DNA from: Pyrinomonadaceae bacterium
GTDB taxonomy: Bacteria > Acidobacteriota > Blastocatellia > Pyrinomonadales > Pyrinomonadaceae
Reading direction: 5' to 3'
Assembly (NCBI GenBank): GCA_021228405.1
Contig: JAJQRF010000001.1
Coordinates: forward strand, 1,006,515 to 1,070,514
DNA: 64,000 nucleotides
Shown here: positions 1 through 64,000 of the stretch, piece after piece
How the letters are laid out: each line of letters begins with the position of its first letter
Position numbering within the stretch: the first letter of the stretch is position 1
Translations under genes and position numbers: made by a program
The notes under the pieces: generated by a model
What the model was told of the DNA's origin: nothing
The model's database searches: none
Seen by the model: only the letters and a program-made list of their open reading frames with translations

Positions 1-340
1 TGATTTTTTTCGGGTCGTGACGGAAAATTGGGTTTTACGTTTTCCTTCGGCTTTAAAACGATCGAGGCGATTTGTTCGGCGATCATACCGCTCCAGATTT
101 TGCCGTTGTTGCTGATGACGACGATCGAAATTTTTCCGTCGGGAAACCTCATCGTTTGCGCATTGTAGGAACCTGTGCTTCCCGCCTTCACGATTCCGAC
201 CGCAATTCCCGGTACAACGCCTTTGATCGTCGAATTCAGCAACTCGTCGATTTTAGTTTTATCTATTTCCTGTCCTTGTGCGATAAAACCCGAAAAAATC
301 AGTGTAAATACGGCGAAAAAGAAACTTATTAAATTTTTCA
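1..340 (-). CDS. hypothetical secreted protein, N-terminal part (gene continues beyond window start)
   Basis: Reverse-complement translation from ATG at about 338-340 gives MKNLISFFFAVFTLIFSGFIAQGQEIDKTKIDELL..., a signal-peptide-like N-terminus. The frame stays open to position 1. It is absent from the ORF track because it is incomplete. Confidence 0.4.
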
Positions 341-412
341 TTCTTCAAATTTATTCGGCAACCAAACTCAACCATAGTTATTTAAATGATCGGCTTTTGT
401 TTTCCGGGATAG

Positions 413-688
413 CTATTTTTTCACGACTTCGACGACAACTCCGCCGAAACGATGTTCATTTGCGAAACATTTTCTACCGTCGATATAGCAGATTTGCTGA
501 TGATACTCCGCGCCGTTATCGCGGTAAAAAGCTTTGAAACCGCCCGAACTGTCCGCGTTTGAAAATTGCAAACGCCGACCGTAAGCATCGGATGCTTTGT
601 TCTGACAACGTTCGCAAACCTGTTTCGGATAACGTTCCCAATGCCCGACTTTTTCACCGCAAATCGGGCAATCGTGTGTTTCGTTCAT
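413..688 (-). CDS. small zinc-ribbon protein (CPICGEK...CERC), translationally coupled to upstream ALDH
   Basis: Internal start MNETHDCPICGEKVGHWERYPKQVCERCQNK of ORF 413..823. Its ATG overlaps the ALDH TGA stop (ATGA overlap at 685-688). The longer N-terminal extension would lie antisense inside the ALDH. Confidence 0.45.
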   Translation of the reverse strand: MNETHDCPICGEKVGHWERYPKQVCERCQNKASDAYGRRLQFSNADSSGGFKAFYRDNGAEYHQQICYIDGRKCFANEHRFGGVVVEVVKK

Positions 689-2256
689 TTCTTTTTCAGC
701 AATTCCTTGATTCTTTTCGTTAATTGCGGCGATAGTTTTGAAGTTTGAAACAGCGATCCCGAAGCGAAATATCTGGCAAAACCGCGAAAAGTTTCGACTG
801 CCGTTTTTGAATACGGCATCCACCAGGCATTCGGCAGGATCGCAAGTTTATTGACGTGAATATGCTGCGGCTGAACGAGTTCCATCAAACCCTCGATGCC
901 GTGCGTCCGTCCGCGTCCCGAATTTTTAAAGCCGCCCCAGGGAGTTTGCCCGATGCCGTGCGTGTAGAGAACTTCGTTGACGCAAACCGTGCCCGCTTCG
1001 ATGCGTTCGGCAACGCGTTTCCCTTTTGCCGAATCCTTCGTCCAAACGCTCGCCGTCAGACCGAATTCCGAATCGTTAGCGAGTTTTATCGCTTCTTCTT
1101 CCGTTTTGAAAGTGGCGATCGGAAGCGTCGGACCGAAGGTTTCTTCCTGCATTGCACGCATCGAATTGTTTGCGTTTACAACTACGGTCGGCTCGAAAAA
1201 CAGCCCGTCTGATTTTCCGCCCGTTAATAGTTTCGCACCGTCTTTTTCAAAACTCTCGACGTGATCTTTGACAATGTTTAATTGTCTTTCCGACGACATC
1301 GCGCCGACTGAAACATTTTCGTCCGTCCCGATGCCGACTTTCAATTTTTTCGTTTCCGTCACGATCAGCTCCGTCAATTTTTCCGCCGCCGATTCTTCGA
1401 CATACAATCGCTCGACCGACGAACAGGATTGTCCCGCATTGCAAAATGCGCCCCAAACCGCGCCCTGCGCGGCAAGTTCGAGATTTGCGTCGGCAAAAAC
1501 GATCATCGGGTCTTTTCCGCCGAGTTCGAGCACGGCGGAAGTCAGATTTTTCGCGGCGGCTTCGGCGATTTTTTTACCCGTCGCAACGCTTCCCGTAAAC
1601 ATTATCTTGTCCGGCACTGCTTCGACCAACGCCGCGCCCGTCGCGCCCGCGCCCGTCACGACCTGCACGATGTTTTCGGGAATTCCCGCTTTTTTGCAGA
1701 TTTCCCCGATCTTCAAGCCGATCAGCGGCGTGAGTTCCGAGGGTTTTAAAACGACCGTATTTCCCGCCATCAAAGCCATCACGGTTTCGCCGAGCGGGAT
1801 CGAGAAAGGATAATTCCAGGCAGGAATGATGCCGACCACGCCGAGCGGCTGATAAATTATTTTCGAGCTTCTGCCCAAAAGCCCGTAAAGCCCGATGCCG
1901 ATCTTTCGCGGTTTGAGAAGTTTTTCGGAATTTCGCGCAAAATACTGCATCAAGTCCAAAACCGGCGCGATCTCCATCGAAAGGGCTTCGGCGACGGGTT
2001 TGCCGGATTCGTGCGAGATCAAAAGCGCGATTTCGTCCAGTTCCGCAAGAATTATTTCACGCGCTTTCATAATCAGTTTTCTACGTTCGGAGAAGGAAGT
2101 TTTGCGCCACGTTTGAAAGGCATTTCGCCCGTTTTCGACGGCAACTTTCACCTCTTCGGCGGAAGTATTTTCAACGCGTCCGAGCTCTTTGCCCGTCGCC
2201 GGATTGTAGGAAATTATCTCGTTTTCATCGATCGGAATCTGAATCACCGCGCTCAT
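685..2256 (-). CDS. aldehyde dehydrogenase family protein (NAD(P)+-dependent)
   Basis: 523 aa with ALDH signatures: ELGGKDP (catalytic Glu motif), GQSCSSVERLYV (catalytic Cys), and the Rossmann motif FTGSVATGKKI. Confidence 0.9.
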   Translation of the reverse strand: MSAVIQIPIDENEIISYNPATGKELGRVENTSAEEVKVAVENGRNAFQTWRKTSFSERRKLIMKAREIILAELDEIALLISHESGKPVAEALSMEIAPVLDLMQYFARNSEKLLKPRKIGIGLYGLLGRSSKIIYQPLGVVGIIPAWNYPFSIPLGETVMALMAGNTVVLKPSELTPLIGLKIGEICKKAGIPENIVQVVTGAGATGAALVEAVPDKIMFTGSVATGKKIAEAAAKNLTSAVLELGGKDPMIVFADANLELAAQGAVWGAFCNAGQSCSSVERLYVEESAAEKLTELIVTETKKLKVGIGTDENVSVGAMSSERQLNIVKDHVESFEKDGAKLLTGGKSDGLFFEPTVVVNANNSMRAMQEETFGPTLPIATFKTEEEAIKLANDSEFGLTASVWTKDSAKGKRVAERIEAGTVCVNEVLYTHGIGQTPWGGFKNSGRGRTHGIEGLMELVQPQHIHVNKLAILPNAWWMPYSKTAVETFRGFARYFASGSLFQTSKLSPQLTKRIKELLKKK

Positions 2257-2285
2257 AAATTATTTTCCTTTTACAATGCTGATTT

Positions 2286-2382
2286 TTTGAACGCGGATTT
2301 GGCGAATTAGGCGGAAAAAACAGATCATTGACTGATTTATCCGTAATTATTCGCTTAATCTGCCAAATCTGCGTTCAAAATT
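2286..2382. repeat. palindromic MITE/REP-like element, family C (TTTGAACGCGGATTTGGCGAAT...GCCAAATCTGCGTTCAAAA)
   Basis: Long imperfect inverted repeat in the divergent ALDH/lrp intergenic region. Full or half copies recur at about 11808, 15550, 19449, 26800, 45129 and 53322. Confidence 0.7.
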
Positions 2383-2517
2383 TTGACAGCTTTTTTATTT
2401 TTCAGTTTGAACGGAAATTCCAACTAAATATCTGCAAAGATAGCACATTTTCGCGCCGATATGAATAAACATCGGCATCGTTCGCAATCGCCTTACTTTT
2501 ACCGAACAAAGAAAGGC

Positions 2518-2546
2518 TTGACAAACGTTTTACCGAACATTATTCT
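2518..2546 (+). promoter_or_regulatory. putative sigma70-type promoter for the Lrp/AsnC gene, with flanking direct repeats TTTTACCGAACA
   Basis: TTGACA at about 2518-2523, a 17-bp spacer, then TATTCT, ending about 25 bp before the ATG at 2571. The 12-mer TTTTACCGAACA occurs twice (about 2494 and 2527), bracketing the -35 box. Confidence 0.3.
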
Positions 2547-2570
2547 GGTAAAGTAGTTTTTGAGAGAACA

Positions 2571-3035
2571 ATGGACAATATTGACAAGGAAATTCTAAAC
2601 CTTCTTCAGCAGGATGCACGCGTTGCCAACGCAGAAATTGCACGTCAGGTCGGGCTTGCGCCTTCGGCAGTTCTGGAACGCGTTAAGAAGCTGGAAGAAC
2701 GCGGCATCATCAAGGGGTTTGAAACAAAACTCGATGCGGCACAACTCGATTTCGGGTTGACGGCTTTTATTGCCGTTCGGACGCACGAATGTTGTTATGA
2801 AACGGATAAATTTTTGACGGAAATTCCCGAAGTTTTGGAAGTTCACGACGTAGCGGGCGAAGATTCATATCTTTTAAAGGTGCGTGTCAAAGACACGGAA
2901 CATCTTTCAAAGCTTATGCGCGGAAGTTTGAAAAACGTGCCGAACGTGGCTTCGACCAAGACCACGATCGTTTTGCAGACGATCAAGGAAACGACCGCTT
3001 TGCCGATCAAAAATACGGAAGAAAAAAAGAAGTGA
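2571..3035 (+). CDS. Lrp/AsnC family transcriptional regulator
   Basis: 154 aa. N-terminal HTH (ILNLLQQDARVANAEIARQVGLAPSAVLERVKKLEERGII) plus a C-terminal RAM/AsnC_trans-type domain. Divergent from the ALDH gene. Confidence 0.9.
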   Translation: MDNIDKEILNLLQQDARVANAEIARQVGLAPSAVLERVKKLEERGIIKGFETKLDAAQLDFGLTAFIAVRTHECCYETDKFLTEIPEVLEVHDVAGEDSYLLKVRVKDTEHLSKLMRGSLKNVPNVASTKTTIVLQTIKETTALPIKNTEEKKK

Positions 3036-3062
3036 TTTTCTGATTTAGAAAAAGGGGGAGAA

Positions 3063-4052
3063 ATGCAAAAGACTGATTTATTAAAAACTCAAAAGAGCAA
3101 TATCGTTTTGTTAATTGCGGCATTTGCGGCAGTTTACATTCTTTGGGGTTCGACCTATCTCGCGATCAAATATGCGATCGACACCTTGCCGCCGTTTCTG
3201 ATGGCGGGCACGCGGTTCGTCGTTGCGGGCGGCATTTTGATGCTCTGGGCGCGCTTTTCAAAGGATTACGAACCGCCGAAAGCGGCGCACTGGAAAACGA
3301 GCTTCATCGTCGGAACGCTCTTGCTTTTGGGCGGAAACGGCGGCGTTGTTTTTGCGGAACATTATATTTCTTCGAGCCTTGCCGCGCTTCTCGTGGCGAC
3401 CGAACCGTTCTGGATCGTGCTTTTAAGCTGGCTCTGGCTGAAAGGTTCGCGCCCGAATCTGAAAACCATTGCAGGAATTGCGGTCGGATTTTTCGGCGTT
3501 TGGCTTTTGCTTAACGGGCAGCACGCCTCGACCGATCCGAATGCGAACCCGATGCAGTTTTTCGGCGCGATCGCGGTAATTTTAGCGGCTCTCAGTTGGG
3601 CGTTCGGCTCGATCTACGGGCTTCGTTCGCCGGTTCCGAAGTCGGCGATTTTAACGTCGGGAATGCAGATGTTTGCGGGCGGTTTGGTTTTGTATTTCGT
3701 CAGTTTGATAACGGGTGAATTTTCGAGATTCGACGTTTCAAAAGTTTCAAATGAATCGTTACTGGGTTTGGGTTATCTGATAATTGCGGGTTCGCTGATC
3801 GGATTTACGGCATACAGTTGGCTTTTGAAAAACGCGAATCCGGCGATGGTTTCGACGTATGCCTACGTCAACCCGATCGTCGCCGTCTTTCTCGGCTGGC
3901 TCATCGCGGGCGAAACTTTTACGACGCAAATGCTCATCGGCGCGGGCGTGATCGTCGGTTCGGTCGTGCTCATAACGGCGCGTGATAACGATAAAAACAA
4001 AGGCGAAGAATTCCAGCTTCCCGAAAGCGAATGCCGCACGGCTTCGGCATAA
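3063..4052 (+). CDS. EamA/DMT-superfamily transporter (RhaT-like)
   Basis: 329 aa with about 10 predicted TM segments and two EamA-like halves. A good SD (AAAGGGGGAG) precedes the ATG. Confidence 0.85.
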   Translation: MQKTDLLKTQKSNIVLLIAAFAAVYILWGSTYLAIKYAIDTLPPFLMAGTRFVVAGGILMLWARFSKDYEPPKAAHWKTSFIVGTLLLLGGNGGVVFAEHYISSSLAALLVATEPFWIVLLSWLWLKGSRPNLKTIAGIAVGFFGVWLLLNGQHASTDPNANPMQFFGAIAVILAALSWAFGSIYGLRSPVPKSAILTSGMQMFAGGLVLYFVSLITGEFSRFDVSKVSNESLLGLGYLIIAGSLIGFTAYSWLLKNANPAMVSTYAYVNPIVAVFLGWLIAGETFTTQMLIGAGVIVGSVVLITARDNDKNKGEEFQLPESECRTASA

Positions 4053-4076
4053 ATCTTTGTAAAAATGTAAGTAAAA

Positions 4077-4167
4077 CTGCCCGCGAAAGATGCGAAAGGA
4101 CGCAAAAAGAGAAACTGATTTTCATTTTTTTATTTTTAGCGCATTTCGCATCTTTCGCGGGCAAATG
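4077..4167. repeat. palindromic MITE/REP-like element, family A (TTGCCCRCGAAA-N5-CRCGAAA ... TTTCGYG-N5-TTTCGYGGGCAA), probably a bidirectional terminator
   Basis: Inverted repeat CTGCCCGCGAAAGATGCGAAA ... TTTCGCATCTTTCGCGGGCA lying between the convergent eamA and trxC 3' ends. Copies also at about 39828, 42180, 55447, 57318 and 61430. Confidence 0.7.
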
Positions 4168-4180
4168 TCTTAAAACTTGC

Positions 4181-4636
4181 CTAAATAAACCTCTGCAAAC
4201 GCTGAGTCATCATTTCTTTTGAACCTGCGCCGACGATGCGGTCAACTTCTTTGCCGTCCTTAAAAATTATCAGCGTCGGAATGCTCTGCACCCGAAAAAG
4301 GCTTGACGTGGCAGGATTTTTGTCAACGTCGAGCTTTCCGATCTTCGCTTTTCCCGCCATTTCTTTTGCCAATACTTCGATAATCGGTGCGACAACGCGG
4401 CACGGACCGCACCAAGCCGCCCAAAAATCGACCAGAACCGGAAGTTTCGATTTGCCGACCTCATCTGCAAAATTGCCGTCGGTAATCACGACCGGCGCGG
4501 CGGAAACGGTCAGCGGCAATTTGCATTTACCGCAAACCGCCTGTTTATTCGCTTCAAACGAAACGCGATTCTTCGCACCGCAATTTCCGCAAGTAATAAT
4601 CTGTGTCGAATCATTCATAACTGCCCTCAAATTCAA
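4181..4636 (-). CDS. trxC: thioredoxin 2 (N-terminal zinc-finger thioredoxin)
   Basis: N-terminal CGNCGAKNRV...CGKCKLPL zinc-binding motif followed by the WCGPC active site, matching the E. coli Trx2 architecture. The true start may be the internal MNDSTQ. Confidence 0.85.
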   Translation of the reverse strand: MNLRAVMNDSTQIITCGNCGAKNRVSFEANKQAVCGKCKLPLTVSAAPVVITDGNFADEVGKSKLPVLVDFWAAWCGPCRVVAPIIEVLAKEMAGKAKIGKLDVDKNPATSSLFRVQSIPTLIIFKDGKEVDRIVGAGSKEMMTQRLQRFI

Positions 4637-4639
4637 TCA

Positions 4640-5057
4640 AAATCGTCTGCACAAATGCCGAAAACGAATCCGGCATCCACAAAACAATCTTAACGCATCG
4701 GCAAACCGTCTGCACCAATCGGCAAGTCATCTGCACTCATCGGCAAACCAACTTTACACATCGGCAAACGGTCTGAACGCATCGGCGAAGCATCTCGACA
4801 CGTCGGCAAACCGTCTTCACACGTCGGCAAACGATTTGAGCGCGTCGGCAAGTCATCTCAACACATCGGCAAATCATCTCAACACGTCGGCAAATCATCT
4901 GCATACATCGGCAACGAGTCTGCACACATCGGCAAGAAACCTGCACACGTCGGCAAAAACTTTTAACTCGTCGGTTGAAAGTCTGCACACATCGGTTAGA
5001 ACTTTATACAAACCCGCCGTTATTCTGCACACATCGGTTAAGAATATTCAAAAACAA
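4640..5057. repeat. tandem array 1: about 19 copies of a 21-bp unit C(A/G)TCGGCAA-N4/5-TCTGCACA
   Basis: Read directly. Units such as catcggcaaaccgtctgcaca and cgtcggcaagtcatctcaaca repeat head-to-tail. The 4-5 nt centre varies while the flanks are conserved. It sits immediately upstream of the trxC start. Confidence 0.85.
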
Positions 5058-5090
5058 AAGACGCAGGATTTTTAACTCGCTGCGTCTTTC
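5040..5090 (-). terminator. putative rho-independent terminator for the 5138..5452 gene
   Basis: 10-bp stem AAGACGCAG...CTGCGTCTT, followed on the minus strand by a T-rich tract (TTTGTTTTTG). Confidence 0.4.
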
Positions 5091-5137
5091 GCTTAATGCG
5101 ATTTAATCTGACTCAACTTATTCGGTCGCTAAAACGG

Positions 5138-5452
5138 CTAATTGTAAATTTCAAACAAGTCGCCTTCGCCCGAATACTCGCCGACCTGAACTTTTATCCA
5201 AATGCCTTGTTTGGTAATCCGTTTGTCGGTAACTATCGCCGAAAAAGGTTCTACCCGATCATCCCAATCACCAAAATCTTCTTCGGACACCATATTTCCT
5301 TCAAAAACGATCTGACGTTGTTTTCTGATTTCTGCCTTAACATAACTTAAATATTCCATCCTCAACGGATAAATAATTAGTTTTTGAGCAATCCTCGGAA
5401 ACAATTCGGAAAGCGCGTCTTCGTATAAATCAATTTTCTCACGATCGATCAA
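5138..5452 (-). CDS. hypothetical protein (AT-rich island gene)
   Basis: 104-aa ORF on the same strand as, and downstream of, alaS. Local GC is much lower than in neighbouring genes. No recognisable family. Confidence 0.4.
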   Translation of the reverse strand: MIDREKIDLYEDALSELFPRIAQKLIIYPLRMEYLSYVKAEIRKQRQIVFEGNMVSEEDFGDWDDRVEPFSAIVTDKRITKQGIWIKVQVGEYSGEGDLFEIYN

Positions 5453-5516
5453 CCGCTCGAAAATCTCGACAAATTGTTCTACTATTTCGTTGAAATTTAT
5501 TTACCTCAATATTTCT

Positions 5517-5957
5517 TCAATCACAGATAAAACCTAAATAAAGATTTTTTTCAATAGCTTGATTAAAGGAGTAAGTTAATTTCCTTATGGTTAAGGATGC
5601 GCTTTCGGAACTAACTAATGCTTGTAATTCTTCACATTCGACTAAAAACTCTTTTGCTTCGGATGGACTGAAAAAATAATCTTCATAGTCATAATAATCT
5701 TTTCCAAACCATTTAAAGCGAGGGAAATGCTCTTTGAATAAATTCAATCTATATTGAATCTTTTCCATAGAATCAACTTTTTTTGGATCGACGAAGATTT
5801 CTTTTGTTAATAACACGTCCGCTCGAATTGCATCAAAGTTTGAGCTATCAACGCTTACGGTTAAGTTCTCAACAAAATTATCGTCAAAAACGCTTGGTGA
5901 GGTTAGAAGCATCAAATCTAAAGTTCCGTTTCCATATTTACCAAATATATCTTGCAT
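5517..5957 (-). CDS. hypothetical protein (AT-rich island gene), start 2 nt after the alaS stop
   Basis: 146-aa ORF whose ATG follows the alaS TAA by 2 nt (TAATAATG). AT-rich, with no recognisable family. Confidence 0.4.
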   Translation of the reverse strand: MQDIFGKYGNGTLDLMLLTSPSVFDDNFVENLTVSVDSSNFDAIRADVLLTKEIFVDPKKVDSMEKIQYRLNLFKEHFPRFKWFGKDYYDYEDYFFSPSEAKEFLVECEELQALVSSESASLTIRKLTYSFNQAIEKNLYLGFICD

Positions 5958-5959
5958 TA

Positions 5960-8074
5960 TTAACTCAACATCTTTTCAATCACGCCGTAGCTTGCTGCGA
6001 GTGCGTCGTTTAATTTGCTTGCGTCGGTTCCGCCGCCTTCCGCCATATCGGGTTTGCCGCCGCCGCGCCCTGACACGATCGGGGCGATTTCCTGCACGAT
6101 CTTTCCGGCTTTTACTTTGTCGGTCAGATCGTCGGAAACGCGCACGATGAACGAAACTTTCTCGTCTTCGGTTCTTGCAAGAATCACCACGCCCGATTTC
6201 TGTTTCGACATCAGCGTGTCCGACAAATGCCGCATCCCGCCTTTGTCCAAACCGTCAACGATCTTCGCGATGACCTTCACGCCCGCAACGTCCTTCGCCT
6301 CGCCGCCGTTCGACGATGCGCCGCCGATCGCGCCCGTCGCGATCTTCATTTTCAGCTCGTCAATTTCCTTGCGCGTGCGTTTCAATTCTTCCTGCAATCT
6401 TTCGATCGCGTTCGGCAGATTGTCGCGCTGAGTTTTGAGAACGTTCAGCGAATCGGCGATCAACTTTTCGTCTTCGCGGAAACGCTCGAACGCATCGATG
6501 CCCGTAATTGCGCGGATTCGGCGCACGCCCGAAGCGACCGCTTCATCGCTCACGATCTTGAACGAACCGATGTCGCCCGTGGCGCGGACGTGCGTTCCGC
6601 CGCAGAGTTCCTTTGAAAAAGTGCCGCCGCCAATCGACAAAACGCGCACCTGCGAACCGTATTTTTCGCCGAAAAGTGCCATCGCGCCCGAACGCATCGC
6701 GTCTTCGATAGACATCAGATCGGTATTGACGGGATCGTTTTTCAAAATCTCGCGGTTGACCAAATCTTCGATTTCCTGCAATTCGGTTTCGGAAATCGGC
6801 TGATAATGCGTGAAATCGAAGCGCAGATAATTGGGCGCAACGACCGAACCGGCTTGTTTGACGTGCGTTCCGAGAACTTCCTTAAGCGCGGCGTGAACGA
6901 GATGCGTCGCCGTATGATTACGCCGTGTCGCATCGCGCTTGGCAACATCGACCGTCGCCGTCACCGTATCGCCGACACGAACCGCTCCCTTTTCAACCTT
7001 CGATTTATGCAGAACAATGCCCGCAATCGGTGCGAACGTATCGTAAACTTTAGTTTGCGAATTAGCATTATAAATCACGCCGACATCGCCGACCTGTCCG
7101 CCCGATTCGGCATAAAACGGCGTTTCATCCAAAACAATCAAACCCTCATCGCCTTCGCCGAGTTCTTCAACGCGGCTATCATTTTTCACCAGAGCGATAA
7201 CCTTTGCATCTTCAACCTCGGTTTTTTCGTAGCCGTGAAAATTCGAGCGAACGGACGTTCTTTCCAAAGCCGTGTAAATCGGATTGATTTTGTCGGCTTG
7301 TTTGGTTTTGCCGATTTCGCTTTGTTTTTGAAGATCAGATATTGCCTGGTCAAAATTCCGATCAAATGACTCTTCGGAAAATACTATTCCGTTCTGTTCT
7401 AATATAACTCTTATCAAATCTTTAGGTGTTCCGTATGTATCGTAAAGTTTCGCTAAATTATCTATTAAATTTAAGTGATTCAATGGCTCTGAAATGAGAT
7501 AAGCCCAAAAAGAACGAAAAGTTTCATTTATGGATTTATAATCATCTTCATAATTTGGAGAAAGGCTTTCATCTTCAAAGTATCTTCGCTCCCAAAAGCT
7601 TCGAAAGTCAGCAATGTCAGAAACATTTATTTTAGAAACATCGAAATTCTTAACTTCAAGAGATGGATAATGTTTATATAATTTATCTACTGCTTGATTT
7701 TGAGTTTCAGCAAAGAATTTATTTATTTCTTCATTAAGTCTCTTCAAACCGACCGTTAAAGTCGCGCCGAATCTTTCTTCTTCAAGACGCACCATTTTGC
7801 CGATGAAATCGCGTTGGATTTCGAGTTCGGGATAAGCGTCGTTCATTTGTTCGACGACGAAATCGCAGACTTTGTAGAAGAATAAATCCCTAAAACCGAG
7901 ATGCTCGCGCCCGTGATAGATGGCTCGGCGCATAATCTTCCGCAACACGTAATTTCTGCCTTCGTTGCCCGGCAAAATCCCGTCCGCAATTGCAAACGCG
8001 GTCGAACGCGCGTGATCGGCAATCACGCGGCAGGCAAATTGTTTCTGTTCATCAAAATTTTCGTAAACGCTCAT
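5960..8074 (-). CDS. alaS: alanine--tRNA ligase, C-terminal fragment (tRNA-recognition, editing and C-Ala domains); the gene is split by an IS200-like insertion
   Basis: 704 aa beginning MSVYENFDEQKQFACRVIADHARSTAFAIADG. It aligns to E. coli AlaRS from just upstream of RVIADH onward, and carries the editing-domain motifs HTATHLVHAAL and CGGTHV plus a C-terminal GGGKPDMAEGGG DHHA1-like region. Confidence 0.85.
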   Translation of the reverse strand: MSVYENFDEQKQFACRVIADHARSTAFAIADGILPGNEGRNYVLRKIMRRAIYHGREHLGFRDLFFYKVCDFVVEQMNDAYPELEIQRDFIGKMVRLEEERFGATLTVGLKRLNEEINKFFAETQNQAVDKLYKHYPSLEVKNFDVSKINVSDIADFRSFWERRYFEDESLSPNYEDDYKSINETFRSFWAYLISEPLNHLNLIDNLAKLYDTYGTPKDLIRVILEQNGIVFSEESFDRNFDQAISDLQKQSEIGKTKQADKINPIYTALERTSVRSNFHGYEKTEVEDAKVIALVKNDSRVEELGEGDEGLIVLDETPFYAESGGQVGDVGVIYNANSQTKVYDTFAPIAGIVLHKSKVEKGAVRVGDTVTATVDVAKRDATRRNHTATHLVHAALKEVLGTHVKQAGSVVAPNYLRFDFTHYQPISETELQEIEDLVNREILKNDPVNTDLMSIEDAMRSGAMALFGEKYGSQVRVLSIGGGTFSKELCGGTHVRATGDIGSFKIVSDEAVASGVRRIRAITGIDAFERFREDEKLIADSLNVLKTQRDNLPNAIERLQEELKRTRKEIDELKMKIATGAIGGASSNGGEAKDVAGVKVIAKIVDGLDKGGMRHLSDTLMSKQKSGVVILARTEDEKVSFIVRVSDDLTDKVKAGKIVQEIAPIVSGRGGGKPDMAEGGGTDASKLNDALAASYGVIEKMLS

Positions 8075-8192
8075 AAAAATCTATACATTCAATAAAATCA
8101 ATCGCCGGCGGCGATTCTTTCGTTAGCGGCAGGTTGGCAAACCTGCCGTCGAATAAGGTTAAATTAATTTACGCTGAAAGCGTTGCATTCAT

Positions 8193-8684
8193 TTAATCTA
8201 AAAAATATTTTTCGTCAAAATCCATTTCATACCGTTGTAAAAACTTCCGATATTCATCATCGAAACTTTCGGTTTTGTGATGTTCTTTTTGATTGGCAAT
8301 GTATTTTTTGACAATTTCAATTTGTAATTTACTCACTGAAAATGCCCCGAAACCGCTTTGCCATTGAAAACCGTCAAATACAGAGTCTTTTTGTTTTATC
8401 CACAAAGAACTTGCTCTCTTAACTTCTCGGATCAAATCGCTCAAAGCTATCTTTTTCGACTGCAAAATAAGTAAATGAACGTGATTTTCCGTTCCGTTTG
8501 CAGCTAACAATACTGATTCGTGTTTCCGCAAAATTCCGCCGATATATGCGAAAAGTTCTTTCTCAATTTCCGGCGCAATCAGGTTTTCACGATTTTTAGT
8601 TGAAAAAACAACGTGAATTATTATTTCGACTAAAGTTTGCGCCATAATTTGGATTCCTAAAATACAATACCTTCGGCATTGCAA
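8193..8684 (-). CDS. tnpA: IS200/IS605-family Y1 (HuH) transposase TnpA, or a RAYT-like relative
   Basis: 163 aa. HuH motif HVHLLI, and a C-terminal catalytic tyrosine in the context KKYIANQKEHH, which is typical of IS200 TnpA. Confidence 0.85.
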   Translation of the reverse strand: MQCRRYCILGIQIMAQTLVEIIIHVVFSTKNRENLIAPEIEKELFAYIGGILRKHESVLLAANGTENHVHLLILQSKKIALSDLIREVKRASSLWIKQKDSVFDGFQWQSGFGAFSVSKLQIEIVKKYIANQKEHHKTESFDDEYRKFLQRYEMDFDEKYFLD

Positions 8685-8747
8685 AAATAATTTTCAATTC
8701 GGCAGGTTTGACAACCTGCCGCTAACAAAAGTTTCGCCGTCGGCGAA

Positions 8748-8888
8748 TTTTTAACAATCAACATCCTCGAAACGTCGCTTTTTTGATGAATCAATCTCAG
8801 AAATCTCTTTCGCACTCATCAAATCGATGCTCAATTCCCAAAGCTGTTCCATCACTTTCAGACGATCCGTGATCGCTTCGGGCGACAT
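8748..8888 (-). CDS. small ORF (46 codons) inside the inserted element, starting 1 nt after the alaS-N stop
   Basis: MSPEAITDRLKVMEQLWELSIDLMSAKEISEIDSSKKRRFEDVDC, with the TGA-T-ATG arrangement. It is below the track's 60-aa cut-off. No family recognised; it may be non-coding leader. Confidence 0.2.
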
Positions 8889-8889
8889 A

Positions 8890-9723
8890 TCAACTTTCAT
8901 TTTTCTGTGATAATTGCGCCGAAAATTCGACGATCGGCATCAGCAAATCCGTGTCGTAATTCGTTTTTACGCCCTGCAGAACCGCCGTCATCCGCTCCAA
9001 GCCTGCGCCGGTATCCACCGACGGTGCGGGCAAAGGTTTGAGTTCAAAAACGCCTTTTTCCACTTCGCTGCGCTCGAACTGCATAAAGACGAGATTCCAG
9101 ATTTCCATCGTCGTGTCGCCTTCGCCGTTGACCCATTTCGGGTGATTTTTTTCGGGGTTGTCGGGTTCTTCGCCCATATAATAATGGATTTCCGAACACG
9201 GTCCGCACGGTCCCGTGTCGCCCATCTGCCAGAAGTTGTCCTTGCGTCCGAAACCTAAAATGCGTTCGGGTTTCGCGCCGACCTTTTCCCAGAGCGCACG
9301 CGCTTCGTCGTCGGCAGGAACTTCCGCGTCACCTTCAAAAACCGAAAACCACAGACGCGATTCTTCGAGTTTTAATTCATTGACGAGAAAATCCCAAGCA
9401 AAACGAATCGCGTCCTCCTTGAAATAATCGCCGAAACTGAAATTGCCGAGCATTTCAAAAAACGTGTGATGCCGGGCAGTTTTCCCGACTTCATCGAGAT
9501 CGTTGTGCTTTCCGCCCGCGCGGATACATTTTTGCGAACTGACGGCGCGGTTGTAATCGCGTTTTTCCACGCCCGTGAAAACATCCTTGAATTGATTCAT
9601 TCCCGCATTGGTAAAGAGCAAGGTCGGGTCGTTTGCGGGCAAAAGCGGTGATGAATGGACGATCTTGTGTCCGTTGCGTTCAAAATATTCTAAAAATTTA
9701 CGTCTGATTTCGTTTCCGGTCAT
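8890..9723 (-). CDS. alaS: alanine--tRNA ligase, N-terminal fragment (aminoacylation domain)
   Basis: 277 aa starting [22 protein letters not shown], with the class II motifs [23 protein letters not shown] and [13 protein letters not shown]. It ends at a TGA directly at the insertion junction. Confidence 0.85.
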
Positions 9724-9895
9724 AAAAGTTAATTAATATAAAGCAAAGTAATAAAGCTCAATTTTATCACACCAACCGAAATAAATAAGAGGCGCAACGG
9801 GCAAAAGCCGGGAAACTATCAGGAAACTATTTCGGCGTTTTACCGATAACCTGCATAGTTAGGAAACTTCAAATTTCAGCAGGGGAAACAAATCA

Positions 9896-11080
9896 ATGGC
9901 AAATGTAACGAGCGTCGGCGGCAATAATAAGGTCGAAACCATTTCTTTCGGCAATTCGGAAACGGTTCAAACAAACACAAAAACAACCACGGAAACCGTC
10001 GGTTTCCTGAGGCAGACCGCTGAAGAAAAAACGCTTTTCAATCAAGCCGATCTGACGAAGGCAAATCTGCAATCGCAGGCGATTCCGCGAATGGATGCAA
10101 CCTCGGAAAGACGGCTTGCGCAAATCAATCCGCAACTTGCAAACCGCATTCGTCTGATGGCGGCTGATCTGCGCGCGCAAGGCATCAACGTGATGGTCAC
10201 TTCGGGTTATCGAAGTTTTGCCGAACAAAACGCGCTCTACGCGCAGGGTCGCACGAAACCCGGCAACATTGTCACGAATGCGCGCGGCGGTCAATCTCTC
10301 CATAATTACGGTTTAGCGGTCGATGTCGTGCCGCTCGGCGCGAACGGTCAGCCGAATTGGAACGTGCCGAACAGCACCTGGCAAAAGATCGGCGCGGCGG
10401 GAAAACGGCAGGGAATGGAGTGGGGCGGCGATTGGACGAGCTTTGTCGACCGTCCGCATTTTCAGATGACGGCGGGCAGAAGCATTTCGTCTTTGCTCAA
10501 TCAATACAACAACAACGGCGGAAATCTGAACGCGATCTGGAACGATGTCAACCGCAGTTATCCGAACGTCGGCGGAACGAGCGTCCCGACCACGCCGACG
10601 ACTCCGACAAATCCGACCACGCCGACCGGAAGTAATTTGCAGTTAAATTCACGCGGCGCGGCGGTCGCACAATTGCAGAAAGATTTATCGAAACTCGGTT
10701 ATCCGCTGACGGCGGACGGCATTTTCGGTGCGAAAACCGATGCCGCCGTCCGCAAATTCCAACGCGATCACGGTTTGACGGCTGACGGCATCGTCGGACC
10801 GAAAACGCGTGCGGCAATCGACCGCGCAAAAACTAACGCTCCGCTTCCCGTTCCGAACGCGCGATTGAGCGAAGGAAGCCGCGGCGAACAGGTCAAACAA
10901 TTGCAAAACGCACTTGTCCGTTTAGGCTTTATGACGCAGGCGCAAATGAACACGGGACCGGGAATTTTCGGTTCGCGCACGGACAACGCGCTTCGTGATT
11001 TCCAACGCAGTAAGGGTTTAACTGCCGACGGAATCTACGGACCGCTGACGCAAGCCGCTCTGCGCCGTGCTTTAAATTAA
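9896..11080 (+). CDS. peptidase M15 family (VanY/D-Ala-D-Ala carboxypeptidase-like peptidoglycan hydrolase) with two C-terminal PG_binding_1 domains; no signal peptide
   Basis: Catalytic core SGYRSFAEQNALYAQGR ... HNYGLAVDV ... DWTSFVDRPHFQ, which is the M15 zinc-ligand architecture. Two repeats of LxxDGIFGxxTxxAxxxFQ. Low-complexity, signal-less N-terminus. Confidence 0.8.
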   Translation: MANVTSVGGNNKVETISFGNSETVQTNTKTTTETVGFLRQTAEEKTLFNQADLTKANLQSQAIPRMDATSERRLAQINPQLANRIRLMAADLRAQGINVMVTSGYRSFAEQNALYAQGRTKPGNIVTNARGGQSLHNYGLAVDVVPLGANGQPNWNVPNSTWQKIGAAGKRQGMEWGGDWTSFVDRPHFQMTAGRSISSLLNQYNNNGGNLNAIWNDVNRSYPNVGGTSVPTTPTTPTNPTTPTGSNLQLNSRGAAVAQLQKDLSKLGYPLTADGIFGAKTDAAVRKFQRDHGLTADGIVGPKTRAAIDRAKTNAPLPVPNARLSEGSRGEQVKQLQNALVRLGFMTQAQMNTGPGIFGSRTDNALRDFQRSKGLTADGIYGPLTQAALRRALN

Positions 11081-11111
11081 GTTCCCATACAAACTCCGAT
11101 ACATTACTTTC

Positions 11112-11161
11112 GGCTTTCAGACTCGTCATTTTTAATGATTCGGTCTGAAAGCCTTTTTTTC
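11112..11161 (+). terminator. rho-independent terminator after the M15 peptidase gene
   Basis: Stem GGCTTTCAGAC ... GTCTGAAAGCC followed by T7. Confidence 0.6.
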
Positions 11162-11219
11162 TTGCAATGTATAATTAAATGGACGCAAAATTATTCCCAA
11201 CCGGCAGTCTAATAAAATT

Positions 11220-11732
11220 ATGAAATGGAAACTTTTAATCGTAACGGCAATTTTTATTTTGAGTTCGCAAATCGTTTTTGCACAGACCGAAAAACAAATC
11301 ACGGCAATTCGCGCAAAAGTCGCGGCGATCAATAAGGGCGCGAAAAATTACACGAAAAAGAATAAAGATGTCGAAGACATTTCGCTCGAAGGCACGGAAG
11401 CGACATTTTATTCGTCGCGTTTGAGCCTGAAAAAAGTGACGGCTAATATGTATGGCGAAACTTATAAAGCGACGGGCGAATTTTATTATGAAAACGGAAA
11501 ACTTATCTTTGCCTTCGTCAAACATAATCAATACGACACGCAGATCGGAATGGCAAAAGCTCCGAAGGTCGTCCGAGTCGAAGAACGCCGCTATTATTTC
11601 GGCGATGACGGTCTGATTCGCTTGCTGGTTGGGAAAAAGGAATTAAAGGCGGGCGATGAAAATTACGACGAACTGAAAGACAGCGCGATCAGCATCGGCG
11701 AAAAATTTCAGGAAGCATTCCGGCAAAAATAA
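11220..11732 (+). CDS. small secreted hypothetical protein (candidate periplasmic immunity partner of the M15 peptidase)
   Basis: 170 aa with a Sec signal peptide MKWKLLIVTAIFILSSQIVFAQ. No recognisable family. Confidence 0.55.
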   Translation: MKWKLLIVTAIFILSSQIVFAQTEKQITAIRAKVAAINKGAKNYTKKNKDVEDISLEGTEATFYSSRLSLKKVTANMYGETYKATGEFYYENGKLIFAFVKHNQYDTQIGMAKAPKVVRVEERRYYFGDDGLIRLLVGKKELKAGDENYDELKDSAISIGEKFQEAFRQK

Positions 11733-11807
11733 AAGCGCGGAAACCGATCTTTATTTTGAACGCAAAGCGGACGAATCAAGCGGATTTGACAGGATTTGTA
11801 TAAATAT

Positions 11808-11850
11808 TAATCCGCATTAATCTGCCCAATCCGCAAAATCTGCGTTCAAA
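11808..11850. repeat. family C palindromic element, half copy
   Basis: TCTGCCCAATCCGCAAAATCTGCGTTCAAAATT matches the right arm of family C. Confidence 0.5.
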
Positions 11851-11874
11851 ATTCACCTGATTCGGCAGTAAACT

Positions 11875-12966
11875 TTAAATGCTTGAAATCGGCTGATTAA
11901 CTAAATTCGGTTGAAAGCCCGACAACCCGCTCGTGCCGTCAAACTGAGGTTTCCCGTCATTTCTGCTTTCCAGAATCTCGGCATCGAGCGGATAATTCCT
12001 GGTCGGCGTAAATTTCAATTTCGGAATTCCGATAATGAAATTGAGGTAATACAACATTTTGGTAAAAAAGAAGAAGAGAGTTTTTTTAACGCTTCCCTTT
12101 TTGATCCTGATGATAACAAAGCCGAGAAAAAACACGTAAAAAGCCGCGATCCGTGAAACCGAAGACTTCGGAATCAGCAAAGTTCCTAAGATCAAAGCCA
12201 GCCAGACGGCAAAGGAAATCGCGGTCGGCATCCGAAGTTTGCAAAATTCAAAACCGTAGCCGTTTTTGAAGGCGTAACCGACCGTTCGCGTCGTGCCGCC
12301 GAATCTGCCCGAAAACAAACTGCGCGAAAGATGCGTGAAAATGCTTTTTCCGCTCAAATCTTCGGTGCAGCGCGTATGAACCGCCATCGGAAGCGGGAGC
12401 ATTTGCAACTTCCAATTCGCCCGCGTCAAACGCAATCCGATGTCGGCTTCCTCTTCCGCAAGCAGATACGGATTGAACGAACCGACTTCTAAAATCGCTT
12501 TGCGCCGATAAAAACAACAGCCGCCGCGCATCCATTTTATATCGGTGACGACATCGAACCGCTCTTCAAAACTCAATAATTCGTCCGTGCCTTCCGTCGA
12601 ATCATCCAGAAATCCGCAAACTCCGGCAAGCTTTTCATTTGACTGAAAGGCGGCAAGCGCGGGCGCGAGAAAACCTTCGTAAACCAACGTGTCGGCATCG
12701 ATAAAAAGAATGAATTCGCCCTTTGCGTAATGCGTTCCGAGATGCCGTCCCGCCGAAGCCGAAAGCTCCCAATCCGCCTTCAAACGCAAAACCTTTGCGT
12801 CCATTTCAAGCGCGATTTCCGCAGTTTTATCGGTCGAAGCCGAATCCGCCACGATCATTTCTGCGCCGCCGATCTCGACCGCGGCTTCATAAGCCGCTTT
12901 CAAACATTCGGCAATCTTCGCTTCTTCGTTTCGTGCAACAATTACGATCGAAACATTTGAGTTCAT
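11875..12966 (-). CDS. glycosyltransferase family 2
   Basis: N-terminal GT-A fold (IVIVARNEE...ADSASTD...FIDADT) with C-terminal TM helices. Confidence 0.85.
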   Translation of the reverse strand: MNSNVSIVIVARNEEAKIAECLKAAYEAAVEIGGAEMIVADSASTDKTAEIALEMDAKVLRLKADWELSASAGRHLGTHYAKGEFILFIDADTLVYEGFLAPALAAFQSNEKLAGVCGFLDDSTEGTDELLSFEERFDVVTDIKWMRGGCCFYRRKAILEVGSFNPYLLAEEEADIGLRLTRANWKLQMLPLPMAVHTRCTEDLSGKSIFTHLSRSLFSGRFGGTTRTVGYAFKNGYGFEFCKLRMPTAISFAVWLALILGTLLIPKSSVSRIAAFYVFFLGFVIIRIKKGSVKKTLFFFFTKMLYYLNFIIGIPKLKFTPTRNYPLDAEILESRNDGKPQFDGTSGLSGFQPNLVNQPISSI

Positions 12967-13023
12967 AAAATTCAGTAAGTTTATTTATCCAGGTTCGTTA
13001 GTGGATAATTTTCTTGAATTAAG

Positions 13024-14484
13024 CTATCTTCCCGCAAAACGATTCAACACGTTTCTCGTCACCTGTTGCGCAATCGGATTGACCAGATTCGGCAAGCTGA
13101 ATTTCGTGTTGTAGCTGTCCAAACCGTTTACCCAGGTGATCGTTCCGGCTGAAAAAACGCTCGCGCCCGAAGGTGCCGTGTAAATCGTCATATCCGAATA
13201 TCCGGTGCCGAGTTCCGCACTCGTCACGGGCGAATGCGCCAATCGAACGATATTTGACGGACTGTTTGCCGTGATCCGGTCGTATTCGACACCGACCAGC
13301 CCGGGCAAACGCGTTCCGGCAACTGCGCCGGTTCCCGCAAAAACCCAGTGATTCGGATTTTCGATCACGATGTCGCCCTGCGCGTCGTAATCCTGATATT
13401 CAACGCCCATCAATTTTCCTTCGGGCAAATTGACGATCGGGTCTTTGAACATCACCGTCGTATAGGGACGATTTGCGGCGGTCGCATAATACGGATCGAG
13501 TGCCGCGCTCTTGTAGCAAGTCATTATCGGATTCGGCGTGTAAGTGCTTGATTCAAAGCGAACTTGCCAGAAAGCACAGTTTGCCGCGAAAAATGCCATA
13601 TTGACGCGTTTTGTCAAAGCCGTGTCAACATTTACACGCATTTGACGCGTCCAGTATTCGTCGTGTCCGGCGACGATAAATGTTTTGTAAAGCGGCAAAA
13701 GATTCGGGTTCGTATGCGTTTCGTAATCGGAAACATAATTTACATCAAAGCCTTCGCGTTCGAGAAAACGAAGCATACAAATTTCCCACGCGATCAGATA
13801 GCCCGCTCCCCAACCCTGCGCGAGCGGACGATTGAACGAAACTTTGTAAGCGCGTTTGTTCGATGTGCTGTTGAAATCGTAAAGCGATTTACCGCCGAAA
13901 TTGTTATAAGCCTGCCACGTCGTAAACGGAATCTGAAACAAATAATCCGCGCGTCTTTCGTCGTAAACGACAAACGGAATATAAGACTGCGTGCCCGTGT
14001 TCGATGCCGTCAGGCGAACGACATAAAGCCCGTTCGTCCAAGTTGTCGGAATGTCCAAACTTCCGATCGAAGTCCAATTGCAATTAACCAATCCGGTCGT
14101 CGCATTCGGTGTCGGAACGGTTTGTTTTTTGCCCGGAAACGTGTAAACGTCCGTGTATCGGCAACCGCCCAAACCGCCATACCAGCCGAGCCGGAAAACT
14201 TCCGCATAAAATTGCGGTTCAGCGGTGCTCACATAAAAAGCAATGCTCGAACCTTTTTTTACCGCCATCTTCGAGGCATAACCTGAAATTTCGTTGTTCA
14301 TCGACGGATTCCAGATTTCCCAATCCGACGTTCCCTGTTTCTGATTTTCAATCACGATCGGATTGCTTGCCGTTTGTGCACCGGCATTTTTCGGCAGTAA
14401 CAAATCCGCACTTGCCGCCATTCCGATTCCTGCCACAACTTTCGCCGAATCGCCTAAAAATTCGCGCCGCGTTCTCTTCTTCAT
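13024..14484 (-). CDS. Tat-secreted hypothetical protein (possibly dimethylformamidase-beta-subunit-like)
   Basis: 486 aa. Twin-arginine motif RREFLG with an hydrophobic region. Conserved GHDEYW block. Family assignment is uncertain. Confidence 0.55.
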   Translation of the reverse strand: MKKRTRREFLGDSAKVVAGIGMAASADLLLPKNAGAQTASNPIVIENQKQGTSDWEIWNPSMNNEISGYASKMAVKKGSSIAFYVSTAEPQFYAEVFRLGWYGGLGGCRYTDVYTFPGKKQTVPTPNATTGLVNCNWTSIGSLDIPTTWTNGLYVVRLTASNTGTQSYIPFVVYDERRADYLFQIPFTTWQAYNNFGGKSLYDFNSTSNKRAYKVSFNRPLAQGWGAGYLIAWEICMLRFLEREGFDVNYVSDYETHTNPNLLPLYKTFIVAGHDEYWTRQMRVNVDTALTKRVNMAFFAANCAFWQVRFESSTYTPNPIMTCYKSAALDPYYATAANRPYTTVMFKDPIVNLPEGKLMGVEYQDYDAQGDIVIENPNHWVFAGTGAVAGTRLPGLVGVEYDRITANSPSNIVRLAHSPVTSAELGTGYSDMTIYTAPSGASVFSAGTITWVNGLDSYNTKFSLPNLVNPIAQQVTRNVLNRFAGR

Positions 14485-14651
14485 ACTCTTTTTATAAATA
14501 GGTTTAAGCTACTAAATTACTAATCACGCCGATTTTTTATTTTTTTTCAAAATTTCTGAAAAAAAATGCCTTTTCGTCGTTTGTAGCTTTCAAATAAAAA
14601 ATTCCGAAATCTGTGAAAGGCACTTAAAATTCAATATCAAAGTGCGAACTT

Positions 14652-15422
14652 ATGCGTATAGAAAATGAAAACGCGCACAATGTAAATGTGCTGAACGCGT
14701 CGGAGATTGCTTCCGATTTTTTACTCGGAAGCAAAGAAAAACATATATTGACCGCCGAGATCAGAAAAACCGGTCAAAAAGTTTCATTTGCCGACAATCC
14801 CTTGTTGGCGATTCCGCCGAAATATATTTACAACGATGTCGGAAGAAAATTGAAAGCGGGATTTGAACGTTGGATTTACGGCACGCGTGAACTGCGCATT
14901 TACATTTATCCGTTTGCAAATGTTTCGCGACTGCCGAAAATAAGCAAATTCAACAAAAATTCGCTTGAAGACATTTTCCGATACGAACGAACGAGTTTTT
15001 TACAGCCTTCGCGCAGGAATTTTCTTAAATTGGTCGAAAATCGTTTTGAAAAAGGAATGACGGTTTATACCTACGTCGAAGAAAATGCTCTGCAATCTTA
15101 TATTTGGCTCGATCCGAATCCGCAAAGTTATTACGGGAGCGGTGTCGATCAGGAAATCATTGCGTTGCCGAAATCGCTTTACGTGCAGGACGCTTACACA
15201 AATCCGCTGGCACGCGCAAAAGGTTTGGCGCAAGCCGGATTCTGCCAGCTCGCGCACGACGCGGCACAGATCGCCGGAAAAGATTGTTTATATCTGGCAG
15301 TTTTCGGCACAAACGCCGCATCGCGTCACGGCGTGGAAAAACTCGGTTCAACTTTAAAAACAAGCTATTTCTGCAAGACCCGTTTCGGCTTCCGAAAAAC
15401 CTGGAAAATCGAACATCAATAA
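14652..15422 (+). CDS. hypothetical protein with a GNAT-like C-terminal region
   Basis: 256 aa. The C-terminal RAKGLAQAGFCQLAHDAAQIAGKDCLYLAVFGTNAASRHGVEKLG resembles the acetyl-CoA-binding motif of GNAT acetyltransferases. Confidence 0.45.
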   Translation: MRIENENAHNVNVLNASEIASDFLLGSKEKHILTAEIRKTGQKVSFADNPLLAIPPKYIYNDVGRKLKAGFERWIYGTRELRIYIYPFANVSRLPKISKFNKNSLEDIFRYERTSFLQPSRRNFLKLVENRFEKGMTVYTYVEENALQSYIWLDPNPQSYYGSGVDQEIIALPKSLYVQDAYTNPLARAKGLAQAGFCQLAHDAAQIAGKDCLYLAVFGTNAASRHGVEKLGSTLKTSYFCKTRFGFRKTWKIEHQ

Positions 15423-15549
15423 ATGAAGTCCACGCATAAACAAAGGCGGAACAAAGCGGAAGCCCGCGCGCCAGCAAGAGCGGAAAATCATAAGCCAGTC
15501 GTAGCACGAATCGGGCAGATCAAACAGATACGGATTATTTTGTAAAATT

Positions 15550-15592
15550 TATCCGTAAAACCTGCCAAATCCGCCCGTTCTGCGTTCTAAAA
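15550..15592. repeat. family C palindromic element, half copy
   Basis: CCTGCCAAATCCGCCCGTTCTGCGTTCTAAAA matches the right arm of family C. Confidence 0.45.
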
Positions 15593-15598
15593 CTTTTC

Positions 15599-16768
15599 CT
15601 AATCAGCCTTTCTGTTTCTCAGCCAATTTCGTTTTAAATTCTGCAATTTTGCGGCAACTTCACCCGGCAAAAACGTTTTCACCAAATCGCGCAGAAATAT
15701 CCAAAAATCTTCCAAAAGCTGATTCGCCGAAGCGAGAAAGTTCGGACGGTTTAACTTAACCGTGACGAGGTTTTCCTGCGTGTTCGACCAATCGAATTTG
15801 TAATTTTCTTCGCCGCGCAGAAAATCGTAAAGCATATTTCCGCGCTCGATCGCCGCTTTGATCGAAAGCCCGATCAAAACCATTCCGACACTTCGATTTG
15901 CCCAGTCCAGATCATAACCGGCGTTGTAATAATAAAAAACTTTGCCGTTATCAAGCCCGTAAACGCTTGCGCGGCACGCGCCTTCGACCCAAATCTCGTC
16001 AAACCGAACCAGATTTTTTTCGGCTAGTTCTTTGACGACCGCACGATGAAATTTCATCAATTGCGGAAGCCCGGTCGCTTCCGAACCGCCGTCTTTTTCC
16101 CAACGCTTTTCGTGCAAAAACGCAAATCTTTCAAACGCCGCCGGAATCTCCGCTTTTTCCGTCACCGAACAAAACTCGAAATCCGGCATTTTTTCGAGTT
16201 TTTTCAAACGCCGCTTAAAATTATCCTTACGTTTGCTCGCGCTCAAAACGCCTTCCCAACCCGAATTCAAATTTATTTGCGGGCAAACAAAGGAACTTAT
16301 ATTCCTGAAAAGAAAAGATTTATCTCTCTTGCACAGATTTTCTAAAATCGGAACGCTTTCCGAGCTTTGCGCCAGATTTTGCAGATTGACCGAATCGAAA
16401 TCTTTTTCTTCGCGCAGAAATTCAAAAATCCTTTCCCAAATTTCCGCTTTGTTTTCGTCCTCTGCGATCAGATCGAGATGATCTGCACCGCCGATCTCTT
16501 CACCGAGAAAACCGAACTGCCGAAACTTAAATCCGAAAACGCTTTTCGTATGCAGACAAAGCGGCAAAATCCCGATCAGTTTTTCATTTTTATAAGCTTT
16601 CAAAAGATAAATTTCACGATCTTCGGCAAGTTTTTCATACCAAGCCGAAATCCATTCAAAAGACAAAAATGGCGCACAACCTGTTCGCACGAAAAGATTT
16701 GTCCAATCTTCGCGAACTTCCGCAAGTGCATTTTTACCGATGGATTTTTCGAGTTGAATTTGATTCAT
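15599..16768 (-). CDS. FemAB/CelD-like (BioF2-like) GNAT-fold acetyltransferase, of the type associated with PEP-CTERM EPS loci
   Basis: Internal start MNQIQLEK of ORF 15599..16996; the longer form would overlap the upstream gene by about 200 nt. Paralogous to the upstream gene. Confidence 0.7.
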   Translation of the reverse strand: MNQIQLEKSIGKNALAEVREDWTNLFVRTGCAPFLSFEWISAWYEKLAEDREIYLLKAYKNEKLIGILPLCLHTKSVFGFKFRQFGFLGEEIGGADHLDLIAEDENKAEIWERIFEFLREEKDFDSVNLQNLAQSSESVPILENLCKRDKSFLFRNISSFVCPQINLNSGWEGVLSASKRKDNFKRRLKKLEKMPDFEFCSVTEKAEIPAAFERFAFLHEKRWEKDGGSEATGLPQLMKFHRAVVKELAEKNLVRFDEIWVEGACRASVYGLDNGKVFYYYNAGYDLDWANRSVGMVLIGLSIKAAIERGNMLYDFLRGEENYKFDWSNTQENLVTVKLNRPNFLASANQLLEDFWIFLRDLVKTFLPGEVAAKLQNLKRNWLRNRKAD

Positions 16769-16791
16769 TTTAATTGAGTTATCAGTTCTTC

Positions 16792-18000
16792 CTAATTCTT
16801 TTTCAGTAATGATTTCGATTTGAACTTTCTCAGATGACTCACGGCTGAAAATTTCCAAAAATTCAGGGACGAACCGTAAATCCCCTTTTGAAAAATATAA
16901 AAGGCGGCGTGTTCGCGGGTGCCCGAGGCGAAAAGTTTCTTGTTGTAATTCGACGGTGAAAGCATATCCAGTTCGGTCGAATTTTGACGCATACATTCGC
17001 TCAAAACTTCCCTGAAAAGAACATTTCCGGGCGAAAATCTCGCATAATTTTCATCGAAAGACATCTTCCAGCCGATAGTTCGTCTTTCATCAAAACCGAT
17101 GCTCAGATACATTGCGATTGTTTTGCCGTCAAGTTTTAATTCGTGAATAAAAAGCACGTTTTTCGCGGCGCATTCACACGCAAAATCCTCGTGCAGTTTG
17201 GCGATTCGCTCGTCTGAATTTACGTCCGTCCCGGCGCGTGCCTTCCAGCTTTGGGCTTCGAGCGCGAAATATTTTTCGATCAATTCCCTGGAAAAACCGC
17301 GTGTCATACAAAATTCGACTTTGCCCATCTCCTGCAAATGACGCAAGTTTTTGCTCAAAAGCTTGCGCCGATTTTTCGATAGATTTTTGAAATAATTTTC
17401 GACCAGTTCGTTTTTATTCTCGCCTTCGGGAAGCCTTACGAAGGGCGCATCGTCCATTTCCCAAACACCTGTTTTGTAATTTTCCCTTCCGGCGATTTTC
17501 AATAAGTCCGCCAACCAACTCGTTTTATATGTCAGCCGCGTTTCAAAAACATTCCAGCCTTTCTGACGTTTTATTTCCCACCAAAGCGCGTTCAGGATTT
17601 CTTCTTTTTCGCTTTCTTCCGTTGTGTGAATCAGGTCGAAACGCTGTGATTGCAGGTTAAAGATCGAACCGAGTTTTGTGACGGGAAAACCGTGAAGAAA
17701 ATCCTTTTTCTTGACAAGCGGCAAAACGGCTTTCAGTTTTCCGTTTTTTCTGACGGTGACGAGCAGAATTTCCTTCTCGAAATTCTTGACGAAAGCAAGA
17801 AACCATTCGGGACGGAAGAACGGTTCGTTGCTCGCCCCTTCTTCGCACAATCCGATCCATTCGGCGGATAGATTTTCAATGATTTCCAAACCGCCGCTCA
17901 AAGTTTCCGCAGTAAAATTTAACTCTGTGAGAGCGGAGATTTTCGATGTTTCAAGAAGATCGGCGTTAGTTTTTCTAAGTAAAATTACGTTTGAAGTCAT
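16792..18000 (-). CDS. FemAB/CelD-like (BioF2-like) GNAT-fold acetyltransferase, paralog
   Basis: 402 aa, with the same architecture as the downstream gene (tandem paralogs). Confidence 0.7.
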   Translation of the reverse strand: MTSNVILLRKTNADLLETSKISALTELNFTAETLSGGLEIIENLSAEWIGLCEEGASNEPFFRPEWFLAFVKNFEKEILLVTVRKNGKLKAVLPLVKKKDFLHGFPVTKLGSIFNLQSQRFDLIHTTEESEKEEILNALWWEIKRQKGWNVFETRLTYKTSWLADLLKIAGRENYKTGVWEMDDAPFVRLPEGENKNELVENYFKNLSKNRRKLLSKNLRHLQEMGKVEFCMTRGFSRELIEKYFALEAQSWKARAGTDVNSDERIAKLHEDFACECAAKNVLFIHELKLDGKTIAMYLSIGFDERRTIGWKMSFDENYARFSPGNVLFREVLSECMRQNSTELDMLSPSNYNKKLFASGTREHAAFYIFQKGIYGSSLNFWKFSAVSHLRKFKSKSLLKKN

Positions 18001-18037
18001 ACAAAAAAGCCGGGAATTTCAACGTTTAACCCGTCCG

Positions 18038-19381
18038 CTACCGCGGAAGGTTCTGACTGAAGACAAAATTATTCGGCGTGTTTTTTTTCAATTCAAAGTT
18101 TTGTTTCGCAAGACTTTTTCCGCCGCTGAATATTTCAATTTCATAAACGCCGAAAAAGCCCCGAAATTCAGCGTTTTTTACATCTTTCAAATCTAATTCG
18201 ACGTTTGTCCGCCATTCGCGATTAATTAATTGATCTAAAACAGTATAATTAGGCTTCGGAGCACCATTCTCGTCAATCAAACCGATTCCGGGAAGCCACG
18301 CGCGCGCATCGTCCAATCCCCACTGAACGATTGCTTCGACATTCGGATTTCCAAACGCGACGGTATAAAATTCGCGATAAAATTCGGCTTGTTTTTCATC
18401 TGTCCAAACGCCCGAACGATAATTTCCCAGAATGCTTTCGTAGCTTGCGCGATCATCGTAATTTTTCGTCTGTGCGCTGAATTCGGAAATTTGAACAGGT
18501 TTTCCCGGAGTTGCGTAGCGGTCGAGTTTTTCGGCAACGTCTGCGGGCGAATACCATTCGCGATTGGCATGCGACTGGATGCCGACCGTATCGAACGGAA
18601 TCTGTTTTTCAGCAAGTTCGGAAATCAATGCAAAATATTTGTCGCTATTGTAGTTATTTGCCGAAACCGAACCGAAAACGCCGTAATCGTTTATTATCAA
18701 ACGGCTGTTCGGCGATAAGGATTTCGCTTGCCGAAATGCGGTTTCGATGTAAATTTTTCCCACCCTATCTGCAAAAATATCAGGTTCGAGCGAAAGATTT
18801 TCATTAACTATTTCGACATCTTCCGCCGCGCCCGAATAATTTTCAAAATATCTTTTAATTCTTGCATCGAGAACATTTTCCAGTTCCGTTTTTTCCTTCG
18901 GAAGCCAGTCGGGAGTGCCTGCCTGATTTGATCCCCAAAGAATCGGCGCGGTTTGAATCCGCCAATTATTGCGGTTTGCCATCGCAACTTCCTTTTCAAA
19001 ATTTGTCCAGAAATGCTCGCCGCGTTTGTTTTCGGTCACGTCCCAATAGGTGCCGACGACGGCGTAATTGAAAAGACGTTTGAAATAATTTTCGTAAAGT
19101 CCCGCGTGTTTCCGGTCTAAGTCGTCGATTTTCAGATAACAACCGAATTTGAAATCGTGCGAGATTTGCCGGATTTTTATTTTGAGGTCTTTTTGTTTGA
19201 ATCTATCAAGGCTGACAACCGCATTTCCCTTGCGAAATTTTTCGATATTTTCTTTTGCCCGCCTGAGCGCGATCTTGTTTTTTTCTTCAACGTTCGACGC
19301 ATTTTCGCCCTTTGCCGATGAAATGCAATTTGTGCTGAATGTCAGCAGGATCAGAAATAAAATTGTCAGTTTCAAATTCAT
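18038..19381 (-). CDS. secreted glycoside hydrolase, TIM-barrel clan GH-A-like (family uncertain)
   Basis: Internal start MNLKLTILFLILLTFSTNCISS (signal peptide) of ORF 18038..19498. Motifs GTYWDVTEN and VQISEFS resemble the acid/base and nucleophile strands of GH-A glycosidases. The position matches the glycosidase often found in EPS loci. Confidence 0.55.
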   Translation of the reverse strand: MNLKLTILFLILLTFSTNCISSAKGENASNVEEKNKIALRRAKENIEKFRKGNAVVSLDRFKQKDLKIKIRQISHDFKFGCYLKIDDLDRKHAGLYENYFKRLFNYAVVGTYWDVTENKRGEHFWTNFEKEVAMANRNNWRIQTAPILWGSNQAGTPDWLPKEKTELENVLDARIKRYFENYSGAAEDVEIVNENLSLEPDIFADRVGKIYIETAFRQAKSLSPNSRLIINDYGVFGSVSANNYNSDKYFALISELAEKQIPFDTVGIQSHANREWYSPADVAEKLDRYATPGKPVQISEFSAQTKNYDDRASYESILGNYRSGVWTDEKQAEFYREFYTVAFGNPNVEAIVQWGLDDARAWLPGIGLIDENGAPKPNYTVLDQLINREWRTNVELDLKDVKNAEFRGFFGVYEIEIFSGGKSLAKQNFELKKNTPNNFVFSQNLPR

Positions 19382-19448
19382 TTTCACAAAAACGACAAGA
19401 ACGCGAATCGGGCGAATTATGCAGATGAAAACAGATAATTTTATTAAA

Positions 19449-19492
19449 AAATCCGTTCGCATCCGCCAAATCCCCAAATCCGCGTTCAAAAT
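19449..19492. repeat. family C palindromic element, half copy
   Basis: CCGCCAAATCCCCAAATCCGCGTTCAAAATTT. Confidence 0.45.
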
Positions 19493-19501
19493 TTCCAAAT
19501 T

Positions 19502-20308
19502 CTAACCGAAACGCATTTGCTCATTCGGCGGAATCAGTTTTTGTTGGCTTAAATCCTTTATCCCGAAAAATTGAAGCATAATCATCCAGACGTAATGCGG
19601 ATTCGTCGTCGCATAACGTTTCCACAAACGTTTCGGCTCCTGAACGAGGCGGTAAAACCATTCGAGCCCGCGTTTCTGCAAAAATTCGGGAGCTTGCGGC
19701 AAAGTTCCGGCGTGAAAATCAAACGCCGCGCCGACTGCCATTAACGGCATCGCGATCAGATTTCGATTTTCAAACGCAAAGATTTCCTGACGCGGACAGC
19801 CCAAACCGACCAAAACGATCGATGCACCGCTTTCTTTAATGGTTTCAGCTATTTCGATTTGTTCGGTTTCCGTCACCTGGCGAAATTTCGACGGCTGACT
19901 TCCCGCAATTTTCAGTTTCGGGAATTTTTTGCAAAGATTTTCGCCGAATTTTTTCAAAACGTCTGCTTGACTGCCGTAAAGATAGATCGACAAACCTTCT
20001 TCCGCCGCGCGTTCGCAGACTTTCAATGTTAAAGTCGGTCCGTAAACGCGGTCTTTGAGTTCGGTTTTATAAAGACGATTCAAAGCCCAACGAACGGGTT
20101 GACCGTCGGGCACGACGAGATCGAGCTTGTTCAAACGGTAACGATGTGCGCGGTCGGTCGCGCCCGTCATCACGCCGTGAACCGCCAACGCGCTCACCGC
20201 GAACGGACGTTTTTCCTTCGCCGCCGTAATAATTTTTTCGACCGCCGCTTCGTAATCAACCGCATTAATGCCGATGCCGAGGATGTTTTTTCTGCCAAAA
20301 TCAATCAT
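19502..20308 (-). CDS. WecB/TagA/CpsF-family glycosyltransferase (GT26)
   Basis: Start taken at MIDFGRKNILGIGIN. The longer track ORF (to 20350) would read into the family B palindromic element. Confidence 0.8.
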   Translation of the reverse strand: MIDFGRKNILGIGINAVDYEAAVEKIITAAKEKRPFAVSALAVHGVMTGATDRAHRYRLNKLDLVVPDGQPVRWALNRLYKTELKDRVYGPTLTLKVCERAAEEGLSIYLYGSQADVLKKFGENLCKKFPKLKIAGSQPSKFRQVTETEQIEIAETIKESGASIVLVGLGCPRQEIFAFENRNLIAMPLMAVGAAFDFHAGTLPQAPEFLQKRGLEWFYRLVQEPKRLWKRYATTNPHYVWMIMLQFFGIKDLSQQKLIPPNEQMRFG

Positions 20309-20322
20309 ATTGATAAGAAGTT

Positions 20323-20423
20323 TTATCCACAGATGAACACAGATACACACAGATTTTATTTGATTTAATCAATGAATTTATCTGATTTATCCGTGTTCAT
20401 CTGTGTGTATCTGTGGATAATTT
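20323..20423. repeat. palindromic MITE/REP-like element, family B (ATCCACAGATGAACACAGAT ... ATCTGTGTTCATCTGTGGAT)
   Basis: TTATCCACAGATGAACACAGATACACACAGAT ... ATCCGTGTTCATCTGTGTGTATCTGTGGATAA. Copies also at about 36262 and 51155. Confidence 0.7.
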
Positions 20424-20434
20424 TTCTGTTTAAA

Positions 20435-21529
20435 TTAAGCCGTTGCTGCGAGTTTCTTTGTTTCCGAATTGTATTTTTCCTGTGTTGCTTCGACGATTTC
20501 CTTCAAAATACTGCGGAGATTGTGTTCGTATTTCCAATTCGGGAAATCGTTCTGGAATTTGCGAACGTCGCTGATCCACCAGATGTGATCGCCTTCGCGG
20601 TTTTGTTCGGAAAGACTGTAGGAAAGTTTTTTGCCCGCAAATTCTTCGGCGATCTCGATCGCTTCGATGACCGAACAATTTGAATGACGACTGCCGCCAA
20701 TGTTGTAAACCGCACCCGCTTTCGGATTTTGGTAAAATTCCCAGAAGCAATTCACAAGGTCGTTCGAGTGAATGTTGTCGCGAACTTGTTTGCCTTTGTA
20801 ACCGAAGATCGTGTAATGCTTTCCGTAAACGATACATTTGACGAGATAAGCCAAAAATCCGTGTAGTTCCGCCCCCGAATGCGCCGGTCCGGTCAAACAT
20901 CCGCCGCGAAAAGTTCCTGTTTTAATGCCGAAATATCGTCCGTATTCCTGCGCCATCACGTCCGCCGCAACCTTGCTCGCACCGAAAACGCTGTGTTTTG
21001 AATTGTCGATCGACATTGTTTCGTCGATTCCGTGCTCAAAATAAGCGTGATCTCCGGCAACTTCCCAGCGTTTCTCTGTTTCGACGAGCGGCAAAATATT
21101 CGGAGTGTCGCCGTAAACCTTATTCGTCGAAGTAAAAATAAACGGCGCGTCCGCACAATATTTGCGCGTTGCTTCCAGTAAATTGAGCGTTCCGAGTGCA
21201 TTAACACCGAAATCCGTGATCGGTTCCTTCGCCGCCCAATCGTGGCTCGGCTGTGCCGCCGTGTGAATCACGATCTCGGTGTCTTTGCCGTATTTTGCAA
21301 AAAGATTGTTGATTTCCGCTTCGTTGCGGATGTCCGTGGCGTGATGCGTAAAATTCGGGAGAGTTTTCGTCAGTTGGTTCGTGTTCCATTCGACCGAACC
21401 GTCTTTGCCGAAGAAATATTCGCGCATATTGTTGTCGATGCCGACAACGTCAAAGCCTTTGGCGTGAAAAAACTTGGTCGCTTCGCTGCCAATCAAACCG
21501 GAACTTCCGGTCACAATCGCAATACTCAT
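20435..21529 (-). CDS. NAD-dependent epimerase/dehydratase (CDP-paratose/tyvelose 2-epimerase-like)
   Basis: N-terminal GSSGLIGS Rossmann motif, a YxxxK SDR catalytic pair, and C-terminal GDHIWWISD. Confidence 0.85.
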
Positions 21530-21602
21530 ATCTTTGTTAATCCTTTTATTTATTTAGATTTATGCCCAATTAAAGAACTAAAAAGAGATGATTTCCAAAA
21601 AA

Positions 21603-22703
21603 TTATAAAAGAAATTTTATCTCGGTTAGAATTTGCGAAAATGCCCAGAGTTTTTCGACCGGATAATGGTAGAAAAATGAAAAAGCCGTCGCGCCCGAAC
21701 CGAGTCCGAAACGCAATTTGGCAACCTGCGGCGAAAATCTTCCGCCGACTCCGCGCGTCGATTCTTCGCACAGACAGGTTCTGCCCAGTGCGAAAAGGTC
21801 TTCGCCGAATTTGTTCGTATGTTTGGCAGTCGTCACTGCGAGCTTGTAGCCTGCTCTGACGATCTGTTCGCGCACTTCCCTGTTATATTTTCCGTTCGGA
21901 TAAGCAAATGAAACGACCGATTCTCCGAGCTGTTTTTCAAGAATCTGCTTGCTTTCAAAGATTTCGCTGACAAACATTTTCTCGTCTTCGAGCGGCAAAA
22001 CAGGATGCGTCGCCGTGTGATTTCCGAAGCTGATGCCGTTTCTGCTCATTTCGCCGACTTGTTCCCAGTTCAGGAGTTTATATTCTTTCGGATATTCACT
22101 AATGGAAAGCGCATTTTCAAGCTCGGAAATAAGCACATCTCGTTGCGCGGTCGGCAGATAAACGATTTTGTCGCACAATTCCAGTGCATCGGCAACGTTC
22201 GCCTTTTCGCCCGGCAAGCCGGCTTTAAGAAAGATATTTTCGAGTTCAATATTTTGTTCGAGCGCGTTTTTCGCCAGCCAAAACGCTTTATCGTGCGATA
22301 AAGGGTCGTTTTTTCCGATCATCGTTGTCGGCAAAAAGATCGTTGCGGGCAGATTGAATTCCTTCAAAACGGGGAAAGCTTCCTCGTAGTTATCCAAATA
22401 ACCGTCGTCAAACGTGATAACGGCTTTCGGGAGATAAGAAAATTCACCGCTTTCAAGAAAGTCAGCGGCTTCTTCAAGACTTACGACATCGAAATTTTCC
22501 TGCAAAATGCGGCAATGTTCGCGAAAAGTTTCCCTTGAAACAACCAATCCGTAGATCGAATTTGCTTCGGCTTTTCCGATGTCGGCGACAACGCGATGAT
22601 AACCGATAATCGTGACCGAATTTTGCGAAGGCGTGCGAAAAACCTGCGCCAGTGCCGCAATCGACTTGATACTTCTTTTTACCAATAATTTGGGGGAAAG
22701 CAT
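21603..22703 (-). CDS. polysaccharide deacetylase (NodB-homology domain)
   Basis: VITFDDGYLDNYEEAFPVLKEFNLPATIFL, the classic NodB motif. Confidence 0.85.
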   Translation of the reverse strand: MLSPKLLVKRSIKSIAALAQVFRTPSQNSVTIIGYHRVVADIGKAEANSIYGLVVSRETFREHCRILQENFDVVSLEEAADFLESGEFSYLPKAVITFDDGYLDNYEEAFPVLKEFNLPATIFLPTTMIGKNDPLSHDKAFWLAKNALEQNIELENIFLKAGLPGEKANVADALELCDKIVYLPTAQRDVLISELENALSISEYPKEYKLLNWEQVGEMSRNGISFGNHTATHPVLPLEDEKMFVSEIFESKQILEKQLGESVVSFAYPNGKYNREVREQIVRAGYKLAVTTAKHTNKFGEDLFALGRTCLCEESTRGVGGRFSPQVAKLRFGLGSGATAFSFFYHYPVEKLWAFSQILTEIKFLL

Positions 22704-22706
22704 AAA

Positions 22707-23855
22707 TTAATTTTTTCTCACTGACTCAAGCAGACAGTTTTTCAGTTTTTCCGTATAAAGGTGAAAATCGAGTTGTTTTCCAACTTTTTCCCGCGCTTTT
22801 TCACCCATTTTCACACGCAATTCTTTGTTTTCGATCAAAATGGAAAGTTTTTCGGCAAGCTTTTCGACATTTGCAGGCTCGATCAAAAAGCCTTCTTCGG
22901 CTTCGCAGACAAGTTCGGGAATCCCGCCGACGGTCGTTGAAACGATTGGCAAACTTGCTGCCATTGCTTCAATTACGGACATCGGCATCGCTTCGGCATA
23001 AGTCGGCAAAACGAAAATATCGGCTTCTTCAAAGAAAACGAATCTTTCAGCCGCAGAAACCGCGCCGACAAATTCGATGAATTTTTCAATTCCCAGCTTT
23101 TTGCAGTAATTTTCCAGATTTTCACTGCCGAAGCCTAAAAATGAAACTCGAAAATTCGGGTATTTTTCGGCAAGAATCATTATTGCATCGGCTAAATCCG
23201 TTTCGCCTTTGAGCTTTCCCATCGCGCCGACGAAAAGGATTTGGACGTTTTCTCCGCGCCTTTCAAAACGTTTCGGCGAAAACGCAAACGGCTTCGTATC
23301 GATCGCATTGTGAATGATCTCGATCTTATTTTTCGGCGCAAGTTTTTGCAGTTTGTTTGCCGAATCTTTTGAAACTGCGATCAGTTTGTCGCTCAAACTG
23401 ATTGCCCGGGAAATGAACTTTCTGCCGATTTTACTTTGCTTTTCGAGATATTCGTCAACGTCGCCGGCGTGAAAATGGGCAACGGTTTTTTTACCGAAAA
23501 TCTTTGCCAGCACAATAAAAAAAGGCTCGCGGTAAAGACTTGCATTACTGCCGATATGAATGTAAACGAGCTTCGGATTCTTAATTGGAATTTTTACGAT
23601 GAAAAGGAAAACCGCTTTGATTGCAAGAATTAATTTGTCGAAACCCTTAAAATCTTCGGCTTGAGATTCGATATAATCGATCGCAAAATCATCCTTCAGA
23701 TCGGAATTTAATATTTCGCCGATCAAAGTCGAGATTCCGCCGCGAGTTTTCGTCAAGCTCATTCCGACCATTAAAATTTGCGGTATTTTTGTGTCTGAGA
23801 TGGCAAGGGTTTTCTTTGAAAACCCAACCTTTCCGAGCGTTCTTTCCGTATTCAT
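22707..23855 (-). CDS. glycosyltransferase family 4 (GT-B fold)
   Basis: 382 aa with the C-terminal GT4 EX7E-type region (FVLPTYAEAMPMSVIEAMAASLPIVST). Confidence 0.85.
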   Translation of the reverse strand: MNTERTLGKVGFSKKTLAISDTKIPQILMVGMSLTKTRGGISTLIGEILNSDLKDDFAIDYIESQAEDFKGFDKLILAIKAVFLFIVKIPIKNPKLVYIHIGSNASLYREPFFIVLAKIFGKKTVAHFHAGDVDEYLEKQSKIGRKFISRAISLSDKLIAVSKDSANKLQKLAPKNKIEIIHNAIDTKPFAFSPKRFERRGENVQILFVGAMGKLKGETDLADAIMILAEKYPNFRVSFLGFGSENLENYCKKLGIEKFIEFVGAVSAAERFVFFEEADIFVLPTYAEAMPMSVIEAMAASLPIVSTTVGGIPELVCEAEEGFLIEPANVEKLAEKLSILIENKELRVKMGEKAREKVGKQLDFHLYTEKLKNCLLESVRKN

Positions 23856-23899
23856 CTGAATTTTGTTGCCTATGTTTCAAATAAAGCCTCAAAAGACCG

Positions 23900-25222
23900 C
23901 TATTTCCAGATAAAAACACAAACTAAAAGCAGACACGCGAAAGAAAATGCCGCCGTCCGCCAAACTTTGAAGTCGATAATTTTGCGCGAAAGATAGCCGA
24001 TCTCGACCAACGCCATTGCCAGAAGCGACAAAAACTGCGTCGTCGCCGCACCGACCGCGCCGTATTTCGGAATTAAGAACATCCCGATACAAGCGCAAAC
24101 CGCCACGCCGACCGCATTTGCAATCAGATCGATAAATTGCGAATTTGTCGCGACAAGTCCGCGCCCGACGATCATCACGGCGCAGAACGGCACGACCGTT
24201 AAAGCCAGAATATTCAGGCTTGCCGCGCTTTGCGTGTATGTTTCGCCGAACAATATTTTCAGGACAATTTCGGAAAAGAAAGGCGCAAGAAGCGATGCGA
24301 AAGTGGCGAAAAGCATTAGATTTCTAATAACTTTCGACAAAAATGTGCCGAGTTTCTCGTCCGTTTTATTTGCCAGAAGCGGCTGAATCACGCCGGCGTA
24401 ACCCGCCATTAAAATCATTACGGGAATCAAAAAACGCGACGCAACGCCGTATTTTGCCGACTCGATCTCAGTGCTGAAACGTCCCAAAAGCATCGTGACG
24501 ATTTGCCAGTTGAGCGAGGCAAGAACTGTGATTCCGGCGAAAGTCGGCGCGGCTTTTAAGAGCTTGCGAAAAATTTCGCGGTCGAAGGTCGTGATTTTTG
24601 AAAGACTGAAATTTGCGAAAAAATAAACCGCGAACGAAACGAATCTGACAAAAACAAACGCGGCGCAAACGAAATGCAAACTGAATCCGTAAAAAATAAG
24701 CGCGACCGGAATGATCGTTCGTAGAAGATTTTCGAGCGTGTTGACGATTGCGATCAAGCGCGCTTTGCCGAACGAGATCGAAACCGCTTCGGCGCAGGTT
24801 ATCGTGCCTGTCGGAATCATTGCAAACGATAAAATGAAAGTCGAAATCCGCACGTCGTTTGACGGGCTGAAAATAAAACCCGAAATCGTCATCAAAACGG
24901 CGCAGACAATTCCCCAGACGAGCAGAGAGAGCATCGTCGTGCCGATAAATCCTTCAGCTTCCGTTTTCTTTTCATCGTTCAAACGGCGCGAAATTTCGTT
25001 GACGATAAACGGTGACAGACCGAGCGAACAGATCGTAAAAAAGAGCATATAAAGGCTCATCACGACCGTAAATCTGCCGATCTCTTCGGGTTCTCTCAGG
25101 CGTGCCATAAAAACCCAAACCGCAACGCTGTTGGCAATGCTCACCGCGCCTGACCAAGCCATCCACAGGACATTTTGGATGATATTGGATTTCGGATTTA
25201 GGATTTTCGGGTCTGCTGACAT
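23900..25222 (-). CDS. oligosaccharide flippase (Wzx-like, MOP superfamily)
   Basis: About 12 TM helices. Start taken at the MSADPKIL Met, which shares one nt with the wzy stop; the longer track ORF would overlap wzy by 88 nt. Confidence 0.75.
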   Translation of the reverse strand: MSADPKILNPKSNIIQNVLWMAWSGAVSIANSVAVWVFMARLREPEEIGRFTVVMSLYMLFFTICSLGLSPFIVNEISRRLNDEKKTEAEGFIGTTMLSLLVWGIVCAVLMTISGFIFSPSNDVRISTFILSFAMIPTGTITCAEAVSISFGKARLIAIVNTLENLLRTIIPVALIFYGFSLHFVCAAFVFVRFVSFAVYFFANFSLSKITTFDREIFRKLLKAAPTFAGITVLASLNWQIVTMLLGRFSTEIESAKYGVASRFLIPVMILMAGYAGVIQPLLANKTDEKLGTFLSKVIRNLMLFATFASLLAPFFSEIVLKILFGETYTQSAASLNILALTVVPFCAVMIVGRGLVATNSQFIDLIANAVGVAVCACIGMFLIPKYGAVGAATTQFLSLLAMALVEIGYLSRKIIDFKVWRTAAFSFACLLLVCVFIWK

Positions 25223-26754
25223 TAATCTGGAGTTTGAAATTTGGAATCTGAAATCGAATTTCTCCGGCAATTGCTCAAAGCCATCACGAAGCCGAGTAAA
25301 AAGAAACAAGTGCGAACGGGCGGACGCGTCGAACCCAAGCCGCCCGGTTCTTTGATCGCCGAAATCGTGTAAGCAACGATTCCCGCAAATGCGCCCAAAG
25401 CAAGCGCGAACAACAATTTATCGCGGCTCGACAGCGTTATCCAACATTCAAACACCGCAATTAAAAGCAAAGTTCCGAAAAGAATTCCGCCCGGGATACC
25501 GATTTCCGCCGTGATGTGCGCGAAGGAATTATGAACGGTTCCGGGAAAAATCTGCGTGACGTGTTCCTTCGTGTCGTCGTAACGATACATTGCCGTTCGA
25601 TAGCCGCTCAAACCGATGCCGACGAACGGATTTGTTTCGATAATGTTCCACGCAACCTGCATCAGCGGAATGCGAATCGCGGCGGAATCGCCGTCATCGG
25701 TCGTTAGTCTTTCGTAGATTCGGCTTCCGAAAGGTGCAAGTGCCATCGCACACAAAAGCAGTAAACCGCCGATTGCCGCGAAATATTGTTTTCTTTCCGA
25801 TCTTTCCCAGTTTTTCCACGCAAATAAAATAATTACTCCCGTTGCGACGACCAAGGCGATCCAGCTTCCGCGAGCCAGCGAAAGAATAATTGCGGCGATT
25901 CCCAAACCTGCCGCGCCTGCCAAAATGATGCGTTGATATTTTGGAAAAGTTCTCGCATAAGCCACGACCGGCGCGATCAAGAGCGGCACGAGCGCAGAAA
26001 TCACCCAACCCATTTCTGTCGGCGTTCGCAAAAAAGCTGAAACTCTCGAAAATAACTCGGCTTGCGTCCATAGCAATTCTTCTTCAGTTCCTGTTCCGAG
26101 AAACGGCAATTTCGGAAAATTCACGAGAAATTGAGAAATTGCGGTCGCGCCTGTAAATGAAACTCCGACCGCAATTCCCAAAACCAATTCCTTTAACCGT
26201 TCGCGATTTCCGAAATGCAACGCGACGACAAAGCAAATGAAAACGGACGATAAATAAGAAAGAAAATTATACCAACCGAGTTTACCGCTGATGCCGTAAA
26301 ATGCGGAAATTGCCGCGCAAACCGTTAAAGCGGTCAACGCAAAAGAAAACATCAGCGGAAAGATTCTTCCGTTTTTCCTTTCATCGCGCCCATATAGATC
26401 GCTCAGAAAAAGCACCGTCGCGCAAACCAATGTCAGCGAAATATTTAAGCCCGAAGGGTCTTCGAGTTCGTCGAGTTTCAAAATCGTCACGTCGGCTTTA
26501 ATAAAAAACGACGCAATAAACAAAATTCTCGTAAAAAAAACAAGCGGCAGATCGTAAATCAAAAATGCGATTCCCGCGAAAATCGTCATTATTCCCACAC
26601 TTATGCCGATCAAAGCGATCTGTGAACTCGAACCGACCGTTGCCACGCCGATGCCGACCGTAAACGCCAAAAAGCAAAGACAAACCGCCAAAATAATCGG
26701 CGATCTGAGCATTTGCTGTAAAAATATTTCCGGTCTGTTGGCGTTCATTTTCAT
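25222..26754 (-). CDS. O-antigen ligase/polymerase-like (Wzy-type) membrane protein
   Basis: 510 aa, polytopic, with the large periplasmic loop typical of Wzy_C / O-antigen ligase proteins. Confidence 0.7.
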   Translation of the reverse strand: MKMNANRPEIFLQQMLRSPIILAVCLCFLAFTVGIGVATVGSSSQIALIGISVGIMTIFAGIAFLIYDLPLVFFTRILFIASFFIKADVTILKLDELEDPSGLNISLTLVCATVLFLSDLYGRDERKNGRIFPLMFSFALTALTVCAAISAFYGISGKLGWYNFLSYLSSVFICFVVALHFGNRERLKELVLGIAVGVSFTGATAISQFLVNFPKLPFLGTGTEEELLWTQAELFSRVSAFLRTPTEMGWVISALVPLLIAPVVAYARTFPKYQRIILAGAAGLGIAAIILSLARGSWIALVVATGVIILFAWKNWERSERKQYFAAIGGLLLLCAMALAPFGSRIYERLTTDDGDSAAIRIPLMQVAWNIIETNPFVGIGLSGYRTAMYRYDDTKEHVTQIFPGTVHNSFAHITAEIGIPGGILFGTLLLIAVFECWITLSSRDKLLFALALGAFAGIVAYTISAIKEPGGLGSTRPPVRTCFFLLGFVMALSNCRRNSISDSKFQTPD

Positions 26755-26799
26755 CGATTACTGTTTGAAAATCGGAAAAGCCGTAAAATTCCTCAAAAT

Positions 26800-26903
26800 T
26801 TTGAACGCGGACTTTGCAAATCCGGCAAAATCATCACGGATAAATCTAAATAAAAATCCGTTTTTATTTGCCTGATCTGCCCCGATCCGCGTTCAAAAAG
26901 TCG
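26800..26903. repeat. family C palindromic element, full copy
   Basis: TTTTGAACGCGGACTTTGCAAATCCGGC ... GCCTGATCTGCCCCGATCCGCGTTCAAAAA. Confidence 0.65.
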
Positions 26904-26908
26904 ACTTT

Positions 26909-28327
26909 TTACATTGCGCCCGTTCCCGCGATGACGGCTTTCGGCGTTTTGAGCAGAATTTTCATATCGAGCGCGAGCGACCATTTATCGATATATTCGA
27001 GGTCTTGCAAAATCCATTTATCGAAACTCGTTTCGCTTCTGCCCGAAATTTGCCAGATGCAGGTGATGCCGGGCTTGATGCTGAAACGGCGGTTAAACCA
27101 ATATTCGTCAAACTTTTGCACATCGCGCAACGGCAAAGGACGCGGACCGACGAGCGACAGATCGCCAAGCAAAACGTTGAAAAGCTGAGGCAGTTCATCC
27201 AGGCTCGTTTTACGTAAAAACCTGCCGATCTTCGTCACACGTGGATCGTCTTTAATCTTGAAAACAGGTCCGCCGGCTTCGTTTTGCGATTCGAGATTTG
27301 CCTGAAGTGCTTCGGCATCCGTTACCATCGTGCGGAATTTGAACATCTTGAACGGGCGTTTATTAAGCCCGACGCGATCCTGCATAAACATCGCCGGACC
27401 TTTCGAGGTCAGCCGAATCAGAAGTGCGATCAAAAGCATCAGCGGCGAAAAGATAATGACCAGAATCAGCGCAGTGACGAAATCGAAAACGCTTTTGATG
27501 CGCATTCTCTTACCGCTCAAAAGCGGTCCCGTGTAAAGCGACAAAACCGGAGTTTCGCTCAATTGTCCGGGAACGGCACGCGCCAGCCGCAGATTAAACA
27601 GATCGGAATAGACGCGAACCGTTATTCCCTGCATTTCCGCCGCTTTAGCGATATTTTCCATTTTCTCGTAGAACGTTTTGATCGGCAGACAAATAACGAT
27701 TTCATCGACCACGTTTTTCACCAGAATATCAGGTATTTCGTCGATTTTTCCGAGAATATTTTCCGCTTCAATATCATCGACAAATCCGAGAAAGTTGTAG
27801 CCGATCTCGGTTTTATCTTTAACGGTCTTTGCAATTTCCTGTCCGCGTTTGCCCGCGCCGACGACGATCACCGAACGTAAATTTCTGCCGTTCAACCGAA
27901 GCTGGCGAAGAATTGCGCGTTTGTAAAGACGGATAAAACCGAAAAGCAGTAAAGAAGTTCCTGCGAAGATCAGCAAAAATCTTTTCGGAAAAATCGACCA
28001 CTCGGCAACCAGGATCATCGCCGCCAGAATCAGCGTGCAAAATCCGACGGCTTTGACCGCATCGAGCAATTCATCCTGCCACGTCGCCAATCTTTTCGAT
28101 TGATAAAGCCACATCGAAGAAAGCGCAAGGCTCCAACTCAGCAAAACGCCTGCAAAAAACAAAGTGCTTTCCAATTTCGGCGCAAATATCGCGTTGACAA
28201 TATATTCCGCGCCTTGCGGCGAACCGTGAACAAACGCTGTCCAGAGCGCGAAAATTAATGCCAAAACGTCAAGAATTCTGTAAAAAAAGACGAGAGTTTC
28301 CCGTATTTTCAATTTTAGACTGTTCAT
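26909..28327 (-). CDS. exopolysaccharide polyprenyl glycosylphosphotransferase (WbaP/EPS_sugtrans priming sugar transferase)
   Basis: N-terminal TM helices plus the C-terminal bacterial sugar transferase domain (DELPQLFNVLLGDLSLVGPRP). Confidence 0.9.
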   Translation of the reverse strand: MNSLKLKIRETLVFFYRILDVLALIFALWTAFVHGSPQGAEYIVNAIFAPKLESTLFFAGVLLSWSLALSSMWLYQSKRLATWQDELLDAVKAVGFCTLILAAMILVAEWSIFPKRFLLIFAGTSLLLFGFIRLYKRAILRQLRLNGRNLRSVIVVGAGKRGQEIAKTVKDKTEIGYNFLGFVDDIEAENILGKIDEIPDILVKNVVDEIVICLPIKTFYEKMENIAKAAEMQGITVRVYSDLFNLRLARAVPGQLSETPVLSLYTGPLLSGKRMRIKSVFDFVTALILVIIFSPLMLLIALLIRLTSKGPAMFMQDRVGLNKRPFKMFKFRTMVTDAEALQANLESQNEAGGPVFKIKDDPRVTKIGRFLRKTSLDELPQLFNVLLGDLSLVGPRPLPLRDVQKFDEYWFNRRFSIKPGITCIWQISGRSETSFDKWILQDLEYIDKWSLALDMKILLKTPKAVIAGTGAM

Positions 28328-28396
28328 TGTCTTTCGATTAATTGTTTGAATATCTATGATTAAAGACTTAATTAAATTTAATTTTCAGTTTTTTAT

Positions 28397-30031
28397 TTAA
28401 CTCGTCTTTTTCAGCAGATTTTTGAACGACTTTAGTTTTATCGTTCGCTTCGATTCCGAACTTTCGATAAGTTTCATTTCAGGAACGACCGCCAGAACCG
28501 GAATATCGTAACGCGATTCGAGCTGGCGTTGACTCAGAATAAAGTCTTCTGCCATCTCTTCCGACGCTTTATCGACAAAGATCGCACAAAAGATGCCGAC
28601 AAAAAGCCCGACCGCCGAAAGCGCGATAAAATTCAATATCGGCTTCGGATTGACCGCGCCGCTTCCCGCAAAAGGCGGATCGATGAGCGTGAAATTGAGC
28701 AATTGATTTTTCTGCAATGTCTGCCCGATCTCGCTTTCGCGCGCTTTTTTCTGATACAAAACGTAGGCTTCTTCGTTAATTGCCGCGTTTCTTTCAAGTT
28801 TTTCGCGTTCAATGCTTTTCAGGTTCATCGATTCGATGTCGGAGCGATATTTATCCATTGTCCCGGCAAGATTCGTTTCGCGCTGTCTGAGCGCGGCAAG
28901 CGACGATTTTGCGTTGTAAAGATCGCTGATAAGTCGGCGTTTGAGATCGTTTACGGCGTAGGATTTTTCCTGCGGCGGTGCTTTTTGTTCGGCTTCCAAA
29001 CTCTTCTGAACCTGCGCGATGCGTTCGTTGATGTCTTTTACGAAACGGCTTTCGGGTTTGTATTTCTGCATCAACTGCGTGCGTTCCTGCTGTAATTTCA
29101 GCAATTCGCTTTTCATCTGGTCGATCGCGCCGACATATTTCGTGACCGAACCCGTCTGAATTTGTTCGGGTTGTTCGTCGATCTGTTTTTGAAAAGCGGC
29201 AACTTTTTCATTCGTTTCGGTAATTTCCGTGCGCGTTTGGTTCAATTGCGATTGCACATCGTAATACTGTTTCAAAAGCATTTCGCGCTGAACTTTGATC
29301 TCCGAACCGCTGATGCCGTTTCTTGAATCGAAATTTTTGATGGCTTCGGTCGAGCTGTTCAATTTCGCGTTGTAATCTTCGGTTTGCTTGTTAAAAACTT
29401 CCGTAACTTGCGGTTTTTCGGCAATTTGGATATGCAGTTCGGCGTATTTTTTATAAATATTTTCGAGAACGAGTTTTGCCCTCACCGGATCGATGTCCCT
29501 GTAAGTCACTTTTATAACACGCGATTTTTTCGCCGGAACGACTTCCAGATTTGAAGCCACGCGGTCGGCTTCCGCTTCCAGAGCCTTTTTCACATCGGCT
29601 TCGGAAAGCGTTCTCATATCGACGCTTTCTTCTTTCTTTCCGAGCAGTTCGTTGATTTTCCCTTTCACGCTTTTGCGAAATTTGGCGACGGTTCCCGTTT
29701 CGGATGTTGGCGTGTATTTCGTGTTGAAAATTTCACGAACCGCGCCTGAAATTACTTCATTGCTTCGCAGAAATTCGAGCTCCGAATTGAATTCTTCATC
29801 GCTGATGCCGGGCAAAACCATTCCTGCGCCGGCATCGCCGGGCGTGATCGAGTTTTCGACCTTATCGCGCGAAATCATAATCGACATCGACGCTTCATAT
29901 TTCGGCGTGATTAAAAAGGTCACTAACATTCCCGAAAAAACGACCGAAAGCAAAATGCCCAGAATCAGCAGTTTATGTGAAAAAACCGATTGGAAAATCT
30001 GAAAAATGAAACTGTTTTGACTGTTTCTCAT
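28397..30031 (-). CDS. polysaccharide chain-length determinant (Wzz/GumC-like PCP, no kinase domain)
   Basis: N-terminal Wzz-type TM and coiled-coil periplasmic region with a second TM near the C-terminus. No Walker A motif. Confidence 0.75.
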   Translation of the reverse strand: MRNSQNSFIFQIFQSVFSHKLLILGILLSVVFSGMLVTFLITPKYEASMSIMISRDKVENSITPGDAGAGMVLPGISDEEFNSELEFLRSNEVISGAVREIFNTKYTPTSETGTVAKFRKSVKGKINELLGKKEESVDMRTLSEADVKKALEAEADRVASNLEVVPAKKSRVIKVTYRDIDPVRAKLVLENIYKKYAELHIQIAEKPQVTEVFNKQTEDYNAKLNSSTEAIKNFDSRNGISGSEIKVQREMLLKQYYDVQSQLNQTRTEITETNEKVAAFQKQIDEQPEQIQTGSVTKYVGAIDQMKSELLKLQQERTQLMQKYKPESRFVKDINERIAQVQKSLEAEQKAPPQEKSYAVNDLKRRLISDLYNAKSSLAALRQRETNLAGTMDKYRSDIESMNLKSIEREKLERNAAINEEAYVLYQKKARESEIGQTLQKNQLLNFTLIDPPFAGSGAVNPKPILNFIALSAVGLFVGIFCAIFVDKASEEMAEDFILSQRQLESRYDIPVLAVVPEMKLIESSESKRTIKLKSFKNLLKKTS

Positions 30032-30048
30032 AAAAACTAAAATCCGAA

Positions 30049-30720
30049 TTACAGAAGCGGAATGATCGGGAAAAATGACTGAAAACCTTCGAGAGCCTTA
30101 TTGAATTTCGACAATTTCGAGTCAGGCACGAAAATATAATCGCCGTCGTTGAGCGAAATATCGTCCGCATCGGAAAGTTTCTCGATCAGCTTCAAAACAT
30201 TGACTTCGCGCACCGTCCATTTGCCGTTTGCGTCAGCGCGGGCATACAAAACCATTCTGCGGTTCGCTTCCTTCGTAAATCCGCCCGCCAGAAAAATCGC
30301 TTTTATCATCGAATTTCCGTCGCGCAGGGAATATTTTCCCGGTCGATTGATCTGTCCGCCGATAAAGAAAGCGGGCGGCACAAATTCGGCGATGTTTACC
30401 GAAATGACCGGGTTCAGCAGAATTTCGTCGTAGCCTTTTTCGATCTTTTTCCTGAGTTCGGTCGCCGTCAGACCTTCGGCTTTGATGTCCGCGATCATCT
30501 GCAAACTGATAAAACCGTCGGGGCGCACGGTCAAAGCAGGCTCGTTCAATTCGGGATGATTGAGAAATTTGACGCTCAATTTATCGCCCGCCTTGATCCG
30601 ATACGACTCCGCAGGTTTTTCGTCATTGACGGTTTGCGCCGAAACAAAGATCGAAAGAACCGAAAAAGCCGAAATAAGCAGACAAAATGTAAAAATTCTT
30701 TCCGAAAAGCGGATTTTCAT
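30049..30720 (-). CDS. polysaccharide export protein (Wza-like short form; Poly_export/SLBB)
   Basis: Signal peptide followed by the Poly_export motif; 223 aa. Confidence 0.8.
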   Translation of the reverse strand: MKIRFSERIFTFCLLISAFSVLSIFVSAQTVNDEKPAESYRIKAGDKLSVKFLNHPELNEPALTVRPDGFISLQMIADIKAEGLTATELRKKIEKGYDEILLNPVISVNIAEFVPPAFFIGGQINRPGKYSLRDGNSMIKAIFLAGGFTKEANRRMVLYARADANGKWTVREVNVLKLIEKLSDADDISLNDGDYIFVPDSKLSKFNKALEGFQSFFPIIPLL

Positions 30721-30830
30721 AACTTAAAAAATCACCGATTTATAATTTTCTAAGCATAGAAAGTGAAAATAAATAAAAAACTCCAAAGAATTTTCCGTAA
30801 GCCTTTAAATTGGCGACTTTCGGACAAGGA

Positions 30831-30870
30831 AAAAAGGCTCAGACTTATCAAACAGTCTGAGCCTTTTTTT
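30831..30870. terminator. bidirectional rho-independent terminator (A5-stem-T7)
   Basis: AAAAAGGCTCAGAC-N10-GTCTGAGCCTTTTTTT, lying between the flotillin 3' end and the EPS-operon promoter region. Confidence 0.6.
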
Positions 30871-30899
30871 AAGGTTAAGCGGGAAAAAGCTATTCGATC

Positions 30900-33101
30900 T
30901 TACTTATTTCCGTTACTGCCGATAACTTCGCTTCTGTCACCGTTTTTCGCCATCTGATCGCGGAAAAGGTTGAGTAAAAGCAGAGTTCCGATTCCACCGC
31001 CATCGCCGTTCCCGTTGCCGCCGCCCGAAGCCATAATGTCGGGCGTAATGCGCACGCCTTTTTCACCGATGACCTTCAGGGTTTCGACCAGAGCAACGCC
31101 GTTTGCGCCGAGCGCGGCAACCTGTTCCTTATACGCAACGCCCTGCGCTTCACCCATCAAGCGAACTTTTTCGGCTTCGGATTTACCCGTTTCCGAGATG
31201 TAATATGCTTCGCCGTCGGCTTCGCGTTTGCGCTGTTCGGAGCGTTTGGCGGAGATTTCCACGCCGACCGTCGCTTCCATCAAACTGCGCTGGTTGTCGG
31301 CTTGCGATTTCGTTTTTTCGAGTTCGATGCGTTTAACCTCGGCTTCGCGCTGGGCGTTGAACATATTCTGTTTCTGTTCCGCCAAAATCTTTTCGGTCTG
31401 CGTTTTCATCAATTCTTCGGGCAGATGAATGTGACAGATCAAAACGTTGACGACATCGACGTGATATTTCAGCAAGTGCATCCGAACTCTCGCTTCGGCA
31501 CGTTCCTGTTCCTCGTGACGATTTTGCAGATAAGCCATCGCAGAAGATTCCGACGCTTGATTTCGGAAAATCGAATCGATGAGCGGGTGCATCACGTTCT
31601 GGACGAGTTTTTCGGTGCTTCCGATCTTTGCGACCATAAACGGCGCGTCTTCGGGTTTGACGCGGAAAACGACGCGCACTTCCAACTGCATCGTGAAACC
31701 GTCCTTCGAGATGACGGCAAACGGGTCGAATGAATTTCCGACTTCTTCCGCCGTCCATTCGACCGTCATATTCGTCGTCGGGATCACGATTGGCGTGGTC
31801 GCCAAAGTGTTCACGTAATAGCGTCCGGGACCGACCACCGTTTCCTGTATGCCGCGATAACCTTCGGGCACGACGTAGGCTTCGTGTGCGCCGCTGTCGA
31901 GCCGCTTATCCGCCGGATCGCTGACAAGCTCGGCTTTGATTTGTTCGATGGAAAGATTGTCGCCGTCAACCTTGTCGAGTTTTTCCGCCGCGATTGATAC
32001 TTGTTCTTCCTCTTCGCGTTCCAGCCGTTCGCGAATTTTCGCCGCCATCGCCTGACGGATTTCTTCGCCGGGGTCTTTGCCGACGTTGGAAACGATGACC
32101 GCCACTTCGCCGGGTCTGACTTCCTTCGCCGATTCCATAATCACCTTAAACATCAACGGGTTGATGTAATAAGTTCCGGGCAGAAGAATATCTTTCTGCG
32201 GTCCGCGCTGTCCGCCGCCCGTGATGAATGTGTTTGAATCCTGAAAGTTATCGTGTCCGGTCACGGCTTGCGCGACATAATCGCGCGGGTCGAGCCGTGC
32301 ACCGTCGAGAGCTTCCACGAGTCCGATCTGATTTTCCGAAATAACCGTCGCGTCGAAAAGGCGAATATTGAAAAGTCCGGGTCTCGGTTCGCTTCTTCCG
32401 TCAAGCGAGATCGATTGCGTGTGAATACGGTAAGTTCCGGGCGTTAAAGTTTCAACTTGCGGACCTTTTTGACCGCCGTTGTAAATAAAACTTTCCGCGT
32501 CCTGAAAGTTTTTATGACCTTTGATCGCACTCGCGTGCAGTCTTCCGGCTTCGAGTTGTGCGCCGTCAGCCGAAGTGACGACACCGATTTTCCCCGGCGG
32601 AATCACGGTTGCTTTAGCGACCGAAACATTGAACAAATACGGGTGAATCGCCCATTTTCCCGGCGGCAGAGTGCGAAGCTGAATACCTTTCACACCGCCC
32701 TGCTTGATAAAAGCGATCGGGTCCTGAAAATTATTGTGCACGTTTTGGGCGCGATCGGGCGCAAAGATCGAACCTGTCTGCATCGGTTCGCCGTCAATCG
32801 CTTCGATCACGCCGAGTTCGTCCGCGCCGATCTCGACGAGCGGCACTTTTTGAATGACGCGCTCTATCGGGTAAAGCACGAAATGCAGTCCGGGCTTTAA
32901 GACTTCCGCCTGAATCCCGATCTCGCCGTCGGTCGCAACGACGCGCCCCTGCGCCATTTTGCGCCCCAGATAACGGCGTTCTTTGATGCCGACCTCGGTC
33001 GCGCCGATATTTACCAGAAATCTCGTAATGACATACCAAACGATGCCGAGCAATATTAACGCAAGCACTGCCAGCACGATTAAAGGAATAAATTGTTCCA
33101 T
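30900..33101 (-). CDS. flotillin-like SPFH/band-7 protein with a triple internal repeat
   Basis: N-terminal TM, an SPFH domain, and a C-terminal flotillin-type EA-rich coiled coil. Three about 95-aa repeats each end in NFQD...GGxxGxQ. Confidence 0.8.
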   Translation of the reverse strand: MEQFIPLIVLAVLALILLGIVWYVITRFLVNIGATEVGIKERRYLGRKMAQGRVVATDGEIGIQAEVLKPGLHFVLYPIERVIQKVPLVEIGADELGVIEAIDGEPMQTGSIFAPDRAQNVHNNFQDPIAFIKQGGVKGIQLRTLPPGKWAIHPYLFNVSVAKATVIPPGKIGVVTSADGAQLEAGRLHASAIKGHKNFQDAESFIYNGGQKGPQVETLTPGTYRIHTQSISLDGRSEPRPGLFNIRLFDATVISENQIGLVEALDGARLDPRDYVAQAVTGHDNFQDSNTFITGGGQRGPQKDILLPGTYYINPLMFKVIMESAKEVRPGEVAVIVSNVGKDPGEEIRQAMAAKIRERLEREEEEQVSIAAEKLDKVDGDNLSIEQIKAELVSDPADKRLDSGAHEAYVVPEGYRGIQETVVGPGRYYVNTLATTPIVIPTTNMTVEWTAEEVGNSFDPFAVISKDGFTMQLEVRVVFRVKPEDAPFMVAKIGSTEKLVQNVMHPLIDSIFRNQASESSAMAYLQNRHEEQERAEARVRMHLLKYHVDVVNVLICHIHLPEELMKTQTEKILAEQKQNMFNAQREAEVKRIELEKTKSQADNQRSLMEATVGVEISAKRSEQRKREADGEAYYISETGKSEAEKVRLMGEAQGVAYKEQVAALGANGVALVETLKVIGEKGVRITPDIMASGGGNGNGDGGGIGTLLLLNLFRDQMAKNGDRSEVIGSNGNK

Positions 33102-33114
33102 TGTTTTGCCTCTT

Positions 33115-33699
33115 TTATTTAACAGAATGGTCTGACGTTTTCGTAAAAACCCCAGCTTGTGCCTCTGACTTCAGACGCAATTCGGCGATTTCCTCCTTGA
33201 GCCGAAATGTTGCGCCCGAAATTCTTTCCTGTTGGGGAAGAGTTTGGAAATGACTTTCCAACAAATCCGCCAAATCCTTTGCAGACAAATTTACTATCCG
33301 GTTTTCTTTCCAAAAATTTAAGACGTTTTGAGCAGTTTCAAAAAACAGCTTCCCGTTTTCGCTCTGTGAAGCGAGATTAATCAGCCCGACCGTGTTTTTA
33401 CGGTTCGGCTCATCGCTCCAAATCTTTTGAAATTCATAGATTCTTTCCGCTTTTTCGGCGAGCAAGTCTTTTCTTTTTTGCTCTTCCAGGGCATTCAAAC
33501 GCATTCTTTCTGCACGTTCGAGCGCACGGAGTTCTTCTTCGTCCGGCTCAAAAAGCGAACGAAACGGCTTTATTTCCTGAATTTCTTTTATTTCGGATGA
33601 ATTGAGAGTTTTTCGGCTCTTCGACAAAAGTGAAATTGTGATGACCGCCGAAATAATCGTTAAAATTATAAAAAGGAAGAGCATTTTTGCCCAAGTCAA
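33115..33699 (-). CDS. membrane-anchored hypothetical protein, upstream partner of the flotillin
   Basis: N-terminal TM (LFLFIILTIISAVITISLL) then a charged coiled-coil region. Same strand as flotillin with a 13-nt gap. Confidence 0.5.
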   Translation of the reverse strand: MTWAKMLFLFIILTIISAVITISLLSKSRKTLNSSEIKEIQEIKPFRSLFEPDEEELRALERAERMRLNALEEQKRKDLLAEKAERIYEFQKIWSDEPNRKNTVGLINLASQSENGKLFFETAQNVLNFWKENRIVNLSAKDLADLLESHFQTLPQQERISGATFRLKEEIAELRLKSEAQAGVFTKTSDHSVK

Positions 33700-33888
33700 C
33701 TTCGGACTAAAACTTAAACCACCTTCCGAGCGTTGCCCTCATGTAAAAACTAATACGCGAGCAATATAAATTAAGTTCTAAATTTCTTCAACCTTGGGCG
33801 TAAAAAATTTGAAACAACGATTCAGGCAGATTTTCACTCATTAAATCGCTTTTTTACAAATCGGTGAAAATTCGTGTCAATCGTTGTT

Positions 33889-34455
33889 TCAAATCTCTTC
33901 GTCATAATTTCCCGCCGCGATCTCGCGCATTTTTTTGCTCACCAGATCATACGAAAAACCTTGTCGAAGCAGATAATCGTAAAACTTTTTCGCATCTTCG
34001 CGGGTTTCGGGTTTGCCTTTCAGACGCAAACGTTTGGCAATGGCGCGTTCGATGATCTCTTCTTCGGGCATTTCTTCCAAAACCCGTTCGAGCGCGTCGT
34101 TGACGGTTTCCTTATCGAGCTTTTTCATCGCCAGTTTTTGCTTCAAAATGCGTTTCCCGACAGGCTTTTGGCGAATTTGCGATTCGGCAAAACTTTTCGC
34201 AAAAGTTTCGTCGTTGAGATAACCGTAAAACTTCAGTTTTTCGATGACTTCTTCGACAAGTTCTTCGCTTGCCCAATCCTTTTCCAGCAATCTTGTCCGC
34301 AATTCGGCGACCGAACGCGGTTTGTAGGTAAGCAGATTGACGGCGCGATCGAAGGTTTTCTGCCGCGCTTTTTCGGGCGGCATCTCACGCGGCTTTTTTT
34401 CTTCGTCCGAATCTTCGGTATTTTTCGGCGTGCGCCAATTTCGTTTTTTGAACAT
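33889..34455 (-). CDS. recX: recombination regulator RecX
   Basis: 188 aa with the RecX helical-repeat signature (LLTYKPRSVAELRTRLLEK..., YLNDETFAKSFAE...). Confidence 0.8.
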   Translation of the reverse strand: MFKKRNWRTPKNTEDSDEEKKPREMPPEKARQKTFDRAVNLLTYKPRSVAELRTRLLEKDWASEELVEEVIEKLKFYGYLNDETFAKSFAESQIRQKPVGKRILKQKLAMKKLDKETVNDALERVLEEMPEEEIIERAIAKRLRLKGKPETREDAKKFYDYLLRQGFSYDLVSKKMREIAAGNYDEEI

Positions 34456-34534
34456 AAGTTAGATTTTAGCGCAAAGAAAGCGAATACGCAGTTTGAGCGA
34501 AGCGTGAATTATTTCATAAACTTACAATATATTT

Positions 34535-35317
34535 ATGTTAAAAGAACAAATTAAAATTCACGAAAATTTCGGTTCCGCACAGCTCGGCGCACCGCGCAAT
34601 ATCTTGGTTTACCTGCCGCCCGATTACGGAAACGATCCCGAACGCCGTTATCCCGTTTTATATATGCACGACGGGCAAAATCTGATAAATCCGGCGGACG
34701 CTTTCGGCGGCGTGGCGTGGGAAGTTGACGAAACGGCGCAACGCCTGATTCTGGAAAATCAGATCGAACCTTTAATCATCGTCGGAATTTACAATTCGGG
34801 TGAAAAACGAATCGACGAATACACGCCGACAAAAAGCAGCAACGGAAAAATGCGCGGACGCGGCGGACTTGCCGACCAATACGGGCGAATGATTATCGAA
34901 GAGATCAAACCGTTTATCGACCGCGAATATCTGACGCGTCCCGAACGTGAATTTACCGCGCTCGGCGGTTCGAGCCTGGGCGGTCTGGTGTCGCTCTATC
35001 TCGGTTTCAAACGTCCCGACGTTTTCAGCCGTCTGGCGGTCATTTCGCCTTCGGTTTGGTGGGCAAATAATCAGATCATCCGCGAAATCGCGCTTGTCGG
35101 CGAACGTCTGCCGCTCAGAATCTGGCTCGACATCGGCAAAAAAGAAGGCTCGCGCATCAAGCATCAGGTTCGTGCCTTGAAGGAAATTTTGCTGGCAAAC
35201 GGTTGGCAAAACGATCTCGACCTCGCTTATTACGAAATCCCCGAAGCGCGTCACGAAGAATCGGCTTGGGCGCAAAGATTTGGTGAAGTGCTGAAATTTT
35301 TGTTTCCCGTTTTGTAA
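34535..35317 (+). CDS. esterase-family alpha/beta hydrolase (enterochelin-esterase-like)
   Basis: YPVLYMHDGQN and GGSSLGG (GxSxG nucleophile elbow). Paralog of 52311..53309. Confidence 0.8.
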   Translation: MLKEQIKIHENFGSAQLGAPRNILVYLPPDYGNDPERRYPVLYMHDGQNLINPADAFGGVAWEVDETAQRLILENQIEPLIIVGIYNSGEKRIDEYTPTKSSNGKMRGRGGLADQYGRMIIEEIKPFIDREYLTRPEREFTALGGSSLGGLVSLYLGFKRPDVFSRLAVISPSVWWANNQIIREIALVGERLPLRIWLDIGKKEGSRIKHQVRALKEILLANGWQNDLDLAYYEIPEARHEESAWAQRFGEVLKFLFPVL

Positions 35318-35321
35318 ATTT

Positions 35322-36242
35322 ATGGACGGAATTTTGATTATCGATAAACCCGCCGGCATTACTTCGCACGATGTCGTGGCGCGTTGCCGCCGCATTCTGA
35401 AAACAAAACGCATCGGGCACACGGGAACGCTCGATCCTTTTGCCACGGGCGTGGTCGTAATTTTAGTCGAAAAAGCGACGCGCCTCGCGCAATTTTTGGA
35501 CAAAGACGCGAAGGAATACGAAGCGGTTGCGCGTTTCGGATTTGAAACCGATACGGGCGACCGAACGGGCGAATTACGAATTATGAATTATGAATTACGT
35601 GACATTTCAGTTGAGGACATCGAAGCCGTTTTGCCCGAATTTCGCGGCGAGATTTTGCAAACTCCGCCGATGTATTCGGCAAAAAAAATCGAAGGGAAAA
35701 AACTTTACGAACTTGCGCGAAAAGGAATCGAGATCGAACGCAAAGCAGTCAAAGTTAATATTTACGATCTGGAGGTAACGGAAGAATTGCAAGACAGTGC
35801 ATCGACAAACGATTCAGGACTCAAAACTCAAGACTTCAGACTTAAAGTTTCCTGTTCCGCCGGAACATATATTCGGACTTTGGCGGAAGACCTCGGGAAA
35901 AAGCTCGGGACCGGGGCACATCTGGCGGAACTTCGGCGCACGAAAGCCGGAAAACTCTCGCTTGAAAATGCCGTCACGCTCGAGAAACTCGAAGAGATCG
36001 TCAAAGAAAACAAACTCGGCGAAATTCTTGTTTCGATGAACGAAGCCGTTTCGCATTTGACGGAAATTTCACTGTCGGAAAATGAGATCGCCAAAATAAA
36101 AAATGGCGTAAAACTTAGAAAAGAGTTGGAAAATTCAAAAAACGGCGATTTTCTGCGATTAACGGACGGCGAAAATCTTTTGGCAATCGGCTTTTATGAT
36201 GAAGCCGAAAAAAAAGTTCAGCCGAAGATGGTTTTGGTGTAA
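35322..36242 (+). CDS. truB: tRNA pseudouridine(55) synthase
   Basis: IIDKPAGITSHDVV...GHTGTLDPFATGVV, the catalytic Asp motif, with a C-terminal PUA-like region. Confidence 0.9.
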   Translation: MDGILIIDKPAGITSHDVVARCRRILKTKRIGHTGTLDPFATGVVVILVEKATRLAQFLDKDAKEYEAVARFGFETDTGDRTGELRIMNYELRDISVEDIEAVLPEFRGEILQTPPMYSAKKIEGKKLYELARKGIEIERKAVKVNIYDLEVTEELQDSASTNDSGLKTQDFRLKVSCSAGTYIRTLAEDLGKKLGTGAHLAELRRTKAGKLSLENAVTLEKLEEIVKENKLGEILVSMNEAVSHLTEISLSENEIAKIKNGVKLRKELENSKNGDFLRLTDGENLLAIGFYDEAEKKVQPKMVLV

Positions 36243-36261
36243 AATTTGAAAAAGAAGGAAT

Positions 36262-36380
36262 TATCCACCGATGAACACAGATAACCCCGGATAAAATAGA
36301 AGATTGTAAAACGCTATTTTTGGCTCAAAACGAACTCAGGGAAAGTTATTAGAAAAATCTGTGTCCATCTGTAGATAATA
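36262..36380. repeat. family B palindromic element
   Basis: TTATCCACCGATGAACACAGATAA ... ATCTGTGTCCATCTGTAGATAA. Confidence 0.65.
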
Positions 36381-36399
36381 AAAAATTTCGGAGTTATTT

Positions 36400-37401
36400 A
36401 TGAAAGCAAGAAATGTAGCTTTGGGAATCGGCGGCGCGGTCGGTGCGGTTGTAGCCTGGAAACTTTTGACGCGCCCGAACGCAGTTCTCTGGGAAAACGT
36501 TGCGGATAAAATTCATCACGCCGAACATTCGCATTTTACGGAAGTTGACGGCGTTACGATTCATTTTCAGGAATTCGGAATGCGCGGAAAACCGACCTTG
36601 CTTTTGGTTCACGGTTTTACGGCTTCGACATACGTTTGGCAAGCGGTTGCGCCCGTGCTGGCGGCTGACTTTCACGTGATCGCGGTCGATCTGGTCGGTT
36701 TCGGATTTTCGGATAAACCGAAATCGTTCGATTATACGATCGGTTCGCAGGCGCGAATGATCGAGCGTTTTATGGATCGGCTCGGCATCGGACGCGCCAC
36801 GGTCGTCGGCAGTTCCTACGGCGGCGCGGTTTCGCTGACGCTTGCCCTCGATTATCCCGAACGCGTCGAAAAACTCGTGCTGGTCGATGCCGTCATCAAT
36901 AATTCGCCGAAAAAACATCCGATTATGAAGCTCGCCAAAATTCCCGGTGTCGGCGAAGTAATCACGCCGTTTCTGGTCGATTCAAAAACTTTTATGCGAG
37001 TCCGAATGAAAGAAACCATTCATCCGGCAAATTATCATTTGATTAACGATGAACGCATCAACTCGATCCTTCGCCCGTTGAGCGCGGCGGACGGACATCA
37101 CGCCGTTTTAGCTTCGGGAAGAAATTGGGAAGCCGACCGCATCGAAGAGGATTTGTCCTTAATAAATCAACCGACACTGATAATCTGGGGCGAAAATGAC
37201 ACGGTGATTCCGATCTACAACGGCGAAACGCTTTACAATTCGATTCTGAATTCGCGTTTCGTCGTGCTGAAACATTGCGGTCACGTTCCGATGGAAGAAA
37301 AGCCCGAAATTTTTGCGAGTCTGGTAGCCGAATTCTTAAAGGATAAAAAAGGTCACATCGAAGCACCCGACGACGACGAAATTCTACTCGAAGGCATTTA
37401 G
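36400..37401 (+). CDS. alpha/beta hydrolase fold protein
   Basis: LLLVHGF ... VVGSSYGG (GxSxG) ... C-terminal His. Confidence 0.85.
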   Translation: MKARNVALGIGGAVGAVVAWKLLTRPNAVLWENVADKIHHAEHSHFTEVDGVTIHFQEFGMRGKPTLLLVHGFTASTYVWQAVAPVLAADFHVIAVDLVGFGFSDKPKSFDYTIGSQARMIERFMDRLGIGRATVVGSSYGGAVSLTLALDYPERVEKLVLVDAVINNSPKKHPIMKLAKIPGVGEVITPFLVDSKTFMRVRMKETIHPANYHLINDERINSILRPLSAADGHHAVLASGRNWEADRIEEDLSLINQPTLIIWGENDTVIPIYNGETLYNSILNSRFVVLKHCGHVPMEEKPEIFASLVAEFLKDKKGHIEAPDDDEILLEGI

Positions 37402-37423
37402 AAAATTTTTATTTTGTGGAGTC

Positions 37424-37462
37424 GAAAAGTTTGTTCATTATTTTGAACAAACTTTTTTTTAT
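37424..37462 (+). terminator. rho-independent terminator
   Basis: AAAGTTTGTTCA-N6-TGAACAAACTTT followed by T8. Confidence 0.6.
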
Positions 37463-37653
37463 TTTTCACTGTAAATGCTTCAATTTCTTCAAATTTGTTT
37501 ATTTTCTTTCTAACAAGCGGCTTTTTTGAGGACATAAACGGTTGACGAGAATATTTGAATCGTTGTATTTTACTTAAGCCTTCTATAAATATCGGTTATT
37601 AAGTCATTCGTTTTTTTAACTATATAAATTCAAACCAAGGAGATTACCGATAG

Positions 37654-38562
37654 ATGAGTAAGTTTCGTTTTTTAACAGCTTTTGCAGGTATTTCTGCAAT
37701 TGCTATCGCACTTTTCGCGTTTGACTTCGTGACAAACGCTCAACGCAGCCGAACCGAAGCCGATGCGGACGTGAAAGTTCCGATCGTGCGCGGCGAAAGA
37801 TTCTGCGCGACCGATCACAATCCTGAAAGAATTGCAGCGGCTGAAGCCGATTTTGCACAACGTCTCGATGCTAAAGAAGGTGATACTTCGAGCGTTACGG
37901 GCGGCGTAATCAATGTTTATTTCCACGTTATCCGTCGCGGAACAGGTGTTTCAAACGGCGACATAACAACGACGATGATCAATAATCAAATGAGTGTTTT
38001 GAATAATGCTTATGCGTCTTGGGGTTGGTCATTCAATCTCGTAACCGTCACGCGCACAACCAATTCAACTTGGTTTACGGGTTGCTACGGTTCGTCGGAA
38101 AGCGCAATGAAAAACTCGCTTCGCCAGGGAACGGCTGATGACCTGAACATTTATTCGTGTTCACCGTCGGGCGGCATTCTGGGTTACGCGACATTCCCTT
38201 CGAGCTATACTTCGGCTCCGAAGCTGGACGGCGTTGTTTTGCTTTACAGTTCGGTTCCGGGCGGAACCGCCGCGCCGTATAACCTCGGCGATACGGGAAC
38301 GCACGAAGTCGGTCACTGGATGGGCTTGTATCACACATTTCAAGGCGGATGCAACGGCAACGGCGATTTCGTTTCCGATACACCGGCAGAAGCCAGCGCG
38401 GCTTTCGGATGCCCGACAGGACGCAACACTTGCAGCACGGCAGGCGTTGACCCGATCACGAACTTTATGGATTACACGGACGATTCGTGTATGTTCCAGT
38501 TCACGACCGGACAAGATTCGAGAATGGATTCGCAATTTACGACCTATCGCTATAACAGATAG
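37654..38562 (+). CDS. secreted zinc metalloprotease, M43 (pappalysin/ulilysin-like) family
   Basis: Signal peptide. HEVGHWMGLYHTF extended zinc-binding motif; Cys-rich. A good SD (AAGGAG) precedes the start. Confidence 0.8.
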   Translation: MSKFRFLTAFAGISAIAIALFAFDFVTNAQRSRTEADADVKVPIVRGERFCATDHNPERIAAAEADFAQRLDAKEGDTSSVTGGVINVYFHVIRRGTGVSNGDITTTMINNQMSVLNNAYASWGWSFNLVTVTRTTNSTWFTGCYGSSESAMKNSLRQGTADDLNIYSCSPSGGILGYATFPSSYTSAPKLDGVVLLYSSVPGGTAAPYNLGDTGTHEVGHWMGLYHTFQGGCNGNGDFVSDTPAEASAAFGCPTGRNTCSTAGVDPITNFMDYTDDSCMFQFTTGQDSRMDSQFTTYRYNR

Positions 38563-38633
38563 TTTTGTCCAAACTGAAATTAAAAATGGAAAGTCCTTCG
38601 CGGCTTTCCATTTTTTTATTAAAATCGATTTCG

Positions 38634-39434
38634 ATGCACGAATTTGTCTGCTTTAATCAGGAAATAATTCAAGCTGAAAACGCTTCGGTTTCGGCAATTT
38701 CTTCCGCCGCATTTTACGGTAAGGGGGTTTTTACAACGCTTTCCGTTATTAATAAAAAGCCTTTTTTGTGGGAAAAACACTGGTGCAGATTGAATGAAAA
38801 CGCGCGCAAATTAAAACTCGAGCTAAGTGATTTTTCCGAAGCGGAGATCAAAAATTCTCTAATTGAAACGATCGAAAAAAATAATTTTATAAACGGGCGC
38901 GCCAGAATCACTTTTTTTGACGAATCGACGGGTAAAATCTGGAATCTTGCAAACGAGAAAGGCACGAGTTTTCTAATCACAACGGCAGATTGTCACAAAA
39001 CGAAAGATACTTTTAGATTGACCGTTTCGCCTTATCGAATAAATTCCAAATCACCGCTTGCGGGCGTAAAATCCTGCAATTATCTTGAAAAAACGCTGGC
39101 TTTTGACGAATCAAAAATGCGCGGTTTCGACGAAGCGATTCAGCTAAACGAACGCGGCGAGATCGTTTCGGCGTGTATGGCGAATATTTTTTGGCTGAAA
39201 GATGAAAAACTTTTCACGCCTTCGCTCAACACGGGCTGTCTGCGCGGAACTATGCGCGATTTCGTAATGGAAAATCTGAAAACTGCGGAAGTTGAAGGCG
39301 ATTTGGAAGTATTGCAAAAAGCCGACGCGATATTTTTGACTTCGGCGGGAGTCGGGATCGTTCAGGTTTCCGAATTTAACGAAAAACGCTTTGAAAAAAT
39401 CGAAAGTCCGATCGTAAAAATAATAAGTCTTTAA
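38634..39434 (+). CDS. class IV aminotransferase-fold protein (aminodeoxychorismate lyase / branched-chain aminotransferase-like)
   Basis: Start taken at MHEFVCFNQ. Fold-type IV PLP-enzyme motifs (GVFTTL..., EIVSACMANIFW). Confidence 0.65.
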   Translation: MHEFVCFNQEIIQAENASVSAISSAAFYGKGVFTTLSVINKKPFLWEKHWCRLNENARKLKLELSDFSEAEIKNSLIETIEKNNFINGRARITFFDESTGKIWNLANEKGTSFLITTADCHKTKDTFRLTVSPYRINSKSPLAGVKSCNYLEKTLAFDESKMRGFDEAIQLNERGEIVSACMANIFWLKDEKLFTPSLNTGCLRGTMRDFVMENLKTAEVEGDLEVLQKADAIFLTSAGVGIVQVSEFNEKRFEKIESPIVKIISL

Positions 39435-39516
39435 AAAGATAAAGTTACGCATTCGGAAGAAATTATTTCTTCTGAAACGTAACTTAAAATCCTGTATCTT
39501 GAAATTGAAGTTAAAC

Positions 39517-39717
39517 TTACGCGGCGGTTTCAAACAAAGCCAAAATCTGTTTGCCTTCGTTCGAGCGCGGGTCGATGGTGCGGATGTGTTTGGCACCCTG
39601 CATTTCCCAGATCGCCGTTACGGTTCCCTCTTTTTCAACCGCGTGATAGGAAACATCTTCGGCATTTTCCGTTGCTTCGGTTGTTTCTTCAGCGGCTTTT
39701 ACTGCTTCTTCTGACAT
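39517..39717 (-). CDS. small acidic hypothetical protein
   Basis: 66 aa with AAGGAG upstream. It overlaps an alternative plus-strand ORF that has a weaker signal. Confidence 0.35.
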   Translation of the reverse strand: MSEEAVKAAEETTEATENAEDVSYHAVEKEGTVTAIWEMQGAKHIRTIDPRSNEGKQILALFETAA

Positions 39718-39827
39718 TTAATGTAAAAATCTCCTTTATAAATAGTTACTCTTGATAAATTGTTAATATCTATCGAATTTTGACAAAAAATTAGGTCTTT
39801 GTCGAGTTTTGGAATGAAATAAGAAAA

Positions 39828-39956
39828 TTTGCCCACGAAATACACAAAAATCACGAAAAGAGAATTGTATAGGGTAAACAGTCAATCATTAATAGAAAAA
39901 GAAAAACAATTTACCATTAATTCTCTTTCGTTTCTTTCGTGTATTTCGTGGGCAAA
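39828..39956. repeat. family A palindromic element
   Basis: TTGCCCACGAAATACACAAAAATCACGAAAAG ... CTTTCGTTTCTTTCGTGTATTTCGTGGGCAA. Confidence 0.7.
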
Positions 39957-39958
39957 AC

Positions 39959-41515
39959 CTATTTCGTCCTTTTCAGTTCGAGTTCATAGAACCAGAAATC
40001 GTTGTTCGGCTGATCGATCTTCAACTGATCGGTTTTGCCGTCCTTGTCAATCGTGAAAGTGACAAAGCCGCGGGGGAAATTATAAGCCGTTGACGGTCGC
40101 CATTTGATCTGGAAAGTGTCGTAATGCCAATGTTCGAGGTCGGCAACCAGATTCGGCGACGGAATCATTTTCATTACCAGTTTTCCGTTTTCTTCTTCGA
40201 TCTTTACATCCCCGTAAAGGTCGCTCGTGTAGGTTCCGGCGTAGTCCGGCAATGAAAGCGTCGGTTTCGTATTTTTGGCGCGGGCGGCATCGACTTTCGC
40301 GTTTTCTTCGTCGTCGCTAATCTTTCCGCGTTTGGCGCGTTCCAGATATTCGGCGTTCCAATCGCGTTTCGGCGCGTTTGTGAAAACGTCGAGCATTTTA
40401 TACATCATAATCGAAAACGCGCTCGTTTCCCCGTTCGTTAAAACGACGAATCCGACATTTTCTTCGGGCAAAAGAACTGTGTAAGAAAGCATTCCGTCCA
40501 AACCGCCGCTGTGCGAGATCATTTTTCTGCCCTGGTAATCATTGATAAACCAACCCATTCCCGCGCCGTTCAGATGACGCGAAGGCATATTTCGCGCCGC
40601 GCCTGGCGAGATTTGAATCGGCGTGTATTGCTGCCACATTTCCCACGAACGGTCTTCGCTGAAAATCTTTTTCCCGTCAATCGTGCCTTTTCCCAACTGC
40701 AAACGAATCCATTTTGTAAGATCGGCAACGGATGAATTTAATCTGACCGCGCCCGCGCCGCCGTCAACGTTTCCCTGGTGAAGCGGACGCATTCCTTTTC
40801 CGCCCGATTCGTTGTGCGGTGTCGCGTAATTGTCCTTCAAGTCCTTCACGCTCGTCGTCGTGCGCGTCATTCCGAGCGGGTCTAAGATTCTTTCTTTCAC
40901 AAAAGCCTGCCACGTTTTGCCAGAAACTCTTTCGATGACCTTCCCGGCAGTAATGAACATCAGATTTTGATAGCCGTATTTTGAACGAAAACTCGAAACC
41001 GGCTTCAGATAACGCAGACGGCGGATGATTTCGTCGTTCGTGTAAGTCGTTTCATACCAGAGCAGATCACCGCTGAACGTGTCGAAACCACTGCGGTGCG
41101 TGATGAGATCGCGAATGGTCATTTCGCGCGTCACATACGCATCGGCAAGCTGAAATTCGGGCAGATATTTGATAACCTTGTCGTCCCAATTCAGCTTTTT
41201 TTCATCGACCAGGATTGCCAGGCTCGCCGTCGTAAAAGCCTTTGTGTTGGAGGCGATGGCAAAGAGCGTATTTTCATCGACCTTTTCGGGTTTGCCGAGT
41301 TCGCGCACGCCGTAGCCTTTGGTGAAAACCGTTTTTCCGTCCTTCACGATGCCGATCGCAAAGCCGGGTTGGTTCCAATCTTCGCGGACTTTTTGCGCGT
41401 ATGCGTCGATCTCGGAAAGTTTTTCTTCAAGACTTTGCGAATAAACGAAAAGCGGGAAAACGAGCAAAAGCAGAAACAGGTTAAATTGCAAAAGACGTAG
41501 AAATCTTGATCTCAT
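39959..41515 (-). CDS. serine hydrolase, beta-lactamase/transpeptidase fold (class C-like)
   Basis: Signal peptide and the SNTK (SxxK) active-site motif. Confidence 0.85.
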   Translation of the reverse strand: MRSRFLRLLQFNLFLLLLVFPLFVYSQSLEEKLSEIDAYAQKVREDWNQPGFAIGIVKDGKTVFTKGYGVRELGKPEKVDENTLFAIASNTKAFTTASLAILVDEKKLNWDDKVIKYLPEFQLADAYVTREMTIRDLITHRSGFDTFSGDLLWYETTYTNDEIIRRLRYLKPVSSFRSKYGYQNLMFITAGKVIERVSGKTWQAFVKERILDPLGMTRTTTSVKDLKDNYATPHNESGGKGMRPLHQGNVDGGAGAVRLNSSVADLTKWIRLQLGKGTIDGKKIFSEDRSWEMWQQYTPIQISPGAARNMPSRHLNGAGMGWFINDYQGRKMISHSGGLDGMLSYTVLLPEENVGFVVLTNGETSAFSIMMYKMLDVFTNAPKRDWNAEYLERAKRGKISDDEENAKVDAARAKNTKPTLSLPDYAGTYTSDLYGDVKIEEENGKLVMKMIPSPNLVADLEHWHYDTFQIKWRPSTAYNFPRGFVTFTIDKDGKTDQLKIDQPNNDFWFYELELKRTK

Positions 41516-41601
41516 AATTTATTTTTTCGAGTTTGTTTTATGATTGCCGCAGAAAACAGTATAACTTATTACGCAGATTCAAACGCAAGGTTTTGCGAAA
41601 A

Positions 41602-42174
41602 ATGAAGAAATCCGAACTCAGAAAAATATCTATCGCCCAAAGAAAAGAGATCGCGCCGAATGAAACGGCGGAAAAGAGCCTTTTGATCTTAAATAATATT
41701 TTTGCTTATTTCGATTTTACGAAAACGAATTTCGTGCATTGCTTCCTGCCGATTAAAAGATTCAATGAAATTGACACTCATCTGATCTTTCACAAGATTT
41801 GGCAGGATTTCCCGCGTATTCAGACAGTCGTTCCGCGTGTCGATTTCCAGACACTAAAAATGACAAGTCTGATCTACAATGCCGAAACTGAACTCGTAGA
41901 AAATTCGTGGAATATTTCCGAGCCGAAACACGACGAATTTATCGAACCTGAAAGAATCGACGCGGTTTTCGTGCCGCTTTTATGCGCCGACAAACGCGGT
42001 TTTCGCGTCGGTTACGGGAAAGGTTTTTATGATCGTTTTTTGAAGGATTGCCGCCCGGATTGTTTGAAAATCGGTCTGAACTATTTTCAGCCTGTCGAAG
42101 AAATTTCGGATGTAACCGAATATGACATAAAACTCGATTTTCTCGTCACGCCCGAAAGAGTCATTGTTTTTTAA
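41602..42174 (+). CDS. 5-formyltetrahydrofolate cyclo-ligase (MTHFS)
   Basis: Start taken at MKKSELRK. C-terminal GYGKGFYDRFL motif. Confidence 0.8.
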   Translation: MKKSELRKISIAQRKEIAPNETAEKSLLILNNIFAYFDFTKTNFVHCFLPIKRFNEIDTHLIFHKIWQDFPRIQTVVPRVDFQTLKMTSLIYNAETELVENSWNISEPKHDEFIEPERIDAVFVPLLCADKRGFRVGYGKGFYDRFLKDCRPDCLKIGLNYFQPVEEISDVTEYDIKLDFLVTPERVIVF

Positions 42175-42179
42175 TTTTA

Positions 42180-42264
42180 TTTGCCCGCGAAAAAACGCGA
42201 AACACGCAAAAAAACCAAAACCTTAAAAATATTTCGTGTCATTTCGCGTATTTCGCGGGCAAAT
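42180..42264. repeat. family A palindromic element (CGCGAAA variant), between the convergent MTHFS and mscL genes
   Basis: TTGCCCGCGAAAAAACGCGAAACACGC ... TTTCGTGTCATTTCGCGTATTTCGCGGGCAA. Confidence 0.7.
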
Positions 42265-42282
42265 AATCAATTAACAGCTTGC

Positions 42283-42705
42283 TTATTTATTCTTTAAAAG
42301 GTCGCGGATTTCCGCCAGTAAAACTTCTTCATTGCTCGGTCCGGCAGGTGCGGCTTCGGCTTCCAAACCTTTGAAAAGCTTGATCGCGTAACGCGCCAGC
42401 AGAAACATTATAAAACCGACGATGATGAAATTTATCAGATCGTTGATAAATTGCCCATACATTATGAGCGGTTCTTTGGCTTTGATCGCCGCGTCGATTT
42501 GTTCGGGAGTTGCAACCGGCATACTTCCCAGATTCCAAACTTTGTCCTTAAAGTCGACTCCGCCCGTCAGTTTACTGACAAACGGCATCACGATTCCGTC
42601 GGTGAATGTTTTGACCACTGCCGCAAAAGCCGCACCGATAATGACGGCAATTGCCAGATCGAGAATGTTTCCCTTGGCGAGAAACGCTTTAAAATCTTTC
42701 CACAT
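42283..42705 (-). CDS. mscL: large-conductance mechanosensitive channel
   Basis: 140 aa with the MscL signature (GNILDLAIAVIIGAAF, two TM helices). Confidence 0.9.
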   Translation of the reverse strand: MWKDFKAFLAKGNILDLAIAVIIGAAFAAVVKTFTDGIVMPFVSKLTGGVDFKDKVWNLGSMPVATPEQIDAAIKAKEPLIMYGQFINDLINFIIVGFIMFLLARYAIKLFKGLEAEAAPAGPSNEEVLLAEIRDLLKNK

Positions 42706-43001
42706 ACAAGATTCTCCTGTTTATTTGTTTTATGTTCGGGACCCTCTTAGGCGTTGGAGTTAGAAAGATTTTAATGCAATTCGTAAAAAATGCAATTATT
42801 TTTTATTTAGCTAATCTCATTTTTTGTTTCAGAAGCAGTTGTGCCGAAACTTCATAAGAAAAGTTATTTTGCAAACTTATTAAAAAAAATATTTTCAAGT
42901 CATTTAAAGATTTGCCGATAAGTTATCACGGCGCGGCACGTATTTTTTGCCGTTCGTGTAAAAGTTTTATTTGAAAATCCAAAAACGACTTAATACTGTC
43001 T

Positions 43002-43253
43002 ATGAAGAAAGAGTTTTTTTCGATGAAGACTGCCGCGCGGAAAAAAGTTTCCGTTCCCGGCAAAAGACAAAGCATTTTTTCAAGAATTTTCGGCTGTGCG
43101 CACACGCGGATGAGCAAACCCGTTACGATTGGCGAAACGAGCTTTCAATATTGCTCCGAATGCGGTGCCCGCCGCCAATACGACATCGAAAAATTTAAGC
43201 CTTTCGGCGCGTTTTACCGTCCCGAGATCGGGAAAAATCTTTATTACATCTGA
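43002..43253 (+). CDS. small zinc-ribbon-like hypothetical protein
   Basis: 83 aa with CxH...CxxC. Weak support. Confidence 0.3.
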   Translation: MKKEFFSMKTAARKKVSVPGKRQSIFSRIFGCAHTRMSKPVTIGETSFQYCSECGARRQYDIEKFKPFGAFYRPEIGKNLYYI

Positions 43254-43311
43254 AAATCCTGAATCTTTCGGCACGCTTCTTCGCGGTCGCGTTTCTGCCT
43301 GTCCGGATAAC

Positions 43312-43352
43312 AAAAAGCCGTGAGGAGTAAACTCTTCACGGCTTTTTTGTTT
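43312..43352. terminator. bidirectional rho-independent terminator
   Basis: AAAAAGCCGTGAGGAG-N7-CTCTTCACGGCTTTTTT. Confidence 0.55.
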
Positions 43353-43370
43353 TTTAATTTTTCTTATGAA

Positions 43371-43976
43371 CTAACTCGCAACGGCTTCGGTTTCTTCTTC
43401 GGCTTCGACCAGTTCGGTCGTGTCGTATGAACCCTGATTATATTGCGCTTTTGCTTCGCTGATGCGTTTATCGAACGATTCTTTCGCGCGCAACATACTG
43501 CAATTCCCTTCGAGGATCGCGCCGTCTTCCAATACCAGACGCGGCGTTTGCACGTTTCCGATGACCCGCGCCGTGCGTCCTAATTGGAGTTTTTCCGACG
43601 CAACGATGTCGCCGTTGACCGTGCCGTTGATGACCGCCGCCGCGACCGCGATGTTTGCGTCGACCTGTCCGCTTGCGCCGATCACGAGCGTTCCCGTTTC
43701 CGACGTGATGCGTCCCGTCAAATGCCCGTCGATGCGCAGCATCGCCTGAAACGACGTTTCGCCCGTCAGGGTCGTGCCGTTGCCGACATAACCGCTCAAA
43801 CGTCCTTCTTTAATATCCCGCGCCATCGATTCGCTGTCGGAAATCGCTTTCGTCGAAGAAGGAATATTTTCGCTTGTAAACGGGTAAACCGAACCTGTAT
43901 TAGTTGTTTTTTCCTGAAAACTTTGGGAGTTTTCGGTTGCCTGTTCCGTTCTGGAACTTCTGCCCATTCTAATCAT
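43371..43976 (-). CDS. bactofilin family cytoskeletal protein
   Basis: Beta-helical DUF583 repeats (RIDGHLTGRI, LVIGASGQVDANI, VINGTVNGDI). The true start may be the internal MARDIK Met. Confidence 0.8.
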   Translation of the reverse strand: MIRMGRSSRTEQATENSQSFQEKTTNTGSVYPFTSENIPSSTKAISDSESMARDIKEGRLSGYVGNGTTLTGETSFQAMLRIDGHLTGRITSETGTLVIGASGQVDANIAVAAAVINGTVNGDIVASEKLQLGRTARVIGNVQTPRLVLEDGAILEGNCSMLRAKESFDKRISEAKAQYNQGSYDTTELVEAEEETEAVAS

Positions 43977-44117
43977 TGATATTTACATACCTCCGCTAAA
44001 TTCAAATTATTATTTTTTGTAGATTTTTAGGGGGAATACTGCCCAAGCGTAAACTTACTTTCTGCTTGCTGATTACACTTTTCTTTATAAATATTATTAA
44101 AAGATTAGCTTTTCCAG

Positions 44118-45116
44118 TTGGATGTTATAATAAATGAGAATTTATTTTTGCGCCAGTTTGGAAGCGAAGTTGTTAAATTTCCCCGTCCGTGTCAAAATTT
44201 CAAGTTTCGGAGGTTTTATCAGAAGTTGTTTGTAGAAACGAAAACCAAAACTAAACTACTCAAAAAGGTCGGTAAGGCGATCGCCGATTTTTCGATGATC
44301 GAAGAAGGCGACAAGATAATGGTCTGTCTTTCGGGCGGTAAGGACAGCTACACAATGCTCGATCTTTTGCTCGCCGTGCGGAAACGCGCGCCGGTCAATT
44401 TTGAAATTCTCGCTGTCAATCTCGACCAGAAACAGCCCGATTTTCCCGAGCACGTTTTGCCCGAATATCTCGAAAGCATCGGCGTTCCGTATCGCATCGT
44501 CGAGGAAGATACGTATTCGGTCGTGAAAATGCACATTCCCGAAGGCAAAACTTTCTGTTCGCTCTGCTCGCGTCTGCGGCGCGGGATTCTGTATTCGACG
44601 GCGATCGAAGAAGGCTGTACGAAAGTCGCGCTCGGTCATCACGCCGAAGACATTATGGCGACATTTTTGCTGAATCTTTTCTTTGTCGGTCAATTAAAAG
44701 CGATGCCGCCGGTCTTGAAATCGGATGCGGGAACGAACACGGTCATTCGTCCGCTTGCTTACTGTAATGAAAAGGACATTGCCGAATATGCGGCGGAACG
44801 CAAATTTCCGATCATTCCGTGTAATCTGTGCGGTTCACAGCCGAATCTGAAACGGGCGCGCGTGAAAAATCTCATCAACGAACTCGAAAAGGAAATTCCG
44901 TTCATTCGTTCGTCGATTATGACCGCGCTTTCAAACGTGACGGGTTCGCATCTGCTTGACACGAAACTTTACGATTTTGAAAATTTCGAGCCGCTTATCA
45001 AACAAATTCCGAAAGGACACGGCAACATCGAAAAGGAACTCGACGCGGTTTTCGATCATTCCGAACCCGAAATGCAGTCGCAACTGACGCAGATCGGTCG
45101 CGGTCTGATCGGTTAA
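44118..45116 (+). CDS. ttcA: tRNA 2-thiocytidine(32) synthetase TtcA
   Basis: PP-loop SGGKDS plus CxxC...CxxC Fe-S cluster motifs. Aligns to E. coli TtcA ([25 protein letters not shown]). Confidence 0.85.
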
Positions 45117-45128
45117 TTATGAAGAAAT

Positions 45129-45196
45129 TTAACCGCAGATAAATACAGATTTAAATTAATAAAATCCGCGTTTATCTGCGTAAATCTGCGGTTAAA
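45129..45196. repeat. degenerate family C-like palindromic element
   Basis: TTAACCGCAGATAAATACAGATTT ... AAATCTGCGGTTAA. Confidence 0.4.
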
Positions 45197-45258
45197 AACC
45201 TGTATTTTTCATAAAAACCCGCATTCAATCGCGGGCAAATTTCCTAACCCGAAACTTA

Positions 45259-45465
45259 ATGCCGAAAGAAGATTTTGAACAATTTCATCAGATGGTTTTG
45301 CAGGATATTTCCTTGCAGGAATCTCTGCGCGTGATCGAATACCGCAATGATTTTATCGCCGCAGTTGTTGAAAAAGGCAAGGAAAAAGGCTTCGATTTCG
45401 GTGCGGAAGACGTTGAAGAAAAAATGAACGAATATCGGCGGGCATGGATCGAAAGATGGTTTTAG
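45259..45465 (+). CDS. Nif11-domain small peptide (68 aa), gene overlapping the downstream sulfotransferase
   Basis: MPKEDFEQFHQMVLQDISLQESLRV...VVEKGKEKGFDFGAEDV matches the Nif11/N11P leader-type domain. It has a 15-aa tail, NEYRRAWIERWF, containing a single Tyr with acidic neighbours. Confidence 0.6.
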   Translation: MPKEDFEQFHQMVLQDISLQESLRVIEYRNDFIAAVVEKGKEKGFDFGAEDVEEKMNEYRRAWIERWF

Positions 45466-46430
45466 AAAACGATTTGGAAAAGTTTCGAGATTGGTCGCCG
45501 ATTCGCATTTACTGGCGCGAAAATCGTCCGTTTGTCGATTGGTGTTGGCTCGGCAAAGAACGTTTTACCGATTCCTTTTTCGACATCACGATTCAAAGAC
45601 AGCTTTCCAAACCTTTCAACCAACTCTTTCGCCATCAAACTCCGCTCGAATTCTTGGGCGAAATCTACGAAAACCGCAAAGGCATCGCGCCGACGGGTTT
45701 TATCTTTCACATTTCGCGGTGCGGTTCGACGCTCGTTTCGCAGATGCTCGCGGCTTTGGAACAAAACATCGTGCTGTCCGAACCGCCGCTGATCGATGCG
45801 ATTCTCCGCCTGCAAATTCCCGACGAAACAAAGATCGAATGGCTGAAATGGCTCGTTAATACTTTTGCCCAACCGCGCAATGAGGAAAAGCATTTTTTCA
45901 TCAAATTCGACAGCTGGAGCACGCTCGATCTTGCTTTGATAAAACGCGCTTTTCCCGACGCGCCGTGGATTTTTATGTATCGCAATCCGGTCGAAATCAT
46001 CGTTTCGCACAAACGCCAGCCCGGAATGCAGATGATTCCCGGACAAATTCAGCAGTTGTCGGCGGGAATAAGTTTTGAAGAAAGTTTTCAAATGCCGTCC
46101 GAAGAATATTGTGCGCGCATTTTGGCGAAAATGTGCGAAAGCGTGATGCCTTTCAGCGATGACAAAGACGTAAAATTTATCAATTACACACAACTTCCCG
46201 ACGTAGTTTTCACGGAAATTCTCGCACACTTTAAACTCGACTTTTCCACTGAAGATTTAGAAAAAATGCGTTTCTCGACGCAGTTCAACGCCAAAACGCC
46301 GAGCCTTAATTTCACGCCTGACAGCGAATCCAAAAAAAAGGAAGCAAGCGAAATTGCCGTCCGCGCCGCCGAAAAAATCGTCGATCCTTTGTATGAAAAA
46401 CTCGAAGAAATAAGAAAATCGAAAATTTGA
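45444..46430 (+). CDS. Stf0-type sulfotransferase with an about 80-aa N-terminal extension
   Basis: 5'-PSB loop FHISRCGSTLVSQML and a 3'-PB-like region RNPVEIIVSHKRQ. The start overlaps the Nif11 gene by 22 nt (10 nt if the start is M5). Confidence 0.75.
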   Translation: MDRKMVLENDLEKFRDWSPIRIYWRENRPFVDWCWLGKERFTDSFFDITIQRQLSKPFNQLFRHQTPLEFLGEIYENRKGIAPTGFIFHISRCGSTLVSQMLAALEQNIVLSEPPLIDAILRLQIPDETKIEWLKWLVNTFAQPRNEEKHFFIKFDSWSTLDLALIKRAFPDAPWIFMYRNPVEIIVSHKRQPGMQMIPGQIQQLSAGISFEESFQMPSEEYCARILAKMCESVMPFSDDKDVKFINYTQLPDVVFTEILAHFKLDFSTEDLEKMRFSTQFNAKTPSLNFTPDSESKKKEASEIAVRAAEKIVDPLYEKLEEIRKSKI

Positions 46431-46495
46431 AGAAGTGAGTTTCGCCGGAAAGATTAAAGCGCAGACAATCTTGCTTACGCTTCGATCTTTCCGTC

Positions 46496-46780
46496 ATTTT
46501 TTGCACGTCAACCCGAATATTTTGCACGAGCGACTGTTTCTTTTGCACATCAACCCGAAACTTTTGCACGCGAACCCTGCACTTTTGCAAGCCAGCCCGA
46601 AACTTTTGCACGTCAACCCAAAACTTTTGCAAAGCAGTCCGAAACTTTCGCATTTCAACCCGAATGTTTTGCAAAGTCACCCGAAAGTTTTGCAAACCTA
46701 TCCGAAACTTTTGCAGACGAACCCGAAACTTTTGCAGGCGAACCCCAACGCTTTAGAGATTCGCCTGCAAATTTTTAACT
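46496..46780. repeat. tandem array 2: about 13 copies of a 21-bp unit TTTTGCA-N6-CCCGAAAC
   Basis: Read directly (ttttgcacgtcaacccgaaac, ttttgcaaagcagtccgaaac and similar). It is followed by short TTTTAAC repeats, and lies between the convergent sulfotransferase and serine hydrolase genes. Confidence 0.85.
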
Positions 46781-46809
46781 TTTAATTTTTACCTTTTAAC
46801 TTTCGCCCT

Positions 46810-49269
46810 TTATTTTTTCACGGCTTTCGGTTTGAATTTCGCGTCGTCAATGGCGACATTATGTTTGACCTCTTTGACATAAGTCACGACATTGCCCATC
46901 GAAGGGCTTTCCGAAACGGTTTTAAAGGGAATCATCACGCCGTCAACCGCCCGGTAATCGCTGTAAACCGACGATACGGGAAGTTTTTGGCTCGACGTGC
47001 TTGAAACGATCACGCCCGTTCTTTTGAGCGGCAAAAACGATTTCTGCGAAATGTATATCGTATATTCGCTCGCCTTTGCCGGACGAATCGCAACGACGTA
47101 GGCATCTTCGTCACCGACCTTTGCCGTTCCCGTTACTTCCGCCGATTTCAAATCGTTTTTCCAGTTCAGCAAGCCGTAAAAGTCGTTTTCATATTTCACG
47201 TCTTCCAAACGCTGTCCGCTGTAGGTTTCGGCAGGTGCAAAGCTGATAACCTCGCCGCCGTTCGTGCCGTCGAAATATTCAAAGCTCGTCGCAATGGTTT
47301 TTCCGAGCGCGGTCATCGTTGTATCCGATGCCGTCATATTCGGAGCTTTCGTATAATTTATGCCGCTCGCCTTTACGCCCTGATTTTCAAAATCGAGTTC
47401 GTATTTCGCTTCGCGCGAATTCAATTTACGCCAATTCGCTTCACCGCCGAGCGCGTCGACCGCCTTTGCCATCACTTCATCGACCGAAACTTTCGGCGCG
47501 TCCGATTTACCGACGTATTTGAACTTAAATTCGCCTTCGGGCTGATTGATCGCAATGCCTTCGAGTTTTCCGTCCGCCGATTTATTAACTTTCAGAAAAT
47601 AAGCGTCGGGCAAAGGCGATAACGAATAAGAACCGTCGGCTTTCGCCTTTAATTCATAAGGCTGTTGTCCCGTCACGTTGAGCGTAATTTTGCCGTCCGA
47701 ATCCTTTACTTCAATTCCGCCTTTGCCGTCGGGCGTTTCATATTTTCCGATCAATTCTTTTGCATTTCCCGCGTCGGCGGAAGCCTTGACGGTTTCACCG
47801 TTCGCGCCGATCTTCGGCAAGGTGAAATTTCCCTGCGGTTGTTGTAAGAACATTTCGGTCGCATCGCCTTGCGCGGGCGTGAATTTAACGGCGAAACCTT
47901 CGGGCGCGCCGTCGAGTTTGAATTGCCGTTCGCCCGTTCTCTGCAAAGTATAAACGGGTTGTCCCGGCACGATCATCACGAGTTTTTCGTCTTCGATCTT
48001 TACTTCAATGTCGATCTTCGCCGCTTCCAGACGATATTTGCCGACGAGTTTTTCCATCGCTTTGCGCGGCAGTTTCACGGCTTCGTCCGTCTTTTCTTCT
48101 TCGAGAATTCCCTTCCAGACAAGCGGCATCAATTCGTTGCCGAGCGGCGAACCCGAAACGTTCGTGAGCATCACAAAACCGAGTTTCTTTTCGGGAATCA
48201 TCGCGACCATCGAATTAAAACCGTCGATGTTTCCGCCGTGCTGGACGACCTTCAAGCCGTTCCAATCCTGTAAGAACCAACCCAAACCGTAGGAAGTTTT
48301 ACCCGCGATCTTCATTTGCGGCTTTGTCCATTCTTCAAAGCCTTTTTCGGAAACGAGCCGTTTGCCGTTCACTTCGCCGCCGTTCATCACGAACGTGATC
48401 CATTTCGCCATATCACGCGCCGACGAATTGATCGAACCCGCCGGATTTGTCGCGTCGATCGGGCGATAAGGCAATTTGCGTGTTTCCTTCGTGTCGAAAT
48501 TGTAATCGTAACCGAGCGAAATATCTTTCGCTTTTTGAAACTGCGGAATCGTCATCGTCGAATTCGTCATTCCGAGCGGTTTGAAAATGCGTTCGGGAAC
48601 GAATTTTTCCCAGGTCTTTTTCTGCACGTTCGCCACGATCTCGCCCGCCGCCGCAAACATTATGTTTTGATAGAAGAATTTCTCACGCAACCCCGCCGCC
48701 GGTTTCGCTTCGCCGACGACTTTTATCAACTCTTCACGATTCAGTTTTCCCGTAATCATCGCCAGATCGGTGCGGTTCAAGCCCGAACTGTGCGAAAGCA
48801 GGTCGCGGACGGTAATTTTCGCGTCCGTTTCGGGATTGTTTATTTTGAAATACGGCAGATATTTTTTCGGGCTGTCGTCGAGCGAAAGTTTGCCTTCGTC
48901 CTGCGACATCAAAATCGAAAGCGCGGTAAACGCTTTGGTTGCCGAGCCGATGGCAAACTGCGTGTCGGGCGTAACGGGAATTTTATTTTCAAAATCCTTG
49001 TAGCCCAAACCTTTCATATAAATAATTTCGCCGTCTTTCACGATGACGAGCGACATTCCCGGAATGCCGAGTTCTTTGCGCCGCGCTTCGACCTTTTCTT
49101 CGATCTTTGCGAGCCGCGCTTGCAGACCGCTCGAAACGGCGGTCTGCGTGATTGCAGTTTGCGCATAACCGATTTGCGGCAATGAAACCGCGAAAATCGA
49201 AAACAACAAAGCACACGAAACAATGAATCTTAGATCAATTCTGTTTTTCATCTCTTTTATTTTCTCCAA
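46810..49269 (-). CDS. large secreted serine hydrolase (beta-lactamase fold N-terminal domain plus a 450-aa C-terminal extension)
   Basis: Signal peptide and SATK (SxxK). Paralogous to 39959..41515 in the N-terminal domain. Confidence 0.8.
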   Translation of the reverse strand: MEKIKEMKNRIDLRFIVSCALLFSIFAVSLPQIGYAQTAITQTAVSSGLQARLAKIEEKVEARRKELGIPGMSLVIVKDGEIIYMKGLGYKDFENKIPVTPDTQFAIGSATKAFTALSILMSQDEGKLSLDDSPKKYLPYFKINNPETDAKITVRDLLSHSSGLNRTDLAMITGKLNREELIKVVGEAKPAAGLREKFFYQNIMFAAAGEIVANVQKKTWEKFVPERIFKPLGMTNSTMTIPQFQKAKDISLGYDYNFDTKETRKLPYRPIDATNPAGSINSSARDMAKWITFVMNGGEVNGKRLVSEKGFEEWTKPQMKIAGKTSYGLGWFLQDWNGLKVVQHGGNIDGFNSMVAMIPEKKLGFVMLTNVSGSPLGNELMPLVWKGILEEEKTDEAVKLPRKAMEKLVGKYRLEAAKIDIEVKIEDEKLVMIVPGQPVYTLQRTGERQFKLDGAPEGFAVKFTPAQGDATEMFLQQPQGNFTLPKIGANGETVKASADAGNAKELIGKYETPDGKGGIEVKDSDGKITLNVTGQQPYELKAKADGSYSLSPLPDAYFLKVNKSADGKLEGIAINQPEGEFKFKYVGKSDAPKVSVDEVMAKAVDALGGEANWRKLNSREAKYELDFENQGVKASGINYTKAPNMTASDTTMTALGKTIATSFEYFDGTNGGEVISFAPAETYSGQRLEDVKYENDFYGLLNWKNDLKSAEVTGTAKVGDEDAYVVAIRPAKASEYTIYISQKSFLPLKRTGVIVSSTSSQKLPVSSVYSDYRAVDGVMIPFKTVSESPSMGNVVTYVKEVKHNVAIDDAKFKPKAVKK

Positions 49270-49387
49270 AAATAGGGCGTAGAAAATCTTTCTTGATTTA
49301 TAACGAGAAAATTCTGTGAAATGTTTTGCAAAGTTTGAAAAATTAATGCAAATGAAAGAAGATTAAGCCGAAAGAGTAGAGAATTTT

Positions 49388-49717
49388 ATGAATAACGAGC
49401 CGACAAATTACGAGGAATTCTGGGATTTTTACGTTGCCGAACACAGCCAGCCGCTGACGCGTCTGCTTCATTTCGCCGGCACTTCGCTCAGTCTGGTTTT
49501 GCTCGTCCGGATAATTCGGAACGGAGATTGGATTTACTTTCCCATTTGTCTGGTCGTCGGCTACGGCTTCGCGTGGTTTTCGCATTTCTACGTCGAAAAA
49601 AACAAACCCGCCACTTTCAAATATCCGCTATGGTCGTTGATTTCCGATTACAAAATGGCTTTCTATATGCTCACGGGCAAAATGAACGCGGAAGTCGAAC
49701 GCGTAAAAGCTAAATAA
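49388..49717 (+). CDS. DUF962 (Mpo1-like) membrane protein
   Basis: 109 aa, 2-3 TM, with conserved PLWSLISDYKM. Confidence 0.65.
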   Translation: MNNEPTNYEEFWDFYVAEHSQPLTRLLHFAGTSLSLVLLVRIIRNGDWIYFPICLVVGYGFAWFSHFYVEKNKPATFKYPLWSLISDYKMAFYMLTGKMNAEVERVKAK

Positions 49718-49730
49718 TTAAATCGGATAA

Positions 49731-49771
49731 TAAAAAACAAGGCGCAAAATCTGACTTCTGCGCCTTGTTTA
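49731..49771. terminator. bidirectional rho-independent terminator
   Basis: AAAAAACAAGGCGCA-N11-TGCGCCTTGTTT. Confidence 0.55.
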
Positions 49772-49791
49772 AGTTTTGATTTCCAAATTAA

Positions 49792-50085
49792 TTACCAATT
49801 CACCGAACCTTCTTTGCTCGTGTCGATCTGGGCGAGATTTACGCCTTCGTCGAAAAGAAAAATCTTCAGATTGTCGAAAAGAAAATCGTGCGAATCGGGA
49901 TTTGAAACGTCCAGACCGAAATGATTGATAAGCTGATTCTGCTTTTGCAGCCATTCCTTCCAACAGTTTTGCCCGATCTCGTTGTAGATACGCTGACCGA
50001 GTTCGTTCGGAAACGGCGCAAACTGCATCTGCACATCGCCGCCGCAACGCACACATTTAAATTTATCACTGGAAAATAAGCCCAT
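49792..50085 (-). CDS. yggX: Fe(2+)-trafficking / oxidative-damage protection protein YggX
   Basis: PNELGQRIYNEIGQNCWKEWLQKQNQLINHFGL aligns to E. coli YggX ([30 protein letters not shown]). Confidence 0.8.
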   Translation of the reverse strand: MGLFSSDKFKCVRCGGDVQMQFAPFPNELGQRIYNEIGQNCWKEWLQKQNQLINHFGLDVSNPDSHDFLFDNLKIFLFDEGVNLAQIDTSKEGSVNW

Positions 50086-50127
50086 TTTTATATAAACTCC
50101 TGTTTTTTTCTAGCTTAACATAAAAAC

Positions 50128-51138
50128 TTACTGAAAATCACGAATGTCCTTGAAAGGCTTTTCCTTATCGTTGAAATCCGGTCGGTAATAATACGAAGCC
50201 GATTCGTATTCCTGCATAAAACCTTCTTCCATTCCGAGTTCTTCGAGCAGTTCGACGGCTTTCGACCATTCGCGTTCCGAAATTCGGCGCGAAAGCAAAA
50301 TATAGCGGTCGTCGGTCGCGGCTTTGTTGGTGGCGTAATATTGCGCCATCAAACTTACGGCAACTTTCGGCGAAAGTTCGTCGCGAATCCAGCGCAGATT
50401 TTCCTCGATTCCGGCGATGTCGTTCGGCAAAACGAGCAGACGGATGACCAGACCGCGTTTCAGCAAACCGTTTTCGTCGTAAACTAATCCCGCACCCGTT
50501 TGCCGAAACATTTCCTTGATCGCCGCACGTGCAAAATCGGTATAATTCCGCACTTTTGAAAACTCGAATCCGGCATCGTTTTCGGCATATTTCAGATCGG
50601 GCAGATAAACGTCCACGATGCCGTCAAGGAATCTCAAAACTTCAACCGAATCGTAAGCGTTCGTGTTGTAAACGATCGGAATTTGCAAACCTTTTTCCGC
50701 CGCGATCAGAATGCTTCGCGCCATTTGCGGAGCGAAATGCGTCGGCGAAACGAAACCGACGTTATGACAGCCTTTTTCCTGCAATTCGAGCATCATTCCG
50801 GCTAATCGTTCGTGCGAAATCTCGTTTTTCTTCTGCGTTTTCCAGGTTTGCGAGATTTGATAATTCTGACAATAAACACAGCGCAGATTGCAGTTTCCGA
50901 AAAAGATATTTCCCGCGCCTTTCGTTCCCGAAAGCGCAGGTTCTTCGCCGAAATGCGCCGTAAACGATGAAACGATTGGAAGCCGTCCCGAATAACACGC
51001 GGCGATTTCGTCGTTCAGACGGTTGTTTCCGCAGTCTTTCGGGCAGACGGTGCAGGATTCGAGCAGTTTTTCGAGTTGCAGAACGCGGTTTTCCAATTCG
51101 CCGGTGCGGTAAAGTTCTAAAAATTTCGGTTCGGTCAT
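50128..51138 (-). CDS. radical SAM protein, PflX-like (pyruvate formate-lyase activase homolog, COG1313)
   Basis: CNLRCVYCQN (CX3CX2C) plus an upstream CTVCPKDCGNNR cysteine motif. Start taken at MTEPKF. Confidence 0.7.
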   Translation of the reverse strand: MTEPKFLELYRTGELENRVLQLEKLLESCTVCPKDCGNNRLNDEIAACYSGRLPIVSSFTAHFGEEPALSGTKGAGNIFFGNCNLRCVYCQNYQISQTWKTQKKNEISHERLAGMMLELQEKGCHNVGFVSPTHFAPQMARSILIAAEKGLQIPIVYNTNAYDSVEVLRFLDGIVDVYLPDLKYAENDAGFEFSKVRNYTDFARAAIKEMFRQTGAGLVYDENGLLKRGLVIRLLVLPNDIAGIEENLRWIRDELSPKVAVSLMAQYYATNKAATDDRYILLSRRISEREWSKAVELLEELGMEEGFMQEYESASYYYRPDFNDKEKPFKDIRDFQ

Positions 51139-51154
51139 TTTAATAAATTGTCCC

Positions 51155-51235
51155 CGAATGAACACAGATTGACAGAGATTTTTTAGGATTTATCTTAAAA
51201 ATTATCCGGGTTTATCCGTGTTCATCTGTGGATGA
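51155..51235. repeat. family B palindromic element
   Basis: CCCCGAATGAACACAGATTGACAGAGAT ... ATCCGTGTTCATCTGTGGAT. Confidence 0.65.
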
Positions 51236-51241
51236 AAAAAA

Positions 51242-51823
51242 CTAATCCTTTGTTCTTTCGATATTTTCGTCGATGACTTTCGTATATTTGCTGATGATCG
51301 AGCGCGGCGCGACGGTTTTGGCGAGCGTCCACGTAAAGTCCATTTCGGCGTTGACGGTCGCGGTCGCCATCCGCGTTTCGCGGAGCATCAGGATGCTTCC
51401 GTAAAACAGGCACATAATGCCGACGATCCCGACGGGAATCGGCAGCCAGCGGTAAATATTGAAAATTCCCGCGACGGCAATCGTCACGCTCGTCAGGATG
51501 AAAAAGCCCAGACCGTAATAAAACGCGCTCATCGCGTGCTGTAAAATGCGCGAACGCGTCGTCACTTTGTCGAGCAGATAAACAATCGTGTCGAGCCGTT
51601 TGTCGTAAAGCGCGATCTGCGATTTATCTTCGGTCATAATCAGATCGCTGAGTCGCTGTTCGAGCTCGCGCACGCGGTCAACGACGCGTCCGAGCCGTGT
51701 CGAGGTCGAAAGCACGAGCGAACCCGTCGCGGAAATCAACAAAGCGGGCGTAATCATCGCGGTCAAAAATTCGATGGTCGAATTCAGCAAATTCGGATTG
51801 ACGTTTATCAAATCTCCAGCCAT
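51242..51823 (-). CDS. DUF2721 membrane protein
   Basis: Two TM helices flanking a charged region. Start taken at MAGDLINV. Confidence 0.55.
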   Translation of the reverse strand: MAGDLINVNPNLLNSTIEFLTAMITPALLISATGSLVLSTSTRLGRVVDRVRELEQRLSDLIMTEDKSQIALYDKRLDTIVYLLDKVTTRSRILQHAMSAFYYGLGFFILTSVTIAVAGIFNIYRWLPIPVGIVGIMCLFYGSILMLRETRMATATVNAEMDFTWTLAKTVAPRSIISKYTKVIDENIERTKD

Positions 51824-51880
51824 ATCAAGTAATTCTAACGTAAAGCGAAACAAGTAAAAAGGAAAAAGTATTTTTAATCC

Positions 51881-52153
51881 GATTTCACGAAAAACGAAGC
51901 TGATTTAACGTCGATCGAACGGGGTTTCACGTTGTAATATTCGGATTTTACAATAATCGAACGGAATTTGACGCGGTCGTAACCGCATTTGACCGCGTCG
52001 CATCTGGATTTGACCGCGTCGTATTGGAATTTGACCGCGTCGTATTGGAATTTGACTGCGTCGCATCTGGATTTGACGCGGTCGTAACCGGATTTGACCG
52101 CGTCGTATCGAAATTTGACGCGGTCGTAACCGGATTTGACCGCGTCGCATTCG
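51881..52153. repeat. tandem array 3: about 13 copies of a 21-bp unit GRATTTGAC(C/G)GCG(G/T)TCGTANNN
   Basis: Read directly (ggatttgaccgcgtcgtattg, gaatttgacgcggtcgtaacc and similar). Each unit contains the palindrome GACCGCGTC. It lies in the divergent promoter region between DUF2721 and the esterase. Confidence 0.85.
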
Positions 52154-52310
52154 GTCATTTTGTTACAAAATCGCTGTCAGATATTGAAAAACCTCAATTA
52201 TTTATTTGTTTTCTCATAAAAAAACTTATTCTCGACGCTTAGGACGAAAGATAAAAACTTCACTCGAATTTTACTTTTCCGCGTTCGCTTTCTACGATAA
52301 AAGAAACCTT

Positions 52311-53309
52311 ATGAACAGAATCAATCAAACCGTGACCATTCAGCACCAGAGCGCGATTTTGAGGAATAACGCGCTCGGCGACCGATATATCCGCGACATC
52401 ATCGTTTATCTGCCGCCGCATTACGACGAAACGAAACAATATCCGAGCGTTTACGTGCTTTCGGGCTTTACGGGACGCGGGCGGATGATGCTCAACGATT
52501 CCGCGTTTGCGCCGAATTTTGCCGACCGGATGGATGCACTCATCAATGCGGGAAAAATTCAGCCGATGATCGCCGTTTTGCCCGACTGTTTCACGCATTA
52601 CGGCGGTTCGCAATATATCAACTCGACCGCGACGGGCAATTATGAAGACTATCTGACGCAGGAAATCGTGCCGTTCGTCGATGCGACCTTTTCGACCGTC
52701 AAAGACCGCGATTTCCGCGCCGTAATGGGCAAATCTTCGGGCGGTTACGGCGCGTTGATAATGGCGATGCGTCACGCCGGCATTTTCGGACTCGCGTGTT
52801 CGACCGCCGGCGACGCTTATTTCGAGCATTGCTATTTGCAGGATATTCCGAAGGCTTTTCGTGCGATCAAAGGCGATCCGCAAAAACTGGTCGAAAAATT
52901 CTGGGACGAAGAAGCGAAAAAGGGCAAAGACGATTTTTCGGGCTTGAACATCGTCGGGATGAGCGCGTGCTACTCGCCGAATCCCGATTCGGAATTCGGT
53001 TTCGATCTGCCTTACGACCTCGAAACGGGCGAAATCCGTCAGGAAATCTGGGAAAAATGGTTGGAGCACGATCCCGTCCGGCTTGTGGAAAAGTCTGTGG
53101 AAAACTTGAAATCCCTGAAACTGCTTTTTATCGACGCGGGCACGAGCGACGAGTTTTTTCTCGACATCGGCGCGAAGATTTTGTGCGAAAGACTGGGAAA
53201 ATTCGACATTCCGCACATCGCCGAAGAATTCGACGGCGGACATTTCAACGTTTCCTACCGTCAAAACCGTTCGCTCGAAATGATCTCCGAAGCACTCGGT
53301 AAAAATTGA
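52311..53309 (+). CDS. esterase-family alpha/beta hydrolase (paralog of 34535..35317)
   Basis: Start taken at MNRINQTV. YPSVYVLSGFTG and GKSSGGYGA (GxSxG). Confidence 0.8.
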   Translation: MNRINQTVTIQHQSAILRNNALGDRYIRDIIVYLPPHYDETKQYPSVYVLSGFTGRGRMMLNDSAFAPNFADRMDALINAGKIQPMIAVLPDCFTHYGGSQYINSTATGNYEDYLTQEIVPFVDATFSTVKDRDFRAVMGKSSGGYGALIMAMRHAGIFGLACSTAGDAYFEHCYLQDIPKAFRAIKGDPQKLVEKFWDEEAKKGKDDFSGLNIVGMSACYSPNPDSEFGFDLPYDLETGEIRQEIWEKWLEHDPVRLVEKSVENLKSLKLLFIDAGTSDEFFLDIGAKILCERLGKFDIPHIAEEFDGGHFNVSYRQNRSLEMISEALGKN

Positions 53310-53321
53310 TTATTTGAACGC

Positions 53322-53412
53322 GGATTTGGCGAATCAGGCGGATTAACACAATATTTATATAATTTATCTGTGCTAATCTGCCTGATCTGCCCAATCCGCG
53401 TTCAGAATTTTG
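53322..53412. repeat. family C palindromic element, full copy, with an outward TTGACAG at its right edge
   Basis: TTTGAACGCGGATTTGGCGAATCAGGCGGA ... CTGCCTGATCTGCCCAATCCGCGTTCAGAATTTTGACAG. Confidence 0.65.
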
Positions 53413-53492
53413 ACAGATTTCTTGAATACAGTTTTTAGGAATAAATCCGAGCTGAAACTGCATTTTGATTTTGTGCGAATTAAATTTCAGGT

Positions 53493-55439
53493 ATGTTAAA
53501 AATTTCGGCAGTTTTGATTTTCGCGCTCATTTTCAGCGCAAACATTTCGGCAATGATCTACCAGGCAAAAGTCCGCGCGCCCGAACTGAACGGCGGCGTG
53601 AGTTGGTTAAATACGGAAAAACCTCTGTCGCTGGCGGGCTTGAAAGGCAAGATAGTTTTGCTCGATTTCTGGACTTACGGCTGTATAAACTGCATCCACA
53701 TCATTCCCGATCTGAAAAAACTCGAAGCGAAATACGCCGACCGGCTCGTCGTCATCGGCGTTCATTCGGCGAAATTTACGAACGAAGGCGAAACGGAAAA
53801 TATCCGTAAGATCATTTTGCGTTACGGTGTCGAACATCCGGTCGTCAACGATGCCGATTTCAAGATTTGGAATCAATACGCCGTCAGCGCGTATCCGACG
53901 CAGGTTTTGATCGATCCGCAAGGCTACATCGCCTCTGAATTCGTCGGCGAAGGTCACTTTGCGGAAATCGACGCGGAAATCGAGAAAACCGCCGCCGAAT
54001 TTCGCAAAAAAGGTTTGCTCGACGAAAAGCCTCTGAAATTTGCGCTCGAACGCGCCAAAGTCGGTTCCCTGCCGCTCGCGTTTCCGGGAAAAATCCTTGC
54101 GGACGAAAGATCGCAACGGCTTTTTATCGCCGATTCCAATCACAACCGCATCGTTATTACCGATCTGAACGGAAAACTGCTCGAAACCGTCGGGAGCGGA
54201 AAAGCGGCTCTGACGGACGGAAATTTTCAAAACGCCGCGTTTTACAAACCGCAGGGATTATTTTTTGAAAACGAAAAGCTTTACGTTGCCGACACCGAAA
54301 ATCACGCCGTCCGCCTGATAAATCTCGAAAAGAAAACCGTCGAAACGCTGACGGGCAACGGCAAGCAAGCCGCCTGGAAAGCGATCGGCGGCGCGGCGAA
54401 GACCGCTTCTTTGAGTTCGCCGTGGGATTTGACGAAGATCGGCGACGCGATTTATATTGCGATGGCTGGAAATCATCAGATTTGGAAGCTCGATCTGACG
54501 AAAAATACGGTCGCGCCGTATGCCGGAACGGGCGCGGAAGCGCGCTATGACGCGTTGATCGACGAAGCCGCGTTTGCACAGCCTTCGGGCATCGTAACGG
54601 ACGGCAAAATTCTCTACATTGCCGATTCCGAATCGAACATTATCCGCAAAATAAACACCGAAACCGAAGAAGTCGAAACGCTTGTCGGCGGCGATCTGTG
54701 GGTTTTCGGCGACGAAGACGGCGAAGGCAACGAAGTTCGTCTGCAACACCCGCTCGGCATCGCTTTTTACGGGAAAAATCTCCTGATCGCCGACACTTAC
54801 AATCACAAGATAAAACTTTTGAATCCCGAAAAATCGACCGTCGAAACGCTTTTGGGAAACGGCAGTTCGGGACAGACGGACGGCAAAAAAGCGACGTTTT
54901 ACGAACCCGGCGGACTTTCGATCGCAAACGGAAAACTTTTCGTCGCCGACACGAACAACAACGCCGTGCGCATCGTCAATTTACAGACGAAGGAAGTTTC
55001 GACTCTGAAGATCGAAGGCTTGACCGCACCGCAGATCGAAGATGAAACGAGCCCGGTTTCGCCGAATCTGGAAGAAAAAACCGTCGAAACTCAAACCGTT
55101 GCGGCAAACTCGCAAAACTCGCTCGTTTTCAACATCAAAATGCCCGAAGGTTTTCATTTGAATGTTGCCGCGCCGAATCGTTTCGAGATTTCCGCAAGCG
55201 ATAAAAATGTCAGAATCGAAACCGCCGCGCAAAAATTCAAAGCCGTCCCGCTGACGATCCCGTTTCAAACCCTGAGCAAAGGCGAAACGAAACTCACCGC
55301 CAAGCTGACGGTTTATTATTGCCGCGAAGACAACACGGGCGTTTGCAAGATCAAAACTCTCGCGTGGCAGATTCCCTTGAAAATCGCGGACGAAAAGCAA
55401 ATTTCAAACAAGATCGAGCTTTCGGCAAAGGTTGAGTAA
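53493..55439 (+). CDS. secreted thioredoxin-like (TlpA/redoxin, CxxC) domain protein fused to an NHL-repeat beta-propeller
   Basis: Signal peptide. WTYGCINCIH redoxin motif. Six NHL-type repeats (LYVADTENHAVR, LYIADSESNIIRKI, LLIADTYNHKIK, LFVADTNNNAVR). Confidence 0.8.
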   Translation: MLKISAVLIFALIFSANISAMIYQAKVRAPELNGGVSWLNTEKPLSLAGLKGKIVLLDFWTYGCINCIHIIPDLKKLEAKYADRLVVIGVHSAKFTNEGETENIRKIILRYGVEHPVVNDADFKIWNQYAVSAYPTQVLIDPQGYIASEFVGEGHFAEIDAEIEKTAAEFRKKGLLDEKPLKFALERAKVGSLPLAFPGKILADERSQRLFIADSNHNRIVITDLNGKLLETVGSGKAALTDGNFQNAAFYKPQGLFFENEKLYVADTENHAVRLINLEKKTVETLTGNGKQAAWKAIGGAAKTASLSSPWDLTKIGDAIYIAMAGNHQIWKLDLTKNTVAPYAGTGAEARYDALIDEAAFAQPSGIVTDGKILYIADSESNIIRKINTETEEVETLVGGDLWVFGDEDGEGNEVRLQHPLGIAFYGKNLLIADTYNHKIKLLNPEKSTVETLLGNGSSGQTDGKKATFYEPGGLSIANGKLFVADTNNNAVRIVNLQTKEVSTLKIEGLTAPQIEDETSPVSPNLEEKTVETQTVAANSQNSLVFNIKMPEGFHLNVAAPNRFEISASDKNVRIETAAQKFKAVPLTIPFQTLSKGETKLTAKLTVYYCREDNTGVCKIKTLAWQIPLKIADEKQISNKIELSAKVE

Positions 55440-55446
55440 AAGAAGA

Positions 55447-55534
55447 TTTGCCCACGAAATACACGAAAAGCACGAAAACAAAAACTTTCTGATTGGTTTT
55501 CCTTTTTCGTTTCTTTCGTGTATTTCGTGGGCAA
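55447..55534. repeat. family A palindromic element, between convergent genes
   Basis: TTGCCCACGAAATACACGAAAAGCACGAAAAC ... TTTCGTTTCTTTCGTGTATTTCGTGGGCAA. Confidence 0.7.
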
Positions 55535-55553
55535 ATCTTTTTCTTATCTTTAT

Positions 55554-55721
55554 CTATGGAGAATTTTTCTTGTTTCGGCGGCATTTTTCCGAGCAAAATT
55601 TTACTTCCGTCCAGACTTTTTCCCATTTTTTGCGCCACGTCATCGGTTTTCCGCAGTTTTCGCAGAGTTTTGTCGGCAGGTTTGATTTGGTATATTTTTT
55701 CTGTCCCGGTCTTTTTGCCAT
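55554..55721 (-). CDS. DUF2256 zinc-ribbon protein
   Basis: MAKRPGQKKYTKSNLPTKLCENCGKPMTWRKKWEKVWTEVKFCSEKCRRNK matches DUF2256. The longer track ORF would read into the palindromic element. Confidence 0.7.
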   Translation of the reverse strand: MAKRPGQKKYTKSNLPTKLCENCGKPMTWRKKWEKVWTEVKFCSEKCRRNKKNSP

Positions 55722-55727
55722 TTTGCG

Positions 55728-56420
55728 ATGAATGATTCCAATCCGACACAAATTATAGCTAAATATTCGTTCATCAACGAAGAATTTTACGCCGAACGCG
55801 TCACGCCTTTCCAACTCGACGCGCTTCTGGCGGACGGTTGGCGGCATTTCGGGAAGCATTTTTTTCGTTATAATCTCGGCTTTTCACAGGGTGAAATCCG
55901 TTTCGTGATGCCTTTGCGGATTCGTTTGAAGGATTTCGGTTTTTCAAAATCGCAACGCCGCATTTTACGGAAAAACAGCGATTTGGAAACGATCATTCGT
56001 CCCGTCAAGATCACTGCGGCGACCGAAACTCTGTTCGAGCGGCACAAACGGCGTTTCAAGGAAGGTGTTCCCGAATCGGTTTACACGTTTCTCGACCAAA
56101 ACCCGTCAAGCGTTCCGTGCCGAACGATGGAATGTGCCGTCTATCTTGAAAACGAAATCGTTGCCGTTTCGTTTTTCGATGTCGGCGAAACGTCGGTTTC
56201 GGGGATTTACGCCTGTTTCGCGCCCGAATTTTCCGAACGCGGGCTGGGAACTTTCACGATGCTCGTCGAAATAGATTTCGCACTCGAAAACGGGAAGGAT
56301 TTTTATTATCAAGGCTACGCTTACGCCGGAAATTCCTTTTACGACTACAAAAAACGCTTTCGCGCTCTCGAAACCTACGATTGGTTCGGCAATTGGAAGG
56401 ATTTTTCCGAAAATATCTGA
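55728..56420 (+). CDS. bpt: arginyl/leucyl-tRNA--protein transferase (bacterial Bpt/ATE family)
   Basis: 230 aa with the ATE N- and C-terminal regions (FRYNLGFSQG..., YYQGYAYAGNSFYDYKKRF). Confidence 0.75.
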   Translation: MNDSNPTQIIAKYSFINEEFYAERVTPFQLDALLADGWRHFGKHFFRYNLGFSQGEIRFVMPLRIRLKDFGFSKSQRRILRKNSDLETIIRPVKITAATETLFERHKRRFKEGVPESVYTFLDQNPSSVPCRTMECAVYLENEIVAVSFFDVGETSVSGIYACFAPEFSERGLGTFTMLVEIDFALENGKDFYYQGYAYAGNSFYDYKKRFRALETYDWFGNWKDFSENI

Positions 56421-56638
56421 CCGCTCAAAAAATCGAGGTGAAGTCTTTAAAAAACTTCACCTTGACGGCGTTTTGCTTGATATTCAACGTAAAAGAGCGT
56501 GATCAAAACATCGAACTCACAAACCGCCGGAATTTTAGTCAGAACCGTCTGCGGTAGGCGGATGGGCAAAACCCTGACCAAATTGATAATTTCAGCTTTA
56601 AACCGCCCGCTACCGCAGACGATTCCGACCTGTAATTC

Positions 56639-57193
56639 CTAACCGATCACATTCATTCTTTCCGTCACCGCGTCGCTGTGCGAAAGGTTCATTCCGAAGG
56701 CTTGCGCCAAAAATTCGGGATTGACAACTTCCGTGTAACGTTTCGTTTGTTCGGGAGTCATCACTTCGAGCATAAAACGGTCTTCGATCCAGACTTCGAT
56801 CAGTTGGAAAAGCCCGCCGCCGCGATTACAGGTCAGCACGCGCCAGCCTTCGCGGTCGGCAATTTCGCGAACCTGCGCTTCGTCGAGATCGGTGTTGATG
56901 TTCAGATGCGTCGGCGAATAACGCGGAACGAAATCGCTTTTTATGAATTTTGCTTCAAACTCTTCGGTTTCGGTCGTTGCGTCGAAATTTTCCCGCGACG
57001 GAAAACCTTCACCCGGGATGAGAATCGTATCGGCGGGCGTAACTTCGACCGCCGTTCCTCTGCCGTCGTTTGCCATCGTCATAAACGCGCCTTCACACGG
57101 CGGAAACGGGACGACGAATCCGTTCCATAATTCAGCCAAAACATTTGCGACCTTTTCGGGATTATTAACTGCGATAGAAATATGATTTATCAT
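56639..57193 (-). CDS. VOC/glyoxalase-like hypothetical protein
   Basis: MINHISIAVNNPEKVANVLAELW resembles a VOC-fold N-terminus. Weak. Confidence 0.45.
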   Translation of the reverse strand: MINHISIAVNNPEKVANVLAELWNGFVVPFPPCEGAFMTMANDGRGTAVEVTPADTILIPGEGFPSRENFDATTETEEFEAKFIKSDFVPRYSPTHLNINTDLDEAQVREIADREGWRVLTCNRGGGLFQLIEVWIEDRFMLEVMTPEQTKRYTEVVNPEFLAQAFGMNLSHSDAVTERMNVIG

Positions 57194-57317
57194 TACGTAA
57201 AAAAGCTCCTAAAAATTAGTTATAAAATCGGAACAATTTTGCTCCTCAATTTCCTAACGCGGATTCTTTTCGCAAAAAATATCAATTATTTTAATTGGTG
57301 ATTTTTTGAGAATTAGA

Positions 57318-57410
57318 TTTGCCCACGAAATACACGAAAGAAACGAAAAATAGGACAAATCTTTCTTCTTTTTCGTGCTTTTCGTGTATTTAGTGGGCAA
57401 AACCCTTTCT
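57318..57410. repeat. family A palindromic element
   Basis: TTGCCCACGAAATACACGAAAGAAACGAAAAA ... TTTCGTGCTTTTCGTGTATTTAGTGGGCAA. Confidence 0.7.
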
Positions 57411-57421
57411 CTTTATTTAGT

Positions 57422-58819
57422 TTAGAAAAGTTTTCCCTGTCCGAGCGTTTTCGTCCATTCGATGTATTTTTTCGAGTCGAACTTTTTGCCTGTCGAATTA
57501 CTCGTCATATAACGCATCGTGCCGAAAACGGGGCGTTCCATCCACGGGCGGTCGTGTTTGCCGAAACACCATAAAATTCCCGCGTAAGAGTTCGGGTTGC
57601 GACCGTCGAGGCAGTATTTGTTGTTGAGATGCACGAGAATCTCGAACGCTTCTTCGTAACTTTTCGTCCAACCGATGACGTTCTTTCCCCAGAGCATCCG
57701 CACATAGTTGTGAATTTCGCCCGTTTCGACCATTTCGCGCTGGGCGGCGTTCCAGAGTTCGTCGTAGGTCTTTGAAAATTCCAATTGTTCGAGCGAATAG
57801 ATTGGCGCGCGCGCGTCGTCGATGTGTTTACGCATCGTTTGCTGAACCCAATCGGGCAAAGATTTGAGCGAATCGTAATGCGGATTAAAGCGCGTCAGAT
57901 TGTAGGAAAGTTCGCGGCGCACGATGATTTCTTCGAGATAAGCGTCTTTCGATTCCTGTTTCGCGTCCGAATCTTTGACCGCCAGCGCGACTTCGAGCGA
58001 TGACAGAAAACCGAAATGCAAGTAAGCCGAAAGCCGCGAACTGCCGTCCTTTTCCGGTTTGTTTCGCGCTTCGTCGTAATCTTCGAGAATGTTTTTGAGG
58101 AATTTCTTTAAACGCCTGCGCCCGTTTTCGGTTCCGCCGCGGTAAAGAAAAGAAGGTTTGACCGAATGATCTATCGCGCATTCGGAAACCAGTTTTTCGA
58201 TTGTTTTTTCGTTTACATCCGTGTCGGGGCAATCGATCTTAAGCTTGTCGGCTTTCACCGAAACTTCCTTTTCAGCGAACGGTTTGAGATAATCGCCGAC
58301 CATTTTTCTGACCTTCGGGCGAATCGTGTAAGCCGCATATTCTTCCTTTTCAAAGCGCGACATCGGGATCACACCGTTTGAATCGACCGCGTAAACGGGA
58401 ATTTCTGATTTCTTTACAATGGCTTTGTTGTGATCGGGAATGATGAAACACGGAAAATCGTCCGTCACGATCAACGCCGCGTCTTTTGCCAGTTTCGCGA
58501 CCGTATCCTTCGGCGAATTTTCGTCTTTTTGCAGATAGAAAACGTATTTTATCCCGCGTTTTTCAAATTCCCCGCGTTTTTCCTCAACGCCTTCGAGAAT
58601 GAACGTGTGAAGCCTGTCCGATGCCCACGGGTAATAAAATTTCAGACCTTCGTAAACGACGAGCGGAATTTTGCGTTCGTTTGCCTGTTCGATGGCAAAA
58701 TTGAGCGCGTGATTGTGCGTCGTGCGCTTGAACATCTGCATCCAATACAGAACATATTTGCCGTCGTTGTTTGCGCTCTTTTCGTTTAAAAGTTGGACTC
58801 TTTCGCTGATTTGCTTCAT
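57422..58819 (-). CDS. class II CPD deoxyribodipyrimidine photolyase
   Basis: N-terminal YVLYWMQ and C-terminal GKHDRPWMERPVFGTMRYMT, matching class II photolyase termini. Confidence 0.85.
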   Translation of the reverse strand: MKQISERVQLLNEKSANNDGKYVLYWMQMFKRTTHNHALNFAIEQANERKIPLVVYEGLKFYYPWASDRLHTFILEGVEEKRGEFEKRGIKYVFYLQKDENSPKDTVAKLAKDAALIVTDDFPCFIIPDHNKAIVKKSEIPVYAVDSNGVIPMSRFEKEEYAAYTIRPKVRKMVGDYLKPFAEKEVSVKADKLKIDCPDTDVNEKTIEKLVSECAIDHSVKPSFLYRGGTENGRRRLKKFLKNILEDYDEARNKPEKDGSSRLSAYLHFGFLSSLEVALAVKDSDAKQESKDAYLEEIIVRRELSYNLTRFNPHYDSLKSLPDWVQQTMRKHIDDARAPIYSLEQLEFSKTYDELWNAAQREMVETGEIHNYVRMLWGKNVIGWTKSYEEAFEILVHLNNKYCLDGRNPNSYAGILWCFGKHDRPWMERPVFGTMRYMTSNSTGKKFDSKKYIEWTKTLGQGKLF

Positions 58820-58870
58820 ATTTAAAGTTAATTTTCACGCAAAGACGCAAAGTTCGCAAAGCCATAGTTT

Positions 58871-60019
58871 ATGAAAAAAATATTTGTTTTTATCTCTGTT
58901 CACCTGTGGACGATTTTTCTTTTTGTTTCCGTTTCCGCGCAGGATTTCAAAATGATTCAGGACGGCATCGAATACGCCGAGATGATTCGCGGAACAAAGG
59001 ATGCGCCGATTCGCGTCAATCTTTTAAGGCTCGATCTGACCAAAGTTCGACTCGACGTGGTTCACGCAACGGATTCGGCGATCGGCGTTGAAAAAACCTC
59101 TTCGATCGCCACCCGCCACGGCGCGATTGCAGCGATCAATGCGGGATTTTTCAGACTGGATTCAAGTATTTTCGCAGGCGACGCGGCGGGAGTTTTGCAG
59201 ATTGACGGAAAAGTTTTAAGTGAAAGTCAAAATGATCGAATCGCAATCGGAATCATTAACGGAAAAGATAAAACGGAAGTTGATTTCGCGCACGTCGAAA
59301 CAGACATCTGGTTTATAACCTTTACCGATCGGTATTTTGACATAAGCGGTATTAACCGCGAGCGAAAGGAAGAGGATGCAATCTTATATACACCTGAGTT
59401 TCATAGAACGACTCTGACAAATACTGATGGAACAGAACTTGTTTATGAATGTGCCCCTTGCAGGAAAAAAACTATCTATGAAAATAAAGGAAGCAATGTG
59501 ATTGCGCCGAATGGTTTCGTGGTTTCTTTCGGGAAAGATTACGATAAAGGAATTGTTGGACTCTTCAAAAAGCAACATTTAGGTGCTTGGGCAAGCGTCG
59601 GTGCCGCCGCACATTCAATTGAAAAAGAAAAACAAATGTTCTTTTCAAAAGCCGAAGACATCACGAACGGCGTGCCGCAATTAATTAAAAACGGCAAGAT
59701 CGAGATCACCTGGGAACAGGAAAAAGCGGCAAAGGCTTTTGTCGAGAATAAACATCCGCGCACGGCGGTTGCCAAACTCAAAGACGGAAAGTTTTTGATG
59801 GTGACGGTTGACGGCAGAAGTTTGAAAAGCGTCGGGATGAATTTGCAGGAGCTTGCCGAATTTCTGCTCGAACTCGGTGCGGTCGAGGCGATGAATCTCG
59901 ACGGCGGCGGCTCGACGACGATGTTTTTAGATGGAAAGGTCGTCAACAAACCTTCCGACAAAGAAGGCGAACGCAGAGTCAGCGACGCGATTCTGGTCAC
60001 ACTGCGGCGGAAAAGATAA
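58871..60019 (+). CDS. phosphodiester glycosidase family protein (DUF2233, uncovering-enzyme-like)
   Basis: Signal peptide. NLDGGGSTTM motif. Confidence 0.8.
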   Translation: MKKIFVFISVHLWTIFLFVSVSAQDFKMIQDGIEYAEMIRGTKDAPIRVNLLRLDLTKVRLDVVHATDSAIGVEKTSSIATRHGAIAAINAGFFRLDSSIFAGDAAGVLQIDGKVLSESQNDRIAIGIINGKDKTEVDFAHVETDIWFITFTDRYFDISGINRERKEEDAILYTPEFHRTTLTNTDGTELVYECAPCRKKTIYENKGSNVIAPNGFVVSFGKDYDKGIVGLFKKQHLGAWASVGAAAHSIEKEKQMFFSKAEDITNGVPQLIKNGKIEITWEQEKAAKAFVENKHPRTAVAKLKDGKFLMVTVDGRSLKSVGMNLQELAEFLLELGAVEAMNLDGGGSTTMFLDGKVVNKPSDKEGERRVSDAILVTLRRKR

Positions 60020-60025
60020 TTTAAT

Positions 60026-60247
60026 ATGAAGCACTTTCACTTTATCGTTCCAATACTGATTTTAGCGGCAGGAACTTATTTTTATTATCTGAGCGAAAAA
60101 CTAAGCAAGGAAGACGATCCGAACGAGGACGACGAAATACTTGCTAACAATCCCGAAGGTTTACGTGCGACTGCTGTGATTTTTTGGGTTATCGGGATGG
60201 TGATTTTAATTGCTATCGGGTGGCTTTATGTTTATCCGTTCAAGTGA
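60026..60247 (+). CDS. small two-TM membrane protein
   Basis: 73 aa, immediately downstream of the glycosidase. Confidence 0.4.
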   Translation: MKHFHFIVPILILAAGTYFYYLSEKLSKEDDPNEDDEILANNPEGLRATAVIFWVIGMVILIAIGWLYVYPFK

Positions 60248-60629
60248 TTATCTTCACCAAAACCTTTCTTTCCCTTGCCCCGTCAAATTCGCAGAGATAA
60301 ATTCCCTGCCAGCGTCCGAGCAGAAGTTTGCCGTTTTCAAACGGGATCGTCAGGCTGAAACCCATCAGCGAAGATTTGATGTGCGCGTCGGCATTATGCT
60401 CGAAATGACGAAAACCGTCGTAAAATTGCGGGATCGTATTCTTCAAAAATAATAAAATATCGTGCTTTACGTCAGGATCGGCGTTTTCGTTAATGGTCAA
60501 ACCGCAGGTCGTGTGTTGGGTGTATAAAACGCAGATGCCTTCGCCGCTTGCGGGAATTTCGCGCGCGACCTCGCGCGTGATCTCAACCAATTCTTCGCGC
60601 CGATTCGATTGCACTTTGATTGTTTTCAT
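60240..60629 (-). CDS. yjbQ: YjbQ-family secondary thiamine-phosphate synthase (UPF0047)
   Basis: TREVAREIPASGEGICVLYTQHTTCGLTINENADPDV..., the YjbQ signature. Confidence 0.85.
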   Translation of the reverse strand: MKTIKVQSNRREELVEITREVAREIPASGEGICVLYTQHTTCGLTINENADPDVKHDILLFLKNTIPQFYDGFRHFEHNADAHIKSSLMGFSLTIPFENGKLLLGRWQGIYLCEFDGARERKVLVKIIT

Positions 60630-60811
60630 ATCTTCCGATATTGATAAATCCGCGCCGAAATTTCAAATTACGTCTTCACAATCGCAAATCGGGACGACAA
60701 TTTCTTGAAACCGGAAGACAATTTTCACGATTTTGAACCGAAAAAAGTAAATTGTCAGCAGACATTTCGCGTTAGTCAGTTGACGGACGCAAAATGTCTG
60801 CTGACAATCCT

Positions 60812-60975
60812 CGTCTGTCAACCGACTAACTCCGTCCGTCAAACGACTAACTCACTCCGTCAACTGACATTTCTCACCAGTCAATTGACTAACTTCATCC
60901 GTCATTGACATTTTTCGTTCGTCAAACGACTAACTCCGTCCGTCAACTGACATTTTACGATTGTCATTTCTGTTC
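60812..60975. repeat. tandem array 4: about 8 copies of a 21-bp unit GTCAA(A/C)(C/T)GACTAACTCCGTCC, preceded by a 16-bp perfect inverted repeat
   Basis: Read directly. TTGTCAGCAGACATTT ... AAATGTCTGCTGACAA (about 60744-60810), then cgtcaaacgactaactccgtc-type units. Confidence 0.8.
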
Positions 60976-61138
60976 AGATATTTTTGGGAAACTGTGTGCA
61001 AAGTAAGACAAACTTCAGTTTGTCTGTCCGCATAACCTTACAAACTCTTAAAAAATTAAGAATTCGATTAGCCTGCGCATTGAACAAACTGAAGTTCGTT
61101 CGACCTTTTTACAGAATCTAAACTCAGTTTTTTTAAAC

Positions 61139-61360
61139 CTATTTGCGAAAGCGGCGCACGATCGAGAATAAAATAAGGCTGATAACTACTTCGACAACGG
61201 CGAGAATTACCAAAATAAGCGGCGCGGCATCGGTTTCCAGAATCGCAATGCCGTAACTTTCGTCGTTTACCCAAGCCGAATAGATCAGGATGAAGAAAAT
61301 GATAATGCCGAGCGAGATTGCCGCTAAAATGAGCGCGGTGATGATTAAAAAATAGTTCAT
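61139..61360 (-). CDS. small membrane protein (2 TM)
   Basis: Start taken at MNYFLIITALIL. The longer track ORF runs into the family A element. Confidence 0.4.
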   Translation of the reverse strand: MNYFLIITALILAAISLGIIIFFILIYSAWVNDESYGIAILETDAAPLILVILAVVEVVISLILFSIVRRFRK

Positions 61361-61429
61361 TGCCGACTTCAATTTAACATAAAAAACGCCAGTCCGGGAT
61401 AAGGAGGTTTTAGAAATTACATTCGATCC

Positions 61430-61522
61430 TGCCCGCGAAACACGCGAAGATCGTCGCTCCAAGATTGTAAAATGCGGGTTTCCTATTTCTTTTTTTCGTG
61501 TCTTTCGCGTGTTTCGCGGGTA
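61430..61522. repeat. family A palindromic element (CGCGAAA variant)
   Basis: CCCGCGAAACACGCGAAGATCG ... TTTCGTGTCTTTCGCGTGTTTCGCGGGTAA. Confidence 0.65.
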
Positions 61523-61611
61523 AATTTTCCTGATCCCGGATTCACGTTAAAAAAGTCTGACCGAATCAATCAGGTCAGACTTTTTATTGCAAATAAAATG
61601 CGTTTTGCTTT

Positions 61612-63798
61612 TTATCTGTTGCTGTCGAGTTTGACGATCTGCTCGACTTGAGTTTTCGGGGTCAATTCGGCGTGCGGTTTATTTGCCGTTTTGATGGCAA
61701 TATGCGGTGCGATAATCAGCGCAACGATGCTCATCAGTTTGATGAGAATGTTCATCGAAGGACCCGAAGTATCTTTGAACGGGTCGCCGACCGTATCGCC
61801 CGTCACGCTCGCTTTGTGCGCGTCAGAGCCTTTGTATTCCTTCTTGCCGTTGATCTCGACACCAGCCTCGAACGATTTCTTGGCGTTGTCCCACGCGCCG
61901 CCCGCGTTGTTCTGGAACATTCCCATCAAAACGCCCGAAACGGTCACGCCCGCGAGCAAACCGCCGAGCACTTCGGGTCCGAAAGCAAAGCCGACGATGA
62001 TCGGTGTTACCAGCGCGATTGCACCCGGAAGCATCATTTCCTTAAGCGATGCGGTCGTCGAAATGGCAACGCATTTGTCGTATTCGGGCTTGGCTTTGTA
62101 TTCCATAATGCCCGGAATTTCCTTAAACTGCCGTCTGACTTCCTGCACCATCGCCATTGCCGCACGACCAACCGCCGCGATTGCCAACGAGGAGAAAATG
62201 AAAGGAATCATCCCGCCGACGAATAATCCGGCAAGCACGTCCGCTTTGTAAATATCGATCGAATCGATTCCCGCCAGACCGACATACGCCGCAAACAATG
62301 CCAACGCCGTCAGTGCCGCCGAAGCGATCGCGAAACCTTTACCCGTCGCGGCGGTCGTGTTGCCGACCGCGTCCAAAATATCCGTTCTGCCTCGCACTTC
62401 TTTCGGCAATTGGCTCATTTCCGCGATTCCGCCCGCGTTATCCGCAATCGGTCCGAAAGCGTCGATCGCAAGCTGCATCGCGGTTGTCGCCATCATTCCC
62501 GCCGCCGCAATCGCCACGCCGTAAAGTCCTGCGAAATAGTGCGACAAATAAATGCCCGCCGCCAGAATGATCGTCGGAACCAAAGTCGATTCCATCCCGA
62601 CCGAAAGACCGCCGATGATGTTCGTCGCCGCGCCCGTGCTCGACTGCTGAACGATCGAATTAACGGGACGTTTGCCCATCGCCGTGTAAAATTCGGTTAC
62701 GACGCTCATCAGCGCGCCGACGATCGAACCGACCAAAATCGCCAGAAACACGCCCGTATTCGTAAAGTTAAATCCGCGCAAAGTCATCTGCGAAGGCATC
62801 ATCCACATCACGATAAAGTAACAGGCGACCGTCGTAATGATAACCGATGTCCAGTTTCCGATATTCAACGCCTTCTGAACGTTGCCTTTGTCGTCCGAAA
62901 TTCTGACCAGCGAACAGCCGATGATCGAAAAAACGATTCCGAGTCCGGCGATCAGCATCGGCAAAAGCATCGGCGAAAGTCCGCCGAAATTGTCGCGCAC
63001 GACGATTTCACGCCCGAGCACCATCGTGGCGAGAATCGTTGCGACGTAAGAGCCGAAAAGGTCTGCGCCCATTCCCGCCACGTCACCGACGTTATCGCCG
63101 ACGTTATCCGCGATCGTCGCCGGATTACGCACGTCGTCTTCGGGAATTCCCGCTTCGACCTTGCCGACCAAATCCGCGCCGACATCCGCCGCCTTCGTAT
63201 AAATTCCGCCGCCGACACGCGCAAAAAGCGCGATCGATTCGGCTCCGAGCGAAAATCCTGCGAGCACTTCGATGGCTTTTTCCATCGCCGCGCCGTTGAC
63301 CGTCGCGCCGGGAACGTTTACGACGTAGATTTTGTAGAAGATGATAAATAAAATGCTCAGACCTAAAACCGCGAGTCCGGCAACGCCGAGTCCCATTACG
63401 GTTCCGCCGGTAAACGCGACTTTGAGTGCGCTTTTGAGATCGGTTCGTGCGGCTTGAGTCGTTCTGACATTTGCTTTGGTCGCAATGTTCATTCCGAAAT
63501 ATCCGGCGGTCGCGCTAAAGACCGCACCGATCAGAAACGAAACCGCGATCACGGGCGAAGATGTTTCGACCAAGGTTCCCGACCAGCCGAGAACGATGGC
63601 GGCAACGATCGCAAAATAGGTCAGGATTTTCCATTCCGCCTTCAAAAATGCCATCGCACCTTCTGCGATATAAGATGAAAGCTCGACCATATTTGCTTCA
63701 CCGGTCGGCTGTTTGCTGACCCATGAAGACTTAAATGCCATAACAACTAATCCAAAAATCCCCAAAGCCGGGATCAGATAAAGAATTGTAGATTCCAT
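61612..63798 (-). CDS. hppA: membrane-bound H+/Na+-translocating pyrophosphatase (V-PPase)
   Basis: 728 aa, about 16 TM, with GGG..DN.GDNVGD and DVGADLVGKVE signature blocks. Confidence 0.95.
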   Translation of the reverse strand: MESTILYLIPALGIFGLVVMAFKSSWVSKQPTGEANMVELSSYIAEGAMAFLKAEWKILTYFAIVAAIVLGWSGTLVETSSPVIAVSFLIGAVFSATAGYFGMNIATKANVRTTQAARTDLKSALKVAFTGGTVMGLGVAGLAVLGLSILFIIFYKIYVVNVPGATVNGAAMEKAIEVLAGFSLGAESIALFARVGGGIYTKAADVGADLVGKVEAGIPEDDVRNPATIADNVGDNVGDVAGMGADLFGSYVATILATMVLGREIVVRDNFGGLSPMLLPMLIAGLGIVFSIIGCSLVRISDDKGNVQKALNIGNWTSVIITTVACYFIVMWMMPSQMTLRGFNFTNTGVFLAILVGSIVGALMSVVTEFYTAMGKRPVNSIVQQSSTGAATNIIGGLSVGMESTLVPTIILAAGIYLSHYFAGLYGVAIAAAGMMATTAMQLAIDAFGPIADNAGGIAEMSQLPKEVRGRTDILDAVGNTTAATGKGFAIASAALTALALFAAYVGLAGIDSIDIYKADVLAGLFVGGMIPFIFSSLAIAAVGRAAMAMVQEVRRQFKEIPGIMEYKAKPEYDKCVAISTTASLKEMMLPGAIALVTPIIVGFAFGPEVLGGLLAGVTVSGVLMGMFQNNAGGAWDNAKKSFEAGVEINGKKEYKGSDAHKASVTGDTVGDPFKDTSGPSMNILIKLMSIVALIIAPHIAIKTANKPHAELTPKTQVEQIVKLDSNR

Positions 63799-64000
63799 TT
63801 TGTTAAATTTTTACTGTTTTAAAATTATGAAGCTCTAATTTGGGCTAATGGAAATTAACCTTTCTAAAGCAAAAGGGTAATTATTGCCGTTTTAAATGAA
63901 AGATTCAAATTGATGAAGCGGTTAGACTTTGATTTTGAACACTTTTTGGGAATTTTTGCTATTTTTTGAGCAGAATCGTGACGGCGAAACCGTTCGGCGT

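Follow-up and report, generated by a model that had tools for sequence, protein, structure and literature searches.

A non-coding tandem array of twenty 21-bp units upstream of a thioredoxin gene in Acidobacteriota, with sequence signs of constraint on the unit core and length

The region upstream of a thioredoxin gene (trx) in the genome of an uncultured soil Pyrinomonadaceae bacterium (Acidobacteriota) is occupied by an old, degenerate non-coding minisatellite, here called A1. It consists of 20 units of exactly 21 bp. We are confident that it is not a gene, a known RNA or a CRISPR array, that it lies within a strain-specific insertion, and that its family recurs at an unrelated locus elsewhere. 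The distribution of substitutions shows constraint at the level of the DNA itself, on the core of the unit and its exact length, and suggests purifying selection. Tentatively, we read A1 as a phased multi-site docking platform for a putative DNA-binding factor. Coordinates are those of the window, which is the whole 64-kb stretch of DNA that was analysed (Table 1).

Table 1. Coordinates of the A1 array, its surroundings and the other 21-bp arrays of the window
Feature	Position	Strand	Remarks
Thioredoxin gene trx, TrxC-like, with N-terminal CxxC...CxxC zinc finger	4181..4618	-	ATG at 4618
Shine-Dalgarno box GAGGG	4624..4628	-	5 nt upstream of trx ATG; read from the sequence
A1, complete tandem array	4634..5054		20 units, each exactly 21 bp, zero indels
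A1, trx-proximal degenerate units	4634..4696		3 units, register kept; small hairpin inside, 4655-4676
A1, well-formed part	4697..4990		14 units, consensus ATCGGCAAACCATCTGCACAC
A1, distal degenerate units	4991..5054		3 units; include the ACAA/ACCCG junction
Spurious ORF with heptad SANxLHT	4236..5075	+	279 aa in the ORF list; antisense through trx, then A1
Intrinsic terminator, hairpin and U-run	5046..5094	-	closes the alaS-ORF146-ORF104 transcription unit
Two small ORFs, no family match	5517-5957 and 5138-5452	-	between alaS and the terminator
Accessory segment (two small ORFs, terminator, A1, trx)	4053..5959
A2 array	46499..46771		about 12 units, consensus TTTTGCACGCCAACCCGAAAC; then (TTTTAAC)x4.4 at 46770-46803
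A3 array	51961..52149		9 units, core ATTTGAC; between divergent genes
Perfect hairpin flanking A4	60751..60807		18-bp stem; loop contains one inverted A4 unit
A4 array	60808..60970		about 8 units, one 1-bp deletion; stop codons in all six frames

The initial annotation had described an array of about 19 units of 21 bp upstream of the thioredoxin gene, and this array is real. Tandem Repeats Finder (TRF) reports it at 4682-5001 with scores of 207 at period 21 and 242 at period 63, whereas the maximum score in 20 random windows (1.28 Mb) was 62. The random windows were built as Markov-2 sequences with the second-order composition of the 64-kb window. A1 is thus a tandem-repeat locus whose head-to-tail copies go far beyond chance. 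The units are direct, contiguous and non-palindromic, and the strict 21-bp register claimed for them is held over the complete array.

The unit had been described as C(A/G)TCGGCAA-N4/5-TCTGCACA, which agrees with the consensus of the well-formed part. The TCGG core is present in 14 of the 14 well-formed units, and TCGGCA(A) is nearly invariant. Further conserved columns are T14, A17, C18 and C20. Fifteen conserved positions had been counted; we find about 13 of 21 at a column entropy of at most 0.7 bit. The variation was said to be confined to a central block. It does affect columns 8-11, but columns 0, 15, 16 and 19 vary as well. The variable columns are clustered, with lag-1 autocorrelation p-values of 0.02 in A1, 0.02 in A2 and 0.07 in A3, that is, significantly in A1 and A2.

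The identity between units of A1 is 0.72, 0.71 and 0.73 at distances 1, 2 and 3, and it stays flat with distance (0.72-0.69, about 0.70). By our arithmetic, this is what fixed conserved columns and randomised variable ones would give. Because the identity does not fall with distance, the variable columns are saturated and the array is old. Individual units are about 63-72% identical; there is no near-perfect run, and only units 10-12 are close to each other. The 63-bp super-period reported by TRF is weak or marginal when measured by unit identity. The lag-7 match in A1-A3 (0.23, 0.17 and 0.12, respectively) is at or below the background, and only A4 reaches 0.40. Candidate half-sites of 10.5 bp in A1 (ATCGGCAAAC / ATCTGCACAC) have a half-unit match of 10/21, which is not significant (p 0.20).

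Read along the minus strand, alaS is followed by two small ORFs, the terminator and A1, then by GAGGG, a five-base gap and the trx ATG. A1 begins 3 bp past the terminator hairpin (5052-5094; -23.2 kcal/mol, z -5.5) and stops 6 bp short of the Shine-Dalgarno box. The trx product matches the thioredoxin profile TIGR01068 with 120.8 bits and the TrxC model with 111 bits, just below the cut-off of 125. A1 had been said to occupy the whole promoter region of trx. The geography is right, as the array fills the interval from the terminator to the ribosome-binding site, but no promoter was located: no sigma-70-type promoter was found within A1 or between A1 and trx. Tandem -35-like TTGNCN hexamers and ECF/SigR-type motifs were considered as promoters and rejected, as neither has a correctly spaced -10 box. 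There is no rep or initiator gene within 10 kb on either side of A1, the neighbours being trx, the two small ORFs, alaS and the EamA gene, and no par genes were found nearby.

The C-terminal AlaRS fragment encoded in the window is 100% identical to a protein of a Pyrinomonadaceae MAG at NCBI, and the next AlaRS match is 80% identical. The order alaS-EamA-AsnC-aldehyde dehydrogenase is kept in three relatives (76-79% AlaRS identity). The accessory segment is missing from these relatives. Two of them have alaS directly next to the EamA gene; the third has two different genes in this interval. Since the alaS-EamA interval of the relatives lacks trx, A1 and the two small ORFs, these form a strain-specific insertion. 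Any function of A1 is dispensable, because the orthologous site has no array and no non-coding 21-bp array was found in 68 kb from the three relatives. The best thioredoxin orthologues in metagenomes are 53-57% identical, and none has an upstream array.

A plus-strand frame is open across A1, and public gene calls contain a 264-aa product with a weak match to HmpF over the array and omit trx. The Trx protein is absent from the records by exact look-up, because gene callers miss the gene. When the translated A1 repeat was searched against 5.8 billion proteins, one ORF, P0121, was retrieved, and the A3 ORF gave no match in the same search. P0121 lies on a 1.5-kb metagenome contig, L211, which carries about 12 units of the A1 family in perfect register. 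An exhaustive HMMER search of 1.84 billion representatives gave 373 low-complexity matches; these have no domain in common outside the repeats, and many of them are evidently eukaryotic or spurious.

The earlier claim that the signal is at the DNA level and not at the protein level was borne out. The column entropy is block-like and not 3-periodic, and pN/pS among units (Nei-Gojobori) is 0.5-1.5, that is, about 1, in all six frames of A1, A2 and A3, with the lowest values of A2 and A3 in stop-containing frames. In the 23 pooled units of A1 and L211, third positions of the conserved codons are fixed: 'Ser' is TCG in 24 of 24 cases and 'Ala' is GCA in 22 of 24. Substitutions at codon positions 1 and 3 are about equally frequent (26 vs 27). 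A coiled-coil-like protein translated from the SANxLHT frame could account for a frame that is open over all of A1, and in L211 too, and that has the lowest pN/pS of the plus strand (0.64-0.74; cross-genome value 0.74). The hydrophobic position of the heptad uses CTG, CTT, CTC, TTG, TTA, TTT and ATT, and related genomes do contain small ORFs for genuine coiled coils, with repeats of 21 or 33 bp (L023, L101). However, the frame has no start codon after trx, and the ORF would have to run antisense through a conserved thioredoxin gene; its ends differ between the two genomes. The codon pattern and the spurious or low-complexity database matches also speak against such a protein, as do the presence of Pro or Cys in most heptads of the A2 frames and the stop codons of A4. 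Taken together, we regard a heptad-repeat protein as extremely unlikely.

The alignment of the L211 array with A1 covers 212 bp at 74.5% identity (E 6e-35), and nothing else on this contig is similar to the 64-kb window. It follows a gene for a TonB C-terminal protein and precedes a convergent gene, and thus it is not in a promoter setting. The same columns are invariant in both arrays. They also have a common end-junction, ACAAACCCG: close to the array end, ACAA is followed by ACCCG in matching register. Unit-by-unit collinearity between A1 and L211 has been lost.

A parsimony (Fitch) count over A1 and L211, pooling 23 units from the two genomes, gives 69 changes over 21 columns. The six columns of the TCGGCA core have three changes, compared to 19.7 expected (P<5e-6), and the dispersion index of substitutions is 2.5 (P 1.5e-4). 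No indel occurs in the 20 units of A1 or the 12 units of L211. In bacterial non-coding DNA, there is roughly one indel per 10-20 substitutions. At this rate several indels would be expected in A1, and none is seen. Since the variable columns are saturated while the core, some other positions and the unit length have remained nearly unchanged in 23 units, A1 appears to be under purifying selection at the DNA level, directed at the core and at the exact length of the unit.

The window contains four long arrays, all with a 21-bp period. The initial annotation had called them unrelated, and this was confirmed: all four are detected by TRF, and their consensus units, compared in any rotation and on either strand, resemble one another no more than shuffled units do (p 0.34-0.97). 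The A2 array is flanked by convergent genes, one encoding a sulfotransferase and the other a beta-lactamase-domain protein. A3 consists of two sub-types, GACCGCGTC and GACGCGGTC, which are mutual reverse complements. Both neighbours of A4 are minus-strand genes, and the array is upstream of a yjbQ-like gene. A role as a promoter element does not hold as a general rule, as both A2 and the A1-family array of L211 are situated between convergent genes. The cores of the arrays are oligonucleotides common throughout the genome and explained by lower-order composition. No dispersed single or paired units of the arrays were found elsewhere in the window, and there are no further arrays in about 11 kb of added flanking sequence. 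The control loci from metagenomes (349 kb) contain no 21-bp array of at least 60 bp, and viral contigs contain no units of A1, A2 or A3 beyond one chance match. No neighbour gene family recurs across six array loci.

Several known types of element were considered and rejected. CRISPR arrays, in which unique spacers of similar length separate the repeats, do not fit, as the A1 units are contiguous and the variable block is only 4-6 nt long. The units, being direct and non-palindromic, are not REP/BIME elements, and the hairpins flanking tnpA at 8193-8684 (GGCAGGTT...AACCTGCC) are unrelated to them. The gene downstream of A1 encodes a thioredoxin and not a ToxN/AbiQ-type endoribonuclease, as would be expected for a ToxI-like type III toxin-antitoxin locus; moreover, A2 and L211 have no downstream gene in the required orientation. 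The plus strands of A1, A2 and A4 are C-rich and G-poor, as in a Rho utilisation site, but the orientation to the upstream genes fits only A2 and L211. A RiPP precursor was considered for A3; the neighbouring radical-SAM protein matches no peptide-maturase model.

Other Acidobacteriota loci (L007, L101, L103, L108, L019) have arrays of perfect register whose units combine an invariant core with a variable block, although these were picked by a search pattern and are not an unbiased sample. A sixth array of similar appearance (L080) has an assembly gap inside. One family has two loci in a Thermoanaerobaculia MAG and shows there a 63-bp higher-order repeat of 94% identity. Specificity for Acidobacteriota was rejected: among the matches listed, the scan for TCGGCAA at 21-bp spacing, by its design, also took in (TCGGCAA)n arrays of many phyla. 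Such heptamer arrays, whose unit is the A1 core TCGGCAA, were found in at least 20 fetched loci. The fetched loci also contain about twenty heptamer arrays of other kinds, and a genome that has one tends to have several. Derivation of A1-A3 from heptamers, or their assignment to heptanucleotide SSRs, was rejected in view of the missing lag-7 signal; in A4 a 7-bp sub-period is partly developed.

Many bacteria have an excess of heptameric SSRs, and a hypothetical link to the footprint of the polymerase active site has been suggested (PMC4692102). Intergenic TAACTGA heptamer repeats of Beggiatoaceae are of unclear function, and binding of S1, Csp or CsrA has been proposed for them (PMC4679880). 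Thus bacterial minisatellites and heptamer SSRs are already known. In the part of the literature covered by our search there was no report of 21-bp arrays in Acidobacteria, and no description, for Acidobacteriota, of a set of mutually unrelated core-plus-linker arrays with a unit of exactly 21 bp and constraint at the DNA level.

Our preferred but tentative reading is that of a docking platform. With one core per 21.0 bp, or two helical turns, about 14-17 identical sites would lie on one face of the helix. A sequence-specific factor might coat the interval of about 400 bp from the terminator to the start of trx, and the coated array could then serve as an insulator, a silencer or an architectural block. 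Units would be gained and lost by slippage or unequal exchange only in whole 21-bp (or multiple) steps, and this would explain the perfect register. The strong constraint on the core at the DNA level makes cooperative protein binding more plausible. However, the four arrays of the window have unrelated cores, so that a separate factor would be required for every array unless some of them have no function, which makes cooperative binding harder to accept. Other observations also count against a platform: the window has no single or paired sites outside the arrays, the orthologous site is free of an array, the similarity of half-units is not significant, and the cores are common oligonucleotides. 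Besides, the intergenic regions that contain arrays can be convergent, divergent or tandem, the adjacent genes are unrelated, and no common regulatory logic is seen. A broader version, which we consider rather improbable, is that some Acidobacteriota possess a hitherto undescribed class of phase-locked non-coding satellites: many unrelated 21-bp families, each with a selected core of about 7 nt and a free linker, dispersed both within a genome and between genomes as sequence-specific nucleoprotein scaffolds and each read by a different paralogue of one DNA-binding protein family. Such satellites might insulate or might organise the nucleoid, as the counterpart in bacteria of satellite chromatin, with 21 bp corresponding both to two helical turns and to three heptamers.

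A different possibility, the main rival and in our view only slightly less probable, is that A1 is a neutral or self-perpetuating product of slippage ('molecular drive') with no function for the cell. The invariant 7-nt core would then provide the microhomology for re-annealing of the nascent strand in replication slippage or unequal exchange. A unit would be copied only if its core is intact, and core-to-core copying would keep the period exact. The preference for multiples of seven would be a property of the polymerase, as hypothesised for heptanucleotide SSRs along with the excess of heptameric repeats (PMC4692102). This reading explains the indifference of the arrays to context and their lineage specificity: they are missing from relatives, occur in any type of intergenic region next to unrelated genes, and have unrelated units made of genome-typical oligonucleotides. 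It also agrees with the degenerate flanks of the arrays and with the abundance and co-occurrence of heptamer arrays in the fetched genomes, and the two loci of the Thermoanaerobaculia MAG point to active amplification. However, A1 bears almost no trace of recent copying, its identity being flat at about 0.70 with only units 10-12 close, and an intact core and register would be unexpected in an inactive neutral array of a deletion-biased bacterial genome. Moreover, A1-A3 have no 7-bp sub-period, and slippage leaves unexplained both the 21-bp length of all four founding duplications and the homologous array at an unrelated locus of another genome. An element acting at the RNA level seems improbable. 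A1 would be transcribed, giving either a long 5' leader of trx (minus strand) or, from the plus strand, an antisense or 3' RNA, and the repeated core would be bound by an RNA-binding protein or would function as a sponge or as a standby site. A parallel would be the proposed binding of S1, Csp or CsrA to the TAACTGA heptamers upstream of start codons in Beggiatoaceae (PMC4679880). The position of A1 between the terminator and the trx ribosome-binding site is suitable, as any trx promoter upstream of position 4700 would place the array in the leader, and no sigma-70-like promoter is seen between A1 and trx. On the other hand, there is no Rfam match at the gathering score in the 64-kb window and none over A1 at E<=1, and the folding of A1 is ordinary (z +0.5 / -2.3), while A3 has z -4.2 and A4 z -8, the latter mostly from the flanking perfect hairpin. 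The orientation to neighbour genes is conserved neither between A1 and L211 nor among A1-A4. Two further proposals of the initial annotation, a contingency switch and intrinsic curvature, are both unlikely, and as explanations of A1 we consider each of them very unlikely. A VNTR-type switch, in which changes in copy number would alter trx expression at high frequency, would suit a tandem repeat immediately upstream of a gene, and whole-unit changes would preserve the helical phase. However, known contingency loci rely on perfect short repeats, and the units of A1 are neither near-identical nor more alike when adjacent; some sister arrays lie between convergent genes. The A1 sequence of the window recurs without a single base difference in independent assemblies of two samples, but these represent one population and are weak evidence, so that the approximately 30% divergence of units argues more strongly against high-frequency slippage. 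If A1 acted by shape alone, bends repeated at 21 bp would sum in phase, as in any 21-bp repeat, and A3 and A4 are indeed in the top 0.5-3% of curved 168-bp windows in two models. The percentiles of A1, however, are the 9th, 37th and 17th in three wedge models, whose parameters make the values approximate, and A2 is at the 5th-21st; nor would shape alone account for the invariant core.

Compared to known systems, A1 resembles bacterial minisatellites of the MIRU-VNTR type in that its units are head-to-tail, non-coding, intergenic and tens of base pairs long. Loci of this type can be located upstream of genes and change by whole units. Unlike them, A1 has old units diverged by about 30%, no length polymorphism was seen among three assemblies from a single population, the invariant core is adjacent to saturated positions, and all four arrays within 64 kb have one exact period. 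Heptanucleotide repeats (cyanobacterial STRR, TAACTGA of Beggiatoaceae, GGGAATC of Xanthomonas; PMC4679880, PMC4692102) are likewise abundant in particular lineages, intergenic and related by 21 = 3 x 7; they often abut start or stop codons, and A4 is like them in its partial sub-period. A1-A3, in contrast, are 21-mers with one core and a variable remainder.

The spacing of about two helical turns with a conserved core and a variable linker is shared with iterons, OmpR/PhoB- or LytTR-type operators and the SV40 21-bp repeats, where this geometry is used for cooperative binding on one face. The period of exactly 21 bp falls within the iteron range (17-22-bp direct repeats). However, iterons and operators have 2-7 copies beside a cognate initiator, regulator or promoter, whereas A1 has 20 copies and no linked rep or regulator gene, and 21-bp arrays also occur between convergent genes. 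Long uninterrupted direct repeats like those of A1 form the partition centromeres of plasmids (sopC with 12 x 43 bp, parC, the 20-bp repeats of pSK41), each coated by a single protein and overlapping with a promoter region; A1 differs from them in being chromosomal, having no par genes nearby and sharing 64 kb with several unrelated arrays. As in eukaryotic satellite DNA, array families are dispersed, edges are degenerate and some loci have higher-order repeats (L019). Unlike satellites, the arrays are bacterial and only hundreds of base pairs long, and the higher-order structure of A1 is weak.

Whatever their origin, such arrays mislead gene callers, as the 264-aa 'HmpF-like' ORF was called here and the real thioredoxin gene was missed. 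They can also mislead protein clustering, since the translated repeat matches mostly low-complexity proteins, and the assembly gap of the related scaffold L080 falls within an array of this kind. If A1 is selfish, it would be a clean natural case of core-anchored slippage in fixed steps, with a bearing on the unexplained excess of 7-nt periods. If the constraint on the core and the register reflects function, A1 would represent a new type of bacterial cis-element, and uncultured soil Acidobacteriota would organise their intergenic DNA in a way unlike that of model bacteria.

In the public gene calls, the true thioredoxin gene (trx, TrxC-like) next to the non-coding array A1, with its twenty exact 21-bp units, is replaced by a 264-aa ORF composed of the antisense strand and the repeats. 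The product of this ORF weakly matches the coiled-coil protein HmpF. It is the A1 array that gives rise to this ORF call, which is an annotation artefact. The EamA and trx genes converge on a long hairpin, which probably terminates transcription in both directions. This hairpin also gives rise to sub-threshold matches with models of microRNA precursors from plants and animals, which are spurious.

Small coiled-coil proteins with internal repeats are genuine products of related genomes. Their genes (L023, L101) contain 21-bp repeats, (DVAELKT)n with units 98% identical, or 33-bp repeats, and thus some 21-bp arrays in the phylum are coding. Two contigs of one Thermoanaerobaculia MAG (L019, L108) carry arrays of a single 21-mer family with identical consensus. 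Its units are organised there in a strong higher-order repeat of 63/126 bp, and in L019 the identity at period 63 reaches 94%. Array A3 of the window, which has nine units and is unrelated to A1, is made of two sub-types of unit. The 9-nt core of one, GACCGCGTC, is the exact reverse complement of the core of the other, GACGCGGTC (GAC-N3-GTC), so that neighbouring units can pair. As a single strand A3 folds well (z -4.2 / -3.3).

Intergenic (TCGGCAA)n arrays of 7-19 copies were observed, among the matches listed, in Acidobacteriota, Planctomycetota, Myxococcota, Verrucomicrobiota, Chloroflexota, Bacteroidota, Spirochaetota and Proteobacteria, the sample of loci being that picked by the search pattern used. 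Start or stop codons directly adjoin these arrays in the sequences inspected, and other, different heptamer arrays often share the locus (L042, L033, L015, L024). On the metagenome contig L211, an array of the A1 family is directly adjoined by one of two copies of a tRNA-like element, which matches YrlA (Y-RNA-like, RF02553) over its full length below threshold (30 bits vs the gathering score of 69).

The window also contains a family of long imperfect palindromes (for example, TTTGCCCACGAAATACACGAAAA ... TTTTCGTGTATTTCGTGGGCAAA), the arms of which are built of 9-10-bp triple repeats. Of the four copies whose position with respect to genes was determined, three are at the ends of genes, so the palindromes may act as terminators or represent MITE-like elements. 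A Logan contig, assembled from short reads, stops beside the copy at 55449-55537.

Positions of the features and loci considered
Feature	Sequence	Positions	Remarks
264-aa ORF	window	4181-5075	trx and ORF together
264-aa ORF	L201	13000-13794
Long hairpin	window	4068-4172
AT-rich region	window	5100-5960
alaS, two pieces	window	8890-9723; 5960-8074	minus strand
tnpA, IS200/IS605 family	window	8193-8684	between alaS pieces
A3	window	51961-52149
Palindrome copies	window	39827-39957; 55449-55537; 42180-42268; 20326-20419
21-mer family	L019	172-497	opposite orientation to L108
21-mer family	L108	4249-4536	opposite orientation to L019
Coiled-coil gene	L023	6573-6977
Coiled-coil genes	L101	486-968; 1667-2110
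tRNA-like element, ~100 nt	L211	324-425; 1170-1280
(TCGGCAA)n arrays	L004, L015-L018, L024, L033, L042, L044, L060, L062, L065, L067, L071, L073, L077, L095, L110, L120

The AT-rich region following alaS (36% GC vs about 46%) looks like acquired DNA added onto the alaS operon. Neither of the two small ORFs in this region matches a family; the first overlaps alaS at its stop codon by four nucleotides (ATGA). The alaS gene itself has a clean break at residue ~276, with tnpA between the pieces and inverted hairpins (GGCAGGTTGTCAAACCTGCC / GGCAGGTTTGCCAACCTGCC) on either side of tnpA. The N-terminal fragment (277 aa) corresponds to residues 1-275 of an intact relative with 87% identity, and the C-terminal one (704 aa), which has its own start codon, to residues 278-974 with 79% identity. 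In a relative (L206), alaS is split at the identical site, but the pieces are separated by a non-homologous 150-aa ORF. Dozens of AlaRS fragments of ~700 aa are present in the database. Split AlaRS may be functional and widespread in Pyrinomonadaceae.

Follow-up and report, generated by a model that had tools for sequence, protein, structure and literature searches.

A probably old split of alanyl-tRNA synthetase into two genes in Pyrinomonadaceae, with selfish cargo in the gap between the halves

Alanyl-tRNA synthetase (AlaRS) is said to keep its prototype single-chain architecture across biology, with the Nanoarchaeota as the sole exception (PMC10036535). In Nanoarchaeum equitans the enzyme is encoded as NEQ547 (AlaRS-alpha) plus NEQ211 (AlaRS-beta), which are active only in combination (PMC11392972); full, G3:U70-specific activity of nanoarchaeotal AlaRS requires both pieces, and the split corresponds to residue ~368 of the E. 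coli enzyme, within the tRNA-recognition domain (PMC11392972, PMC10036535). A comparable case outside the synthetases is nrdA of phage Aeh1, which is split by the homing endonuclease gene mobE ("genes-in-pieces"); its fragments function by non-covalent assembly, not by splicing, and the insertion creates short new terminal tails (PMC3045599).

Here we analyzed a 64-kb stretch of Pyrinomonadaceae DNA (the window), in which alaS is represented by two ORFs, both on the (-) strand and separated by a gap of 815 nt (Table 1). Two non-covalently assembled fragments also work in the LeuRS of Aquifex aeolicus, a split heterodimer, and in artificially split aminoacyl-tRNA synthetases, which differ from the AlaRS studied here in enzyme class and split position, and for which we know of no description of mobile cargo or allelic polymorphism.

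Table 1. Features of the split alaS locus, in the order in which they are read on the (-) strand
Feature	Position	Strand	Length	Description
alaS N-half (alpha-like subunit)	8890..9723	(-)	277 aa	class II catalytic/aminoacylation domain
ORF-X, small ORF	8751..8900	(-)	49 aa	ATG overlaps N-half stop (ATGAAAGTTGA)
Upstream hairpin cluster of RAYT unit	8664..8747	(-)		stem-loops 8733-8747, 8700-8721, 8664-8682
Y1/HUH tyrosine transposase-like gene (RAYT-like)	8193..8645	(-)	150 aa	Pfam Y1_Tnp, E = 6e-26
Downstream hairpin cluster of RAYT unit	8100..8183	(-)		mirror image of upstream cluster; stem-loops 8171-8183, 8127-8148, 8100-8116
alaS C-half (beta-like subunit)	5960..8074	(-)	704 aa	tRNA-recognition and editing domains, C-Ala; own conserved ATG
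Hypervariable lineage-specific insertion in tRNA-recognition domain	7454..7723	(-)		C-half residues ~120-206

The initial annotation of this locus had described two AlaRS ORFs on one strand with almost nothing lost between them, and had placed the break between the catalytic and tRNA-recognition regions; both statements were borne out. The N-half matches positions 1-260 of the Pfam tRNA-synt_2c profile (E = 3.7e-114), and the C-half, whose protein begins with MSVYENFDEQKQFACRVIADH, resumes the same profile at position 265 and also matches tRNA_SAD and DHHA1. When aligned with E. coli AlaRS (PDB 3HXU), the N-half spans residues 5-269 and the C-half takes over at ~279, leaving fewer than 10 residues unaccounted for; the Pfam positions, the 3HXU alignment and alignment to full-length relatives all indicate halves that are complementary without overlap or major loss. 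The break site is located at E. coli residues ~270-278, i.e., at the boundary of the catalytic and recognition domains. Asn303 and Asp400, the readers of G3:U70, belong to the tRNA-recognition domain (PMC10036535), and the domain carrying these G3:U70-reading Asn and Asp is here found on the C-half. As the identical arrangement is present in an independent Logan assembly and the break recurs in dozens of relatives, an assembly artefact can be ruled out.

Overall, we consider it very probable that the AlaRS of this Pyrinomonadaceae genome is a functional two-subunit enzyme formed from two separately translated polypeptides, the result of an old natural split. The N-half would supply the class II catalytic core, and the two polypeptides, presumably translated from co-transcribed genes, would assemble non-covalently into the active synthetase. 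The gap would act as an intergenic safe site that gathers selfish cargo on the same strand, in the window the remnant of a nucleotidyltransferase/ORF-X module and a single-copy RAYT-like gene with mirrored hairpin clusters. In the literature searched we found no description of an AlaRS split at this site. The nanoarchaeal enzyme is similar in that it is encoded by two separately translated genes that can be far apart in the genome; however, its break is at ~368 and not at ~270-278, and the Pyrinomonadaceae split is thus independent of it. The two systems also differ in that the nanoarchaeal one belongs to a reduced archaeal symbiont, whereas the present one belongs to a free-living soil bacterial clade with mobile cargo in the gap and with coexisting split and unsplit alleles. 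With Aeh1 nrdA the locus shares an essential gene divided into two ORFs that enclose a selfish gene, short new terminal tails and, as we would expect for AlaRS, function kept by non-covalent assembly. Unlike in Aeh1, there is no recognisable homing endonuclease; toxin-antitoxin pairs, nucleotidyltransferase-like and RAYT-like genes are found instead, and the split is on a bacterial chromosome, is apparently old and has unlinked halves in many lineages.

To judge from the homologues, the split has a long history and is widespread in the clade: well over 100 Pyrinomonadaceae/Blastocatellia sequences are broken at this point, with identical positions of stop and start. The closest 120 N-half homologues among the matches listed, a set biased towards short proteins, are 81-95% identical and nearly all 272-282 aa long, while full-length relatives with an N-part up to 92% identical exist as well, so that not all close relatives have the split. 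Standalone C-half proteins (611-762 aa) made up 62 of 120 homologues among the matches listed; 57 of the 62 carry the split-type FACRVIADH signature near the start, most commonly as M[SG]xYENFDEQKQFACRVIADH. When 120 metagenome loci that encode QFACRVIADHA were compared, approximately 117 showed a stop codon together with a conserved ATG at the same position. The start M-[SGAT]-x-Y is kept across ~118 split loci, which confirms an earlier proposal that the C-fragment has its own ATG. Compared with relatives, the N-half has a dN/dS of 0.07-0.18 and the C-half one of 0.15-0.24 (dS from 0.7 to saturation for both). The halves are often unlinked: L002 (a 4.15-Mb contig), L003, L006 and L085 have an N-half without a C-half within 3-10 kb downstream, and no N-half was found upstream of 24 C-half loci that have at least 3 kb of upstream sequence. 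Joining in cis is therefore excluded as a general solution. A functional two-piece AlaRS, one of three readings offered in the initial annotation, is strongly supported by the conserved break, the purifying selection and the unlinked halves.

One alternative is that the halves are accessory paralogues, i.e., a catalytic-domain protein and an AlaX-like editing/tRNA-binding protein, with a housekeeping canonical alaS elsewhere. Free-standing AlaX editing proteins exist, the C-half weakly matches the AlaXM model (112 bits; cut-off 300), and both halves are named "alanine--tRNA ligase-related protein" at NCBI, a label given by annotation pipelines under which completeness and marker-gene tools may miscount alaS. 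However, the halves are exactly complementary, and within the window no second alaS or other AlaRS-like sequence was found. Moreover, truB-recX precedes both N-halves and full-length alaS genes (with alaS downstream), and the split locus L212 and the canonical locus L214 have both flanking genes in common and are 88-97% identical in DNA, except for ~25 codons on either side of the junction; this orthologous position and the allelism with canonical alaS argue against paralogy. Split and canonical forms are also interleaved, without two paralogue clades, in a neighbor-joining tree (no bootstrap), and some single-chain forms are re-fused descendants of split ones, e.g., L104, which was re-fused via an antitoxin fragment. 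We thus regard accessory paralogues as quite improbable.

That the locus represents a recent knock-out, in which an IS200/IS605-type element inserted into alaS, a second intact alaS rescues the cell and the ORFs are decaying fragments, is hardly credible to us, even though the halves do flank a Y1 transposase gene that has hairpin ends, as the break is shared by over 100 diverged relatives, the majority of which lack this element, both halves show dN/dS of at most 0.24 at near-saturated dS and are unlinked in many genomes, the RAYT-like gene has diverged down to 72% identity yet is still in the gap, the remnant of an older module is also there, and the N-halves lie at the canonical truB-recX-alaS locus.

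Equally implausible is that the pieces are re-joined into a single-chain AlaRS by an IStron, a group I or II intron, a split intein or ribosomal bypassing. The halves are co-oriented and here just 815 nt apart, and introns and inteins linked to mobile elements are known to occupy conserved positions in essential genes (PMC2677866; PMC2814812). However, no Rfam intron family, group I or II, matched positions 7700-9300 at E ≤ 10, a region that includes the flanks for which a group I scan had been suggested, and none reached its gathering score in the 64-kb window. The AlaRS-homologous last helix of the N-half is followed by only 3-8 residues, and the C-half opens directly in AlaRS-homologous sequence; there is therefore no room for intein halves, and no intein fragments were found at the ends of the two ORFs. 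What the gap contains varies between relatives, so that a shared RNA structure cannot account for re-joining, and in many relatives the halves are several kb or more apart; splicing in cis is impossible there. The earlier suggestion of RNA-level removal by an IStron has no support.

Turning to the gap itself, Pfam, NCBIfam and the HVHLL and YIANQKEHH motifs agree on a Y1/HUH transposase, as initially annotated. The protein scored 65.5 bits with the NCBIfam model transpos_IS200 (NF033573; cut-off 55) and 18.1 bits with REP_Tyr_transpos (NF047646; cut-off 80). Some homologues carry the JGI name RayT. The flanking repeats, initially described as inverted and 27 nt long, are indeed inverted, but each arm (8102-8148 and 8700-8746) measures 47 nt, and the two are 89% complementary. 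Each flank has three hairpins, in mirrored order; the upstream cluster folds as DNA at -21.5 kcal/mol (z = -3.46) and the downstream cluster at -23.3 kcal/mol (z = -4.74). The motif GGCAGGTT-N4-AACCTGCC occurs at these two places only in the 64 kb (0 expected by chance), and homologous hairpins with paired base changes were found in L102, L149, L125 and L163. The hairpin-bounded unit (8100-8747) occupies just part of the gap.

Orthologues of the RAYT-like gene (72-87% identical, with HUH and Tyr motifs retained) were found in the same alaS gap at at least 10 loci. All relatives at ≥72% identity are located in an alaS gap, and only a 57%-identical homologue lies elsewhere. On two ~4-Mb contigs with names marking them as circular, the gene occurs at one place per contig. 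With a dN/dS of about 0.05-0.12, the gene is most probably an old resident under purifying selection and not a fresh insertion, and it appears to have been inherited vertically. Of the initial description as "IS200-like or REPtron-like", the second term fits the anatomy better, while the mirrored inverted ends and the lack of observed mobility speak against an IS200 insertion. The unit resembles IS200/IS605 elements in its Y1 HUH TnpA (PF01797, NF033573) and in hairpins near both ends. IS200/IS605 ends are non-inverted subterminal hairpins, whereas here they are inverted repeats that mirror each other, with three hairpins each, and the gene is found at one place per large contig examined, with orthologues fixed at the same site over long divergence. 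With REPtron/RAYT systems it shares a single-copy Y1/HUH gene bracketed by inverted hairpin repeats and under purifying selection; it differs in lying within the gap of a split essential gene, in passing the IS200 model while REP_Tyr_transpos stays below its cut-off, and in that dispersed REP copies were absent from the 64 kb and, apart from the alaS gap, from 0.8 Mb of loci of relatives.

The remainder of the gap has a different origin. ORF-X has no Pfam or NCBIfam match; 15 loci share its N-terminal stretch of ~30 aa (M[KR]VDMSPxAVTxRLKxLxQLWEL), and in these ORF-X overlaps the stop of NT152 (nucleotidyltransferase-like), always in the same manner. ORF-X is the orphaned partner of the NT152 module that occupies the gap of relatives, and the last 3-4 codons of the N-half, which ends in ...SQKNES-TGA (K-N-E-S-stop), stem from the 3' end of a nucleotidyltransferase-like gene that has been deleted. 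The gap in the window is thus a mosaic of an NT152/ORF-X module remnant and the RAYT unit. Among relatives, gap cargo consisted of NT152 and/or ORF-X at ~16 loci, a RAYT gene at 10, AT75 with PemK at ~10, a BrnT pair at 2 (in L212 marked by a precomputed Pfam match) and other cargo at a few; the PemK and BrnT cargoes are toxin-antitoxin pairs. Pfam and NCBIfam scans of the cargo yielded Y1_Tnp, PemK and weak nucleotidyltransferase matches, and no HNH, GIY-YIG or LAGLIDADG domains. Cargo is without exception on the alaS strand, and its types are interchangeable among relatives with linked halves. In the majority of split relatives the gap holds different cargo or is empty. The original proposal that the tnpA element split alaS does not agree with this variety, the mosaic gap and the long residence of the RAYT-like gene; a check of related loci, also proposed at the outset, shows the same break recurring with varying gap contents. 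The element now in the gap would appear to be one of several selfish passengers and not the cause of the split.

The confinement of L212/L214 divergence to the vicinity of the junction suggests recombinational exchange of a junction cassette. Related genomes appear to exchange the junction, the cargo and ~20 codons to either side of it through homologous recombination, with DNA-level evidence from one allele pair and the remainder from protein identity comparisons and the neighbor-joining tree. Such exchange may explain why split, canonical and re-fused alleles coexist in the family. Tentatively, and with the odds in our estimate somewhat against it, the alaS interdomain break could be a mobile, selfish "junction cassette" that spreads between species and splits canonical alleles. 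The split-gene gap would serve addiction modules and a RAYT-like nuclease gene as a deletion-proof, always-transcribed harbour, and these genes would spread by homologous recombination via the highly conserved alaS flanks. Canonical alleles would be converted to split ones with short co-conversion tracts, resembling intron or intein homing with no splicing, and occasional deletions would re-fuse alaS through cargo fragments.

If the two-subunit reading is correct, a large, abundant, free-living soil bacterial lineage runs on a two-gene AlaRS divided at a different and cleaner domain boundary, providing a natural system to test the coupling between a catalytic chain and a second chain that carries G3:U70 recognition, editing and C-Ala. 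An essential translation gene could then exist as split, canonical and re-fused alleles in one family, and toxin-antitoxin and RAYT genes would be able to lodge inside it.

For the C-half, neither a Shine-Dalgarno sequence nor a promoter could be clearly identified; the hairpin at 8100-8116, which is terminator-like and has GATTTTATTG after it, is situated 26 nt upstream of the C-half ATG. The hypervariable insertion in the tRNA-recognition domain is missing from canonical relatives and forms a second strongly divergent patch between L212 and L214, which are elsewhere ~92% identical.

An alaS split into two same-strand ORFs with a Y1 transposase gene between them, as described in the initial annotation, was borne out by the ORFs and their Pfam and NCBIfam profiles, by alignment with E. 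coli AlaRS (3HXU), where residues 5-269 correspond to the upstream ORF (N-half) and residues from approx. 279 to the downstream ORF (C-half), and by an identical arrangement in a separate, independent Logan assembly. The C-half and the Y1/HUH transposase-like (RAYT-like) protein are also on record at NCBI, on a 1.19-Mb Pyrinomonadaceae MAG contig. The tRNA-recognition domain of the C-half contains a hypervariable, lineage-specific insertion that was found in none of the canonical relatives (i.e., those with a single-chain, full-length alaS).

Features of the split alaS locus and its surroundings (window positions)
Feature	Position	Strand	Details
Thioredoxin-like gene	4181..4636	minus	
Tandem array, 21-nt unit	4680-5001		about 13-18 copies, 65-77% matches; 63-nt period also possible
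146-aa ORF	5517-5957	minus	begins 2 nt past C-half stop
alaS C-half, 704 aa, start MSVYENFDEQKQFACRVIADH	5960..8074	minus	tRNA-synt_2c from position 265, plus tRNA_SAD and DHHA1/C-Ala
Insertion in tRNA-recognition domain, ~85 aa	7454-7723		C-half residues ~120-206
RAYT unit (gene plus both hairpin clusters)	8100-8747		
Inverted repeat arms	8102-8148 and 8700-8746		47 nt, 89% complementary
RAYT-like gene, Y1/HUH protein, 150 aa	8193..8645	minus	Pfam Y1_Tnp E 6e-26; NCBIfam IS200 model above cut-off
ORF-X (small ORF), 49 aa	8751..8900		
alaS N-half, 277 aa, class II catalytic domain	8890..9723	minus	Pfam tRNA-synt_2c positions 1-260, E 3.7e-114

Both halves appear, from their sequences, to be functional genes, with dN/dS values against relatives of 0.07-0.18 (N-half) and 0.15-0.24 (C-half) in pairwise Nei-Gojobori comparisons in which dS ranged from 0.7 up to saturation. 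No second alaS was found within the 64-kb window. In the proposed mechanism, the C-half and the N-half (which carries motifs 1-3, for Ala-AMP formation and transfer) would be translated separately and then associate non-covalently, a parallel to the two-subunit AlaRS of N. equitans, in which both the alpha and beta subunits are required for efficient, G3:U70-specific charging (PMC11392972). Split-specific conserved residues at the new N-terminus of the C-half may make up for the missing covalent link. The C-half is probably co-transcribed through the gap; a promoter and terminator scan gave no promoters above chance and no convincing C-half promoter or Shine-Dalgarno sequence, and a hairpin resembling a terminator precedes the C-half ATG by 26 nt.

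The split is shared by many relatives. The closest 120 N-half homologues listed, a list skewed to short proteins, were 81-95% identical and nearly all 272-282 aa long; they came from Pyrinomonadaceae/Blastocatellia MAGs and carry the NCBI name "alanine--tRNA ligase-related protein". Among the best 120 C-half homologues, 62 were standalone proteins of 611-762 aa and 58 were full-length. The FACRVIADH split-type signature was present near the start of 57 of the 62 standalone C-halves, most of which open with M[SG]xYENFDEQKQFACRVIADH. A uniformly split clade, suggested by the matches of approx. 275 aa to the N-half, was dropped, as the N-parts of full-length relatives are up to 92% identical to the N-half of the window. 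When metagenomes were scanned with a degenerate DNA pattern for QFACRVIADHA, about 117 of the 120 loci recovered had a stop codon followed by a conserved ATG at exactly the same position, and 3 were fused. A scan of a genome collection with the N-half was swamped by universally conserved AlaRS motifs and returned five Blastocatellia loci.

Split and canonical alaS are allelic, at a single locus. Canonical genes (L005, L007 and L008) and split N-halves (L002, L003, L004 and L006) are all located downstream of truB-recX, and a split locus with a BrnT toxin pair in its gap (L212) shares upstream and downstream neighbour genes with a canonical, 970-aa alaS from an Aridibacter MAG (L214). Along alaS, the DNA of these two loci is 88-97% identical except in two patches, i.e., about 25 codons flanking the junction on each side, where identity is 59-65%, and the hypervariable insertion within the tRNA-recognition domain. 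As this insertion is a second divergent patch in alleles that are otherwise about 92% identical, it may represent a second recombining module within alaS. Family-wide, only two short segments held residues that discriminate split from canonical forms: residues 1-18 of the C-half (NFDEQKQFACRVI in split forms vs. ESQEGFAMRVV in canonical forms) and the C-terminal ~12 residues of the N-half. Outside these segments, split and canonical forms are intermingled; identity is 84-90% in several split/canonical pairs but only about 75-80%, over the same conserved columns, in some split/split pairs (these diverged split relatives are 61-80% identical to the C-half of the window by BLAST). Because split forms were not monophyletic, either in a neighbour-joining tree (without bootstrap support) or by nearest-neighbour identities, a single origin of the split with vertical inheritance was rejected in favor of recombinational exchange. 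The simplest account is that a junction cassette would have been exchanged by recombination, with a DNA-level mosaic seen in one allele pair (L212/L214).

The content of the gap, which is 815 nt long in the window, varies, and the initial claim that a tnpA element split alaS was not upheld, given this varied cargo and the long residence of the RAYT-like gene. Among 43 loci with visible gap content, all cargo was on the alaS strand and consisted of recurring modules, i.e., a nucleotidyltransferase-like gene (NT152, with weak nucleotidyltransferase/DUF6036 Pfam hits) and/or ORF-X at about 16 loci (13 with NT152), a 75-aa antitoxin-like ORF with a PemK/MazF toxin at about 10, the RAYT-like gene with hairpin clusters at 10, BrnT and a partner at 2, and other or no cargo at a few. 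The gap in the window is a mosaic, in which ORF-X is kept without NT152 and is followed directly, on its downstream side, by the RAYT unit. The final N-half codons (K-N-E-S-stop) overlap the ORF-X ATG and match the 3' end of NT152 at two loci (L086 and L188); a deletion therefore joined the N-half to an NT152 tail. Some variants among ORF-X homologues (L147, L164 and L167) end in the "ALLSE..DW...E..AW" C-terminal tail known from the 75-aa ORF associated with PemK (L087/L088), and the small gap proteins thus look modular and antitoxin-like, with modules recombined with each other.

RAYT-like orthologues with 72-87% identity occupy the same alaS gap at no fewer than 10 loci; two are on contigs of roughly 4 Mb named as circular, and a single place was found on each. 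The gene shows dN/dS of 0.05-0.12 and has intact HUH and Tyr motifs, and a homologue with 57% identity has an unrelated genomic context. The inverted hairpin repeat noted initially is real, its arms being 47 nt rather than 27 nt; three hairpins form on each flank, in mirror-image order (folding z of -3.5 and -4.7), and their position is conserved among relatives with paired base changes. Of the two architectures first proposed, IS200-like or REPtron-like, the latter is favored; single copy, mirrored hairpin flanks and apparent vertical inheritance indicate a REPtron/RAYT-like unit rather than an active IS200. Whereas a typical RAYT has dispersed REPs, neither the 64-kb window nor 0.8 Mb of sequence from relatives' loci contained further hairpin copies, and the protein did not match a curated RAYT model. 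The transposase-like gene did not cause a recent disruption but resides in the gap as a passenger. At one locus (L195), the 294-nt gap contained only a REP-like hairpin array, of the same types as flank the RAYT gene elsewhere; this array reflects either loss of the gene or deposition of the hairpins in trans.

Mechanisms that would re-join the two halves found no support. No C-half was found within 3-10 kb downstream of the N-half at four loci (L002, on a 4.15-Mb contig, L003, L006 and L085, whose N-half is that of the closest relative, at 95% identity), and 24 C-half loci with at least 3 kb of upstream sequence had no N-half there. As the halves are thus unlinked in many genomes, cis-splicing, bypassing and read-through are ruled out as a general solution. 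No intein halves were found when the termini were aligned with full-length relatives, and these termini have no room for intein fragments. RNA-level removal of the gap as in an IStron was abandoned because Rfam scans of the gap (permissive threshold) and the whole window (gathering score) gave no intron or other RNA family, in addition to the unlinked halves.

Re-fused forms also occur. At L104 (~2335-3300), both halves are in one ORF, joined via an in-frame fragment of the 75-aa antitoxin-like gene (...SETALLSERSLTEDWSTREEDQAWQH followed by FDEQRQFAC), and the split gene has thus been naturally re-fused by way of cargo sequence. A family of full-length AlaRS (P0167, P0170, P0171, P0203, P0166 and P0237, and locus L196; …DGMxFxNGKELV…SIYENFDEQKQFAC) carries, at the precise position of the split, a conserved 25-30-aa linker that precedes the split-type signature (...DGMPFGNGKELV...SIYENFDEQKQFAC). 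When long linkers of fused "type C" proteins were compared with known gap cargo, the L104 linker was identified as the antitoxin fragment and no derivation was found for the DGMxFxNGKELV family, whose members may be re-fusions that have become stabilised or loop-insertion ancestors of the split.

The closest functional analogue is the split AlaRS of Nanoarchaeota; as its break lies at ~E. coli residue 368, vs. ~270-278 in the window, the two splits are independent events. A 2023 paper still describes N. equitans as the exception to the universal AlaRS prototype architecture, and the literature searched yielded no account of a split AlaRS in bacteria. The closest evolutionary analogue is "genes-in-pieces", e.g., phage Aeh1 nrdA split by mobE (PMC3045599); unlike that case, the alaS gap of the window contains no homing endonuclease.

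In one long-read assembly (L087, 7470-9623), the C-half is further broken into ORFs of 192 aa and 455 aa and the PemK gene is interrupted too; as both genes are intact in a sister contig (L088), these breaks probably reflect a frameshift introduced by sequencing or decay of this copy. The 146-aa ORF downstream of the C-half has no Pfam family recorded in the matching Logan contig; it probably shares a transcript with the C-half. The 21-nt tandem array, flanked by the thioredoxin-like gene and a 104-aa ORF, gives rise to long repetitive ORFs on both strands.
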